DNA of 64,000 bases. It comes from Neodothiora populina (Eukaryota). Numbering within the stretch: the stretch's first letter is position 1; each line of letters starts with the position of its first letter. The position numbers and the translations under genes are program-made. The stretch spans positions 186,001 through 250,000 of the forward strand of contig NW_027191410.1 of the NCBI RefSeq assembly GCF_041146345.1, given 5' to 3'. The notes below the pieces were generated by a model, which saw only the letters and a program-made list of their open reading frames with translations, was not told where the DNA came from and ran no database searches. Of this stretch, positions 1-64,000 are shown in pieces.

Positions 1-256
1 TGACCAAGGACCTTGTATCAGCATCATCGGCAGCAGCAACTACACCAAGAGAAGCTACAGTCTTGATCTAGAGGCCAACGTGGCGATTGTGACGCGGAAT
101 GAAGGGTTGATGAAGAGATTGGGAGAGGAGGAAGCCTGGTTGCAGGAGTATGCCGCAGTGGTAGACAAGTCGACGTTTGAGAAGACGCAGAGAAGGGTCG
201 GCTTGCATGTGAGGATAGCCATGTGGATCGTGACGGCCGTGGGAGGCGCCTTGTAG
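1..256 (+). CDS. PGS1: 3' end of CDP-diacylglycerol--glycerol-3-phosphate 3-phosphatidyltransferase (PLD superfamily), truncated by window start
   Basis: Frame 2 reads DQGPCISIIGSSNYTKRSYSLDLEANVAIVTRN...RRVGLHVRIAMWIVTAVGGAL*; the GSSN..RS..LDLE motif is typical of the Pgs1 C-terminus. Stop at 254-256. Confidence 0.85.
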   Translation, partial: DQGPCISIIGSSNYTKRSYSLDLEANVAIVTRNEGLMKRLGEEEAWLQEYAAVVDKSTFEKTQRRVGLHVRIAMWIVTAVGGAL

Positions 257-1108
257 ATTAGTGTTCGAGTATACATTTTCATTGTTATTCTTGCATCATG
301 TATAATATCTTCGTTGTCGGCGAAATTCATTCCATGACTACCATACCTTTTGCTTCTTATCTTGTATATGCTGGAATGTCAGATCCGAGAGTAGGACATC
401 GACAGGAAGGACCATACCTTGATCTGGTTCCAACCAGCCACACGAGGAAGAGAGCAGCCGAGAAAGCTCGGATCAACCCTCCCAACCTCCTCCGCAAGCC
501 AGCCCATACTTTCTCATCCGTGTTCCAGGCGCGCAGAGTACGTCAAAGACTAGGTTTACGAAAGCCTGTAGAGCCATTCTCCAATTGGTTTTTCTCTTCT
601 CTTTTCTCATACCACATTCCATCTGTACATCTGCAATAATGCGCGTTCCTCATCGCATTATATCGAAACTGCATACCTTATAGAGGCTTCTTGACCATCT
701 CTTATCGATACCAACCACGCTCCCCATTTCCCCGCGCTTTTGTGCTTGCTCGCGAGTCACGTCACTGGCACTGATAAGCAACCATCACCTTGATATCTCC
801 AGGATCTGTGACAGAAACAAAAACGTCTAGACAGTCCTCTTGTGGTGTATGAAGCAAAAGACGTTGGTGAACCGAAAAGACGTTAAGATCACCGGTTTGC
901 GAAAAACGCCTATCTTCAACGGCTTTAGTTAGTCGGTCCATCGAGTCGCGTTGAAGCGAGCTTCTACTAGGGTTGTGGGTCTTGGAAAAGTCGACGAGAA
1001 GAAAGAAGAGTGTTGTGTGGACACAATTGGACTTCTGCTATCTCCGATTACATTAATCTGAAGGGGGTTGGGAATCACTGAAAGAACAAGGACCTCGAGG
1101 ATACAAGA

Positions 1109-1825
1109 ATGGCACCTCGATCAACGTACTCGCGCGAGCGCATCACAGTCGTCAGACGATACCCATGGCCTTCGGTTCAGCTGAACTGGTGGATTATCGT
1201 CATGCTTGCAGCGGGCGGATTAATTCTAGGTGTCTTCGCAGATTTTGTGTCTATTCAAAACCAATTCGGACTGGGTATCCCATGGTGAGTCCTGTTTTTC
1301 CATAAAAAAAGTGAGGACCGAAGAGTACTGACTTGTGTAAATAGGCTATTCCCATATGGCATCACAGTCGGCGCACTGACTGTTTTGTTTCTGATCGTCA
1401 TGCTTATCATGCTGGCTCAGAAGAACCTAGATCCTGACTATGTGATTCTGGGATGCTTTATCCTGATCGTACTGTACATTACAGGACTCATCGAGACGGC
1501 GATACAACTTTTCGGAAACGTAAGATTCCTTTTCTCTTTCACTTCTCGTCACTTGGGCATCATCGCTGACAGCAACTTCAAGGGCAATGTCTCCTCAACA
1601 TGCAACAACTACGTCTCGTCCCAGAAGATCACAGGCGTGTCTTTGGACACTCTGGCCTGGCTGGAGCAAAACGCAATCTGCAACGAATGGGACGCGGTCT
1701 TTGCGTTTTGGATCATCGGGATGGTATTTCTGATCTGGATGATTATTATGGCTTCGCAGGTCAAGACGGCGAACTCGCGGAGTAGGGGGAGCAGGAGGGA
1801 GAGGGTTGTGGAAGATTGGGACTAG
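1109..1825 (+). CDS. Uncharacterised fungal 4-TM membrane protein (MARVEL-like topology), 3 exons
   Basis: ATG 1109 MAPRSTYSRE..WPSVQLNWWIIVMLAAGGLILGVFA..GIPW. Introns 1285-1344 (GTGAGT..TAG) and 1520-1582 (GTAAGA..AAG). Four hydrophobic segments, with a Cys-containing loop before the last. Confidence 0.75.
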
Positions 1826-2274
1826 GCCTTTTCTTCTTCTTTCTCTTTCATGCTTGAAATGATTGGTTTTCACTTCTATACCCATTTGTTTTCTTTACCT
1901 TTTTATTGGAGGCTGATCCCACACTCGTGTGGTGTTTCTGGGAGGCCATAGAGATTAATGACTGTGCTCTTTTTTTTTTTACATCTCCTCTTCCCCGTCG
2001 CTGTTTATCATCTTTATCTCTCGGGATTGTTATAGACTCACTTGCATGACATTGTTGATTCAGTGTTTCAGACGGAAATGATGGATGTAATGTTTGAGGT
2101 GTGCTGGCCAGCTGCCTGGACGCTCCCCGCATTCTTGCCCCGCCACGATAATCATCCATGACATACTTAGATATTATTTATCACAACACCTTCTTTCTCT
2201 TCATGCAATACGCAACGTTTGCTACTAATCGAAATTACGGATGCATTTGAGTTACAAACAAACACAGTGATCAG

Positions 2275-3026
2275 ATGGGCCTCCCGATGGACAACCTTCA
2301 TGCTCCAACAGTGGCCTCCGGCGCGAGCAGCTCGGGTCACGGAAGCGACAAGAAACAATTAAGTGTGCAAGAGCTCATCGCCGAAAAGGACAAAGTATGG
2401 AGCGAGCTGACTGCGCTGGGTGCGGTGCTGGATTCGGTATGTATGCACAGTTCTGATCGATCGGCTGCATCGACTGACCATAGCTATAGCATGGAGTGAA
2501 CATGAACACATCTCTGACCACCTTCGATGGATACCCTCGGCCAGACATAGATGTCGCACAGATCCGTACGACTCGCGCTCGCATCATCAGACTCAAGAAT
2601 GATTACAAGGCCCTCATGGCGCGCATAGAGGCCGCGCTACAAGAGCACTGGTCGAACCCGGCAGCGCCTGCTTCAACCACAATAGGAAGCGCAGGTTCAT
2701 CATCAAGCACGCAACCGAACACTCCAGCAGTAGTCGAAGTACCGTTCGCAAAGGTCAACTCGGTTGTCTCATCTTCACCGGCAGACACAGCAGGACTCAA
2801 GGTGGGCGACAAGATCACAAAGTTTGGTGGTGTTGACTGGAGGAATCACGAGAAGCTCTCCAGGGTGGCACAGACAGTGCAGCAGAGTGAAGGGAGCGCC
2901 ATTACAATAAAAGTTATCAGGCCTGCTGTGGTGGGCGGTGGAGACGAGAGGCTCGAGATGCAGCTCACTCCCAGGCATAACTGGGGTGGGAGAGGTATGC
3001 TAGGTTGTCACCTGCTGCCTCTTTAG
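2275..3026 (+). CDS. NAS2: 26S proteasome assembly chaperone Nas2/p27 (PSMD9), coiled-coil + PDZ
   Basis: Exon 1 MGLPMDNLHAP..; intron 2437-2489; then HGVNMNTSLTTFDGYPRPDIDV..., PDZ segment (SPADTAGLKVGDKI) and C-terminal WGGRGMLGCHLLPL. Confidence 0.93.
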
Positions 3027-3701
3027 ACGACGATCTCGCAAGCTGCGACGTGTGGCGGCCAGCATCACTATAATTATACACACTATCTTATGCAGTCTTA
3101 ATGCCGGGCTGAGTAACTGCCTGAACAACTTGGCCAGCAGTCAGATGCAAGTAAGAATCACTTCGGCCATCCGAGCTCTCCCCCGAAGTCTTGGCAGATG
3201 CTTGTGAAAGCGATTATGCAGAGACACAAGTCAGGTCTGCCGCATTCGACGCCCGAACCCGAAGCGTTACGGATGCTGTTACATTATTCGATTGAAGCAC
3301 TTAACGTACCATTCGATTGTATTCAGCTCTTATCTGAACACAACTGCAACAAGAAATCGGCGAGATAATTGAAATGCTCCGGAGAGCGACAAGGCTCTAC
3401 ATTGACATTGCAACATTCGTTGGAGGCTGACATTTCTGCCATCCCAACATTTCGATATTGTACGTGCTATAAGGTATGCCAACTCTCTAAACTCTACTGT
3501 GCGCGTCTTACCGGACATGGTGATAAGCTCATCTTCACCCCAAAGTGAAGAATTATTGTTATGACTTGTGAATGCTCAAACGAAGGCATCAAACTTTACT
3601 GTCATCAATCTTAAAGCAATGAACACTCCTGATAGTCTGGCGGTTAACACTGTCTAACAGATAACCCAAGCACCTAGACTTATTCGACGAGTGGGAGAAA
3701 C

Positions 3702-4403
3702 ATGCTCAACGTCAGAGCGCTCAACAACCTCTTGAGCGAAAATGCAGACCACAAGCTCTTTATGCGCTGGTTGTAGGTGTAGAAATGTAATGTGCACGAT
3801 ATGTATATTTTTCACTGACAGCATGCCAGTATAATGACACCGAATGGGTCACTAATGGCATATACTCTGCCAGCAAACATGAAAGAACTCCGAGATCAAG
3901 TGGCTCTAGTATCAATTTCCTGGAAAGAGAATCTCGAGCGAAAAGACAGCGAGAACTTCGAGCCGCAGTACAGCCAGGACGGACCTAACGAACCCTTGAG
4001 GCGCATCGTCAGACCAGATGCTCTCGAGACACTCACGATTGAATTCGATAACCGAAATCTGATTGTCAAGTACCTGCAGTCGAAACTGCTCTTAGTGCTA
4101 GAGGGAGGCGTGCCACCCGGCAGGAGAAAGCCGCTGCACGTCACGGCCGAAGCACCGGGCGATGCGCGATATCCCCCTGGGGACCACAGCGACCACGTCA
4201 ACGGCTCGATGAATGGCTCCGGCATGCTCAGCTCCTCATTAGGCTCGACGGCGTCGACCACGACGAGCCAGGCCAGCATCAGGAGGCTCAGCGTGCTGCA
4301 CATACAGCGCAAGAAAACCGAGATCATGGCAGAGACGATCAAGGACGAGCTCCAGAGGTCGGGATTCGAGATGCCGGACGATCCGAACAACAAGTTCTTC
4401 TGA
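3702..4403 (+). CDS. Roadblock/LAMTOR2-like protein (putative Ragulator/EGO subunit)
   Basis: The spliced N-terminus (intron 3773-3829) MLNVRALNNLLSEN..WFIMTPNGSLMAY..ALVSISW resembles the LAMTOR2 N-terminus. C-terminal helix KTEIMAETIKDEL. Confidence 0.55.
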
Positions 4404-4937
4404 TGCTACGGTCTTATAAAGCTGGTATAAAGGAGTTCTTGTCTTATTTTTCCGTCTTGTGTTTGAGTAGGGGGGAGCAGAAGGGCTATTGGGTGGCGAC
4501 ATTCACGCAAGACACTCTCACTGTTTGAAGTCGTCTGCACGTGAAGAGGCTGCTGCTGCCGACCTTGTGCTTTTTGGAGCTCGTCAGATTTCGTACTTTA
4601 GCGGGTTGGCATTGAGAGAATATGGGATTTTTGTATCAATACTGCATGGATCTGTTGCGCAGTACTCTTGAACCAGACCTTTTCATATGGGTCTGTCATC
4701 TCTATTGATATACTGGACACAGACGCTTGCAATCTGAGTTATATTGCTCGCTCAATGAGCTGCAATATGACTACCTACAGTACCTTAGCTTGTCTTGAGA
4801 GCTGTAATACGCACTCAGTACGTCAGTATGTTGTATGCGCACGGAGGTATATGTGAGATTAGCCGACCCTGAGCATATTTTATAACGATGATGGTCCGCG
4901 TCGCGAATAATGCGAGGTGCTTTAATAAAGAGAGCAG

Positions 4938-4945
4938 TGACGTCA
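4938..4945. promoter_or_regulatory. Palindromic CRE/ATF site TGACGTCA upstream of the MTFP1-like gene
   Basis: Exact TGACGTCA about 175 bp upstream of ATG 5120; function inferred. Confidence 0.3.
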
Positions 4946-5119
4946 GGAGGCTGGGCCCGACCTGTCGGCAGACGGCGGTGCCTGCAGGTGGTCAGCGACA
5001 CCGAAACACTGCGGAGGTGATAGCTTTACCTTAGGTAGCAACCCTGCCATTCCTCTTCCACCTGTTACACCGAACCCCCAATCGCCATCTCCACCGACTC
5101 TACAACGCATCCAGACACA

Positions 5120-6023
5120 ATGGCCCCTCCCGAAGACGGCCAGAACACGATCCCGCGCGTACGAGGCGAAGAGCGCCCGGACTTCTCCAAGCCTCTACCG
5201 CGAAAACCGCTCCCAAAGGAGCTGCAGGACACACTGGACAACGAAGAAAAGCTATGGGAAACGCTGTACGACGGCCAAGGCGGGGAGTCGACAGACTCGA
5301 ATCTGCGTTATGCGGGTTACGCATCGCGAGTGCGCACGATTCTCGTGTCTGCGCAGCGCTACGTGGCGTACACGAGCGACATTGGCGAGTCGTTCCGGCC
5401 CGTCGCGCATCCGTATCTCGTCAAGGGCGCGTATGGCGTCTCGTGGGCCTATCTGGCGGGCGACGTGGCGTATGAAGGGTACAAGGCGCATTTGCGCAAT
5501 CAGCGGATTCTGAACCCGGAGACTCCGGCGCCCGCGAATGGGTCGTTGGCGCCTGGCACTACGGGCGATAGTCATGGGTTGGCGACTACGGCTAAGATCC
5601 CGGCCATCGAGGATTATCGCTCTGTCATGGCGCAGAGAGCCTTGTTCCAGAGCGTGGCGAGTATGGGGTTGCCCGCTTTCACTATCCACAGTATCGTCAA
5701 GTACTCGGGCAAGGCGCTCAAGGACGTCAAGAACGTCAGGCTGAGGATGTATGGACCCATTGGAGTAAGCTTTTCTCTTTCTTTTCGGTGATAAAATGGA
5801 GCTCCATTGCTGACACTGCGATCTTCAGCTCGGTCTCGCTGCTGTGCCGGCTCTGCCGTTCATGTTCGATAAGCCGGTCGAGCACGCTGTCGAATGGATC
5901 TTTCACAAGGGCTTCGAGATGGTGGGCGGTCCGGAAGCTGTGGGCAACAGACCCGAGACGGGCAGGTCGCATCTCCTGCAGCAGGAGAACATCGCGGGCG
6001 CTCAGAAGGAGAAAGAGCTATAG
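5120..6023 (+). CDS. Mitochondrial fission process protein 1 (MTP18/MTFP1 family)
   Basis: RYVAYTSDIGESFRPV, FQSVASMGLPAFTIH; intron 5765-5828; then LGLAAVPALPFMFDKPVEHAVEW; stop 6021-6023. Confidence 0.88.
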
Positions 6024-6368
6024 AGGAGGACAGCGACAGAGGGAGGTCTGTCCAGTTCTGGCCAAAGGAAGGGTTCACATTCCACTCGAGACATCGTAGA
6101 ATTGGCGCAACCGGCGAGGGGGCAATTTTGAGGCAGGGGGCGACTTCTGCCGCCACCGTTGCATTCGACAAGGTGTGTATTCGACTCATTCATGTTCATA
6201 TATATAATCCACGACGATCAGGACACGCACTGTTACGTTATCAATGTACCAAAAACAAAATGAATACCGAAGATCCTCATATGATGAAATGTATTATTGC
6301 TTGTTGAACGCACGATCATGTCTGTCATTCATGCATCATCTATAAGCGGTGTTTCCATGTTGCACAAG

Positions 6369-7161
6369 TCATAGCGGGTAGTCGGGGAACGCCCTCTCGA
6401 GCGGTTCTCTCGCACTCTCCCAGGCAAGCCAGTCGCTCCTCGTAGTCCTATCAAGGAGTTAGGTCACATGCGTCCAGATCAAGAGGAGAAAACGATCATC
6501 ATGTCATCAACGACAGAAAAGAAAAAAACTCACGGTAACAGCCCCATACCATTCACCTTCCAAATCCCCAACGCCAGCGCCAGACAATTACAAGCGATAT
6601 AAACCAGCTTGACGCCCCAAAGCTGCTGCCTATTCGCCGGCGTCTCAAAGCGCGAGAAGACGTTCCCGATGTTGAAAATCGCCTGGATCGGGTTCTTGAA
6701 CAGCATGGCGACCATCATGATGCTGAAGATCTGCAGGCTGTTGCCCGACATGTACATGCCGACCGCGCTCATGGGTAGCTGCTTCGCGGGCGCGATGGCG
6801 AGCTCCCAGGCTTTCTTCAGTTTCAGCGTGTCCATTTCTTCGGGCGTGGGGGGTTTGCGCTGCAGGGTTGGGGTCGTCGTGCTGCTGGATTTGATGTTGG
6901 ATTTGGAGCCCTGCGTGTCGTGTTAGTGATGCGATTCACGTTGGTCTTTTCGTTTCGCTTGGTTGACAGGGGAGTATTGAATTGGAATGAAATGTAGATG
7001 CGAGGCGGATCATGTACCTTGGCGGACAGTGTGGTCGGCGCAGTGTAGCCTGGTGGCTCAGGCAACGACGAGTTCTTGGGCCTGACTGGGGGAGACTGGA
7101 GGTCTACAACCCATTGTGGCGTCGAGGACGGAGATGATGTTGACGATGTTGCCAATTCCAT
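6369..7161 (-). CDS. EMC4: ER membrane protein complex subunit 4
   Basis: LKLKKAWELAIAPAKQLPM..YMSGNSLQIFSIMM..MGLLPTTRSDWLAWE after removing introns 6911-7017 and 6448-6533. Confidence 0.93.
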
Positions 7162-7528
7162 GATTGCTGTGAGCCGCTGCGGCGAGTATACGTTGTTGTA
7201 TGTATGTGATATACCCTGTGATACTGTAATGGAAGGTAGGAGGTACGAGTCGGTCGGCGCTTGTGAACCCCCGAGCTGTTTGCGGGTTTGCGGTCGGCAG
7301 ACTTGCCTTTCTGAGAACCCCCGAGATCTTTCGTCCATCACCTGTACAGAGTCCGGTAGGGTAACATGACGACGGACACGATCTGATTATTCAAGCGAGT
7401 TCATCTTGCTATTTGGCCATTCTCTCACTTGACCTGTCTCACGCATTACGGCGCACCCTTATCATTCAGACAGACTCCCAGAAACCCCTCTATTCTCCAA
7501 AGCCTACACACCTGCTTCCTCCTCCGCC

Positions 7529-8106
7529 ATGACGACTCCCGGCGGCCCAGGTGGGCAAATGTACATAGCCAAACCGACTCCGTGAGTGCCACCCACTCCC
7601 ACGCACAATCTTCCCTTCCCTTCCCTCCCTCCGTGTAGTCCAGAAAGAAAAAGAAGAACAACTTGTCCAGACCTATATGACCGTTTTTCGAACCCAATTC
7701 TGCAAACAGTCCCCAGCGCGGCAGCTTCCCTCTCGACCACGACGCCGAATGCCAACCCATCATGAAACAATACCTCCGGTGTCTGCGGCAGCACCGGGGC
7801 GTCAATGATGACGAGTGTAGGATGCTGAGCAAGAGTTATCTCGTTTGTCGTATGGATCGGTATGTTGTGGCTTGCTTGCTTTTCTTGCTTTTTCTTTTTG
7901 GGGAGTTTGGCTTGTTGACTTGTGCTCTATGCAGAAATCTCATGGCGCCTGATGAGATGAGGAATTTGGGGTACGGGGAAGATCAGAAACCCGCTGAGCC
8001 CGCTCCGGATGCTGCTGCTGCTGCTGCTGTTGCTGGTCATGCGAAAACGACGGCGCAGGCTAAGGCTGCTGAAGGGACGGGCGGACCCCGTTCTGCAGGG
8101 AGATAG
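7529..8106 (+). CDS. COX19: Cytochrome c oxidase assembly protein Cox19 (twin Cx9C)
   Basis: MTTPGGPG..PTP|PQRGSFPLDHDAECQPIMKQYLRCL..CRMLSKSYLVCRMDR|NLMAPD; introns 7582-7709 and 7860-7934. Confidence 0.93.
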
Positions 8107-8248
8107 AAGTGTTCGTCAGGCAGAGAGGATTGAGCACATAGAAAGACACGCAGTCAGATATGAACAGTTTTAGCGACAAGATGATCCAATTGTACTGTAT
8201 CCCAGGGTATCCTAATAAACAAAGCAAAAGCCAAGAGTCGCCCGCGAT

Positions 8249-9439
8249 CTATAGCTCATCCAGCAGTCTATCCCATTTCGCCTCCTCCTTCATATGCGCC
8301 TTTTCGTACGTCGGGTCCACAAGCTTCAACCCGGGCTTTGTCCTGTTATACTTCTCTCGATCCAACACGCCGACCTCGATGGCCAACTCGGCTCCCTTTT
8401 CTCTGAGTGCCTCGCCTTGCTCTACCAATTCCACGAGCAGATCCGACTTGCCCTGCCTGCGTCTCCAGACAACCAAAAGTATAATGAGCAGAACTAGCAT
8501 GGAGAGTGACAACCAGCATATGCGCCATCTCTTATTCACGATCCGACGGCCCTCGACCTCCTTGCGCTGGACTCCCTCTAGCCTGCCTCTGCAGTCCTCT
8601 AAGCGCCCTTCTAGCACGGCAGCTCCCCTTTTACCCTTTTCGAGCCGCAGAACCAATTCTTCCACGGCCTTTTCCTGCGCACTAAAGCCCTGGAAACTGT
8701 CGAGTTTGGTGTTGACTTTCTGATTCGCCTGGTTGATCTCTCTGTGCCAGTCCCGCCTCGCCTCGGCTGCCTGGCCGGAGAGCTCCTGCAGCGAGGAGAT
8801 GGTCGACCGAAGCGTGCCTAAACGCTCAAGTAGCGCGTAGTACGTGTCGTCCAGCTTGCGAGTCGCAGTGTGTGCGTCTCTGCTCAACGCATTCAGGGCC
8901 TCGGCGACTGCTTCCGCCCTTCGTTCGCGCCGTGCTCGTTCTTTGACAACGTCCGCGGGGCGGATGATGCGGGTGATCGGTTTAATGGCGTCGTGTTGAG
9001 GCTCGGCGTTATCTGCAGTCGGGGTTTCGTGCTTGTTTGGGTCCAGTTGTCCGTTGTGGCCGTGGTTGTGCTTGTCACTCGCGGCTTGTGATATCTGGCC
9101 GCTGTTGTTGTAGCTGTGTAGGTGGTTGCCTCGCCTCAGGGGGTTGTAGTTGTCAAAGGAAAAGGCATGTTGCAGGCCGACGGCATTCTGGATGGTGTCG
9201 CGGGTGTGGTGATGGCGGTGATGGCGACGATGGATGTTCCGGTGGTGATGGTGATGCGAGTCGGATTTATCTTCGTCGTTGCTGGGTTTGTTTGTGGTGG
9301 GTTTCCTGGTTGTCGTCGTCGCTGAAGTGCTGCCGTTATTACCGCCGCTTTCGACGTAGTTGTTTCGGCGGCTCGTGGTCAATTTGGGTAAATTGGTATG
9401 AGATCGTATCAAGCCTCGGTCCCGTATTCGATTTTCCAT
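8249..9439 (-). CDS. Uncharacterised protein: His-rich tract, long coiled coil, single C-proximal TM helix
   Basis: 396-aa intronless ORF with HHHHHRNIHRRHHRHHH, a heptad-rich region (TRKLDDTYYALLERLGTLRSTISSLQEL) and a TM segment ICWLSLSMLVLLIILLVVW. Confidence 0.75.
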   Translation of the reverse strand: MENRIRDRGLIRSHTNLPKLTTSRRNNYVESGGNNGSTSATTTTRKPTTNKPSNDEDKSDSHHHHHRNIHRRHHRHHHTRDTIQNAVGLQHAFSFDNYNPLRRGNHLHSYNNSGQISQAASDKHNHGHNGQLDPNKHETPTADNAEPQHDAIKPITRIIRPADVVKERARRERRAEAVAEALNALSRDAHTATRKLDDTYYALLERLGTLRSTISSLQELSGQAAEARRDWHREINQANQKVNTKLDSFQGFSAQEKAVEELVLRLEKGKRGAAVLEGRLEDCRGRLEGVQRKEVEGRRIVNKRWRICWLSLSMLVLLIILLVVWRRRQGKSDLLVELVEQGEALREKGAELAIEVGVLDREKYNRTKPGLKLVDPTYEKAHMKEEAKWDRLLDEL

Positions 9440-9696
9440 TTTGGTGAGGACCGGTATAGGCGAGAGGGAAATCCCCTGGTCTGGAAGGGGGGAAGGTGGA
9501 ATCCACCCAAGTGTTATGCGATGACGTGGGGGCGGTTCGGATACGGAGACATCACGGTACTAGGGTTATTACCTTACTAGGTATCCTCCATCCTCCATGA
9601 CATTGAGACAATAACTATAGCATTACCGTTATTATTGCAGATCGCAACTGCTAGAGACACCAGAAGCAGCAGAGAGAAAAAGAATAAGAAATAGGA

Positions 9697-10815
9697 ATGC
9701 CTTCTTCGTCCAGTAGTATCCCACCGCAGAGATTACCCGCTCCTTCACTTTTCGTCGCACCTCCTTCCCAAAACGCATCCAATGTCGAGCTCAGCAAACA
9801 AATAACGTCCTCGTCGCATCCGTCGGCCAAGTCGAGATCAGACACTGCGACCATTCGCATAACGCCCTCGGCCGCCATCCCTGCACCGACGTCTCCCTTC
9901 TCGCCGTCCGATGTACACAAACAGCCAGGCGGAGGACTGCAGCCTCCGTCTCCAAACAAGAGTCGGCGCAGCGCCAACCAACGAGAGTCGGAGGCTTCAG
10001 AAAAGGACAAGGAGAGGGATTACAACAGCAGACTGAACAATGACTACCACTTCCCCCCTCCCCCGCCTATTCCCACGACAAACAAGAGCCGTAGCGACAG
10101 CAACAGCAGTTCCGTCGGTCTGTCCGCCTCACAACAGGGCCAGAACCGTCCTCGCCGCTCGACCGCCATCCTCGACGCCCACTGGGCTGCGCTACAGTCT
10201 ACTCTATCAGACATCGAGCTCAGTGCCTCGGGAACCACCCACGTCTTTGGTCAGAACCATGCCGTGGCGCTCGAAGATCTCCGAAAAGCCCAAGTCGAAC
10301 TCGCGCGCGCCTGGGGTCCTCGCGCCGGACCGGACGAGCAGGCGGGCGAGAGCGTCCCCGGTGTAGACAGAATGAGAAATGACACCAAGAGAGCGACGGC
10401 AGACGGGAACAAGACTGCAACGAACTCGGTCAATGGCGCTCCGGGCGTGAACAACAAGTCGGGCGACAACGACACCCTCACGAGTCGCACGAGTACCACT
10501 ACTGCGACCTCAAATCGTCCAGCCACGAAGCAAGACAGTCCGGAAAAGAACAAACAACCGACGACGGCGTCGGCGAACATGAGCGTGGTCGACGGCGTCA
10601 GCACGAGAGAGGCAGATGCAGATCTCGATGCTGCAGAGCAGAGACGCAAAGAGAGTGATGCTTACTTCAAGAGAGTCAAGGGCGGCGTCGAGGAAGTCGT
10701 CCGGAAGCTCGAGAGCGTCAGCAGGGCCATGCGTGACGTCGAGATGGAGAGCAGAGAGATCTGGGGCGATGGCGGCAGTGAGGGGAGTACCGAGCTGGAC
10801 AGCATAATGACTTGA
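9697..10815 (+). CDS. Uncharacterised protein, largely disordered with two helical blocks
   Basis: 372-aa ORF with ordered segments DAHWAALQSTLSDIELSA..HVFG..ALEDLRKAQVELARAW and RRKESDAYFKRVKGGVEEVVRKLESVSRAM. Confidence 0.75.
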   Translation: MPSSSSSIPPQRLPAPSLFVAPPSQNASNVELSKQITSSSHPSAKSRSDTATIRITPSAAIPAPTSPFSPSDVHKQPGGGLQPPSPNKSRRSANQRESEASEKDKERDYNSRLNNDYHFPPPPPIPTTNKSRSDSNSSSVGLSASQQGQNRPRRSTAILDAHWAALQSTLSDIELSASGTTHVFGQNHAVALEDLRKAQVELARAWGPRAGPDEQAGESVPGVDRMRNDTKRATADGNKTATNSVNGAPGVNNKSGDNDTLTSRTSTTTATSNRPATKQDSPEKNKQPTTASANMSVVDGVSTREADADLDAAEQRRKESDAYFKRVKGGVEEVVRKLESVSRAMRDVEMESREIWGDGGSEGSTELDSIMT

Positions 10816-11138
10816 TTCTCATCCCAGCCAGCCCCGCTAGCAAAGGACTCACCCATCTATATAGGCAAGCTCACGAATGCAGCTTTATGACGAAATCCGG
10901 CACGAAATATACCTCCTTTGGATGCTTCACTTTGAAGACGAGCAAGCATATTACTTCAGAACTCGACATGATGCTTGTGTACGACTCATGCTTTTGAGAG
11001 CTATCTTGGCAATAATGCTTGCACTCGGTATCTCGATATCCTCTATTTGTTATATTATAGCTGGAAGGTGATTCACAGAAGAGCTGTGGCGCCCACCCGT
11101 CACCTTGGATAATCAATACCTGCGTGCGCCAGCCGGGC

Positions 11139-13028
11139 TTACTGCTTCTTCTTCGCATCCTCAGCACTCCTGACTTCCTTGACTTTGAAGATCCCGCTCT
11201 GATACGTCAGCTGCCACAAACACCACAGGTAACACAACACAAAGCCAGCAGTGCCCAGACACACATTACCAACCACCCAGAGATCAGGCATGCTAGCTGG
11301 CGGCGCTATCGCCCTCTGTCCAATATGCCACCAGACCCCACCCGCATAGAACAAGAGATGCACGAGCTTCACCACCATGCTCAAATGTTTCCCCTGCGCG
11401 CCGCCAAAGTACATGTCAAACGAGACAGGAGGCAAGCTCAGAAGATACGCCCACAACCCGACAAGCACGAGATAGGGAAGCGTGAGTTCGTCTCGTTCGA
11501 GCAGAGGATACATGGTCCATACTCCAAGCATGTTGGCGAATCCGACCCAGGCTCGGACCTCTGGCAACAGACCCGGTCCGGATCCTAGCAAGAGCGTCAT
11601 CGGCAAGAGAGGAAGGAGGACGTTCTTCTCATGCACCTGATAAGACGCCAAGAAGAACCCCCATGCTGTAGTTGCGAAAGCCAGAGGGACAAGTTGTTTC
11701 TTGGGTTTGAGGAAGATCAAGATGCAGGGAGGCAAGATGAGAAGCGAAGTCAGGGCCAACGCGGCGCGGGAGACAAGAGTAGTGTCATATCGGTGCAGTT
11801 TGTGCAGACCTGAGGAGTGGACTGCGCACCAGATGTTGGCGACTTTATCTTCGAAAAGTCCGCGCGCAAAGGGAAAGATGCGGTGGATCGACTGTGCAAA
11901 TTGCAGTAGCATGGGATAGTACCATGCTTTCTCGTTGGGTTCGATCGGCAAGTTGGTCAAGAGACTCGGGATCTCAATGTCCGATGCCAACGGGATGCTG
12001 CGGTATGCATCGTAGGCTACTCCCAAGAGAAAAGGTAGGTAGAGGACGGCGAATGAGACCAGAGTCGCAAGAGCGATGGCGACCAACCTGAGGATATCAA
12101 TTCTTGGGAAGACGCAGATGCCGAGAAGGTATGCAAAGACGGCGGGCGCATAGAAGAGCGCCATCTGCTTGAAGCCTAGGGCAGCGACGAAGTAGGCGCA
12201 ACTCCAGAGGTGACGGCCTGCGAGCATGCTCGAAATGCACGCCGTCACTAATCCCAACATGACTGTGTTGTACTGGAAATGTCCATGGTCGATCAGCATG
12301 GTAGCAGGCTGCATCAGTATGGCGGTCAGGGCGATTGTTTGATCCCATGTCGCCACACCCGTCAATCGACCCAGGCGTCGGAGACAGATTACGCAGGCCG
12401 GAACGTAGATTAGATATTCAGACACAAACACAGTCGCCCTCATAAACACCTTCAGACCTTGGCTTTCGAGTCCGCGAGATGCTCTCAGCTCCACCCAAGC
12501 CGGGTTGATAAAGTCGGCGCTGTACTGATATCAGTAACTGCGCGTAGGATCAAATTCCAAGAAAAGAAATGTCTCACACTTTACCCAGGACCCAACTGTG
12601 ATAGGCGGTCAATGGTGGGTAATCTAAGCCCCACCACTGCAAGTCATGGAAGTACCAGTGGGATACTGGTAGTTGGGTGGTGACTTCTAGCCAATGTCGC
12701 TGCGCCTCATAATCCCCAAACATGGGAGGTTTGCCTTGGCCTATACGAATAAGCTTTGAAATTGGTTTGCAGGAAGTGACAACAATCACTTACCGGAGTA
12801 TCCCCAGAAGCCAGTAGCCCATCTGAAGAGGCCTACTGCCATCAAGGTCAATGGCAACACCACCCATAGTGAAACCGTGCCTCTGGCTGGAAGCAAGAAA
12901 GCCACCAGGGGGAAAGCTGGCCACTGCGATTTGGTGTGAGGGTTTGTCAGAATCAATTCATTGTTGATTGCTGCGATAACGTGTCCATCTGCTCTCTTCT
13001 TCCTTGCTCTGTGAGAAGCAGCAGACAT
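11139..13028 (-). CDS. ALG6: Dolichyl-PP-Man9GlcNAc2 alpha-1,3-glucosyltransferase
   Basis: [58 protein letters not shown]. Introns 12741-12793 and 12520-12577. Lys-rich C-terminus AKKKQ. Confidence 0.96.
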
Positions 13029-13607
13029 GGTTCGACTATTGTGGGACAGTATAGGCGGCTACCGTATGTATAAGGGCATACTGTGCTACAAGACATGCAA
13101 TTAGGGTTAACAGGAAGGGGACAGAACTGTTTACCTGAACCCTACACGAGGTAGAGAGAGTGGGCTTGTACAAAGCAGGAGAAGCTGCATAAACAGCTGG
13201 ACAATTACTTGTGCAGTGTTACAGCAGACGCGGTTCGACTGTTGACCAATTGGAGCCAACTTTATCCGAGCCAATGGGTCCACCGCTCGGCCATACTGCA
13301 ACGAGCCCAGGAGCCGAGCGAGGAAGGGTACCTAGTGGACCCTGTGATTATTGTACGGCAAGCATAAGCGTGAACTCGCGCTCTTGCCCCTCCAACACTA
13401 TTCCTGATAAAGAAGGTGAGTTTCAGCACAGGCAAGTGAAGTGCTGGTAAGCAGCAAAGCAGTCGACTCGTACTGTACAATATAGCAGCAGCAGTGGGAG
13501 CCTAGTCAGAGTCTCGTGTTCACAAAGTACAGTAGCTATTCGTAAAGAGAATACTATCAGAAGGAAAAAAAAATCCACTATCATCTCTCACGTCTCCCTC
13601 TACCCGC

Positions 13608-15321
13608 ATGCAGACTGTTCCTCGTACCTTCTGCTTTACACGACGGGCTCCTTCCTATACTACCCTACGAAGCTGCTTTCCATCACCTGCTCTTTCCACA
13701 AGAAGCCGGCCCCACCACCGACCCCTCTTCCACAGACGGAGTCACACTTCTACCACTTCCACTTCTTCTTCTGCTCCTGTTTGGCCATACATCTGTAGAC
13801 AACAAGCGTCGCCCACCATGGCTCCTCAACTCGATGCATACTTCAACCAGGTCGACAGCATGGCCGAGTCGTTCATCGACCGTCTGGCCAAGGCTGTCGC
13901 CATTCCCTCTGTGTCTGCTGATGACGACAAGAGAGGAGAGGTCGTCCGCGTATGTCCTATCCTCTCTGCTGCCTTAAAAAACACATAAAGGCTGACAAGG
14001 ACGATGTTGAATACAGATGGGCAAGTTCCTAGAATCCGAGCTCAAGGCACTCGGCGCACACGTCGAGGCTCGTCCTTTGGGCAAACAACCCGGCAAGGAG
14101 CACCTAGATCTTCCTCCTGTCATCGTCGCTCGCTACGGAGAAGACAAGAACAAGCGCACCATTCTCGTCTACGGCCACTACGATGTTCAACCCGCACTGA
14201 TGGAGGATGGCTGGGCCACGGAACCCTTCAAGCTCACCGTCGACGACAAGGGGCGCATGTACGGACGTGGCAGCACCGACGACAAGGGTCCTGTGCTCGG
14301 TTGGCTGAACGCCATCGAGGCTCACCAGAAGGCTGGTGTTGACTTCCCTGTCAACCTGCTCATGTGCTTCGAGGGTATGGAGGAGTATGGCAGTGAAGGC
14401 CTGGACGACTTCATCAACGCCGAGGCCAAGAAATTCTTCAAGGACGCCGATGCCGTGTGCATCAGCGACAACTACTGGCTGGGCACGGAGAAGCCCTGCC
14501 TGACATATGGACTCAGAGGATGCAACTACTACAGCATCGAGATCAGCGGTCCCGGCCAGGACTTGCACAGTGGCGTGTTCGGTGGCACCGCACAGGAGCC
14601 TATGACCGACCTCGTGCGCGTCATGGGAAGCCTTGTCGATACCCACGGAAGGATCCAGATCCCCGGTTTGATGGATCTCGTAGCCCCACTCACTGATGAG
14701 GAGAAGGAGCTGTACAAGGGTATTGCATTCACCATGGACAACCTCTACGAGTCACTCGGGAGCCAGACGGGCATCTACGACGACAAGGAGCGCACCCTCA
14801 TGGCCCGCTGGCGATTCCCCTCGTTGTCTCTCCACGGCATCGAGGGCGCATTCTCTGCTCCCGGAGCCAAGACGGTGATCCCAGCCAAGGTGATTGGCAA
14901 GTTCAGTATCAGAACCGTCCCCAACATGGAGATCGCCGACGTCAACAAGCTCGTCTTTGACTATGTCAACAAGACTTTCGCTGCACTCGGCTCGAAGAAC
15001 ACATGCAAGGTGATTGAGCAGCACTCGGGCAAGTGGTGGGTGGCCTCACCCAAGCACTGGAACTTCACCGCTGCGGCCAAGGCCGTGGAGAAGGTGTGGA
15101 AGGTGCAGCCTGATCTGACTCGCGAGGGTGGCAGTATCCCCGTGACTTTGACCTTTGAGCAGGCCACTGGAAAGAATGTGTTGCTTCTGCCCATGGGAAG
15201 CAGCACGGATGCGGCGCACAGCATCAACGAGAAGCTGGATCGCAGGAACTACATTGAGGGAATCAAGCTCCTGGGTGCCTATCTACACTACGTTGCCGAG
15301 GAGCCCATGAAGGAGTCATAA
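13608..15321 (+). CDS. DUG1: Cys-Gly metallodipeptidase (M20 family, glutathione degradation); alternative start at 13818
   Basis: YGHYDVQPA, GRGSTDDKGP, FEGMEEYGS, REGGSIP, AHSINEK; intron 13950-14016. The conserved start MAPQLD is at 13818. Confidence 0.95.
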
Positions 15322-15677
15322 GATCGGATAGGAAATGGATTGAATAGATAGTAAGAGATACCACCACGAATTTACACCACTTGCACGTAAAACTCTTTTG
15401 CTTTTCTCCTCTGGCATTCATTCATATTCCTATTTTGGTATCAGTTACAATAAATGTTGCTCACTGTATCTACACATGTCCGCTCTTTCGTCCTAGTCGA
15501 TGCTGCAGCATACTGCACATACATGCGGGTCCCAGTTTCGACATGAGTACTCATAGATACAACCTAAGCAATAGAATATGTACAACCAGAATTGCTTTCG
15601 TATCACATGTCTAACATCCCATATGCTCCGTAATGCAATTTACCATGTCCCCTGCATGTGCAAGGACAGACCTCTTA

Positions 15678-16466
15678 TCAGGTCTCCTTGGGCATCTCCA
15701 TATTCAACCCGTTCTTCTCACCAACATTCAGCGCAACCAAGAACCTGCTGACGCAATTATACGTAGCGACCGTAGCCGTCATCTCCATAACGCCCGTCTC
15801 ACCAAGCAGCGCCTTACACGACTCGAAAACGGCATCATCAACAACCACGCTCCGGGTCATCTGATCCGTAAGACAAAGCACCGCCCACTCGTCTTCGGCC
15901 AACTTCTCCACCTCTTCCTCACTCCTCTCTCGTCCACCAGAAGGCACGACGTCCGCCCTTCTCACGACGTCCAGAGCCGCTCTCGCAAGCCCGCCCTTGA
16001 GCGCCAGCGGCGCATGCGCATCCCACTCCCAGACAGCGCCGTTCAGGATCGCGATGCGCGAGACGGCCATCTCCATGAGCGCGGGCGAGAGCGACGTCTT
16101 GGAGCGGATGGCGCCGAGGAGCGTGTTCCACCCGTCGGCGATCGAGGGGTTGTGCAGCAGGGCGAGGTCGAGGGGGATCAGAGGCCGCGGTTTCCGCCGC
16201 TCGGAGATGCGGTTGTAGGTTGCTTTTGTTTCGGCGCTGGAGGTCTCTGGCGGGGTTGTGGGGGCGTAGGGAATGCGCATCTTTGTGGGTGCGGTTGGGG
16301 AGAGGTGGATGGAGCGGCGGTGGTGGGGTTGGAGGGGCAAGTGTGGTTGTGCGGTCCGTAGTGCTCTTGGGTAGTACTTTGGTCGTCGAAGGAGGAATGA
16401 GGGAACTGACTGGACTCGAGAGCGGAGAGTCAGAGGGTGTATATGCGATAGAGACCCGCTCATCAT
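15678..16466 (-). CDS. Carboxymuconolactone decarboxylase/AhpD-like protein; core start probably 16280 (MRIPY)
   Basis: LDLALLHNPSIADGWN, EMAVSRIAILNGAVWEWDAH, EMTATVATYNCVSRFLVALNV. Confidence 0.85.
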   Translation of the reverse strand: MMSGSLSHIHPLTLRSRVQSVPSFLLRRPKYYPRALRTAQPHLPLQPHHRRSIHLSPTAPTKMRIPYAPTTPPETSSAETKATYNRISERRKPRPLIPLDLALLHNPSIADGWNTLLGAIRSKTSLSPALMEMAVSRIAILNGAVWEWDAHAPLALKGGLARAALDVVRRADVVPSGGRERSEEEVEKLAEDEWAVLCLTDQMTRSVVVDDAVFESCKALLGETGVMEMTATVATYNCVSRFLVALNVGEKNGLNMEMPKET

Positions 16467-16915
16467 TGCCGAAGGTGGGGTAATCGAGGTGGCCAGCACA
16501 CGAGTGGTAACGATGTGGAACAATTCCGGTACGTCACGAGGGAAGAATGCAGTGTTGGTCAACTAGGTACCTTATACACAATGTCGTGCACTCGGCACTG
16601 AGGATCTCAAGGTTGTCAGTATCGAAGATATAGCGACAGGGATCGCAAAGAGTCTCGTCAAATCTTCGTTTATGGTATACATCTCGTTGTGCAAATTCGC
16701 CTGTATCATGTAAAAGCAATAGCTATGAAAAGGAGAAAAGAGAAAGACGAAAAGTCATCGAGAAATCATTAAACCCGAACGGAGGCCCCACATGAGGAGC
16801 CAGTATGGTATACCCAAACAGTCTCTCCGAATCAACGCCATAAAATCTATGCCTTTAAAATGTAGACCCTTTGCCTGCTTTGTCAAACGGTATCTGAATT
16901 GCGTCTCTTCTTCCA

Positions 16916-17630
16916 TCATTGACCATTTGTATTTGAATTGGTAATGGTACTCTTCGTGGGCTTCGTGGGCGCGGCTCTCATTCTGAATGCTTTGTCTGCA
17001 CATGGTCGAGTCAGCGGTGCGTCTTCAAAGAGTGTGTGAGAAATATCCAATATGCTTGCCTTGGTGTCGTACTTTGTACAATAGACCAACCATGACCTCG
17101 ACTTCGCTCACAGCAGCAGCATTGAAGTTTTTCCTGACGGCTAGGGCCAGCGAGTCTTTGCCAACCTTGCGCTTGCTCTTCTTTCGACACATGGTCGGCG
17201 ATTGTCTGCCAATGCCAGGATTGGTGAGGAGGTATTGGTTGCGCTGGTTGCTGAAGGCCGAAGGGGTGGCCATATGATGGCTCTGACGGTAGGCATGTAG
17301 AAGAGGTAGGGGTTCGCTGGACCAGGTGAACTGCGTATGCGACTCGTTGTCAGAAAGGGCCATGGACTGATCAGAAACAATAGATACGGCACATACAGCA
17401 TTTCCACCCACTTGCTGAGCGGCGGCCGCAACAGCGGCGCTGGTAGCAGCAGCGGCCGCGTCACTAGCATTCACAGCATCTCTGAGAAGGCTGCTCCCTC
17501 CATTCGTCTGGGCCGCTTGCCTCTTGCCTCTGACGCCACTGCTACTCGTCTGCTTGGGGTGCGTGCTGCTCGAGCCTTCGCTCCTCGAGTCTTGGTCTTC
17601 CTTGACCACACGGGATCCTTTCGGCGGCAT
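16916..17630 (-). CDS. SAP30: Histone deacetylase complex subunit SAP30 (Sin3-binding domain)
   Basis: MPPK..; LHAYR..; KDSLALAVRKNFNAAAVSEVEVMVGLLYKVRHQ|DKAFRMR. Introns 17331-17396 and GC-AG 16996-17059. Confidence 0.8.
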
Positions 17631-18263
17631 GGTGTAAACGGTACGCGGTGAGTGCAGACAACAGGGCGAGAGAGACGGAGAAGAAGAGAAAGGTGGGAGT
17701 GTCAACGGACAAGTCGTTACATGTCCCTCAGATGACAAGCCGTGCGGGGAGTGTCACGGCGAGTGTTACTGTGACTCCGTCTCGTCCAAGGAAACAGATC
17801 TGCGCGCGGTCGTCGGTCTTTGAGTTTGGTGGATCTCAGGACACGGGACGGGGCAATGACGAATGCAAGCGAGGTCAGGATAGGGATACTTGTATCAATT
17901 CATGGGAAACCCCGAGAGAACGTGATCGTCGCCGAATGATTATTGGCGAAGAATCAAAGCACATAAGCAAAGGCAGTGGCAGAGGCACAAAGGCACAAAA
18001 GAAGCAGGAACTCGACAAATCAAACCAATCCAAGGCCACACAACCCGCGTGATTGATTGTGCCTTTCACTCCTTTGGAAGGCGCGCGACAGGTCCGCACA
18101 AAAATCGCCCTCGCAACGTCATTTCAAGGGTTCACTTCCGCTCCACTGCGTCCGCCGGGTGGCTTGTGCGCCAAAGTAAAATACAGGTACCGTGAGAACT
18201 GTATTATTGCGGCTGCGGCTAACGGGACCGGGGCTGCTCGACACTGCTTCCATAAAATATACC

Positions 18264-19374
18264 ATGCCACCTTCCACCCAGGAGCTCGAGGGGTTCACTT
18301 GTTGGCTACTTGACGTTCGTGCGCTCTGGCCCGGCGGTAAGATCCAAGATGCTGTCAGTACAACATACATACCAATCTATGGTCACTGGCAAATCGGTAT
18401 CTGACTGATAAAAGGCCGCCGATGTCCTGGAGCTGTTGTCACCCGAAGAGCGAGAGACATGTCTGCGTAAGATGTTCATTGCCGACGCCCGCATGTCTCT
18501 CGGCTCTGCACTTCTAAAAAGGTTGTTCATTTCGAGATCACTCGGTATTCCTTGGAAACAAGTCAAAATAGCACGTAAGGGTGATCCAACCCATGGAAAG
18601 CCTGCGGCACTGTCACCTGATGGTAGCTTTGCACCGATCGACTTCAATGTATCCCATCAGGCTGGTCTAGTGGCGCTTGTCGGCTGCAGAACAGGCCAAG
18701 CTAGAGAACAAACCACGGATGGTTTGACACAAGTTGGGGTTGACATTGTGTGTGTCAACGAGAGAGACGACTATCGCACTATTGATCAAGAAGGCTTTGA
18801 TGGCTGGATCGACATCTACGAGGAAGTTTTCTCCGAAGAGGAACGGTGGGATATGAAGTTCAAGATCGATTCTCTGACTCTTCTCGATGGTCGAACACTC
18901 ACTGGCGAACAAATCGGCCGTAACGATCGCTGCGTGCACCGGCACCGTGACTTGACCGTCAGGTTGCCCTCTGGTCAGACGGAGACCTTCACTAGTGACA
19001 TTTTAATTGATGCTAAGCTCCGCCGATTCTATACCTTCTTCTGCTACAAGGAGGCTTACATCAAGCTCGCTGGTGAGGCTTTACTAGCTCCCTGGCTGAA
19101 GCAATTGGAGTTCCACAACGTTAAAAGCCCAGAGCCTGGTACTGTTGCTAGATGCTCTACTCACGGTGTCTGGGGAGAGAAGGTCGACGATGTCGAGGTT
19201 AGTCTGCATGGCAAGACAGTCAGTGACGTTCGCATGTCCATACAGGCCTTCGAAGAATCTTTTATGATCGCAACAGCAGTGCGTGGACCGTCACTCTCCC
19301 AATTGCCGTCCTTCACAGGGTTGCATCTGGAACATGACATCCTCCCCTACACTACGAAAGAGTATGCGTTATGA
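18264..19374 (+). CDS. LYS5: Sfp-type 4'-phosphopantetheinyl transferase (Lys5/NpgA)
   Basis: HGKP, DFNVSHQAGLV, VGVDIV, FCYKEAYIKLAGEAL; intron 18354-18414. Confidence 0.92.
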
Positions 19375-19829
19375 TGTGGCTCTTTGGCTATCGCAAGGCC
19401 TAGATAGCTGGACCCCTTGCACGTGCAAGGTGTCCATAGGATTTAAATGCGTACAAGGGTTTAGCGCCTCCTGTCTATCAGATAAACCAACAGAATTTAA
19501 TTTCACTGTTCTTTCATTTTCACAGAGGGTTCTAAGTCAGGTGTGAATATATCTCTGGAAATGGTTACGCGGCTGGACTTCGGTTGACCCCACAAAATGG
19601 TCAATCGCCATATACTGTACGAACTGCTTTGTTACCAGAACAAGCCCAATATCGAATATCAAACGCCACCACCTCTAGAAGCACCAATTTACGATTCCAC
19701 ATCATAATAATACCCATGCAATAGCATTGGCTCTCAGCCTAATAACAGAACAAGGAAATCTGCAAAATCTGGTTCTACAGTAGATTGTTTCTCACGTGTA
19801 TCAAAAGACAAGGTCGGTTTTGAAAAACC

Positions 19830-20684
19830 ATGACTTCCTCCACTCAACCACAACCAAAATCCATCTTGAAAAAGACACAACTCCCTTTGCCTGATGTATC
19901 TCCTAATATTCCGAAACCGACTTCGGATGTCGAGAAGAGAAGACTAGCGATCGCAGTCGAGCAAGCACGGCTTATTCAAGAGCAAAAAGATGTCCTGGCA
20001 ACAGTCCTTAACTCAATCGAAGAGTTGTCCGACTATCCAGCCGCCTCTTCTCCGACAGACCAAGAGATCCAGAGGTTCCTCACTTTAGTCATGCAATTTC
20101 AACCGTCAGACTACGACGCTCTGATAGAAGAGCGTCACGTGAATGGTCGATGCGGGTATACTCTGTGTGCTGCACCGCCTCGAGCTACTGATCGCAATCG
20201 CCCCTGGCTTCGAGCCAAAGGTTCCGAGAACTGGTGCACCGATGCCTGCGCCAAACGCGCTCTCTATATCAGAGCCCAGCTCGACGAAACCCCTGCATGG
20301 GAAAGGCGAGGCGGTATAGGTCCAGCCATAGTCTTGTACGACGAGCGCAAACTCGCCGCTTCCGCCACAGCCAAGGCAGCTTCAGACCAGAGACGCACCG
20401 AACAGCGGAATTTGGCCCTCGAGCGCGGTGAGGGCAAAGTCGCTGCTTTCAAGATCGAGGGAGTCATGATCACAGAGATTTTGGAGAAGACGACGACCGG
20501 CTCAGACGCCAAACCTCCTTTTCTGACACCTGCTGAAAACGAGGTCCATAATCTGATCGAGGGCTATCAAACTAAAGGCACGACGGTCGCGAACGGCGTC
20601 AAGCTGGACGATGACGAAGACGATGATGAAGAAGATACGGATCTACTACCATTCTGCCCACCGCGCTATCAACACTTGGGGTAG
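19830..20684 (+). CDS. RTR1: RNA polymerase II CTD phosphatase Rtr1/RPAP2-like
   Basis: DYDALIEERHVNGRCGYTLC...WCTDAC zinc-binding RPAP2 signature. Confidence 0.85.
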   Translation: MTSSTQPQPKSILKKTQLPLPDVSPNIPKPTSDVEKRRLAIAVEQARLIQEQKDVLATVLNSIEELSDYPAASSPTDQEIQRFLTLVMQFQPSDYDALIEERHVNGRCGYTLCAAPPRATDRNRPWLRAKGSENWCTDACAKRALYIRAQLDETPAWERRGGIGPAIVLYDERKLAASATAKAASDQRRTEQRNLALERGEGKVAAFKIEGVMITEILEKTTTGSDAKPPFLTPAENEVHNLIEGYQTKGTTVANGVKLDDDEDDDEEDTDLLPFCPPRYQHLG

Positions 20685-21170
20685 TTTCTAGATACTGCTC
20701 GTGAATCACTTAGATCAAAGATAATTCTGGTGACACAAGAGATCCGACGTACAGTATCATGGGGATCAAGGATGGAAGGCGCAAGGCACGAGCCTAGTAG
20801 AAAATATTGGCAGTATTCCTATGACCTTTGAGTGAATGTTGTAATTCATCGAATGTCTTTGCTCGTCGATCAATTCTAGCCATGGCAAACCTCTCGTGCC
20901 ACGATCAAGGACTTTCCGACTATCCCCTGTTTTGAGTGCTGCACCAGGTTTCTCTACATTCGTCACCCTTTTCTACACCTTCATCTCAATTTGTGTCCTA
21001 ATTTCCCGTCTGGTATCAAGGAACCAATTTCCAAAAAGGCGAGTGATGTCTGGCTCTGGGACGAGCGACTGACGCCCATTGCTTGGCGGCCCCTCGTGGC
21101 ACTCACACTGTACCTGTTCTGACTTTCTTGCCGAACCATCGACTCCCTAAAGTCAACCACATCACTTACA

Positions 21171-22181
21171 ATGGCAGCTAATTACTGGGACTCTACTCAA
21201 GCGCGTTTTTGGACGTTCACCAAAGATGGACTCGGTGAGATTCGAGAAGCATTAAGCAATACGAACAGAGCCCTTGTTACGAAGCACCCACTTCCAGATC
21301 CGCGTTTACTTAGCATCTATTTCCAACAGCGTAGGTGTAATGAAAATATTGAAAGGCAAGATAAGCTGATTGTTCTTTCATAGAAATCACTAAACTTGCG
21401 CGACGTATGAATCTGAGGCAACAGCCTATTGCGACAGCTCAGATTTATATCCGTCGATTCTACACCAAGGTGGAGATCCGGAGAACTAATCCGTACGCTA
21501 TCATGACTACTGCAGTATATCTTGCCTCGAAGATGGAAGAATCGCCTGTACATATTCGATTCGTACTTGGTGAAGCAGCACGCCAATGGCCAGGTGAGCT
21601 CGGGACATCGCCAAGAATGCTTCTGTGATACTGCAGCTAACTCCCTACTAGAACTAGGATTTAATGATATATCTAAAATTGGCGAATGCGAGTTCCATAT
21701 GATCAGTGTTCTCTCCGCCCGTCTGATTATCCATCATCCATACCGTACTCTATCTGACTTGAGCTTCGCTTTCCCTCTGACGACAGAGGAGAGTGCTTTG
21801 GCTCACTCTATCATAAACGATCATTACAATACTGATCTACCCTTACTATACCCGCCTCACATAATAGCGGTAACAGCAATCTTTCTTTCGGTGGTCTTAA
21901 AACCAGCTCAGTCTGGCCTGCAAGCACACGCCGCGGCAACGAGCTCCAGCAACCTTCAGGTGGCACTTCAGCAAGGTTTGAGTGCTATAGGAGGTACCAA
22001 ATCTGCAAGCAGCAAAATCACGCGTCTGGTCGAATGGCTGGCTGAAAGCAAGATTGATATGGAAGCTGTCATCGTCACGACCCAAGAACTCATCAGTTTG
22101 TACGAAATCTGGGAGAGCTACAACGAACGTCTCTGCAGGGATGCCATTTCAGCCTTCATGAAGGACAGTATGAACAAATGA
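21171..22181 (+). CDS. SSN8: Cyclin C (Mediator kinase module)
   Basis: [57 protein letters not shown]; introns 21331-21383 and 21594-21651. Confidence 0.95.
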
Positions 22182-22866
22182 GAGGGCTTCTAATGACCCC
22201 AAATCATTATGGTTTGATGTTGACGACGCATCACTGTCATCTCGGGATCAAATCTCATGCAATCGGATCTAGTGCGTGCAGACTACAGCACTTCTGTCGC
22301 ACAGCGGCATTCTAGTGTAAGCATGTATCAGCCGTCGAGCGAAGACCGACTGGCGCTTCGGGATCAGGGATCGTGAGTTGGTCGGCCCCTGCATCAAACA
22401 TCCTGCTCAAAACGAGCACATCTGCTTGCGTGGACCCTTTGAACCCACGCAACCGGCGAGTGCTCGCAAAGACGGCAGCGGTACTCGATAACCAGCTGTT
22501 ACTTCCTCCTCAACACTCGACTTTAACAAGTCAATTCAGGACATATGTCCTACCCTACACGACCTAGATGCACCAAGAAGCGCGACGCTTGTTGAGGCGG
22601 ACTTCAGCTTGTCCTGGAGATGGATCAAGTCTGGTCGATAGGTGATGCTTCTGTAGGTCAACCTTGACGAGTTCCTGGTAACGATAGGAGATGTGCTTAA
22701 CGTAGGCATGTTGGATGGAGGCCCGGATGATGCGTGCAAGGTAATGTTACCAGCTGGCAGCAGCAGCATGTATCGAGGCTGACGGAACGACAAGGGAGAT
22801 GCCTCGTCCTGTGCGGTAGCTGTGGCTGAATGATGATGACGACTGAACGGAAGGTCTTGGTCAGCA

Positions 22867-23691
22867 TCATCTTTTCTCCGCAACCGCCCACCAGTTGTCT
22901 TTGTCGTAGCCGCTTTCAACAATGATACCACCTGCAGCCTCGACATCCTGATTTAATTCCCACTCGCGGTATAGATGATAATATCGGTGGAAAGTCTTAT
23001 CAGGTATCGGCTCCGACAGCTGCTGCGCATCTTGAGCGGAATTGTCCGCATCCTTTGCTGCTCGATTCTTCTTGGCCTTGGCTACCTTTGGCTGAGGCTG
23101 TCGCAGCACCCAAGGCACCATGACATCCTGATCATCGCCTTTGTCCCAAGCCCTCCTGCTGTCCTTTTGCTCAAGCGCCCAGACATAGACCAATGCCCTA
23201 CCACCAGACACCAGCGTATCCAACACATGCTTAACGCCCTGTATCCTCCTCTCAGGCGTAGACAAATGATGCATGACAGCGATACTGATGGCAAAGTCGA
23301 ACCTTGCGAGCGGATGCGGCAGGTCAAAAAGATCGGCGACGACAGCAGCGTGAGGCTGATGCGCAGCAGCGAACTTTGTGAGATTCGGCGATCGATCGCT
23401 GCCGACGATGAAGACAGACGGGTTCACGGTGAGGTATTTGCCGTTGCCGCAGCCAATGTCCAGACCGATGGAGCCGGGCGGTAGTTCTTTCAGGAAGCGC
23501 TCTATTACTGGCCATGGCTATATGCATCTCAGTAACATGTGCGACCATGGTGGAATAGATTGAAGATGTGAAATTTAGATAGAGTGGAATCGCACCTTGT
23601 ATCGCGTTGCGGAAAAGTGAGTCGCTATCTGCTCGTACACCTCGTGCACATGCTGGCTCTCGTATTCTTCTCCTCTTTGGCCTTCCTCCAT
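22867..23691 (-). CDS. TRM9: tRNA (carboxymethyluridine(34)-5-O)-methyltransferase
   Basis: YESQHVHEVYEQIATHFSATRYK|PWPVIERFL, LDIGCGNGKY, SIAVMHHLST, YVWALEQ, RYYHLY; intron 23518-23595. Confidence 0.93.
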
Positions 23692-24091
23692 TCTTTTTTC
23701 TTTTTCAAATGCCGTGTGTCTCGACTGCTTATAATTTCGAGTGGAACATGAATGACACAAAACTTATGCGGCTCTGTGGGGAATAGATCCATCGACGTCA
23801 AGTCCGTGCGTTGGCTCGCTATAGGTATCACTTTTCTGTGGACATTCTTTCGTCTCCTGTGTCTGGAGTGTTTGAGACAAAGGTAGGATTTCTCTCTGCA
23901 GATGACAAGTACATGACTCGCTTGGTAAAAAAGCCATGTGAGCCCATCTCGGTTACGCTGGTCAGATCATACGATTATCTAGTCATGGCATCAAAAGGGC
24001 CTAGCACATGGAAGTGCACTCCGAGGTGTCAGTTCCAATACTTTATACAAAGTATACAACATCTAGGTCAAAATGGCCCTGCCCCCAGATC

Positions 24092-25065
24092 TCAAAGCTT
24101 AGACCTGCCGAGCACGCTACCACCATCAATAACAATATGCGCACCATTCAGGTGACTAGACGCCCTGGAACACAAATACACGACCGTCCCAGCAATATCC
24201 TCCGCCTTGCCCAGACGTTTGTTCGGGTTGGCCTGCGCAAGGGCATCAGTGCCTCCCGTCAACGCCATCAGACCATTAGCCATCTTGGTGGGGAAGAAGC
24301 CCGGAGCGATACTGTTGCAGAGGATACCTCGGGGCCCGAGTTCGACGGCTAGGTTTCGTGTGAGATGCAACGCGGCGGCTTTGGATGCGCTGTAGCCTGG
24401 CGTTGCGTTGTCGCCCATTGAACCGACGCCGATGCCTGCGATTGAGGCCGTTACGATGACGCGCGAGGGGTCGGCGAGGGATGCCTTCTTTTGCAGCAAG
24501 GGGGCGAATCTGTACGCGGTCAAATCAGCGAATGGGCTGGTAGTTGTATCTCGAGTGTGCATTGCTTACTTCTGGATGCAGTAGAAGACGCTGTTGACAT
24601 TCAGATCCATGACCTTTGCGAATGCTTCTGCGGGGTGTTTATCGAAGGGTGCGCCCCAAGTGGCACCGGCGTTGGCGAACAGAATGTCTACATGATCTGT
24701 ATGCTTCTCGACTTCGGACACCAGTCTCTCGATCTCGGAGACTTTGGAGATGTCTGCGGGGACGGAGACGGCTTTGCCAGATATGCCTGGTAGGTTATTG
24801 AGCGCTGCACAGGCCTCTTCGCATGCTGATCCTTTGCGGGACGAGATGAAGACCTTGGAGCATCCGGCTTGCAATAGGCTGTCGTTTGAATCGTAAGTCA
24901 ACGAGTTTGCCCGAGGACTTTTGTGACGAAACAAGAACTGGGCGCCTACCCTGATGCGGCATGTAGTCCTAATCCTCTAGATCCTCCTGTGACAACAGCA
25001 ACTTTCCCTGCCAGAGAGAAGATTGACCTGAAGTCTTCCAATTTGACATCAACTGCAGCCGACAT
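24092..25065 (-). CDS. Short-chain dehydrogenase/reductase (RhlG/FabG-like), peroxisomal (PTS1 SKL)
   Basis: VVTGGSRGLG, NAGATWG, YSASK catalytic motif, NSIAPGFFP, C-terminal RSKL*; two canonical introns. Confidence 0.9.
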
Positions 25066-25622
25066 TTTGGATATTCGAGTATATGGCTGGATGGTAGTGT
25101 AGTTATGTGTATACTTCTGGAGAGACGATAGAGTAGTTCTCAAAATATAATTGTCAGAAACAGATATGTAAGGTCGCACTGGTTAGGTATGCAACCGCGG
25201 TCCAAGAACGCTGTGGGGTAGAATGGTAGCTCTGGAACGAGATGCCGAGGCAGTGGGGGATGTTTGTGGGGCGTGCTACTTAGCAACTAGCCTCAGGGCA
25301 CAAATTGCGGAGATTATGGAGGTAAATATCTATGGATATAATTACATTATTGGGGCGTTTGATAAAGCACCCGTGGAACTGCCAGCTATATTCTCCTTGC
25401 ATGGCACAGATAGTGGCTGTACATGCACTCGGGGTGGACAACTCTATGGCCGACTCGACATGACATGGGAGCACTTTGCCAAGGACCTGAGTACCTTCTA
25501 GTAGCTTATGGGAAGCTTGATGAGCTACACTGTAGTGATGACAAGCGGATTCCTGCTGGTAGACATATCCTGGCAGGCACTTTTCAAAGTGCCTGCCGCA
25601 TGTAGACTAGGTATCCATGCCT

Positions 25623-26444
25623 TCAATCCTTCCTGGCTTTCAAGACCTTGCGTCTCTGGGCCATCATATGCGTGTACAGAATGTACGACCCTAGACAGAA
25701 AATGTCAATATTGCCCTCGCCTCACTGTACCGATAAATACCACTTACCAGGAATGTAAATGAACGAGATAGTCTTGATGGCATATCCATAGGCCAGATTC
25801 CAGCTCTGCGCGGGTGCGATTGCCTTGTACATGAGCCAGCACTCGCTGCTGATGCCGAGTGGGTACAGCACGAAGAAAGTGTTGTAGCGCAACCACATGA
25901 GTCTGTCAGGCACATCACCGAACCACAGCATGCATGCGAAGAAGCTGTATCTGATGACTTCAGTGACGCTCCAAGCAAACAACATCGACGAGTAGACGGG
26001 CGAGAAGGCGGTGGTGTTGGGGAAGCGGTCGACGATGCCCCAGACGAGGACGAAGCGTGAGGCCACTTGCATTACAGTGGTCATCAGGGGTGCGCGAACA
26101 AGCCCTATTTTACATGTCGCACGATGTTAGCTGTCAAGTACTCGATTGTGTTTTTGCTGAATCGTGCTCCCATTAGGAGTAAATAGCCACGTACCAACCG
26201 CAGCGTGCAGGACCTCTAGCGCAGCCAATGTCTGCGTCCACTTTGCGAATTCTCCGACCCCAAGGTAGACATTACTACCGCTGAATCCATGGATCAAGCC
26301 CACCATCAAGACACGTCCTAGTACCGTCGACCATAGAATTGCTGACACGAAGTTATAGGCGATGAGGTAGTATTTCTTGGCCGCGGATGGGCTTTCTTTG
26401 GATCTGGGTCTGCGCGTGGCTTGAGCATCCCGTGAGTCTGCCAT
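25623..26444 (-). CDS. PHS1: Very-long-chain (3R)-3-hydroxyacyl-CoA dehydratase
   Basis: YLIAYN, QTLAALEVLHAAVG|LVRAP, QVASR, AWSVTEVIRYSF, WLRYNTFFVLYPLG, LYTHMMAQRRK. Confidence 0.94.
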
Positions 26445-26924
26445 TATTGCGGAGATGTGAGGGTAGAGGTTGTATCGAGGGAGCTTCTAGATGAAGAGGC
26501 CAATGGCTCAGACTTTGACGTCGTCGTTGAAGAAATCGGTCGCAGCTCATCAAAGGTAAAGAGTTCTAGAATCAAGTTGTCTTCGAGGTGTCATTTCGAT
26601 TAGATAAGATCAAAAGGATCTCGGGAGTCGGAGAAGGGAGTGGAGCTTGGCAGCAAGTGAATTCGGAAGGTTCGAGTGGCTCCTGCACCCTTCGGCGTCC
26701 TTGGAGGGTCTTGGTTTGTTGATTTGATGATGATGCTGCGTCAGCAATCGTCTGCCTGGACGAGGGCGGCGAACCACATTCACGGTATACCTTAGTAAAA
26801 TGACTCTGAAGTGAATCAACGCACAAGGGGGCGATGACTGTTACGGTATAGTCGATTACATAGTCGTCGCCTTTAGACATATACATCTTATTTAATCCTT
26901 TGCCACGCCCTGCTCTCTCCCACC

Positions 26925-27923
26925 ATGTCTACACCAAATACCAATAATTCCACCCCGAAGACGACAGAGAGCAGCTATACAGAAATGTCCGTGGGCGATG
27001 TAGATGCGATCGGGAGCCACTGCCAGATGGCTTTTTGCCGGCAATTGGATTTCCTTCCTTTCAAGTGCGAGAGCTGCAAAGGGTGAGTGACTAGTAATTC
27101 TTCAATGTATTTGCTATTGCGTATCTAACTCTTTCTCTCCAGACAATTCTGTCTCGACCACCGATCAGAAACAGCGCATTCCTGCAGCAACGCAGGCGCA
27201 TGGGCGCGCGCTCGAGCAGAGAAAGCGCGAGCACCCTCAGGCAGCTCGACCCCGTCCTCGAAACCAAATGTCCTGACCCACGAACAACAATGCTCTGATC
27301 CGGCTTGCAAGACGCTGATCAACACCCCGCTAGTCATCGGTATCCACTGCCAGCAATGCAACCGGTCGTACTGTCTAAAGCACCGCCTGAGAGAAGACCA
27401 CGCATGCGACAAGCTCGTGCCCATCGGCGCCCGCACGCAGACGCAAAAGGAGAAAGGCTTCGCGGCATTAGAGAAGTTGCGCGCTTGGGGCGCATCCAAG
27501 CAGAAGGCTCTGACGACCAAGACGGCGACATCCAAGACCCCTTCGCTTGCCGTCGCGCGGGTGCAGGCTACTGCGCAGCTGAAGAAGACGGCTAAAGGCG
27601 ACGACAAGATTGCGGCGGAGAAACGTGTCTATTTGCATGTCGAAGCCGAAGCGTCCACCACAACGGCCAAGTTACCCAGCGGCGCCTTCTTCTACAGCGC
27701 TGAATGGAGCGTCGGCCGGGTGCTCGATGCAGCCGCCAAGTCGCTGCAGATCCAAAATGTCAATAACAGAGTCGAGGGCGAAGAGGACAAGCTCAGGGTA
27801 TTCCATGTCGAAGGTGGGCGCCTGCTGGAATTCTCGGAGAAGCTGGGCAAGGCTGTGCAGACGGGAAACACCATTGTTCTACTACGCGGCGTTGGACCTG
27901 CTGTACCGGATTTGTTGCAGTAG
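26925..27923 (+). CDS. AN1-type zinc finger protein (Cuz1/ZFAND1-like) with C-terminal Ub-like domain
   Basis: IGSHCQMAFCRQLDFLPFKCESCKG|TFCLDHRSETAHSC; second AN1 finger CQQCNRSYCLKHRLREDHAC; WSVGRVLD; intron 27083-27142. Confidence 0.88.
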
Positions 27924-28437
27924 AGGCTGCTTTTCCTCATGCCGCATATATCGCGGATACCGTTTCCCTTTTGGTACCAGGTCGAACATGACATGTCATG
28001 TCATCTTTTTTAATACTATCGATGATGCATAGCGATGGCGTTGGCATTTAGTTTGTTCTTGCTGTTTAGCAAAGCCTTTATCTTCTGTCAATCTCAATAG
28101 ACATTTCTCTTCTCTTCAATGTTTCATCTTCCCAGACTCGGCCCTTGGTATTATGCTGTGAACGTCTTGGTCCCCATGCCCGCTCCTTTGCACTCCAGCC
28201 CAATCCGTCCATCCACCTTGTGCCGGTATGAGTGATGACACTGCTCTTGACCCAAATCCTCCCAATGTCCCCCTTCCAAATAACCCGATTATATCATGAA
28301 TTCCTCTCGTTGAAGTGTTTCCCCCTTTGTTTTCAGGAGCAGCAGCACGAAGCGCAACAGTATCCTCGACAATAGTGTCAGCAGGAGTAGTTCGGATAAT
28401 TTGGTCAAGGGGAAATTGGTGGAGCCGGGTTTTTGTC

Positions 28438-29628
28438 TCATCGGCTTTCGTCCTCACCCTCCTCTCGTATCAGGTTCTTCTCCTCGGCGTCCCGGATTTC
28501 CTCGGGTGAGGCGGCGCTGACGCTGCTTCCTCTGTGTTTCTTTTCTCCTGTTGTTGAGGCGGCTGCAGCAGTGGTGGTGCTGTTACTGCCGACAGGGCTG
28601 GAGAAGGTCATGGATGGTGTTGGGGCGTCTTTAACTGTGGATGATGATAAGGATGCTGGCTTCTCTTCGGTCGCCGTGGTCGCTTTCGTGCTGGCTTTTT
28701 CGTCGTCGGTCGGAGTATTGTCGGTTTCTGGCTCAGTGGCTTTCTCTGCGACTTCGGACTTCTTCTCGTCTGCATCATTGACGACCTTCGTCTTGTCGTC
28801 GATGCTAGGCTTAGTCGCCTCTGCAGATTCGGCCGGTTCATCTGTGGTTTCGGTGGACGCCGCGGCAGCAGCAGGATCAGAAGAAGCGGCCGAGGTCGAA
28901 GGAGCCGTGGCTTTTGCATCCGTGTGTTCTTCCGCCTCTTTCGCAAGCTCGATACTTTCTTTCTTGTCGTCGATTGACGAGTTGATCGTCTCTGGCTTGG
29001 GAGCTTGGTCTATCACACTGGCGGAAGACTTGACGGAAGCTGCGGAAGTAGAAGACTGTGCTAGTGACTTGTTGTCGGCGTCTTTCTTCGCCTGTGCAAT
29101 TGCCGCGAGAGGCGTGGCAATTCTCTCTCCGGGTTTACTCTGTGCATCCTCAGAGGATCTTGACGTCGGGGCTGGCGTGTTTGCAGGGATAGGGGTTGAC
29201 TTTAGGGCAAACAGGGGTGCAGGAGTGGGAGAGTTGTTGGCGGCGGTGGAAATGGCATCGTGCATGCGAAGACTTCCGAGGGTGGTCTGGACGGCGTGGA
29301 CGTTCGCATCGGCAGCGGGCACCGGTCCAATGTTTTCCTTCAGTTCACCGAATTCGTTCCATTCTTCCACTTCTTCCAGATCCGCGATGACGAAGCCGTC
29401 CTTGACCAAGCCGGGCAGCTTCCGCTTGGCTGCTCTTCGGCCCCAGAGCTTCCGTGCTTTTTCGTCTGTAGCCGTGTCGATGGCCTGAAATGGAAGCCTG
29501 TTGGCCTTGAGGATCGTTTCCATGCGAGAAGTGGCAGTGATGATGTGCGAAGATCCAGCCGTCAGGGAGGTGAAGAGGAAGAGTCGCGGGTCCTTCTCCC
29601 AGTCACTGAGGTCTGTGATGGTCGTCAT
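28438..29628 (-). CDS. SH3BGR/glutaredoxin-like N-terminal domain protein with long acidic low-complexity tail
   Basis: LFLFTSLTAG..TSRMETILKANRLPFQAID..LPGLVKDG..EEWNEFGELKE, followed by an A/S/T/E/K-rich tail. Confidence 0.78.
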   Translation of the reverse strand: MTTITDLSDWEKDPRLFLFTSLTAGSSHIITATSRMETILKANRLPFQAIDTATDEKARKLWGRRAAKRKLPGLVKDGFVIADLEEVEEWNEFGELKENIGPVPAADANVHAVQTTLGSLRMHDAISTAANNSPTPAPLFALKSTPIPANTPAPTSRSSEDAQSKPGERIATPLAAIAQAKKDADNKSLAQSSTSAASVKSSASVIDQAPKPETINSSIDDKKESIELAKEAEEHTDAKATAPSTSAASSDPAAAAASTETTDEPAESAEATKPSIDDKTKVVNDADEKKSEVAEKATEPETDNTPTDDEKASTKATTATEEKPASLSSSTVKDAPTPSMTFSSPVGSNSTTTAAAASTTGEKKHRGSSVSAASPEEIRDAEEKNLIREEGEDESR

Positions 29629-30660
29629 GCTTGCTGTTGGTGCTGTTCGATCGTCTGTCTGTCTTCTGTCCGTTCTTTGTCCCAAGCCAGACTTTCCTTG
29701 TTTTATGTTAAGTGTTTGCAGTTGCTTGATGGGTCTTGGTGATTGACGTGGATTTTAGGGAGCTCCAATGCTGTTTAGCCCGTGATGCCTTGTTCATTTC
29801 ATGTGGGGATCAGCCGCTAACGTTTCACCAGAAAGCTTCGGCCCAGGGGGAGGGACCCTGTTCACTGTCTAACAAAATACAACGGCTTCTCGAACTGATA
29901 CTCAATCTATGGGAAGTCATTGGTGCTCCAGTACACAAGGTGACTTCCTGACGTAACATATTATGGAGCGATGGCAGAAGCACTGACTTACGACACAAGT
30001 AAAGGTACGCGGCCACACAGTCTCTTGTAAGGCGACATGACTCCGAAGTGGAGAGTGCGTGCGTGTCATTTTCTCCAGCATGCACGTAATTGCAGACAGT
30101 CCAGGCACTCGATTATAGTTTCACTCACAGGCCGGATTTCTCTGGATGTCCAAGCACTGTCAAGATCGGTGATTTTCATTTTAAGATCTGTCGTCCCAAT
30201 CTGCGTTCAAGACAGGTTCATCGAGTATACCAGACATGGCAGTGTCATATGACCTGAGCCTTCCAAGTGGTCAGATCAAGAAGACGATCGTCTCCCCGAT
30301 GAGCCTATACATCCTTCGTTGGGGAGCATGGAATCGAAGTGGCCGTTGGTACTAATGGCAATGGCCGAAGGTGCTTTGATGTTGAAGCATAAGATGCCCT
30401 ATTATACATGATTGGGTAGGATTTACCTTCGTACTCGTCTTCTCTGTTTGCACATCAAGGCGCGAATGGTCTTAACCCCGAAAGACCTTCTATAGGATCA
30501 ACTGAAAAATCCACCTTGGCACACTAACCTGATATAGCTGTGTGCTTGTACCATCTCATGTGCTGTGGACTTAACTACGACAACCTCGAATACAATAGTT
30601 ATTTTCGTCAGAATATAAAAAGATCCTCTTGTTGTTACACGAGAAGATTACTCTGACGAC

Positions 30661-31147
30661 ATGTTCTGGACAATCGGTTCCATCTACGGCGCCACCGCCG
30701 TCGCCTTTGGTGCGTTCGGGGCACATGGATTGAAGAAGCGCATTGCGGATCCGCAGAAAATTGCAAGCTGGAACACAGCGGCTCACTATCAGGTTAGTGT
30801 TTTGCATTGCTACTTTGATTATGATGGACATGAAGCCTGAGATAGCCTTTTTGCTAGTTGATTCACGCGGGAGTGTTACTTCTCGCCACGACGGTCCAGC
30901 CCAAGAACAAGGTTGCTGCAGGTCTTTTCGTTGCCGGCATGGTAAGCTATTTGTTACTGTAATCATGAACCCGGACGACCCAGAGACTGACTTCGACTTG
31001 ACCATGTTCTCCGGAAGCATCTACCTCTTGACTCTCGATCCTCAAAAGTTCAAGGCCCTCGGCCCGGTGACGCCACTGGGTGGACTTTGCCTGATCGCCG
31101 GATGGGGTGCATTGGCCTTCGGATCCAGAGGAAGGGTGCGCATCTAG
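30661..31147 (+). CDS. DUF423/TMEM256 family small membrane protein
   Basis: AVAFGAFGAHGLK, WNTAAHYQ|LIHA, GM|TMFSGSIY, GPVTPLGG. Intron 30793-30857 is canonical; the second intron 30942-31000 ends in TG. Confidence 0.88.
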
Positions 31148-31236
31148 ATGTCGTGGTGGATATAGCGTTACAAGCAGCACGCGTGAGAGGACGGGACCGC
31201 ATCTCACACATGCATGTACACTAGCCGAGCCCAGAT

Positions 31237-31890
31237 TTACCTGTACTGTACCCTCTGTCCGTTGGCGCCCCTCTTCTCCAGCTTCGCCTGTCTCTTGCTC
31301 TGTCCCGCAGGTGCAGCAGCGTCCCTACCATCCGCGGCCGGATCTCCTCCCAAGAGTCCCTGTCTAGCGCTGGTGAAGGTGGTGTACGCTAGGTAGACCG
31401 AGTAGATAGGAACGACGGCCTGCGAAGGTGTCAATAAAACAGCAGCATCTCAGGTGAATGATCACAACTCACGTAAAGCCACCAAGCCCAGTCTCCAGCA
31501 ATGGTGACGAGAGCAATGCAGAACCAAGACCAGTAGACAACATCCCACATCCACTCAGTCAGACCTTTTGCATCGAGATCCTCTCCGGCGCGCTTGAGCT
31601 CGGAGCCATTGCCCGAGTCGACATAGGTGGGGCGGGCGATGCGCTCGAACCAGAACTCTATGAGCAGACTCGGCAGGGAGAGCAGAACATAAGGATACAG
31701 CGAGCGGCGCACGAGGACGAGACGCAGGACGTGGTACAAGGCGTGGACGGCGAGAGTGATCATGTGCAGCTGGCTCAGCTTGGCCGTGTTGCGCGCCGCT
31801 TGCGACTTTTGGGCTTTCTGAAACGGAAGGTTAAATCGCGCATTCTGTTTCGTTTGTTAATATCAGTCGGCCACGACGAACATTTGCCAT
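31237..31890 (-). CDS. SND2: SRP-independent targeting protein 2 (DUF788/TMEM208)
   Basis: MAN|KAQKSQAARN, AGEDLDAKGLTEWMWDVVYWSW, WWLY|AVVPIYSVY, SKRQAKLEKRG; introns 31818-31881 and 31420-31472. Confidence 0.9.
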
Positions 31891-32204
31891 TATTATGTGA
31901 GATTGAAGATATTGTCGCGTATGGTCGGGTTGTTGCGCAGCTCAGTGTACTGTTGACACACACACACACACACCACAATCGAAGAGGAAAGACAAGAGAA
32001 GGACTCCGGTTATGCGACACTAAGCTGAGTTATATCGACTGTCTTGATCATTCGTGCCTGAGGTAACATTGCAAACTATATCGTCTTTCTGGAACTAGAT
32101 AGCTGGAATACCGTGAAGTGGTCTCGGCGAGTCCGTGGCTAAGCCCGACCTGGAAAACGTGGGGATGACTCGTTCAGCCGCCAAAAACCCCACTACCGAG
32201 TTGG

Positions 32205-32283
32205 ACGTACAGTAATATACCTCTTTGGGGAAAGATGGTGGTATAGTTCGCCGTGACACTGTAGGATCACGTACAGTAATATA
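32205..32283. repeat. 15-bp direct repeat ACGTACAGTAATATA (32205-32219 and 32269-32283) in the SND2/CTP1 divergent promoter
   Basis: Two exact copies 64 bp apart, read directly from the sequence. Confidence 0.8.
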
Positions 32284-32529
32284 AAAAAACATCCTACACA
32301 GCAGTCATTGTGTATACTGTACCTTATCTGTTTACCCCGACTCACTAACAACAAATAAAACATTCCGACTCGTGTCTCGAGGGGAAATAAATCAACCTCA
32401 CACCTTCCTCTAGACGTCATCCATACCTTGACGTTGACACGCCCAATCCCGACTTCGGCGACAAACACCTGATTTTCTGTCCTCCAACATCCAATACCTG
32501 CCCCTCACCCACCCACCCACCCACCTAAG

Positions 32530-33529
32530 ATGAGTGCTCCCAGCGCAGAGGGCAAGAAGAAGCCCTCGCCTCTCCGGTCCATAATAGCAGGCTCGACCGC
32601 GGGCGCCATTGAAATCGCCATCACCTATCCTGCCGAATTCGCAAAGACACGCACACAACTCAACCGCCGTCTGCCCGATGGCAAGAAGCTGCCATGGCCA
32701 CCGTTCGGCTCACAGTGGTACGCTGGATGCACCACGCTGATCATTGGAAACTCGCTCAAGGCCGCTATTCGGTTCGTCTCCTTCGACACGTACAAGGGCA
32801 TGCTGTCGAACCCCGATGGCACCATCAGTGGTCCGGCCACTGTGGCTGCTGGCTTTGGCGCTGGTGTCACCGAGAGTCTGTTGGCTGTCACTCCGTTCGA
32901 GAGTATCAAGACGCAATTGATCGATGATCGCAAATCGGGGACCCCGAGGATGCGAGGCTTCCTTCATGGAACCAAGATCATCGCGCAAGAGAAGGGAATC
33001 AGAGGTTTCTTCCAGGGTTTCGTCCCAACCACTGCTCGCCAAGCTGCAAATTCGGCTGTGAGGTTCAGCAGTTACACGAGCCTGAAGCAGCTGGCTCAAA
33101 GCTACGCTGCACCAGGGGAGAAGCTGGGCACCATCAGCACTTTCGGTATTGGTGGTCTGGCGGGTGTCATTACAGTGTACGTCTTGCTCTGTCACACTTG
33201 AATCTCGTCCACTATGCTAACATCGCGGCAGTTACGTCACCATGCCCTTGGACACGGTAAAGACGAGGATGCAGTCAATTGAGGCCAAGACCGAGTACAG
33301 GAACACTTTTCACTGTGTGGCACGCATGCTCAAAGAAGAGAAAATCAGTGCTTTCTGGGCCGGCGCCACTCCTAGACTAGTCCGTCTCATCCTGAGCGGT
33401 GGCATTGTCTTCACCATGTAAGTCTCTCTTTGATCTATCTTGCACTTCACATGTATGCTAATAAGCTGTAGGTACGAGAAAACGATAGAGCTTCTCGATA
33501 GACTAGACCCTCAAGGAAGATTTGTGTGA
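32530..33529 (+). CDS. CTP1: Mitochondrial citrate/tricarboxylate carrier
   Basis: Three MCF repeats (TYPAEFAKTR, TPFESIKTQL, TMPLDTVKTRMQ), GNSLKA, RQAANSAVRF; two introns near the 3' end. Confidence 0.93.
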
Positions 33530-33978
33530 GCGCAAGCAGCAATACCCAGACGATAACCTTCAGACATTCTCATCATCGCCCTGTACCCAAGGCGCCTGTC
33601 GGTGAGCATGATACTCGAATAACTGCATCTACTACTCTTGTCCTCACACCATCGGGCCTGGCGAGACGACAACTTGAGACGGACGAGGAAACGAGGTCGG
33701 TACAAGCTCCCGACTTATCTGGGCGTGTTTCCTCGATTTCCAAGGCAAAGAGTTCCGTTTAGTATCACTCCAGTAGTTGAAAAGTGACGCCCTTCCAGCG
33801 ATTTTCGACTGCCAGTGGGTAAGTGTTCATATGAAGCTAGGACGCACATTCCCAGTGCCTGTCTTCTGAGAGGCCGTTGCCTTCTGCTGTAGACCTGATG
33901 GTGATCTAAGCGAACATAGCGGGTATAGCAATACTCGGTGAAGTCCTCACTTCCCCAGTAGCTAGGACAGTAGACGTG

Positions 33979-34679
33979 CTAGATGGCGTTCTCTTCTTCG
34001 TGTCTCTTCTTAGCTTCCGCACGTCGAACAACAGTCTCTGCATTGGTCAAACGAGCGTCACATTCAGTCCAACAATCACCAATACCGACGATGCCCAACT
34101 CATACCAACGTCCCAGGAGAGCAACACTTTGTTCCCTCAAGAGACTGATCGCCTCCATCTGGCGCTCTTGACGCCGCTTAGCCTTTTGTATCCGCGGCTG
34201 CAGCGCCAGCAGGTTCGTGGACGAAGAGGTATCTGGCAGAGGGAGATCGTTCAGCGAAGTCAGTTGCGCGGCAGTAGTGTGATACGAAGGGGTATGCGCA
34301 AGGACGAGAGCAGCCAGTGCATCGTTGGGTATATCGTCTACCGCGTCCCGAGAAGCGTCAGTGGAAGTTTCATCTTTCCATATCCGCGGATGCTGTTTCT
34401 CTGTAGCGGCGATATCAAGTCAGTCTTAGTGATGTGTTGAAAAGACTAAGAGGTCGTCTCACGCAAGAGTAGGAGCTCGGCAGCAGAGCTCGAATGGGAC
34501 GCGATTGACTGCAGCGATTTTTCGAGACTTTGTAAGCGCGAGGTGATGGATGCGGATGAATCTGAAGAGGGTTCCCCGTCGTCCTGGTTGTCTTGTATGG
34601 AGTCGCCGTGCAGCAGGAGACTTAGACGCTCTAGTCGCTGCTCTAGTGCAAATAGTGTCTGTAATGCCATGTCCTGCAT
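33979..34679 (-). CDS. Dynactin p24/p22 subunit (Neurospora RO10-like)
   Basis: MQDMALQTLFALEQRLERLSLLLHG..RLQSLEKSL, one intron, then VLAHTPSYHTTAAQLTSLNDLPLP..RWYELGIVG..CWTECDARL; stop 33979-33981. Confidence 0.75.
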
Positions 34680-34891
34680 GTTTGTTGCGTCCGGTCAGGA
34701 AGTAGAATAGGACTGGAGTCTTCCTGCTTGATGCGATAATCGCCCGGTATGGTGGTTGTATAGACAATATCACTTTTACTATTATTATGAATGTTAGAAC
34801 AACAGTACTACTAGTTGTTGTACTGTATGCAGTCGTACTCGGTACCTCAGTGATACCAAGAGATTGATTAGATTTGATTAGACTCTATCGA

Positions 34892-34901
34892 TTGACGTCA
34901 A
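34892..34901. promoter_or_regulatory. 10-bp palindrome TTGACGTCAA (CRE/ATF core) in divergent promoter
   Basis: Lies between the RO10-like and 3-hydroxybutyryl-CoA dehydrogenase start codons; function inferred. Confidence 0.3.
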
Positions 34902-35053
34902 CCGAGCTTCCACTCTGCTGACATGTTTACCTCGGCAGCACATGCTGGCGATAAACGTGGGATAACATAAGATATCTCAAGAGTGAGTAGTAGACCGACC
35001 AGCGCACAGGACACAAAATACCAAACTCTTGCGCATTCGTGATTGCTTCTACC

Positions 35054-36167
35054 ATGTCATTCGCTTCATACAGATCCCTAGTCAACATGTCTGTCCGGCC
35101 AGTGTTTAGAAGACAGACACAGCTGCATCGCCAGTTCACACACGGCTTCAGCGTCAGTGTTCAACGACGACAAGCAGAAGCCGCACATGTCAAGTCTATC
35201 GGAGTCATTGGAGCTGGCCAGATGGTGTGTGTATACTGTATAACACGAGATTGACCATCGTTGACTGATTCCCAGGGCTTAGGCATCGCACTGGTAGCGG
35301 CTCAGAAAGCAGGTGTACCCGTGACACTCGTCGACACTTCGCAAGCGTCTATAGACAAAGGCCTCAAGTTTGCCGGTAAACCTCATCTACTGTCTGTTTT
35401 GTTCACTAGAATTTGAACCTGAGATCCCTTGAACAGATAAACTATTGGCCAAAGATGTAGCCAAGCAGAGAATAACCCAAGACGACGCCGATGCCGCACG
35501 TTCGCGACTGACTTCAACCACTTCGATGGACGATCTGTCCAATGTCGACATGGTCATTGAAGCGGTTCCCGAGATCATCGGCCTCAAGACAGACATCTTC
35601 TCTCGGCTGGCTCAGATAACCTCCTCTCACACCGTGCTGGCGACCAATACCTCGAGCATAAGCATCACGAAGATCGCGGCGTCAACCACCAAGGACCCGA
35701 CGGATCTCTCCACCTCGAGTCGAGTCATCAGTACCCACTTCATGAATCCCGTGCCCGTGCAGAAAGGCGTCGAGATCATCACTGGCCTGCAGACATCCGA
35801 TGCGACACTGGCGACCGCCATCGCTTTCTGCAAGCGCATGGGCAAGATCCCCTCCGTCAGCGCCGACAGCCCCGGGTTCTTGGCCAATAGGATTCTCATG
35901 CCGTATATCAACGAGGCCATCATCTGTCTCGAGACAGGCGTGGGCAGCAAGGAAGACATCGATGCCATCATGAAGAACGGCACGAATGTGCCCATGGGTC
36001 CTTTGCAGTTGGCGGACTTTATCGGCTTGGATACGTGTCTGGCTATCATGAAGGTGCTTCATCAAGAAATGGGTGATTCGAAATACAGACCTTCTGTCTT
36101 GCTGAGTAAGATGGTCGATGCGGGCTGGTTGGGAAAGAAAAGTGGAAAAGGGTTCTATGATTACTAG
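35054..36167 (+). CDS. 3-hydroxybutyryl-CoA (3-hydroxyacyl-CoA) dehydrogenase, mitochondrial
   Basis: Arg-rich presequence, GVIGAGQM|GLGIA, VIEAVPE, ATNTSS, HFMNPVP, PGFLANR, PMGPLQLADFIGLD, LGKKSGKGFY. Confidence 0.94.
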
Positions 36168-36677
36168 TTACTTCTCGTCTAATCATGTCATGCTTGATGT
36201 ATATGACAGGATACGATGATCTTTGAGCATCCAAGCAAAGCATTGAGAGGGTTGAAGACTTCCGGATCTTTTTTTCATATCACGTCCAGTGGACAAATCC
36301 GTTATTCCCAAGTGACGTAGCATGCTTTCTGTTGTACTCTCCTTGTTGATGCAATTCAGCCGCATTACATGTTTCCCGGGGGATGCGGATGATGATGCGA
36401 TTCGAAAGTTGTAGCCCTGTAGAAGTGGATAGTGGTCGGAGAGTCACCAGAATCGAATTCCTGCCACCAAGCAGTAGTCTCAGTCCACTCCTGGAAGACT
36501 TTCAGTCTGAACAACCATCTCCGTTCGCGCGGCCAGCTGCACAATAAGGTGCAATAACTTCTTGTCGTCGTGAACGGGGGAATAATGGTACGAGAAATAA
36601 TCATACAAGCAATCTCTCTCCTCCTCTTCTCCTCTTGTCTTCTCTTCTCAGCCTCCTTGATCTCGCGATTGCATCCA

Positions 36678-37212
36678 CTACTGCCACCTGACCATTCCCG
36701 AGAGCCGCTTGAGGAAGTTCTGACCCCACGACCGATTCGGCACCTCGTCGAGTTCCTTCTCCAGATCGCGGTAGTGATCCGGCACACTAGTTGGATTCAT
36801 CATCTTTTGCGACAACGGGTACTGTTGCGCAAATCATCATTTCAGCAACTGGACTCTCTTCGCTCTTTGGACAAATAAAGCAAGGCACAAGGAAAACCGA
36901 ATACAAACCTCATTGGCATATCGGTTCTCCAACAACGAGTAAAGCGCATTGACCTCTCTGAGTTCGGCGGTAGGCGTGCTGCGCGACGGATTCACGACCT
37001 CGACCTGCGCCGTATTGGACTCGTTGATGTCTGGCTCTGGGCCCGCGGCTATTCTCTTCTTCAGGACTTTTTGGAAGGAGATTCCGGGCCGCAGGCGGTC
37101 GACTGGCCAGCGGTTGAAGAGGCGTGTGTAGTGTTTGGAGATTTGCTGTGGGAGAAAAGTCTCAGTGCGTGTCTTGGTGAAGGTTTTGTTGTGGTCTTAC
37201 TGCTCGTGACAT
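36678..37212 (-). CDS. Cytochrome b assembly factor Cbp6/UQCC2-like
   Basis: Spliced product MSRA|QISKHYTRLFNRWPVDRLRP..VNALYSLLENRYANE|YPLSQKMMNPTSVPDHY..; the WPxD and LLENRY motifs fit the family. Absent from the ORF track. Confidence 0.75.
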
Positions 37213-37603
37213 GTTGGTGATTGTGTTGTGCTATATGTCGGGAATTGAGTACGGATTATTGAGGTAGACGGGTGGCAGGATGATAGATGATTGGTAGGTA
37301 GGGTAAAATAAAGTTGTGCCTCTGTTACTACAAAGATCGACGACATCATCTCTCGCTCTCTCCGCATCTGAGTTCCCGTCCCCGAGACCCTTTATGCCAA
37401 GACAAGAGCGATTGAGATTATCACTTCCATTGTGATTAGATAATGTTCAAGAAATGCTCAAAATATGCTCCAATGCAACAGAAAAGAACAACGGAGGATC
37501 AAGGATGTCATGATAAGAGAAAATAGAAAAAGTGCTTGTTTTTGTTTTGTAGTATATCTAGTGTCCATCGAGTCACATCGCTACAGCATCCTCGTGAGCC
37601 ATC

Positions 37604-38804
37604 TCAAGCGTAACCCTTGAGCACCGCCGCCTCGGCATTAAGGATAGATGATCCCGCTGCACCGATGACGGTGTTGTGGCTGAGTGCGACAAACTTGATG
37701 TCGAAGATGCCGCTCTCGTCCTCTCTGACTCTTCCCACGCTGACCGCGTATCCTCTGTCCGTCTCGCGGTCGAGTCTGGGTTGCGGTCGGTCCGGCTCCT
37801 CCATGACCACAATGGCGTGCTCCGGCGCTGACGGGCAGCCGAGCTTCTGAGCGTCAGACACGTACTCGCGCATGGCCTGCTTGACCTCCTCGGCCGAGGG
37901 CGCTGGTCGTCTGTCGAACTTGAGCGACACGCACGCCGTGTGTCCGTCCAACACGGGCACTCTGTTGCATGCCGCCGAGATCTTGAGCTCCGCCTGGTCC
38001 TGGAAGCCCGTGACCTCTGCGTTGACCTGACCCAGAATCTTCTGAGCTTCGGTCTCGAGCTTGTCCTCCTCGCCAGAAATGAAAGGCACGACGTTGTCAA
38101 TGACATCCATACTGCTGACGCCGGGGTATCCTGCGCCAGAGACTGCCTGCATCGTGACCACAGACACCTGGTTGATGGGGCCGAACTTGGCCTGGAGAGC
38201 GGCGAAAGGGATGACTATGCCGATGACGGCGCAGTTGGAGTTGCACATGAGGAAACCCTTCTCAAGGCCGTAATGCTTGCGCTGGTGCTTGATGACATCC
38301 ATGTGAGGCAGGTTCACCGTGGGCACGACCAGAGGCACCAGGGGGTCGCGACGGTAGTTCTTTGCGTTGGAGAAGACGGCGAGGTTGGACTTGAGGAAAG
38401 CCATCTCGACATCGCCGGCGACATCACTGTCCAGACCGGAGAAGACCAGGTCGCAGTCCGCAAACTCCTCAGGCACACACTTTCGGACCACCAACTCGCC
38501 CAGCTCTTTGGACATGGGATATGCCTGCTTCCATTTCACTGCGTCTCTGTACTTCTTTCCGGCGGATCGCTCCGAGGCTCCGACGGCATGGAGCTTAAAG
38601 TGTGGGTGGAGGGCGAGGAGGAGGATGAATCGCTGGCCGACCGAGCCAGTGGCGCCGAGAACACCTGTGTTGTGCTCGTGTCAATGTCGCCAATTCTCTT
38701 GTGCAGTATAGTATTGAGCAGAATTGTGAATCAGGGGAAATTTACATACCGCACTTCTTGGGCGGGAAGTTGCCAGTGTTGCTGGTGAAGCTCTGGACAT
38801 CCAT
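37604..38804 (-). CDS. HOM2: Aspartate-semialdehyde dehydrogenase
   Basis: [51 protein letters not shown]. Confidence 0.96.
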
Positions 38805-39411
38805 GGTGGGGGTGTGAGAATGCGTGTGACTGGGTATTGTGTTACAGCAATGGAAAAATATAAAAGAACGAAGTCTCAACTTTGAGAGCAATCGACACAA
38901 TTGGGGGCTTCCTTAGCAGAAACAAGAGAAAAGTGCTTTTGTTATCTGTCGCAAAGTTACAGATGCAATTCAATCATTGAGTTACCTTTTTCCTAAGGAT
39001 GACTGTGACGCACACGCGTGATCTGCCGTGTAAAACTTCGCCGTCATCGCTCCGCTGGTTGAACCCCTCCAACCACAGCCGCTTGACTTGAGCTTAGCGT
39101 CTGAGAGCGATTTCGGAACCCTTCAAGTGCGTATCATGATGGTGCATTCTACCAATGAAGGGAATCCACACACGTTCTGGAACCTCTCGTGTTGAGTGCT
39201 GTCATCATGCCAGGTCACAGTATGCCTGCTCGTGATCTCCATATGGACAGGCTTTCAACTGTTCCTTTCTTGGTGCATCGCGCATCACCATCATATCACC
39301 ATCAAGGATAGAGCGAATAAGTAACACTGAAACAGTCGTGTCTCTACTTTGACTCTATGCAAGAAACATCTTCTATATCAAACTATATGGACTTTGTTCT
39401 TTCCTGCCTTC

Positions 39412-40611
39412 TTATTCTGCATCTTGCATGAACTCCACAACAGCTGAATGGAAAGAAACATGTCAGTGTCACAATCTCGAGCAATAACAGTAATGACGAA
39501 ACGAGATATCCTCTTACCTTTGCGGAATTCTTCGGGCTTCTCGCTAACGACCCAATGGCCACAATCAATGTCCTTGACTTGAAATCTCGGAAAGAAGCGA
39601 CCGATAATGGGCAGAGTCTCGTCAGGCACATAGTGGCTCTGAGTGCCACGCACGAACAGCGTCGGGCCCGACCATCTCGCCTCGTCCGGGTCCTTGAAAG
39701 GGAAATCCGCCATGTTGTCCAACGCATTGGCGAGATACTCGACGGGAACACGGAAGCGCTGCATACCGTCCTCCTTGGACCGTTGCAAGTTGGTGAGCAG
39801 GAACTGGCGAATGGGCAGGTTGGACTCGTAGGTAGCCATGATGGCGTCGGCTTCGGTTTGTTTCTTGACCCCAGCGGCTTCGATGGCGCGCATGGCCCGG
39901 ATGTATTTGGCAAAGTCGGACTTTAGTGCTGCGTCTACGGGGGCGTTGTCGACGGAGATGAGCGTCGAGATGGGTGTCTTTGCGCGCAAGGCGACTACCA
40001 TTGCTGTCTTTGCGCCCCTGGGAATTTCACACCGTGTGTTAGGACACGCAGATTGTATGACGAGACAAGAAGAGAAAGTCATACATGGAGTGGCCTATCA
40101 GCGCACTGTTCTTGATCTCGTGATCCTGTATGAAATGCTCGACATCTTCGGCAAGGGCGGTGTAGTCGTGACGCGGATCGTGTGGTGATTCACCATGATT
40201 CCTCAAGTCCTGGTGAAGAGAATAAGCAAGGTCAACCAGCCAATGGACCAGAGGATATTCAGACGTACAATGGCGTAAACAGAACGGTTCAACTCGCGGG
40301 CGAACACTCTGAAGAAACCCCCAATGTCAACCCATCGAGACTCGACAAGGAAACAGCAGAAAGGATATAAGAAGTCGTCCTCACTTACTCATGCTCCTGT
40401 TATTCTTCTTGGAGCCGAACAGGCCGTGCATGAAGATAATGGGAGCATTGGTCGCGGAATCCGGGCTCGGTCGCTCGGCCTCGTAGTAGTCGTAGGCGAG
40501 AGTGAGTTTGGAGCTGACCGGCGAGGATGAGAATTGGCGGAGGGATTGACGATAGGAAAGGGGAGAAGAGGCCAGTCGTGACTGGAGTGCTTTTGCGCGA
40601 TGTGCGAACAT
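39412..40611 (-). CDS. Mitochondrial alpha/beta hydrolase (ABHD11 / Imo32-Eat1-like), 5 exons
   Basis: Presequence, MHGLFGS, DLRNHG, nucleophile GHSM|G, VDNAP, GHWV; all introns canonical. Confidence 0.9.
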
Positions 40612-41282
40612 GGCTTCTCGTCTGTGTTCCGGGGACGAGTAGATTTGATTTGGTGGTATGTTATTGCATACGAATAATCTAAAAGTTACGGGGGGGTGCT
40701 GAGAAAGTTTAGAATGCTTATGACGCTGTTGTGCAGCAAGAAAGCACAGAGACGGAGGTAAGCATTGACGGCGAAATCCTGGCCAGGGTCACTTTGTCAT
40801 TTGCGCTGTCAACATGAAGCCAGCTACAGTAACCTCGCTGAATGCAATCCTCTTACGATATTCAACAACATGAAGCCACAGCAGCAAAGGGCGTGATATG
40901 GTCGCCCGTTGAAACGATAGTCGTATGCAAAAGTGTTTACGGAGGCGGTACAGTAGAAAGTTACAGCATTTCATCATGTATCTGGCTTTCGCTATTCGCT
41001 TTTATGCGAGTATTTGTCGTAGTACCTTTTGAAAAGACACGCGGTATAGGTATTTTGTATGGAGCCTCCTTCCTCTTTTCCTTGAACGCCATGCGCCGTA
41101 CACATTTGGTAGAAATGGCGCGTTTCCGACCCTCTGTATTTTGGTCTGTCAAGAGGTCGAACCTTCGACTTCACTTTCCAGAGGAGCATGAAGAACTGGG
41201 CGTGCCAGTACCTGTGCGATTGTATGGTTTCCTCTGTGCTCATGCATCATGCTTGAAATCTTACAGCCCATCATTGCCCACC

Positions 41283-41762
41283 TCAAGTAAGAAGAACCAG
41301 AATAACCGAGTCGCCTCGCAGGAACATTTTGCTGATGAAGCGATCCTTGTTCATGCCCTTGCCGGGCTTTCCTTGCGCATTCTTGGGGTATTCCGTCCAC
41401 ATCTCCTTGACGTTCTCCAGCACCATGTTGCAATGTCTGTCGAAGGCCTTGACGCGTGCTAGTAGCTTTCTGTTGTTGCGGCACGAGATGACGACCTGGT
41501 TGTGATTGCGAACGGCGGTTTGGAGAATGGACAGGGGTCCCGCTGTGAACTCGTGCTCTTCGACGCGCGCGACTTCGTATTCGCTGGGAGGTTTGTTAGA
41601 CGACGGGCGCGATAAGGGGGGGACTAGATGCTTGAAGCGTACGTGAGCTCGCTGCGCGGCTTTTGAAGAAGTTCGCTGGGAATAGATTAGCATTGAGCGC
41701 ATGATCTTGTAGACCGGATATCTGGAGTGATGCGCTTACGAAATCTTGGTGTTGTCAGCCAT
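41283..41762 (-). CDS. SMD2: Small nuclear ribonucleoprotein Sm D2
   Basis: [73 protein letters not shown]. Confidence 0.96.
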
Positions 41763-42727
41763 CTTGAAGGTATTACTACTGATGATGACTTGTAATCGAG
41801 CTGATAGAGTGGAATATGAGGGACAATCGTATCGCTTTCTATGATGGCCGAGCTTGGTGTCTGTGGTATAGTTCAGTTGTACTGATTGGATGCGCCGTAC
41901 TGCAGTGTATCCCACTGTGCTGTGTAGTACAGCGGCGGAGGCCTTTCCTCAATCCGGAGTTTCGCCGAGCAAATATATACTGTACGATCTGAACCACCCT
42001 CCTTCTCTCATACCAGGATTATTTGCCGTCACGTACAAGAAGTGATATAAATGAAGATGCAATGTAGCTTTGGTGAAACAATGAGAAATAGGCGAAAGAG
42101 TCAAGATAATCGTGTCTGGTCAAGCAATTTGTATACCAACCATCATTTTCTATAATTCGCCTGATAAAGTCACACGTATGGCTTCTAATAGTAACTCGTC
42201 CACCGCAAACTTCGAAGACTCTACTGGACTAAGCCGTGCATGCATACTCGCGACAAGATTGCTGGATCAAGCTCAGAAGAAAAGTAAGAGTTATTCATGT
42301 TTACTATATTACAGAACTGGATAAAGACTCGGGCCACGACAACACACGTGCTATGGCCAGGAGAACAGAGGTCCGACCAGACGTCTAGCCAATACCGACA
42401 TTTCTTTACCAGCAGATGGAATGTACAAAGCTCAAAAGTGAGACCAGTGAATGAGGCGTATGCGCCAGGTCAAGGTCAAAGACAAAAGTGTTGCGTGGGC
42501 GTAAATACTTTCAGGCCCAGTTCTTGCAAGCCGCTCTCCCTGCAATGCTGCTCCGACGTTGATTGTGTGAGCTAGTCGGATGGGGGGTCGTTTTGTTGCA
42601 GTGCCAGCAAGTCATGTCCTGTCTTACTTTCAGCCCTTCGTGAGGCTTAGACTGCCTCACAAGCACTCGCATCCGGCTTCTTCAACCTCTGCGAAATCCG
42701 TCAGCCGCTCAAGCACGCCGTACCCAT

Positions 42728-43375
42728 TCATGCACCGATTTCCTTGGATTCTGCTCCAGTGCTTGCGATTTCTTCCACATCCTGATCCTCCTCGACAAGG
42801 AACTCAGAATCCTCAACGTTCTGGCCAATGAGCTCCGGGGGCATTTCAGCAGTCTCCAAAGCAAGTGCTGCATAATCGACCTGAGGTAGACCAAGTGCGA
42901 CTCTCTGCATGTTGAATCTGTCCTGAACGGACTTGGTGGCCATGACGATGCATCGTAGACGCCAGCCCTCCATGCCCAATTCCCTTATTCTTGCGCTCTT
43001 CTCGCCCAGGAGATATTCGTCTAGTCCTCCAACCTTATCAATAGTCCTGAGAACTCTCGTGCTCACACGCACTCTGATGCGTCGGTTGAGGGCTTTGCTG
43101 AAGAGTGATTTGCGCATGATGTTGGGATGCCACGTGCGACGAGATTTGGTCTCGGTGTCCTTGGACACGTTGTTGCCGAATCGAACACGCTGGCCGCCGT
43201 ACAGGCCCTTGTCTGATTGCTTGTACCACCTCGCCGGGCCGTGTGGGTAAGGTGGTAGGTTTTCGTGTGCCTCCGCGAGTGCGTTCTTGTGTGACTTCCA
43301 GGACAGACGGGTACTCGTCGAGAATGCGCGAGACTCTACGGCGTGAAGACACCGGGGACGGAGAGCGGAGAACAT
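42728..43375 (-). CDS. MRPL24: Mitochondrial ribosomal protein bL28m
   Basis: GLYGGQRVRFGNNVS..KSRRTWHPN..RVLRTIDKVGGLDEYLL; presequence MFSALRPR. Confidence 0.92.
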   Translation of the reverse strand: MFSALRPRCLHAVESRAFSTSTRLSWKSHKNALAEAHENLPPYPHGPARWYKQSDKGLYGGQRVRFGNNVSKDTETKSRRTWHPNIMRKSLFSKALNRRIRVRVSTRVLRTIDKVGGLDEYLLGEKSARIRELGMEGWRLRCIVMATKSVQDRFNMQRVALGLPQVDYAALALETAEMPPELIGQNVEDSEFLVEEDQDVEEIASTGAESKEIGA

Positions 43376-44072
43376 GGTGAGCGATATATGTAAACAGGTG
43401 GTAGCCGGGAGTGCTGTCGTGCTAAGCAAAAGGTGTTAAGGCACTCGTGTCTACTGGTGCTCGTCAATAAAATTGAGCGGAGAGCAGAGTAAAAACGTCC
43501 AGATCCGTTTGTCGAGTGAGAGATTCCCGCTTCGAGATTAACACAGGCGATTGGCCTCCGAGTGTCGAGACAAGGTGGTGAGTCGTGTGCTTGACAATAA
43601 TACAAACTGTCTATCAATCATCCATCGCGGAAGCGACTTCGACAAATCCAAAGTCGGCGTATCGGCTTCACATGCAAACACATTCAAACACTTTGGGACC
43701 TGTAGGTGCCATGCAAACCGCAAGCAAACCCGAATTCGTGACGGTCATCATCCAGTGCTTATCTGACACGGATAGATCCGGCAATGCAAGATAAGGTAAG
43801 GCGAGAGGTACGGATCCCTTACCCTACATGTATCTGTACCTGCCCTTCCGACATCTGTTTATCGTCATACCATAAAGTGTGGAACAAAAACGGCAGTCCA
43901 GGAATAAATTCGAACTTCTTCGAAAACCACAAAACTACTGCAACTCAGCATTTGGTATACCTCTGGGAAATCTGCAACTTTACCTCTTCGAACTCTCCCC
44001 ACCATTAACGTCATCGCCCGACCATCCACCTAGGTGACTCAGCTCGAAAACAATACTCTTAGCGAATCGATA

Positions 44073-44848
44073 ATGCGACCAGACGGTGTTCGCCCTACCG
44101 TGGTAGGACCAGAGCATGGGCCTGAAGCACCCTTCCCCATCAGGCTGGATGGCGAGGTAGTCAAAGGCTTCGGGCGAGGAAGTAAAGATGTGAGTCTCAC
44201 AATCCAGGCTCTCCGAAGAACAATTCACAAAGTCCTTGTGAAACCTGATATATATAGACTTTTCTCCTCTTTCGCCACTGACAAATAACCCAGCTCGGTA
44301 TCCCGACAGCCAACATCCCCCTGTCAGGGCTCACAGTCGGCGGCCACAACGACATGGAATCCGGCGTCTACTACGGCTGGGCCGGCCTATCGCCCAGCAG
44401 CGCGATCGGCGAAATGGCACACACGGGAACCACGATGCAAAAAGTCGAACACGCCGCCGGCAAAGTGCTAGACGGGATCGTGCGGGCGGTGGCGGGTCCA
44501 TCAGGCGAAGAAGAAGAACGGGAAGGCAGCTTCACGCACGACAGAGGCGCCGTTTTCCCCATGGTCATGTCGATAGGGTGGAATCCGTTCTACAAGAACA
44601 CGGTCAGGAGTGTCGAGGTGCACATCTTGCATGAGTTCAAGCATGACTTTTACGGCAGTCATATGAACCTTGTCATTTTGGGGTTCATCCGCCCGGAATA
44701 TGATTATGTGAGCAAGGAGAGCTTGATTGAGGATATCAAGACAGATATCGAGGTCACGGGCAAATGCTTGGCTAGGCCGGCGTATGCCAAGTTCAGACAC
44801 GACAAGAGTCTGTTGGACTTTGACGGCAAGGGCAAAGAGGCGCAATAG
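44073..44848 (+). CDS. FMN1: Riboflavin kinase
   Basis: [45 protein letters not shown]; intron 44190-44293. Confidence 0.95.
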
Positions 44849-45687
44849 GAGGGACGTTGGTGTCGTTATAATGAAGTACTCATGATTGCGTAGCATCTCT
44901 ACAGATAGATGGAAATGATAGATGACATTGTTCTTCACATTGCCAATCGTGGTTGACTACGGAGAGGACGTGGTATGCCATGGTGTTCTTCCGATGCTGA
45001 AAGCCTTGATGACCATGGTCATTTCATACCTCGACCCGATATTGTCCATCGACCTTCCGCCTGGATCAATCCGACCAGGCTTGGAGACTATCAAAGAGCG
45101 CGAGGACATGGTAGATGTACTACTTGCAAGTGTATATATTCGGTCCCTGCGGATGATACACACATGCTTCCCGTGCCCAATTCCTCCAGCACGCTCTTTC
45201 GTACTTCGGTGATCATCGAACGGTGACGCTTCCAGTAATTTCGTCCTGCTTCCCTGCGTACTTTTGCCGCTCGCGGTACGGCGCATGGAAATCCGTTACA
45301 GGCGCTGCAGGTGAAGCCTGTGCTGAAGGGGATCCGTGACACGGGCAGCCTCGCTCTCTAGACTAAGCATGTCACGATCGTCCTTCAGCTCCCCATTCGT
45401 TGGGGACTTTGCCCTGCTAGATGTGCCAGAACCCTTGTTTGTCTGTGATGTCCACTTATGTTCCAGTGTATCCTGACGCCCCAGCTGAACCAGGCTTGTC
45501 TCAAATGATGTTGATCTGTGCCTTTGGGGCGCTGGCTCTCATGTAGGATTGGTGGAGAGATCGTGTTTTCCATGATGTTTCGTTCGGCGCCAGAAGTCGT
45601 AGGACCGATGATCTCGTGTCGACCGTCTGCTCTTGAAGATCTCTTGAAATTATGATGATGATTCATCAGTCGAATGGCGAGAATGAT

Positions 45688-46362
45688 TTACTTTGCCGCG
45701 CGTCTCTTCCGCTCCAATATCTCCCTTCTGAGACCTTCCGCCGCGACCTCAACATCGATCATGCGGCCGATACCATTGCGCCAAGTCTGTTCCATTGTCT
45801 CCATCTCGGCTCTCGTAGCGGCCTGCGCGGTGCGTCTCTCTTCATTCAACGCCTCGAGCTCGTCCTTGCGCGCAATCACTTCCTTCTCGGCATCGCGCAA
45901 GATGTGCTCGAGCTGATCATTGCTGATGAGCCACGCGTTCTTGCCGAAAGTCTCCAGCAGGCCGAGGTTGGTCAATCTTGACTGTAAATACTCGGAGCTA
46001 GTATAGGCGTTCTGGAGGACAGCGCGCCACTCGGCGATGTCGGTTGAGACAGGCGCATCCTGGGCTTCGTAGCGAGACAAGTCGATGCCTCCCTCCTTGG
46101 GGAGTCCAGCAGCGAGTCGCGCGTGTTCGGCGGCTACTAGGTCGGAGAAGTCCGAATCGGGATATTGAGGAAGTCTCTCGTGCAGTGTGGTGTTATAGTC
46201 TGCGGGTAGAGACTGGGTCACGAGTGCCTTGGCCGAGGCAATGTCGCTTTGAGATGGAGCTGCATCGATGTCTGGGATGAGGTTAGCACGATTATGATGC
46301 ATTTGACTACTTGGGAAGAACATACAAGGCAGATAGTCCTGCGAGCTCTGGATGAGAGGCAT
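45688..46362 (-). CDS. SPF27: Pre-mRNA splicing factor SPF27/BCAS2 (Cwf7)
   Basis: MPLIQSSQDYLP|YID, GIDLSRYE, RLTNLGLLETFGKNAWL; in-frame intron 46272-46325. Confidence 0.9.
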   Translation of the reverse strand: MPLIQSSQDYLPCMFFPSSQMHHNRANLIPDIDAAPSQSDIASAKALVTQSLPADYNTTLHERLPQYPDSDFSDLVAAEHARLAAGLPKEGGIDLSRYEAQDAPVSTDIAEWRAVLQNAYTSSEYLQSRLTNLGLLETFGKNAWLISNDQLEHILRDAEKEVIARKDELEALNEERRTAQAATRAEMETMEQTWRNGIGRMIDVEVAAEGLRREILERKRRAAK

Positions 46363-47139
46363 TCTGGGCGTGGTGTGTATGTGTGTACAGCAACTGAGTC
46401 GTGATTGTCGTTGTGTAATCCGCAAGAATAAAGTAATTAATCCGCCTGTCCAGATGACGCCAACGAGCAGCGTCGATGCCAAGTCTTTCGCTAATTTCGA
46501 AATAGTACATCAAGCAGTTACGAATTAGATATAACAAAACACAAGGTAGAACTTTCCATGGATGCCATATCGCAGGAAGGCTTCCAACTGTGCTTGCTGT
46601 CATGATTCAGGACTGTGAGTAGTAGCGTTAGTTGACCAATGAAATGTAGGCTAGAACAACGTATAGCGACCAACCATATAGACCACAGAGCATGGGTCAG
46701 CATGAGAGTGAGAATGCATACTTTACTTGACGAATATGACAGAACCACGTATTATTCTCTGTGAAAGTGCCTTACCAACTACAGCTGGAAGCGTCTTTTC
46801 GACCAAGGATCACACATCGCGGTGGCGACACAATCAAATGGTACCTATCACAAGAGAGTCAAAGCAGAAAAGGTAAGCCACGCACCTGGGGCACGACAAG
46901 AACTACCTGTCATAAGCCTGTAATCGTCATGGAATGAACAACATCACTTCAGGCTGTCACGCTAGTTATTGAAGGGGCCAATGCGTGGTACAATTAGTTT
47001 TGACGGTAAAACGACCATCAGCACTCAAGCCACGGGCACATTAAACCGAGTAGACTAGTCAGATAAGTATAGAAAATCACCGTCATCCAGCCTCTTCCCT
47101 CGTCCAGTCAAGACAGAGCCAACCGCAGGTCCTAACGAA

Positions 47140-47813
47140 ATGTTGATTATTTACGTGATACTGATCCTGGTCGCACTGTTTGGTAGAGAAAAAAAGAAGA
47201 GGTGCCTGGGGACCATGATTGGGATGAGGGCCAGACTGGCGAGGGCGGTGGCCATGTTGTGTATGGGAAGAGACCAGAGAATTATCATGCCAAAGATGTA
47301 ATTCACTACCTCGAGAGTCATCATCGGCACGACTAACCTTTTGACCAGATAGCCCCTTGCCAACCTGGCAGGAAGACGAAATCACACTTGTATTGCAAAA
47401 AGATCGGAAGCTTTATGCCGGAGCCAAAATTCTACGACTGCTGCAAGAAGCACGACGCCTGCTGGCCCAGCTGCGCCAAGGATTCTTTCAAAACCTGTAA
47501 CAAGGAATTCCAAGAATGCATACGGGACATGTGTGCTCTACATCCGGACCCCAAACTCGGCTTTTTCAAAGCCTTGTTCACGGACAATATTTGGGGCTGC
47601 TACAATGGCAACGGCGGCGCATACATAGATGCCGTGGAAAATGACTACATTGAACAAAAACATGCGCAGCTATGCGGCGAAGAAATACCCCCCGAGATGG
47701 GCGGCAGGACCACGATTCTTGAACTCAATCTCAAGCCTACAGGAATAGGAGATGTCCTCCGATTAGTTACGACGACGATGGCCGTCCCTACGCCTTTCGA
47801 TGATATAATATAA
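47140..47813 (+). pseudogene. Secreted Cys-rich protein with group XII secretory phospholipase A2-like motif, apparently frameshifted
   Basis: Hydrophobic N-terminus at 47140; intron GTAATT (47298)..GACTAAC..CAG (47348); motif CCKKHDACWPSC....CNKEFQECIRDMC. The signal-peptide frame and the downstream frame differ across an A7 run. Confidence 0.55.
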
Positions 47814-48404
47814 CCCACGCTCGTGGTCGTTGATCCGACGAAGGACACGATTTGATCTTTTGGAGGGGACCTACAGGTACATCAACCTGCTCAATTTTGT
47901 TTGAACAGGATCGGCCGCCTTGCCAACACGCGTTCGAGAGCCATTCCAGCCATCTCAGAGAAGTTGCCTATTTGCCACATGGCAAGATGGCAGCGTATAA
48001 ATCCGATGACGGCACAGCCAGGCTTTGATAAAATGTGACGAGAGCGACCAGGGGCAGAAGCTCGGAAGTCTTCTAGATTAGTTCAGCGTAGCGACCGTAT
48101 TGTCAGACGGCAAGCTGGTAATTTCGATGTTGCTAGCTTCGTCTGTCCCTATTTTTCTGGCACCGGAGCCAATAGGTCGTGCACTGTGGCATGTCTGTCG
48201 TTGGAGTGTCTCGACTGTCAAGTGTTGTCAAAGGGGCAATGATGGTAACGCCGAGGTTGTGCAATCGTCTGTTCAACGTAACGAAAGCAAAGAGAAGTGG
48301 TGGATGTTTTGCCTCCTCGATGTAGACTCTAACCAATTCACCGTGAAAGTAGCAGCAGAACCGGCAGCCGATCGACGTTGATTCGTATTTCTTTTAGTCC
48401 ACAG

Positions 48405-49232
48405 TCAGTCGTCGAAACCACCGAACTCGTCGTCGCTGTTCTTGTCGTCTGTTCCTTCTTCTTCGTCTTCATCTTCCTCGTCGTTGATGTTCTCCCCCTT
48501 CCAGTCAGCGAGTCGCGAATCGTCAAGTGCTTCTCGTGCACGCTCTCGGACGCTCTTGACAGGGCAATCCTTGGATAATCTAGTGATGGGACCCATCATC
48601 TCTTCCACTGGGGCAGATCTTTCGCCATCTGCCTTGTCCAATTCATCGACGTAGATGTCCAGTACGTGGTATCTCAGTCCGTTGGGGACCTTGACCTCCC
48701 TTGCGTTCATCGGACCTTCATGCTCCAATATCTCAAGGAACTCTGTGCGAGACTCTGCGTCTTTCCAGCCATCCCTCGCCAACCAGGTGAAAGATTGGGC
48801 GATGAAAACACGGACGAGATACAGGAATTTGTCCATACGTAGCGACTCAATACCGCCCCATTCCCGGCCCATGGTCTCCCAGAAACAGCGAATGAAGAGC
48901 AGGGTGTTTGCGTTGCTGCTGAAGACGGTGTGGAGAGAGGCGAGATCACGCGCGAGAGCCTGTTGGTAGCGCGGCTTGTCCGCCGACCACATTGCGTAGA
49001 AGAAGCCCTTCCATAGTTTGAGGAGGTCGAGATGTGTGAAGGCGGTTGAGCGTGAGAGGAAGGTTCGTAGTTGCGTGATTGCTCTGTCGCGTGTTTTGCG
49101 GTCTGTCTCCGTTGTAAGTTGCTGGTCACTGGAATATGATCTCTAGTCTTTAATCAGAAGAGATTGGTTTTATGTACCGTTTGCACCGAGTTGCTTGATG
49201 AAGGGATTGCTTTGCTGCACTGCGGCGGCCAT
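48405..49232 (-). CDS. RRP1: Ribosomal RNA processing protein Rrp1/Nop52
   Basis: FIKQLGAN|DRKTRD, LLKLWKGFFYAMWSADKP..QQ, REWGGIESLRMDKF, acidic tail. Confidence 0.93.
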
Positions 49233-49990
49233 CTTGACTGTGATGTGATTCTTCTTTCTTGTGTAAATCCGAAAAAGTCTCTCTCTGTTCCTGTCACTTG
49301 CTGTGGTTTCTTTATGTAGCGTCAATTGTTCGTATATAGATTTTATTTATTCGAAAGGTCCGGGTGAGATCAGGTTCATCAGAGATAATTATCCTAAACT
49401 TTATGAGAGAAATAAATATCATCTTTTGGAGAAAATCATGCCAAGGAATCCGGAGAACAGGGACGGACCTCCGAGAGACCGACATGGTCCACTTATCGAA
49501 CCTCTAAACAACAACCCTATACACTATTTACTGTACGTCAAGTCGTGGAGAGGACGATATCAATGCACTCCACGCGCGCCAGAACACATCTTACACTTAA
49601 TGGCTGCTGCAGGGCAATTACACTCAAGGTGTTGCACATCTACACTGCTCATGACATTTTGAAGATATGGTTGTGATGACGTTGCACTCAGTGAGAGTAA
49701 TCTGCCTGCATTGATTTCGTTTATACATACAGTAGGGTCCTTCCGTCATCCAAGAGCACTTCTATACCCCTCCTACATATGCCTAGTGGACAAGCGCATG
49801 TCAATTGCCTCCTGCCTCTGCACTTATACTGTTGGCTCTACAACCAACCAGCCATCTACGAATTTCGCCGAAGAGGGTGATGAAATCCTTTTGAAGGAGC
49901 ATTTCGAGATTGACACGACGGTTGTAGCTGCTAGAAGGCGCAGCAATTGTGGATGCTTCTAGTGAATCCATGTTGAGTTTGCATGTGAAG

Positions 49991-50823
49991 TCAAGAGTCC
50001 ATATGCTTGTCGGACTTGCTGCGTGTCTTGCGCAAGTGAGGGTGAAGGCTCCAGCAGGTTTCGACATTATGGCTGAGCAGACCGCAATAGGAGCACTTTT
50101 TCTCTCTGTTACGCTGCTTCTTCGCACTACGCTTGTTGGAAGCTTCACTGAAAAGGTCTATTCCAGCTTGGAATGGTAACTTGCAGATCTCTTCAATTTC
50201 GAAGAAAGAAAGAAAGCTATCGATGTTGTATCGATGTTGGGATAGTCGTCAGGCCTGATGTTGATGAGATTATGACTCTGTATATAGGCAAATCGGGTAT
50301 AGCCTGCCTCCTCAGCGACATGCAAGAAATTGACTATTGCAGTGGCATTACTGATGGCATGACCTACAACTCTCAGCCCTTGAAGGACGCTCTGATACTG
50401 CTGACGTATCTGAGATGCAGAATCTGATTCGTCTATGCGGAACGACTTGAATCGTCTCCAGGCCAATGACATCTCGCCAAAATCGATCCGATCGTATTTG
50501 GCCTCAAGGTAATCCCAAGCTTCTTTCGCGGACCGGAATTCAGCTACCTTGCCCGCAATCGGAGGGCAGCACATAAGGGCGATGAGAGTAATGGCCATGT
50601 CATTCTGGCGATGCCATTCTTTGTGCTGCTTGGTAAAACCAAGATCTTCATCGTCATCTTGCTTGACCGGCTCTGGAAAGTCTCCTTTAACCAGGCGATA
50701 ACATCCCTCTATCTTGAGAGCCGCCTTTGCATAAGCAGACCATTTCCTGTAGTTTTCTGAACACCTGAGTTCCGGGGCGAGAAGTGGCGAGTCCTCGCAG
50801 TGGTTCACGGTGACGTCTGACAT
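49991..50823 (-). mobile_element. Solitary Ty1/copia-type gag gene with CCHC zinc knuckle, frameshifted
   Basis: NYRKW..AAL..LVKG..EW...NDMA...I......SAKEAWDYLEAKY matches the copia gag pattern. A shifted frame carries CSYCGLLSHNVETCWSLHP (Cx2Cx4Hx4C, 50054-50095). No pol or LTR recognised. Confidence 0.8.
50218..50239. repeat. Exact 11-bp tandem duplication (TATCGATGTTG x2) that causes the gag frameshift
   Basis: Read directly; deleting one copy fuses the gag ORF to the zinc-knuckle frame. Confidence 0.9.
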
Positions 50824-51184
50824 TTCTATCTTCACTGTTGAATGCGATGAATGGTGACTTTGGCAAAACCAGTTGAACGAGTCGTTCCCTCGTGCGACAG
50901 GTGTTAGCTACCACGATAGACCGTACGACAGTGGTTCAAGGAAGATGCATGCAACTCCAAAGATCGAATGAAGTGTGATTTCATGACTCCCGTGAAGGAT
51001 GCAATCGTGGACTTTTAGTCGTGTTCATCAGGCCACTCCATCGGCACCACCTTCCGGATCCATGTCTCCAGGCATTTCATCCACGGCAGATTCTAAGTCG
51101 AAAGCATTGTACTGCACTGAAGTTATGTGCAATTTTCATCAAGCCTTCAGCCGCGCCATATCCTTTCCTCACAAACCATTACGT

Positions 51185-51877
51185 TCATTTCTTCTCATAG
51201 AGCATGAATTCGAACTCATGCTTTACCCCCTTGACCTCCTCCTCAATAAGCGCCCCATTGTCGAAACTTTCCCCCGTGAAACGCTCGAGCTCATCCTTCC
51301 TACTGCGCACCCACTGCAGATCCTCCTCAACATCCACAGGGAACTGCGTATCACAATCCCACTCGCCCCTGACTCTAGTAAGCAGCACATGCCTAGCCTC
51401 CTCCATCTCAAGCGCAGACTTATAAATCGCGCCACCGCCAATGACAAAGACCCTACCAAGTGCCTTCGACCTGCCCGCCTGCGCCTGCTGCTGCAAAGCC
51501 GCGAGGCCCGACGCGATGTCCTGCGCCACTAACACCTCGCCTGACTCCAGCAGAGACGAAGGAACGAATTTCGTGGCGTCCTGGCGACTGATGACTAGAT
51601 TCGTGCGTTGAGGCAGAGGTCTGAATTTCGCAGGGATCGAGTCCCAGGTTTTGCGGCCCATGACGACTACATTCTGGGTTTGCTGGGAAGAGTTCGATGC
51701 TGTGGGTTTATCTGATCCTGATGATGAGGATGATGAAATTTGTACTCGTTTTGTCACGCGTGCGAAGTAGGCCATTTCTTTCTTCAGCATTGGCCATGGA
51801 AGGGTTCCGTTCTTGCCAATGCCGTTCTTCACCGTGGCGGCCACGATTAGTGTGAGAGGTGGTGTTGACGCTGACAT
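51185..51877 (-). CDS. DFR1: Dihydrofolate reductase
   Basis: IVAA..NGIGKNGTLPW..EMAYF, VVMGRKTWDSIP..RPLPQRTNLVISR, FVIGGGAIY, CDTQFP. Confidence 0.96.
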   Translation of the reverse strand: MSASTPPLTLIVAATVKNGIGKNGTLPWPMLKKEMAYFARVTKRVQISSSSSSGSDKPTASNSSQQTQNVVVMGRKTWDSIPAKFRPLPQRTNLVISRQDATKFVPSSLLESGEVLVAQDIASGLAALQQQAQAGRSKALGRVFVIGGGAIYKSALEMEEARHVLLTRVRGEWDCDTQFPVDVEEDLQWVRSRKDELERFTGESFDNGALIEEEVKGVKHEFEFMLYEKK

Positions 51878-52574
51878 GTTTCTGTGTTGGATTGCGTTTT
51901 CTGGGCTTTTTACTTGGGTTTCTGGGAATTCGGTGTAGCTAGTTGTGGTATTTGGGTAGACAGTGCGAATATATTTAAGTTATGAAGACGCGCATTATAG
52001 GGTAGGTACCTAGTATGGGGAAGACGCCACCACGGTAGCTGAACTTTACTTAAACGATAAACCTACGGCCTTGGACACCGAGCGTGCTCGCCTACAGAAT
52101 CGTATGAACTTCGTACTGGGTATAAAGCAGCGCCTGGATCATGCGATTCCATTACTTGGATGATGTATTTAAAAAGTGGCGAGGAAGATCTTTCCTCTGG
52201 CCATTCATCCATGTCAACGCCAAGAAGTTCCATGGGGGGAGCAAGAAGGTAAAATATACACACAATTATCTTGACACTTGACAGAACATCCTGTAGTTCG
52301 TATTGCTCGTCATATCGTCTTTATATGGATGCGCCATTTGGCATGGCAAGTCTTGCCACACATATACGTTATGTGTGTGTTACGTCGGACAGAGTCTCGA
52401 TTGACATACGATAGGTGCAAGTGGATGGTTTGTGTACAGCAATGGAATGTAGACGATGGCTATATTATTTGATTGTGCTCACCTAAGAGACGTAGACACA
52501 TACTGCACGTTTATATTGACATTCGACCGCGAATGCCCGCGTGTCGGGTCCTTGAAGGGAATACATCAATACCC

Positions 52575-54035
52575 TCATGGAGCACAGTCCACAACGATCT
52601 TGATGAGATTCTCCAGCCACACAGTAGAATGCACATCCTGGCAAGCGAGCTGCCATTCTCCTTCCGTAGAGATTGTTGTCAGACCGCCTGAAGTAAGAAC
52701 CTTGACGGTGTAGGTGTCTGACATGTCTGCAACGGCCTCCGAGGGGTCCTCACTCTGCGCCATTTCATTTCTGAAATTCTGCACTTCCTGTGTCAAGAGC
52801 TGCCAGTCAAGGTGCTCATGTAAAGCATAATCAACGCGATCACGTAACAGCTGTTTGGTGTCCTTGTCGAGCATGTAAATCTGATATGCCGGGGTCTGTG
52901 CCAGCCTTGGGTCGAAATTCTGCTGCGCAGAGTCATTGGATTGACCATGAGAGTTGGCGTCATTCTCCTGGGTGTTGTCCACATCGTTCTTGTTGTCTGT
53001 CTTTCCGACCTTGCGAGACTCCACAGCATACTGTCTTTGACGCTCGTTGGTGACCATGCGCCTAAGTAGTGGTGTGCAGAGAGCGATAATTCTGTCCTTG
53101 TCGTGGGGCCACAGGAACTTGCGTCTGTGAGATTCCGAGGGGTTGCCTCCATCGTCTGGAGGCGGGGCGTTCTCGCCAAAATATTTCTCTCCCCAGCCAT
53201 CCTGCTCGAGGAATTCTCGGACGCAGTGGTGTAGTCTCAATTTTACCATGTCGCTGTCGCCCTTGCCTCGATTACCGACACATGCCTGTCGTTGGGGATA
53301 TTCAGGATCCAGCATGAACTGCTTCGCGGCGGCTTGCAGATATAAGAAATTCTCCGGTGACAGCTCCAGGGATGCGAAAAGTTTAGACATGGGGGGCCGA
53401 GTGTATTTCTTGGATGAATCTGAAGGCGGACGGAATAGAGCAGCTGCAGAATGCACCCCAGCAGCGCGCGCATCGAGATGATGAGGCGATTCAATCGGAT
53501 TCGAGTGCTGCCTCAGAGAGACATGTCCTTCTTGGTTCTGCGACTCAGACGAAGCAAGAGTAGTGCGCTTCTGGCGCTTGGGACGGTCAGAGAGAACGCT
53601 GTCGAGAGATAATTCGGGGTCGGCGTCTGTTTCGTCTGGGTGAGATCGTTTGCGCTTGCCATTGGGGCGCGTCGCATCGCGTTGTAACAAAGAAGCCAGC
53701 TCTTGCTCCGAGGAATCGATGTGGGGTTCTTCGTGGGCTGCGAATTGCGGCAACTGCGGTAGCTGGGCTCGTTGGCGAATCTGTTCCTGAGCGGCAGCAC
53801 TGGTGGCAGCCTCAACAAGGCCTTGCAACTGCGCATGGTCTTCTACCTCGTTCTCGACAAGTTGCTGCTGAGTGTGGTGATAGCCAGCGTCCATTTGGGT
53901 TTGATTGGGGTCTGGGTACATCGAGGCAGGCGGAGCAAGGGCGGCATAGTCCAGAAGCCCCTGAGACAGCTTGAAGTCATCGGAAGCATTCTGCTCCGGA
54001 GGCACAGGTTGGTAGTAGGGACCATTGGAGGCCAT
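52575..54035 (-). CDS. Uncharacterised fungal protein (possible nuclear protein)
   Basis: Long intronless ORF, likely start MASNGPYY at 54035. NLS-like KRKR and KRQKR motifs; ordered core KKYTRPPMSKLF..LQAAAKQFML..PLLRRMVTNERQRQYA. Confidence 0.78.
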   Translation of the reverse strand: MASNGPYYQPVPPEQNASDDFKLSQGLLDYAALAPPASMYPDPNQTQMDAGYHHTQQQLVENEVEDHAQLQGLVEAATSAAAQEQIRQRAQLPQLPQFAAHEEPHIDSSEQELASLLQRDATRPNGKRKRSHPDETDADPELSLDSVLSDRPKRQKRTTLASSESQNQEGHVSLRQHSNPIESPHHLDARAAGVHSAAALFRPPSDSSKKYTRPPMSKLFASLELSPENFLYLQAAAKQFMLDPEYPQRQACVGNRGKGDSDMVKLRLHHCVREFLEQDGWGEKYFGENAPPPDDGGNPSESHRRKFLWPHDKDRIIALCTPLLRRMVTNERQRQYAVESRKVGKTDNKNDVDNTQENDANSHGQSNDSAQQNFDPRLAQTPAYQIYMLDKDTKQLLRDRVDYALHEHLDWQLLTQEVQNFRNEMAQSEDPSEAVADMSDTYTVKVLTSGGLTTISTEGEWQLACQDVHSTVWLENLIKIVVDCAP

Positions 54036-54730
54036 GGCGAACCAAGCGCTAGCGAAGGGATGGATGGATGTATGGATGTCCAGCCACGCGAGGCTTGAGG
54101 CGTGTACAGGAGACGAGAAAGACACAAATCGACGGATCGAAAGCACCTCTGCAACAGTGTTAGTCTGGTGACGCGCAGGCTCGTGAGCTGTCCATCTTGA
54201 CGAGCAAGGCGGCGGGAGTCGCGACACTCATGGTCAGATTGAACACGGATCACGCGCAGCAAGACGAGGTCTAGATAAATTTATGATGCGCCCGGCAGGT
54301 GGAACAAGTGTGACAGGGAAGGATGGAGATGGTATAGACTTGCCCGCTATGAGAAGCTGTTAAGAAAGCTCCGATCTTGTGGATCTATCTGGATCTTGTC
54401 AAACACAGAGTGATGCAGGTCAGTTTGCTCATTTCACATTCACACGCTGCCTGCGCTGTAATAGATGCACACGGCAGGAGAGAGATGGCTTCTGCCAAGC
54501 AACCTCGAGCCGAAGTCTGTTGCTCTTGGCATCTTCGCATCGAGCAAGTGCTGCACCTGAGGATCAACAATCGCATACTGTCCTGGTTTTGTACAGTTGC
54601 CCGTGTTATTGTCATTTACATAAAAGTACAGTACGGTGCTCGAGTGCGGTGCAGTCCATCTCTCTGAGATGCTTCGTTTCAGACCAGCATCTTCCTTGAA
54701 ACAACAGCTCTCAGACCTCGACTCCCCGAG

Positions 54731-55209
54731 ATGAAGGTCAAGATCCTCTCTTGGAACGCTGTGGCAGCGTGGAGATGGGACATGCCAGAAGATGAAGTCT
54801 GTGGCATCTGTCGTGTACAGTTCGACGGAACCTGTCCAAAGTGCAAATTCCCCGGCGATGATTGTCCCATTAATAAGTCACTCCCAAAAGCTGAGAGCTA
54901 TGAATATCATACTGACTTTTGAGCAATCATGGGACAATGTAACCATTCGTTCCATATGGTAGGACCTGATACTAGTAGTTGGAAACATTGTGAGACTAAC
55001 AATAATGCTCCAGCACTGCCTAAATACTTGGATCAACCAAGAGTCCAGTCAGGGAAGGTGTCCCATGTGTCGTCAAGGTGTGTATCTTCGAGCATACTGT
55101 CTACTAATCCATATCTCGGCACTATTTGCTCACACCTGGTTCACTAGTCTTTCATATCAAGGGGACAGACCAAAGCGAGGCACAAGTCGAACATCAATCC
55201 CCTGCATAA
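54731..55209 (+). CDS. APC11: Anaphase-promoting complex subunit 11 (RING-H2), 4 exons
   Basis: MKVKI..WNAVAAWRW..CGICRVQFDGTCPKCKFPGDDCPI|IMGQCNHSFHM|HCLNTWI..CPMCRQ|VF. Introns 54873-54926 (non-canonical), 54959-55013 and 55078-55147. Confidence 0.93.
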
Positions 55210-55386
55210 AAACCACGCCGAAGCATGCTATGTTCCATGATGACTCCATTTTTGTTCTTGGGCGTACAGCAAGTCATCATCCGGATGTTCCCCTTGCTAG
55301 TCTGCGTCAATCCTACCATCTAATCTACCAATATGGCTTACTCTCGTGTCGTCTTTGCATGATTGCTGTGCCATAGACACACTATG

Positions 55387-56638
55387 CTATGTCTGTCGTA
55401 GTCTCGCGAGCGTGGCTTTGCCTGCGCGACTTTCGTTGGGTTTCCCAACTTCAGACGTAATCCAGTCACCAATACTGCTGAGTTCGTTCAGGTCCACTCC
55501 GGTTCCGAGGCCGAGGCTATGCAGTATATATACGACGTCTTCAGTCGAAACATTACCAGTAGCGCCTGGACTGTAGGGACAGCCTCCGAGTCCACCAACC
55601 GCCGAGTCGAACGTCCGCACGCCATGTTCCAGTCCGACCAGAGTGTTGACGAGGGCTTGACCGTAAGTGTCGTGAAAGTGAAGTGCAAGATCATCGTTGC
55701 GGATGCCTGCTGCCGCAAGGACCTTCAGCAACTCCCTCGTCCTAGGCGCTGTTCCCATGCCTGTCGTGTCGGCCACAGATATCTCATCCGCGCCCATCTC
55801 GAGGAGGGTAGCTGACAGTTCTGCAACTCTGTGCGGATCAGTATCAGGGCCCTCGAACGGACAGCCCAGAGCTACAGAGATGTAGGCTCTGACCGCGAAT
55901 CCCTTGTCACGGGCTGCTGTCATGAGAGGCCCGAATCTCTCAAGCGACTCGGCAATGCTACAATTAGTGTTACGCTGGGAGAACGACTCTGTGGCGGCCA
56001 TGAATATAGACACTTCGTGGCGAGGCCCGTGGGCTTCAATGTGCGGCGTGGACTGCGAAACCGGTGGAGGCGTGGGCGGAGGAGTGGGATATGCGTCCTG
56101 ATGGGTTTGATCTGTTTTGTTCGCTCCTCCATACACAGAAAAGAAGTTGTCGAGGCCTTTCATGTTCGGCAACAACCACTGATAGGTGATGGGCACCGGA
56201 GATTCCGGAGTATCACTGAGAACATCCTGCATGATCTTGTCCGAATTTGCCATCTAGAGTCTGTACTCAGCGATGTTATATTTCGCCCGAAGTCCATTGG
56301 GACTGGTACTGGCACTTTGTATCCTTGTGCGTTTACATGAAAAAGGTTGCTGGATGCACTTATGTACTCACCTGAGGCACCCATTTCGGTGATACGAAAG
56401 ATCCGGCTTCGATAGTCTGCAAGCCAGTCCTTGCCAAACGCCTGACGAGTTCGACTTTCGTTTCTAATGTTATTGCTGTCTTTTCATTCTGCAGACCGTC
56501 TCGAGGCCCGACTTCGACGAGTCGTACATGGTCCGAGGCAGCTCCAGTACTCCGCTTCGGGGCCGCGGTAGCGAAACTACGTTGGCTTATCTGTCTCGCA
56601 TAGCGACTCAATTGTCGGGTCTCTATGCTTAGAGGCAT
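55387..56638 (-). CDS. Hydroxymethylglutaryl-CoA lyase, mitochondrial
   Basis: VEVGPRDGLQNE, SFVSPKWVPQ|MAN, ADTTG, LHFHDTYGQA, GLGGCPYSPGATGNV; intron 56254-56371. Confidence 0.95.
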
Positions 56639-57183
56639 CGTGGTTTCTCGAAGCGCAATATATACCGAGTCACCTTGTCTTTTGTGAAATCGAGAAAGGG
56701 CTTCAAGCATTACTTGTCGTCAAGGGTACTACTGTTATGATGTGATGTGGAGAGACGAACCAATGCGGGGGTCTTTGAGCAGAATGGAGGGGCTGTTTGT
56801 TACAAAGGCAAACCTTCACCCTTACCCCAGATCTGGCCGGCAGAAGGCCACGACCCAATCGATACGCTCGCAATAATCTAGTCATGGTCCGGAAGAAATC
56901 TAATGAATTAGACCCAACCTTCGCTGCTTGTTCGTTCAGACTCAACAGCGTAATAAAGATCCAGAAGTTTGCATTCGAGACCCGTCGTCTTACTCCAGTG
57001 CAGAGAGGTTGATAATAAAGAACGGAACAAATTCACAATTGCGACAGTCACATAGGCACAAAACAAAAATCGACTCGGGTGGCGGACCCTGTCCCTCCTT
57101 TTAACAAAAGATAGTCCTCATTTGCGCGACTTCCTTCACTTCCCTTCCTCGTCACTTCACGAAAGAGTGCAGAATTGCCTGAC

Positions 57184-58548
57184 ATGGCACCACATCTATG
57201 TTCTCTGTGCACGACGAACCGGGCTCAGATTCTACGACCAAAAAATCATGATCGACTTTGCGCCAAATGTTTCACCGAGACATTCGAAAGCGAAGTCGCC
57301 CACACCGTCGAGTCAACCGCCCTTTTCCACCGCGGCGAGCGAATCGCAATAGGAGCCTCCGGCGGCAAAGACTCGTGTGTCTTGGCCGCTGTTCTAAAGA
57401 CTCTCAACGAGCGGCAGGACTGGGGCCTCGACCTTGTGCTCCTATCAGTCGACGAGGGCATCCAGGGATACCGGGACCACAGTCTGGACGCCGTACGACG
57501 AAACGCAGCAGAACTAGGCCTTCCACTACATATCGTGAGCTACGAGGAGTTGTACGGCTGGAGTATGGACCAGGTGGTGGCGCAGATAGGAAAGAAGGGT
57601 AACTGCACATATTGTGGCGTGTTCCGACGCCAGGCACTCGACCGTGGCGCTGCACAGCTGGGCGTACGGCACGTAGTGACAGGACACAACGCGGACGATG
57701 TGGCCGAGACGGTGCTTATGAACTTGCTGCGTGGTGATATGCCACGCCTGAGCAGAGCGACGAGCATAGTCACCAGCACACCGGCCGCTGCGACGGACAA
57801 GCCCATCTTAGCACCCAAGGCCAGCGAGAATACGGATGACGCACAGCAGGCCGAGGTTGAAAGAGTGGGAATCACAAACGTCAAGAGGTCGAAGCCGCTA
57901 ATGTATGCTTACGAGAAAGAGATTGTGCTGTATGCCCATCACAAGAAGCTGGACTATTTTTCTACCGAGTGCATATACTCCCCAGAGGCATTCCGCGGCA
58001 GCGCCCGCACACTGATCAAGAATCTGGAGCGCATACGACCCGAGAGTATCCTGGATGTTGTCAAGAGTGGGATCGACATGGCCATGCTGGTACCTGAGGC
58101 AGATGGAGGATGCAAAGGAGCTTGCGGATCAAAGGCGGCGACCAAAAAGACTCGTGCAACAAAGATCCAAGCCGACGAGGATGACGACGGGAATGGAGGT
58201 TGCGGTACTGGAAACGGACAGGGTTCTGGTGGAGAGATGGTAGACTACGAGAAGAAGCTGCGCGAAGATGAAAAGGCACAGGAAGAGGGACTGGAGATCG
58301 AGGTCAAATTACCCTCCAAGCCCGACAGATCAAAAGCAGAAAGCGTCAGCCTACCAGTCAGGACCAAGAGGCACGAGACAAGGACGAAGTCGAAGCAAGA
58401 ATCAGCTCCCACAAAGCAGAAACTCGGACGCTGCCAAAGATGCGGCTACATGTCGTCGCAGGCGATATGCAAGGCTTGTGTCCTGCTAGAAGGACTGAAC
58501 AAGGCAAGACCGAAGACTGCAATCACAGTAGAGGGAGGTATGGGATGA
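57184..58548 (+). CDS. NCS6: Cytoplasmic tRNA 2-thiolation protein 1 (Ncs6/Ctu1)
   Basis: PP-loop [28 protein letters not shown], and terminal CxxC zinc motifs. Confidence 0.95.
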
Positions 58549-58966
58549 ATGACACTGGGAGCCCAGAGGAAAAACTTGTCATATACTCGAATGGGTAGAC
58601 TAAATCCTGCGAAGTCAGAGCAGTCATCGTCCGGCTGCCTCGTCATGGCTTCCAGTTCTGAGAAATGCCTCAGAGGCTCGAGCGTGAAAGCCCCAGAGCA
58701 TGCCATGACCTGACTTTCCAGTCAACCACATGAGTATGGCTCCTAGCTAAGGCCGTGTAGAATTGTGGACCTGATGACTACCTCGACGGAGCAGCGATGC
58801 AGGCTGCCGCCCTCGCCGACTCGAATGTGTCGAGCCGTGCACCGAGGAAGCCATAGATAGTAAGCCAGTTAGATATCCCGATACAAAGGCCACGGGGCCC
58901 GGTTTAGAAGATGACCATAGCGAAGTTTTCGAGAAGGTCGTCGTATCATATCTCCATTTTGCACAT

Positions 58967-59536
58967 TCACCCTCCAGTCGTAGTCGTCCCAATCATTCCC
59001 TGCTCAACGCCCTGAGCCCCCTCGAGACCCTCAAGCCCCTTCGCACGAATGACATCCACATCAAGCTCCTCCATGACCTGCAGCACAACATTAAGCGACT
59101 CGAAAAACCCATTGACCGCAACTCTCAGCATGCGATTCGTCGTCGAGCGGTAAATCGTCCTGAGCACAGTGGCTTTCTCATCCGACAGATTCAGCTGCGG
59201 GTGCGGGACTGGATGCGCCGCCGTCGCGGCGTTCATGAGCAGCGAAGCCCGCAGAGGGTCAGAGCCATTGATTGATTGGCCGACGTAGTTGGGACGGATC
59301 AGAGTGAACTCTCGCTGTACGAGGGAGGAGAGTTCTTGGTCGACTGAAAGAGCGCGGTAGGCCGAGTTGGCTAGGCGGTAGGTCGGGAAGGGCACGTCTA
59401 TGACTCTGTGGGAGAAATGTCTCTGTCAGTCATGCGTTCATGTGCGCTGCATGGATGGAAGACAGAAGGCTTGGGGCGGCAGGGTGGGAATGCTTTCGTA
59501 CAGCGAACACTGGAGTTGTTGCTCTTCTTCGGACAT
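58967..59536 (-). CDS. PCC1: EKC/KEOPS complex subunit Pcc1
   Basis: MSEEEQQLQCSL|VIDVPFPTYRLA..ALSVDQEL..RMLRVAVNGFFESL; intron 59406-59501. Confidence 0.88.
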
Positions 59537-59971
59537 CTTTTCATGTCTGTGCAATGGTTATTGGTGGGTGATTGGGAAGAGTGCCTCATACCACGACTAT
59601 TATATCGTAGTCATTTGGGGTACAGAAAGATATTCAAGGGTACACGGGTACTTGTCACGCGTTATCACCCCGCATGATCATATCTTGGAGATCTGAGACC
59701 CTGTGCCATAACAGCTGCCGTGTGGTTGATCGATTGACAGCCGCTCTGTGACGTATATCATGCTCATTCGGGAGGTACGACTAAGATCCATGGTTGCTTG
59801 GTGCATATTGAACAATGATCGGGTCATCGAACCGTTTTGGGAGACTACATATGTCTGGGTTTCTATTCCATTCTTTCTCCGTTGCCTAATCACAACTTGT
59901 AGTATTGAACTTCAAAAGATTGATATATCGCAAACCACTCTCAGAAACCATCTGCCAAAGTACCATCCATC

Positions 59972-60378
59972 ATGTCGTCTCCATCAGAGTTTCTTACTTT
60001 CTACCGCCGATTCGCGACCCACCCTCGACTCCGCAGCGCCTCATCAAATGCCATGTCATCTCGAGGTTTCGCCCTTTCTTCGAGACTGAGAAATGATCCA
60101 AAGGTCAACCCGGACAGCGTGCACACGACGAACAAGACCGATAGACTCGACATCCAAAATGAGAACAGCGGCAAGGGCAGGGAGTACGTTTTCCCCCTTT
60201 GCATCACTGTCATTTCTTTGCTGACTCAATGAACAGTGCAAAAGCACAAGGTGTTGGTGGCTCGGCAACGTCAGAGTCTGACACTGCAGGAGGTGCCGCG
60301 AAGGCAAAGAAGGAATTCCCTGAGGCGCCCGACACTGTGATTGGTATGCAGGATGAGCGAGGTGGCAAGGGTCATTGA
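59972..60378 (+). CDS. Small uncharacterised protein with mitochondrial-type presequence
   Basis: MSSPSEFLTFYRRFATHPRLRS..; intron GTACGT..CAG; final exon AKAKKEFPEAPDTVIGMQDERGGKGH*. Confidence 0.7.
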
Positions 60379-60606
60379 GCTGCTATACCTTTGTCTCCGC
60401 TTCCGAAACCAAATATTCATAGCCGTTATTGTATCAAGTGTATAAGCAACCCTGCAATGCGCCGTTCGCCTGTAGTCTACTCTTTCGTGCAAACCAATTT
60501 CCCAACCGGAGCAGTCTAGGGCACGGTTGTTTCGATGCTGCAATCCCAGAGAACGCCTCCACCAATGCATTAAGTAACGAAAATCCATTGCGCATGGAAG
60601 AACGCT

Positions 60607-61376
60607 TTATTGCGCAGCCTTCCACTTCTTTACCCTCCTCTTCAAGTCTCCAACAGTCTGCTGCATAGGGTTCATCTTCATATCACGGCTCATGGCGAGA
60701 TAGTCCTCTCCGTGCTTCTCTACCAGGCTCTGAATCCACTCGCTCTCTCGCTCGCTAGGCTTTCGGGGTTTCTTGTCTGCGGGTCTTGCAGCGACTGCTT
60801 CCAGTTCTCTGACCACGGCCGTCTTGCCATCGCCTGAAGGGATCGAAGCCTCAACCACGCCGTGTTCGTTCGCAAAGCCTCGCCATTCGGTGCCATCCTC
60901 GTCTTCATCGTCGTCATCCAGGTCGTTGAGAGGGTCATTCAGAGGATTGGGCTTCTTGTTGTTTTCGTCTATGACTCGTAGAATCGCACCGGTCTCGGGG
61001 TCGCGCTCAATGCGCACCTCGGAGACATCGAGCATTTTCGGTATCTTGGTGTGAATGCTCAGCTTGTCGGCTGATTTGTTTTGTTCTCCATCTTCGAGCA
61101 TCGCTGTCGTCTTCTCTGTGCCTCCGGTCGCTGCATTTAATTTATGGGCGAGACCGAGACGGCGGTAGTTTTGTGTAAGAGTCTCCTTCTGGTTCCTGAT
61201 TTAATCATTAGCTACTCGTGACAGAAAATGCGTCAGGACGTCTTCTTGATGTTTTTTTATGCCTACCAGTTGGCTGCAATGATTGCATTGTTCAAAATCT
61301 TCTTCTTGGACTTTGGCTTTTGGCGTACTTTGGACACCGACGAGCGGTTCTTTTTCTTCTGTAATTCTCGACCCAT
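60607..61376 (-). CDS. NOP16: Nucleolar protein 16
   Basis: MGRELQKKKNRSS..IAANW|NQKETLTQNYRRLGL..LVEKHGEDYLAMSRDMKMNPMQQT. Confidence 0.93.
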
Positions 61377-62076
61377 CTTGGTTTTTGTTCTGGTTGATAA
61401 CAAAATGAATCGGGATCAGATAAATTTCTTAGAGATTGTAAATCTTCAAAAGCGGAACTTCTCCGATCGATTGCCAAGAGCTTCCCCGTACTTTGTACAA
61501 TGGGTCTCTGCGCCTTGCAACAGTCTCCTTTTATTCATTGCCTGGACAAACCCCGCCGCCGACATACCTTGCCTTATACAAGTACAGCGCACATCCAAAC
61601 AGGAATATGGTCAACCTGTCGAATGTGCACATAGAACCAGATCCACATTACTCAGATATATCCAGGCGCTGCTCTATTGAGCACTCTGTAGTCCTTCGGA
61701 CATGTTAGAATCAAGTTGAAAGTAGGTACCTCTATCGTTGATCCCGCGCTAGCAGATTCAAGGCATCGGGCGATGGCGCCGTGATATGTACCTCGAATGA
61801 GAGAAAATGTACCAAAGAGTCTATAGATATCCTCACTATGATACGACTTCTTGTGAAGGCCACATAGTTTGGTGGTATCAATGACAGGAAGTTCTTGGCA
61901 TTGACCTCTGAGGCTCGATCCCCCGCATTGTCGCCCATGAAATTTAGAATATTTATTGTAATTATGAGCGCTCTAGAGACTCAAATAGTCCCAAATACAT
62001 TACCGCACCACACCATCTCACTTCTTCACTCGCAGCACTGTGAAGTCGCCGCCGCATCGCATTACGGACATCAACC

Positions 62077-63144
<1,068 letters not shown>

Positions 63145-63236
63145 GGTTGAGGACATGTCACAGCGTTGCCCAGCTCTCACCTCATGAATCAACAGGCTCG
63201 ACGCTCTATAGGTTATAACCCTTGATATTAGTCCCC

Positions 63237-64000
63237 TCACATATCCACGCCGGTTCTGATTGCGCCAACACCCTGTGGCGCTCTCTGAGGGTCCGCAATG
63301 CCTTGCTTTTCTGCATGTTTGCTGATCCTGACGAGTTCCTCGACCATGTCATCGCGTACTCTCTTCATGAGGCTGTCCACATCGTCCTTGGTGAGACCTT
63401 TCGTTTTGACAGGCTTCAATACGGAGACGGGGATGCTTCCAGAGTTGAAGACTTGCCTCTTAACGTCCAGGACATTGCTGTAGTTGGCTACGACAACGGG
63501 TACGATGGGGACCTGAGCTTGAATGGCGAGATGGAAAGCCCCCTTCTTGAAGGGAAGAAGAGTAGGCGTGCTGGCGTAGGATCGAGTGCCTTCAGGGAAA
63601 ATGTAGACCGACTGTTGTTCATTGTGCATGGTGTCGGCTGCCTGTGACATGGCTGCCACGGCGTCACTTCTTGACGAACGATTGATGAAGACGGTCTTGG
63701 ATAGGGTCACTGATACGAGGAAGGGAGTCAGAGGGTGTGCGGAAAGAGCAGACCTGGATTTCGTATACAGGAAAAGGAATACAACTTACTGAATTGTCCT
63801 AAAAAGGGAACCCACTTGAGACTGCTCTTTGCCATGACTGAACAGTATGGGGGAAAGATAGCTCCCAGCATCAATACATCAAGTTCACTGTCAGTCCTTA
63901 GATCAGTATCCTCTAAAGACGCCACAGCGACACGACTACTCACGTCTGATGATTGCCAACAATAACCCCCGGTCTGACCTTGAGTCCTCCAAATTTGTCG
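63237..64000 (-). CDS. SLC1: 1-acyl-sn-glycerol-3-phosphate acyltransferase, 5' part outside window
   Basis: GNHQT|ELD (NHxxxxD), FINR, IFPEGTRS, PFKKGAF. Confidence 0.93.

Follow-up and report, generated by a model that had tools for sequence, protein, structure and literature searches.

The window, a stretch of 64,000 nucleotides of Neodothiora populina DNA, carries on its + strand a four-exon APC11 gene whose coding sequence, 300 nt including the stop codon, specifies a product of 99 aa (Table 1). Exon 1 alone (47 residues) scores 53.4 bits against the Pfam family PF12861 (zf-ANAPC11), for which the cut-off is 25; the relative P0002 scores 125.9 bits against the same family. The best named protein matches to exon 1 are the APC11 proteins of Delphinella strobiligena (96% identity) and of Aureobasidium species (91%), which places the source of the window close to these two genera. 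A protein search with exon 1 gave 304 hits among 304 candidates in the class of longer proteins, and among these and a further 81 hits of near length, no protein in the collection is identical to exon 1. The exact 63-aa ORF obtained by reading through the end of this exon is likewise absent from the protein collection.

When the product is assembled from all four exons, 82 of its 99 residues agree with the Delphinella protein and 86 of 99 with an Aureobasidium protein. The RING core, with an AT-AA splice applied at intron 1, is equal in length to the cores of P0002 and P0005 and shares 75 and 73 of 79 residues with them, respectively. The pattern of Cys and His ligands in this spliced product is complete and its spacing is conserved. 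By its PF12861 match, its full Cys/His pattern, and a length of 99 aa that is the same as in Delphinella, the product corresponds to Apc11 (ANAPC11), the RING-H2 subunit of the anaphase-promoting complex (APC/C). The protein itself shows no difference from known Apc11, and the intron ends alone deviate.

At the closest locus, L001, exon 1 encodes an identical protein, and the 25 of 141 bases that differ from the window are all synonymous. Judging from sequence, the APC11 gene is under constraint, because the spliced coding sequence matches named APC11 proteins, the differences of exon 1 from L001 are synonymous, and the PF12861 score lies above its cut-off. Over the stretch 54300-55500, the sequencing run X1 (described below) holds 1 record at a likeness of at least 80%, and no close second copy of APC11 is seen there.

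Table 1. Features of the APC11 locus, in coordinates of the window
Feature	Position	Strand	Remarks
5′ UTR of APC11 transcript	54591..54730	+	54591-54871 matched by X2 contig record 2, 0 other letters; 54591 is the start of this contig and not a mapped transcript start
Exon 1 (coding)	54731..54872	+	ATG at 54731; 47 codons, then A as first base of a split Ile codon
Inverted repeat bridging intron 1, 5′ arm	54861..54870	+	perfect, 10 bp
Intron 1	54873..54926	+	54 nt, AT..AA ends; skipped in X2 contig; orthologous place in relatives
5′ splice site ATAAGT	54873..54878	+	matches GTAAGT at +2 to +6; A at +1
Branch site ACTGAC (putative)	54911..54916	+	sole YTRAY motif in intron 1; presumed branch A at 54915
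Unused AG	54922..54923	+	8 nt past branch A; if used, intron of 51 nt and product longer by one residue
3′ splice site CAA	54924..54926	+	TAG or CAG here in relatives; pyrimidine at -3
Exon 2	54927..54958	+	32 nt; X2 record 2 (54926-54958) and translation
Inverted repeat bridging intron 1, 3′ arm	54929..54938	+	same 10-bp repeat
Intron 2	54959..55013	+	55 nt, GT..AG; X2 joint 54957 to 55013 (cut +1), side 29
Exon 3	55014..55077	+	X2 record 4 and translation
Intron 3	55078..55147	+	70 nt, GT..AG; X2 joint 55075 to 55146 (cut +2), side 28
Exon 4, coding part	55148..55209	+	stop TAA at 55207-55209

Intron 1 and Its Possible Splice Sites

An initial annotation, made from the sequence of the window, had proposed that APC11 requires a noncanonical AT...AA intron. 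Its observation is confirmed, and all of its coordinates proved right when the sequence was read again: exon 1 ends in ...GDDCPI plus an A at 54872, and is followed by ATAAGT, by ACTGAC, and by GAGCAA, which ends at 54926 and precedes TC ATG GGA. As it had also stated, retention of the intron places a stop codon (TGA, 54920-54922) in frame, and removal of 54873-54926 yields ..DDCPIIMGQC.., with four residues between Cys and Gly as in relatives. The distance from the presumed branch A to the last base of the intron is 11 nt. The same cut can be written as 54872-54925, with AA..CA ends, since 54872 and 54926 are both A. We favor the AT..AA reading on the basis of homology with the introns of relatives and of its fit to the 5′ splice site consensus.

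Other ways to join the exons in frame exist. The annotation had taken 54864-54923 to be the only GT-AG option that preserves the frame, which is incorrect, given that GT donors at 54834, 54813, 54810, and 54801 also reach the acceptor at 54923; GC donors at 54855, 54843, and 54804 are likewise in frame with it. It was right, however, that use of 54864-54923 deletes the cysteine of DDC, and all in-frame GT or GC options to 54923 remove this residue or more. The AT 5′ site can also be joined in frame to the AG at 54923 (51 nt removed, one residue added) or to an AC at 54934-54935 (54873-54935; 63 nt removed, three residues fewer). Every in-frame option other than AT-AA alters the spacing of the zinc ligands or loses a Cys.

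Relatives Carry a GT-AG Intron at the Same Place

When metagenomes were scanned with alignment A1, 585 stretches matched; 239 of them encode relatives, and the best 80 of these 239 were kept. A script then sought, in each locus, an intron that keeps four residues between the cysteine of DDC and the Gly-x-Cys motif. A GT-AG intron exactly 7 nt past the DDC Cys codon was found in 73 of the 80 loci; 2 of these 73 also permit an AT-AC reading two bases upstream, and 1 permits GC-AG. In the window, no GT-AG, GC-AG, or AT-AC option keeps the spacing, and an AT-AA option lies at the orthologous offset. Set against the best 80 of the 239 relatives, the window is the only sequence so lacking.

The other loci fall into two groups. 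Five of the 80 have no intron at the conserved position (L029, L034, L043, L048, and L062); intron 1 may have been lost in some of these lineages, and others of the five may be cDNA contigs. In L048 and L062, an intron beginning with GT seems to be retained at the following position (after ..FHM), as judged by eye. The remaining two loci were not scored, one because its exon 1 motif was not found (L017) and one because exon 1 is joined to exon 3 (L009). In the latter, an Aureobasidium-like APC11 (L009:150-290), exon 1 is joined to exons 3 and 4 such that the 32-nt exon 2 is skipped and the frame is shifted. This contig looks like a spliced transcript with exon skipping.

Several loci are duplicates, and the 73 GT-AG introns reduce to 59 distinct sequences. 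All 59 begin with GT, in 16 types of hexamer among which GTATGT (11 times) and GTAAGT (10 times) are the two commonest, and they end in TAG (36) or CAG (23). A YTRAY motif is present in 52 of the 59, with its branch A located 4-21 nt before the last base (median 12, mostly 10-13). In 17 of these 52 introns, an earlier AG that lies 3-9 nt past the branch A is left unused, and the same would hold for the AG at 54922-54923 of the window.

When the window is aligned with nine close loci (ten sequences in all), G occupies both column 54873 and column 54926 in nine of nine loci, and A occurs in the window only. L001 carries GTAGGC...GATAG at the place of intron 1. The alignment of this intron across related genomes, which had been suggested as a check on the original proposal, therefore finds GT..AG in 73 of 80 loci and the window as the sole exception at both ends. 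The AT..AA ends are more than chance, because the two alignment columns concerned show no other deviation and the As fall at the ends of an intron that is GT..AG in 73 of 80 relatives.

Protein records of the relatives agree with such an intron. Annotated relatives read ..GDDCPIIMG(N/Q)C.HSFHMHCL.., and prokaryote-style gene calls on genomic contigs of relatives read ..GDDCPIS(M/K).. (P0003, P0004, P0006, P0008, P0011, and P0014). In P0011, read-through reaches exon 2 and re-enters it as ..FVSVMGQC. The GDDCPIS(M/K) and FVSVMGQC pattern is the one expected from a phase-1 A/GT...CAG/TC intron.

A Contig From the Same Sample Lacks Intron 1

Two runs of one sample, X1 and X2, cover the locus. Whether each derives from RNA or DNA is not recorded, and the tool guessed “DNA?” for both. 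X2 consists of 763,876 short records and has no cover on 54300-54586. Its record 2, of 314 nt at depth 4.67 and with 0 mismatches, places 281 letters on 54591-54871 and 33 letters on 54926-54958. The joint from 54871 to 54926 skips 54 nt and, with one shared letter (A), is equivalent to a joint from 54872 to 54927. Thus, the junction predicted by the initial annotation (54872^54927) is present as a contig joint in a run of unrecorded kind, and the 54-nt skip is the only one listed in X2 for intron 1. Joints also occur in X2 at the GT..AG introns 2 and 3 (Table 1), where the shorter sides of 29 and 28 letters are below the 31-letter rule of the tool.

X1 has none of the three intron joints. It provides one long contig, at depth 34, that is identical to the window over 54300-55500. 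An examination of the bases at 54873 and 54926, also advised at the outset, finds A at both in this contig; X1 is possibly the source of the window itself, so that the agreement is not independent.

We infer that X2 is RNA-derived, because joints are found at all three introns of one gene and none is found in the DNA-like X1 of the same sample. If X2 were DNA, then the joined form would be a processed copy and would be expected in X1 as well, and X1 is without such a form. It is unlikely that the joint is an artifact, because it has a single shared base, matches the orthologous intron exactly, and restores the conserved protein. The contig shows that intron 1 is removed precisely in nucleic acid from the same sample. 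This finding rests on one contig from one sample, and contigs drop rare variants and rare forms.

X2 also includes unspliced contigs over intron 2 (record 3; 54929-55042) and intron 3 (record 6; 55048-55175), and both spliced and unspliced forms of these two introns are therefore present in the sample. Among the X2 contigs listed, there is no unspliced contig of intron 1, an observation that carries no evidential weight.

A Probable U2-Type Intron With A at Both Ends

We consider it likely that, in the one APC11 gene observed, intron 1 represents a natural U2-type intron whose terminal GT..AG has changed to AT..AA, and that it is removed at the ancestral junctions to give a normal Apc11 RING-H2 product. 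Apart from its terminal base, the 5′ site fits GTRAGT. A CTRAY motif (CTGAC) occurs in the range of about 10-15 nt from the 3′ end, and removal at the predicted junctions is observed in the X2 contig (kind of run unrecorded). The 5′ site and branch site motifs thus support the reading as a natural U2-type AT-AA intron that had been put forward in the initial annotation, and suggest this class assignment. From motifs and lineage, we infer the dependence of intron 1 on the major spliceosome (U1, U2, U4, and U6 snRNPs), as we do its branch point and the efficiency of its removal.

In the mechanism that we propose, U1 and U6 would recognize the 5′ site through a perfect match at +2 to +6 (UAAGU), which would offset the mismatch at +1. 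U2 would pair with ACUGAC, and the A at 54915 would make the lariat. At exon ligation, the usual G-G pair of end bases would be replaced by A-A, by analogy with A-C in U2-type AT-AC introns, and the 3′ site would be taken at the usual 11 nt from the branch point. The AG located 3 nt upstream would be passed over because it is too near the branch, has a purine at -3, and would be mismatched with A at +1. We propose that each single change is defective alone, and consequently that the two are interdependent.

A perfect 10-bp inverted repeat, whose arms are listed in Table 1, allows the end of exon 1 and the start of exon 2 to pair across the intron. All ten pairs are also present in six Aureobasidium-like loci with normal GT-AG introns (L002, L003, L005, L006, L007, and L010), and the other 66 scored loci have 2-8 of ten pairs at this place. 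The fold of the helix is ordinary (z = -1.53; 20 of 200 shuffles fold as well), its covariation is not above that of shuffles (137 of 500), and by codon reasoning 7 of its 10 pairs are forced by the amino acids. On these grounds, we rejected the helix as a selected structure. It is probably a by-product of the codons, although it might still help splicing.

Alternative Explanations

Several other accounts of these observations must be weighed. The intron might truly be GT..AG in the cells that produced the transcript, with the two As being sequencing or assembly errors, or coming from a single allele or nucleus in a mixed sample. X1 is possibly where the window came from, contigs lose rare variants, and a spliced contig is silent on the ends of the intron, given that spliced RNA cannot reveal the intron ends of the pre-mRNA. 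However, this account needs two errors placed exactly at the first and the last base of one intron. It is made quite unlikely by the absence of other letters in X1 (depth 34, min_share 1) and by the exon and 5′ UTR letters of the X2 contig, which are identical to the window over 314 nt. Alternatively, the X2 joint might be no splice product of the present locus at all, but an artifact of reverse transcription or assembly, or DNA with an old processed copy, in which case the gene would be unspliced or spliced otherwise. The unrecorded kind of X2 fits with this possibility, as does the fact that a processed copy could predate the G-to-A changes; moreover, the joint is found in one contig only (depth 4.67), and a 10-bp inverted repeat flanks the intron. 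Nevertheless, we judge such an origin very unlikely. The deletion matches the orthologous intron of 73 relatives to the base and restores a conserved protein, the 1 letter shared at the joint offers no direct repeat for template switching or for a false graph path, and the joined form retains the inverted repeat with its two arms, in contrast to the outcome of a hairpin skip. A processed copy is also at odds with X1, which in the same sample shows neither the joined form nor a second copy at 80% likeness, and an unspliced gene is at odds with the exclusively synonymous differences between exon 1 and that of L001.

Different routes for the processing of a transcript that carries both As can also be envisioned. 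Editing of A to I, read as G, would present the spliceosome with GU..AG, a reading that the initial annotation had already ranked as less likely. Both deviations are indeed A for G, and some filamentous ascomycetes edit mRNA by way of Tad2/Tad3 (PMC11156358). According to that source, however, known fungal A-to-I editing is confined to the sexual stage, has a strong preference for U at -1 and for hairpin loops, and is reported only in Sordariomycetes and one Pezizomycete; neither Aspergillus nidulans nor Botrytis cinerea showed it (PMC11156358). The sites in the window do not fit the known fungal motif, as 54872 and 54925 are both A rather than U. APC11 would be needed for mitosis in vegetative growth, which further counts against editing confined to the sexual stage, and we find this explanation highly improbable. 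Removal by the minor spliceosome, as a U12-type intron, might be considered given that AT-AA is the commonest noncanonical end pair of this class (PMC10639083) and is listed only there in the tabulated part of PMC1557818. Against this, the introns at the orthologous place in relatives are of the ordinary GT..YAG kind, and their U2-type 5′ sites vary. The consensus motifs of U12-type introns are ATATCCTT and TCCTTAAC, and intron 1 has ATAAGTCA at the 5′ site in place of /ATATCCTT and CATACTGACTT in the branch region in place of TCCTTAAC. The sequence /ATATCCTT is given as the U12-type 5′ site in a passage of PMC5029451, and the relevant passages of PMC10639083 report no convincing minor introns or snRNAs in Ascomycota; a U12-type identity is therefore extremely improbable. 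Lastly, the main product could result from joining the AT 5′ site to another 3′ site, as AT-AC (54873-54935) or AT-AG (54873-54923), with AT-AA as a minor form. Both options are in frame, and AT-AC is described as a known U2-type pairing, yet the only skip listed in X2 is that of 54 nt, though contigs drop rare forms. Both options also alter the Cys-x4-Gly-x-Cys spacing, from which no scored relative departs, and this possibility is highly doubtful.

RIP acts in a TpG context. That RIP-like mutation produced the two G-to-A changes was rejected by reasoning only, as both Gs would follow A.

Comparison With Known Introns

The favored reading, a U2-type intron with AT and AA ends, can be placed within a published framework. 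An intron's first base and its last base make up a non-Watson-Crick G-G pair at exon ligation, and other end bases are usable if the interaction is kept, such as the A-C of AT-AC introns, according to the portions of PMC11585973 and PMC6461851 that treat this pair. When +1 is G, a clash would result from A or C as the final base (PMC10711555). U2-type splicing is described as having less freedom in its end pair than U12-type splicing (PMC2831892, in part).

U2-type AT-AC introns (“AT-AC II”) are known from human SCN4A and SCN5A, from fly TAF2, and from a nested intron of yeast RPL30, and have been hypothesized in fungal xylanase genes, as outlined in the sources available. Like intron 1, they have A at +1 and a strong U2-type 5′ site, for which a very strong /ATAAGT consensus is reported (PMC5029451, in part). 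They also resemble it in their ordinary branch site and in having the first and last bases changed together. However, the last base is C in AT-AC II introns and A (54926) in intron 1, whose termini are thus AT and AA rather than AT and AC. Intron 1 would therefore work like an AT-AC II intron, yet is no strict member of this group. The yeast RPL30 case accounts for 1-2% of transcripts (PMC5029451, same section), whereas intron 1 is constitutive and interrupts the coding sequence of a conserved gene of the cell cycle.

The U12-type AT-AA introns of animals and plants have the same terminal dinucleotides and, as described in the texts available, show that an A-A pair can pass exon ligation in a spliceosome. 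Unlike these, intron 1 is without a U12-type 5′ site or branch motif, and its orthologous introns are of the U2-type GT-AG kind. The first-base and last-base suppressor pairs of yeast and human introns provide another comparison, and were reportedly engineered by Parker and Siliciano in 1993 and by Chanfreau et al. in 1994. In such pairs, a G1-to-A change is combined with a second change at the last base, and the two bases pair noncanonically at ligation (PMC1557818, PMC11585973, and PMC6461851, each in part). The rescue described in the available text of PMC1557818, in both yeast and human, is by a G-to-C change of the last base and is less efficient than wild type, whereas the A-A combination seen here is of natural origin and fixed in the one genome observed.

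A search of the literature on AT-AA and AU-AA introns found no U2-type AT-AA intron in the portions of the sources available, where AT-AA occurs only among U12-type termini. For example, the tabulated part of PMC1557818 counts 24 AT-AC II introns across five species and contains no AT-AA intron of U2 type, and its Table 2 lists AT-AA solely among U12-type introns (8 cases, five species). In a large fungal survey (PMC7072748), AT-AA is absent from the main text and one supplement, and the full splice-site tables of that survey may hold cases. A search of the 64-kb window against Rfam gave 0 matches, and thus no match to an snRNA. Given these comparisons, intron 1 is best filed as a new variant among the known U2-type introns that start with A.

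Implications

The rule that an intron's first base must match its last derives mainly from mutants engineered in yeast and human and from cryo-EM structures. Intron 1 presents a natural case in which both end bases have changed from G-G to A-A, in a gene that needs correct splicing and whose orthologues have GT..AG at this place in 73 of 80 loci. If confirmed, this would mean that a major spliceosome accepts A-A as an end pair in addition to the known A-C. The case also raises the evolutionary question of how a valley between two defective single mutants was crossed. On a practical level, APC11 of this genome would be cut short or lost altogether by standard gene predictors.

A broader speculation is that the major spliceosome of this lineage tolerates or even prefers introns with A at the start and an A-A end pair, and that such introns are scattered through the genome and missed by predictors. 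Removal of intron 1, possibly aided by the helix, might then be a slow step that sets the dosage of Apc11 and so of the APC/C. We regard this extension as unlikely.

Neighboring Genes

Upstream of APC11, a 550-aa ORF occupies 52575-54227 on the - strand and has no Pfam match at E 0.001. On the other side, an HMGL-like gene (55387-56253, - strand) is arranged tail to tail with APC11, with 177 nt between the APC11 stop codon, which ends at 55209, and the end of the HMGL-like ORF at 55387. One X2 contig of 1406 nt spans 55146 to beyond 55500. Because this contig runs from 55146 past 55500, the transcripts of APC11 and the HMGL-like gene may overlap.
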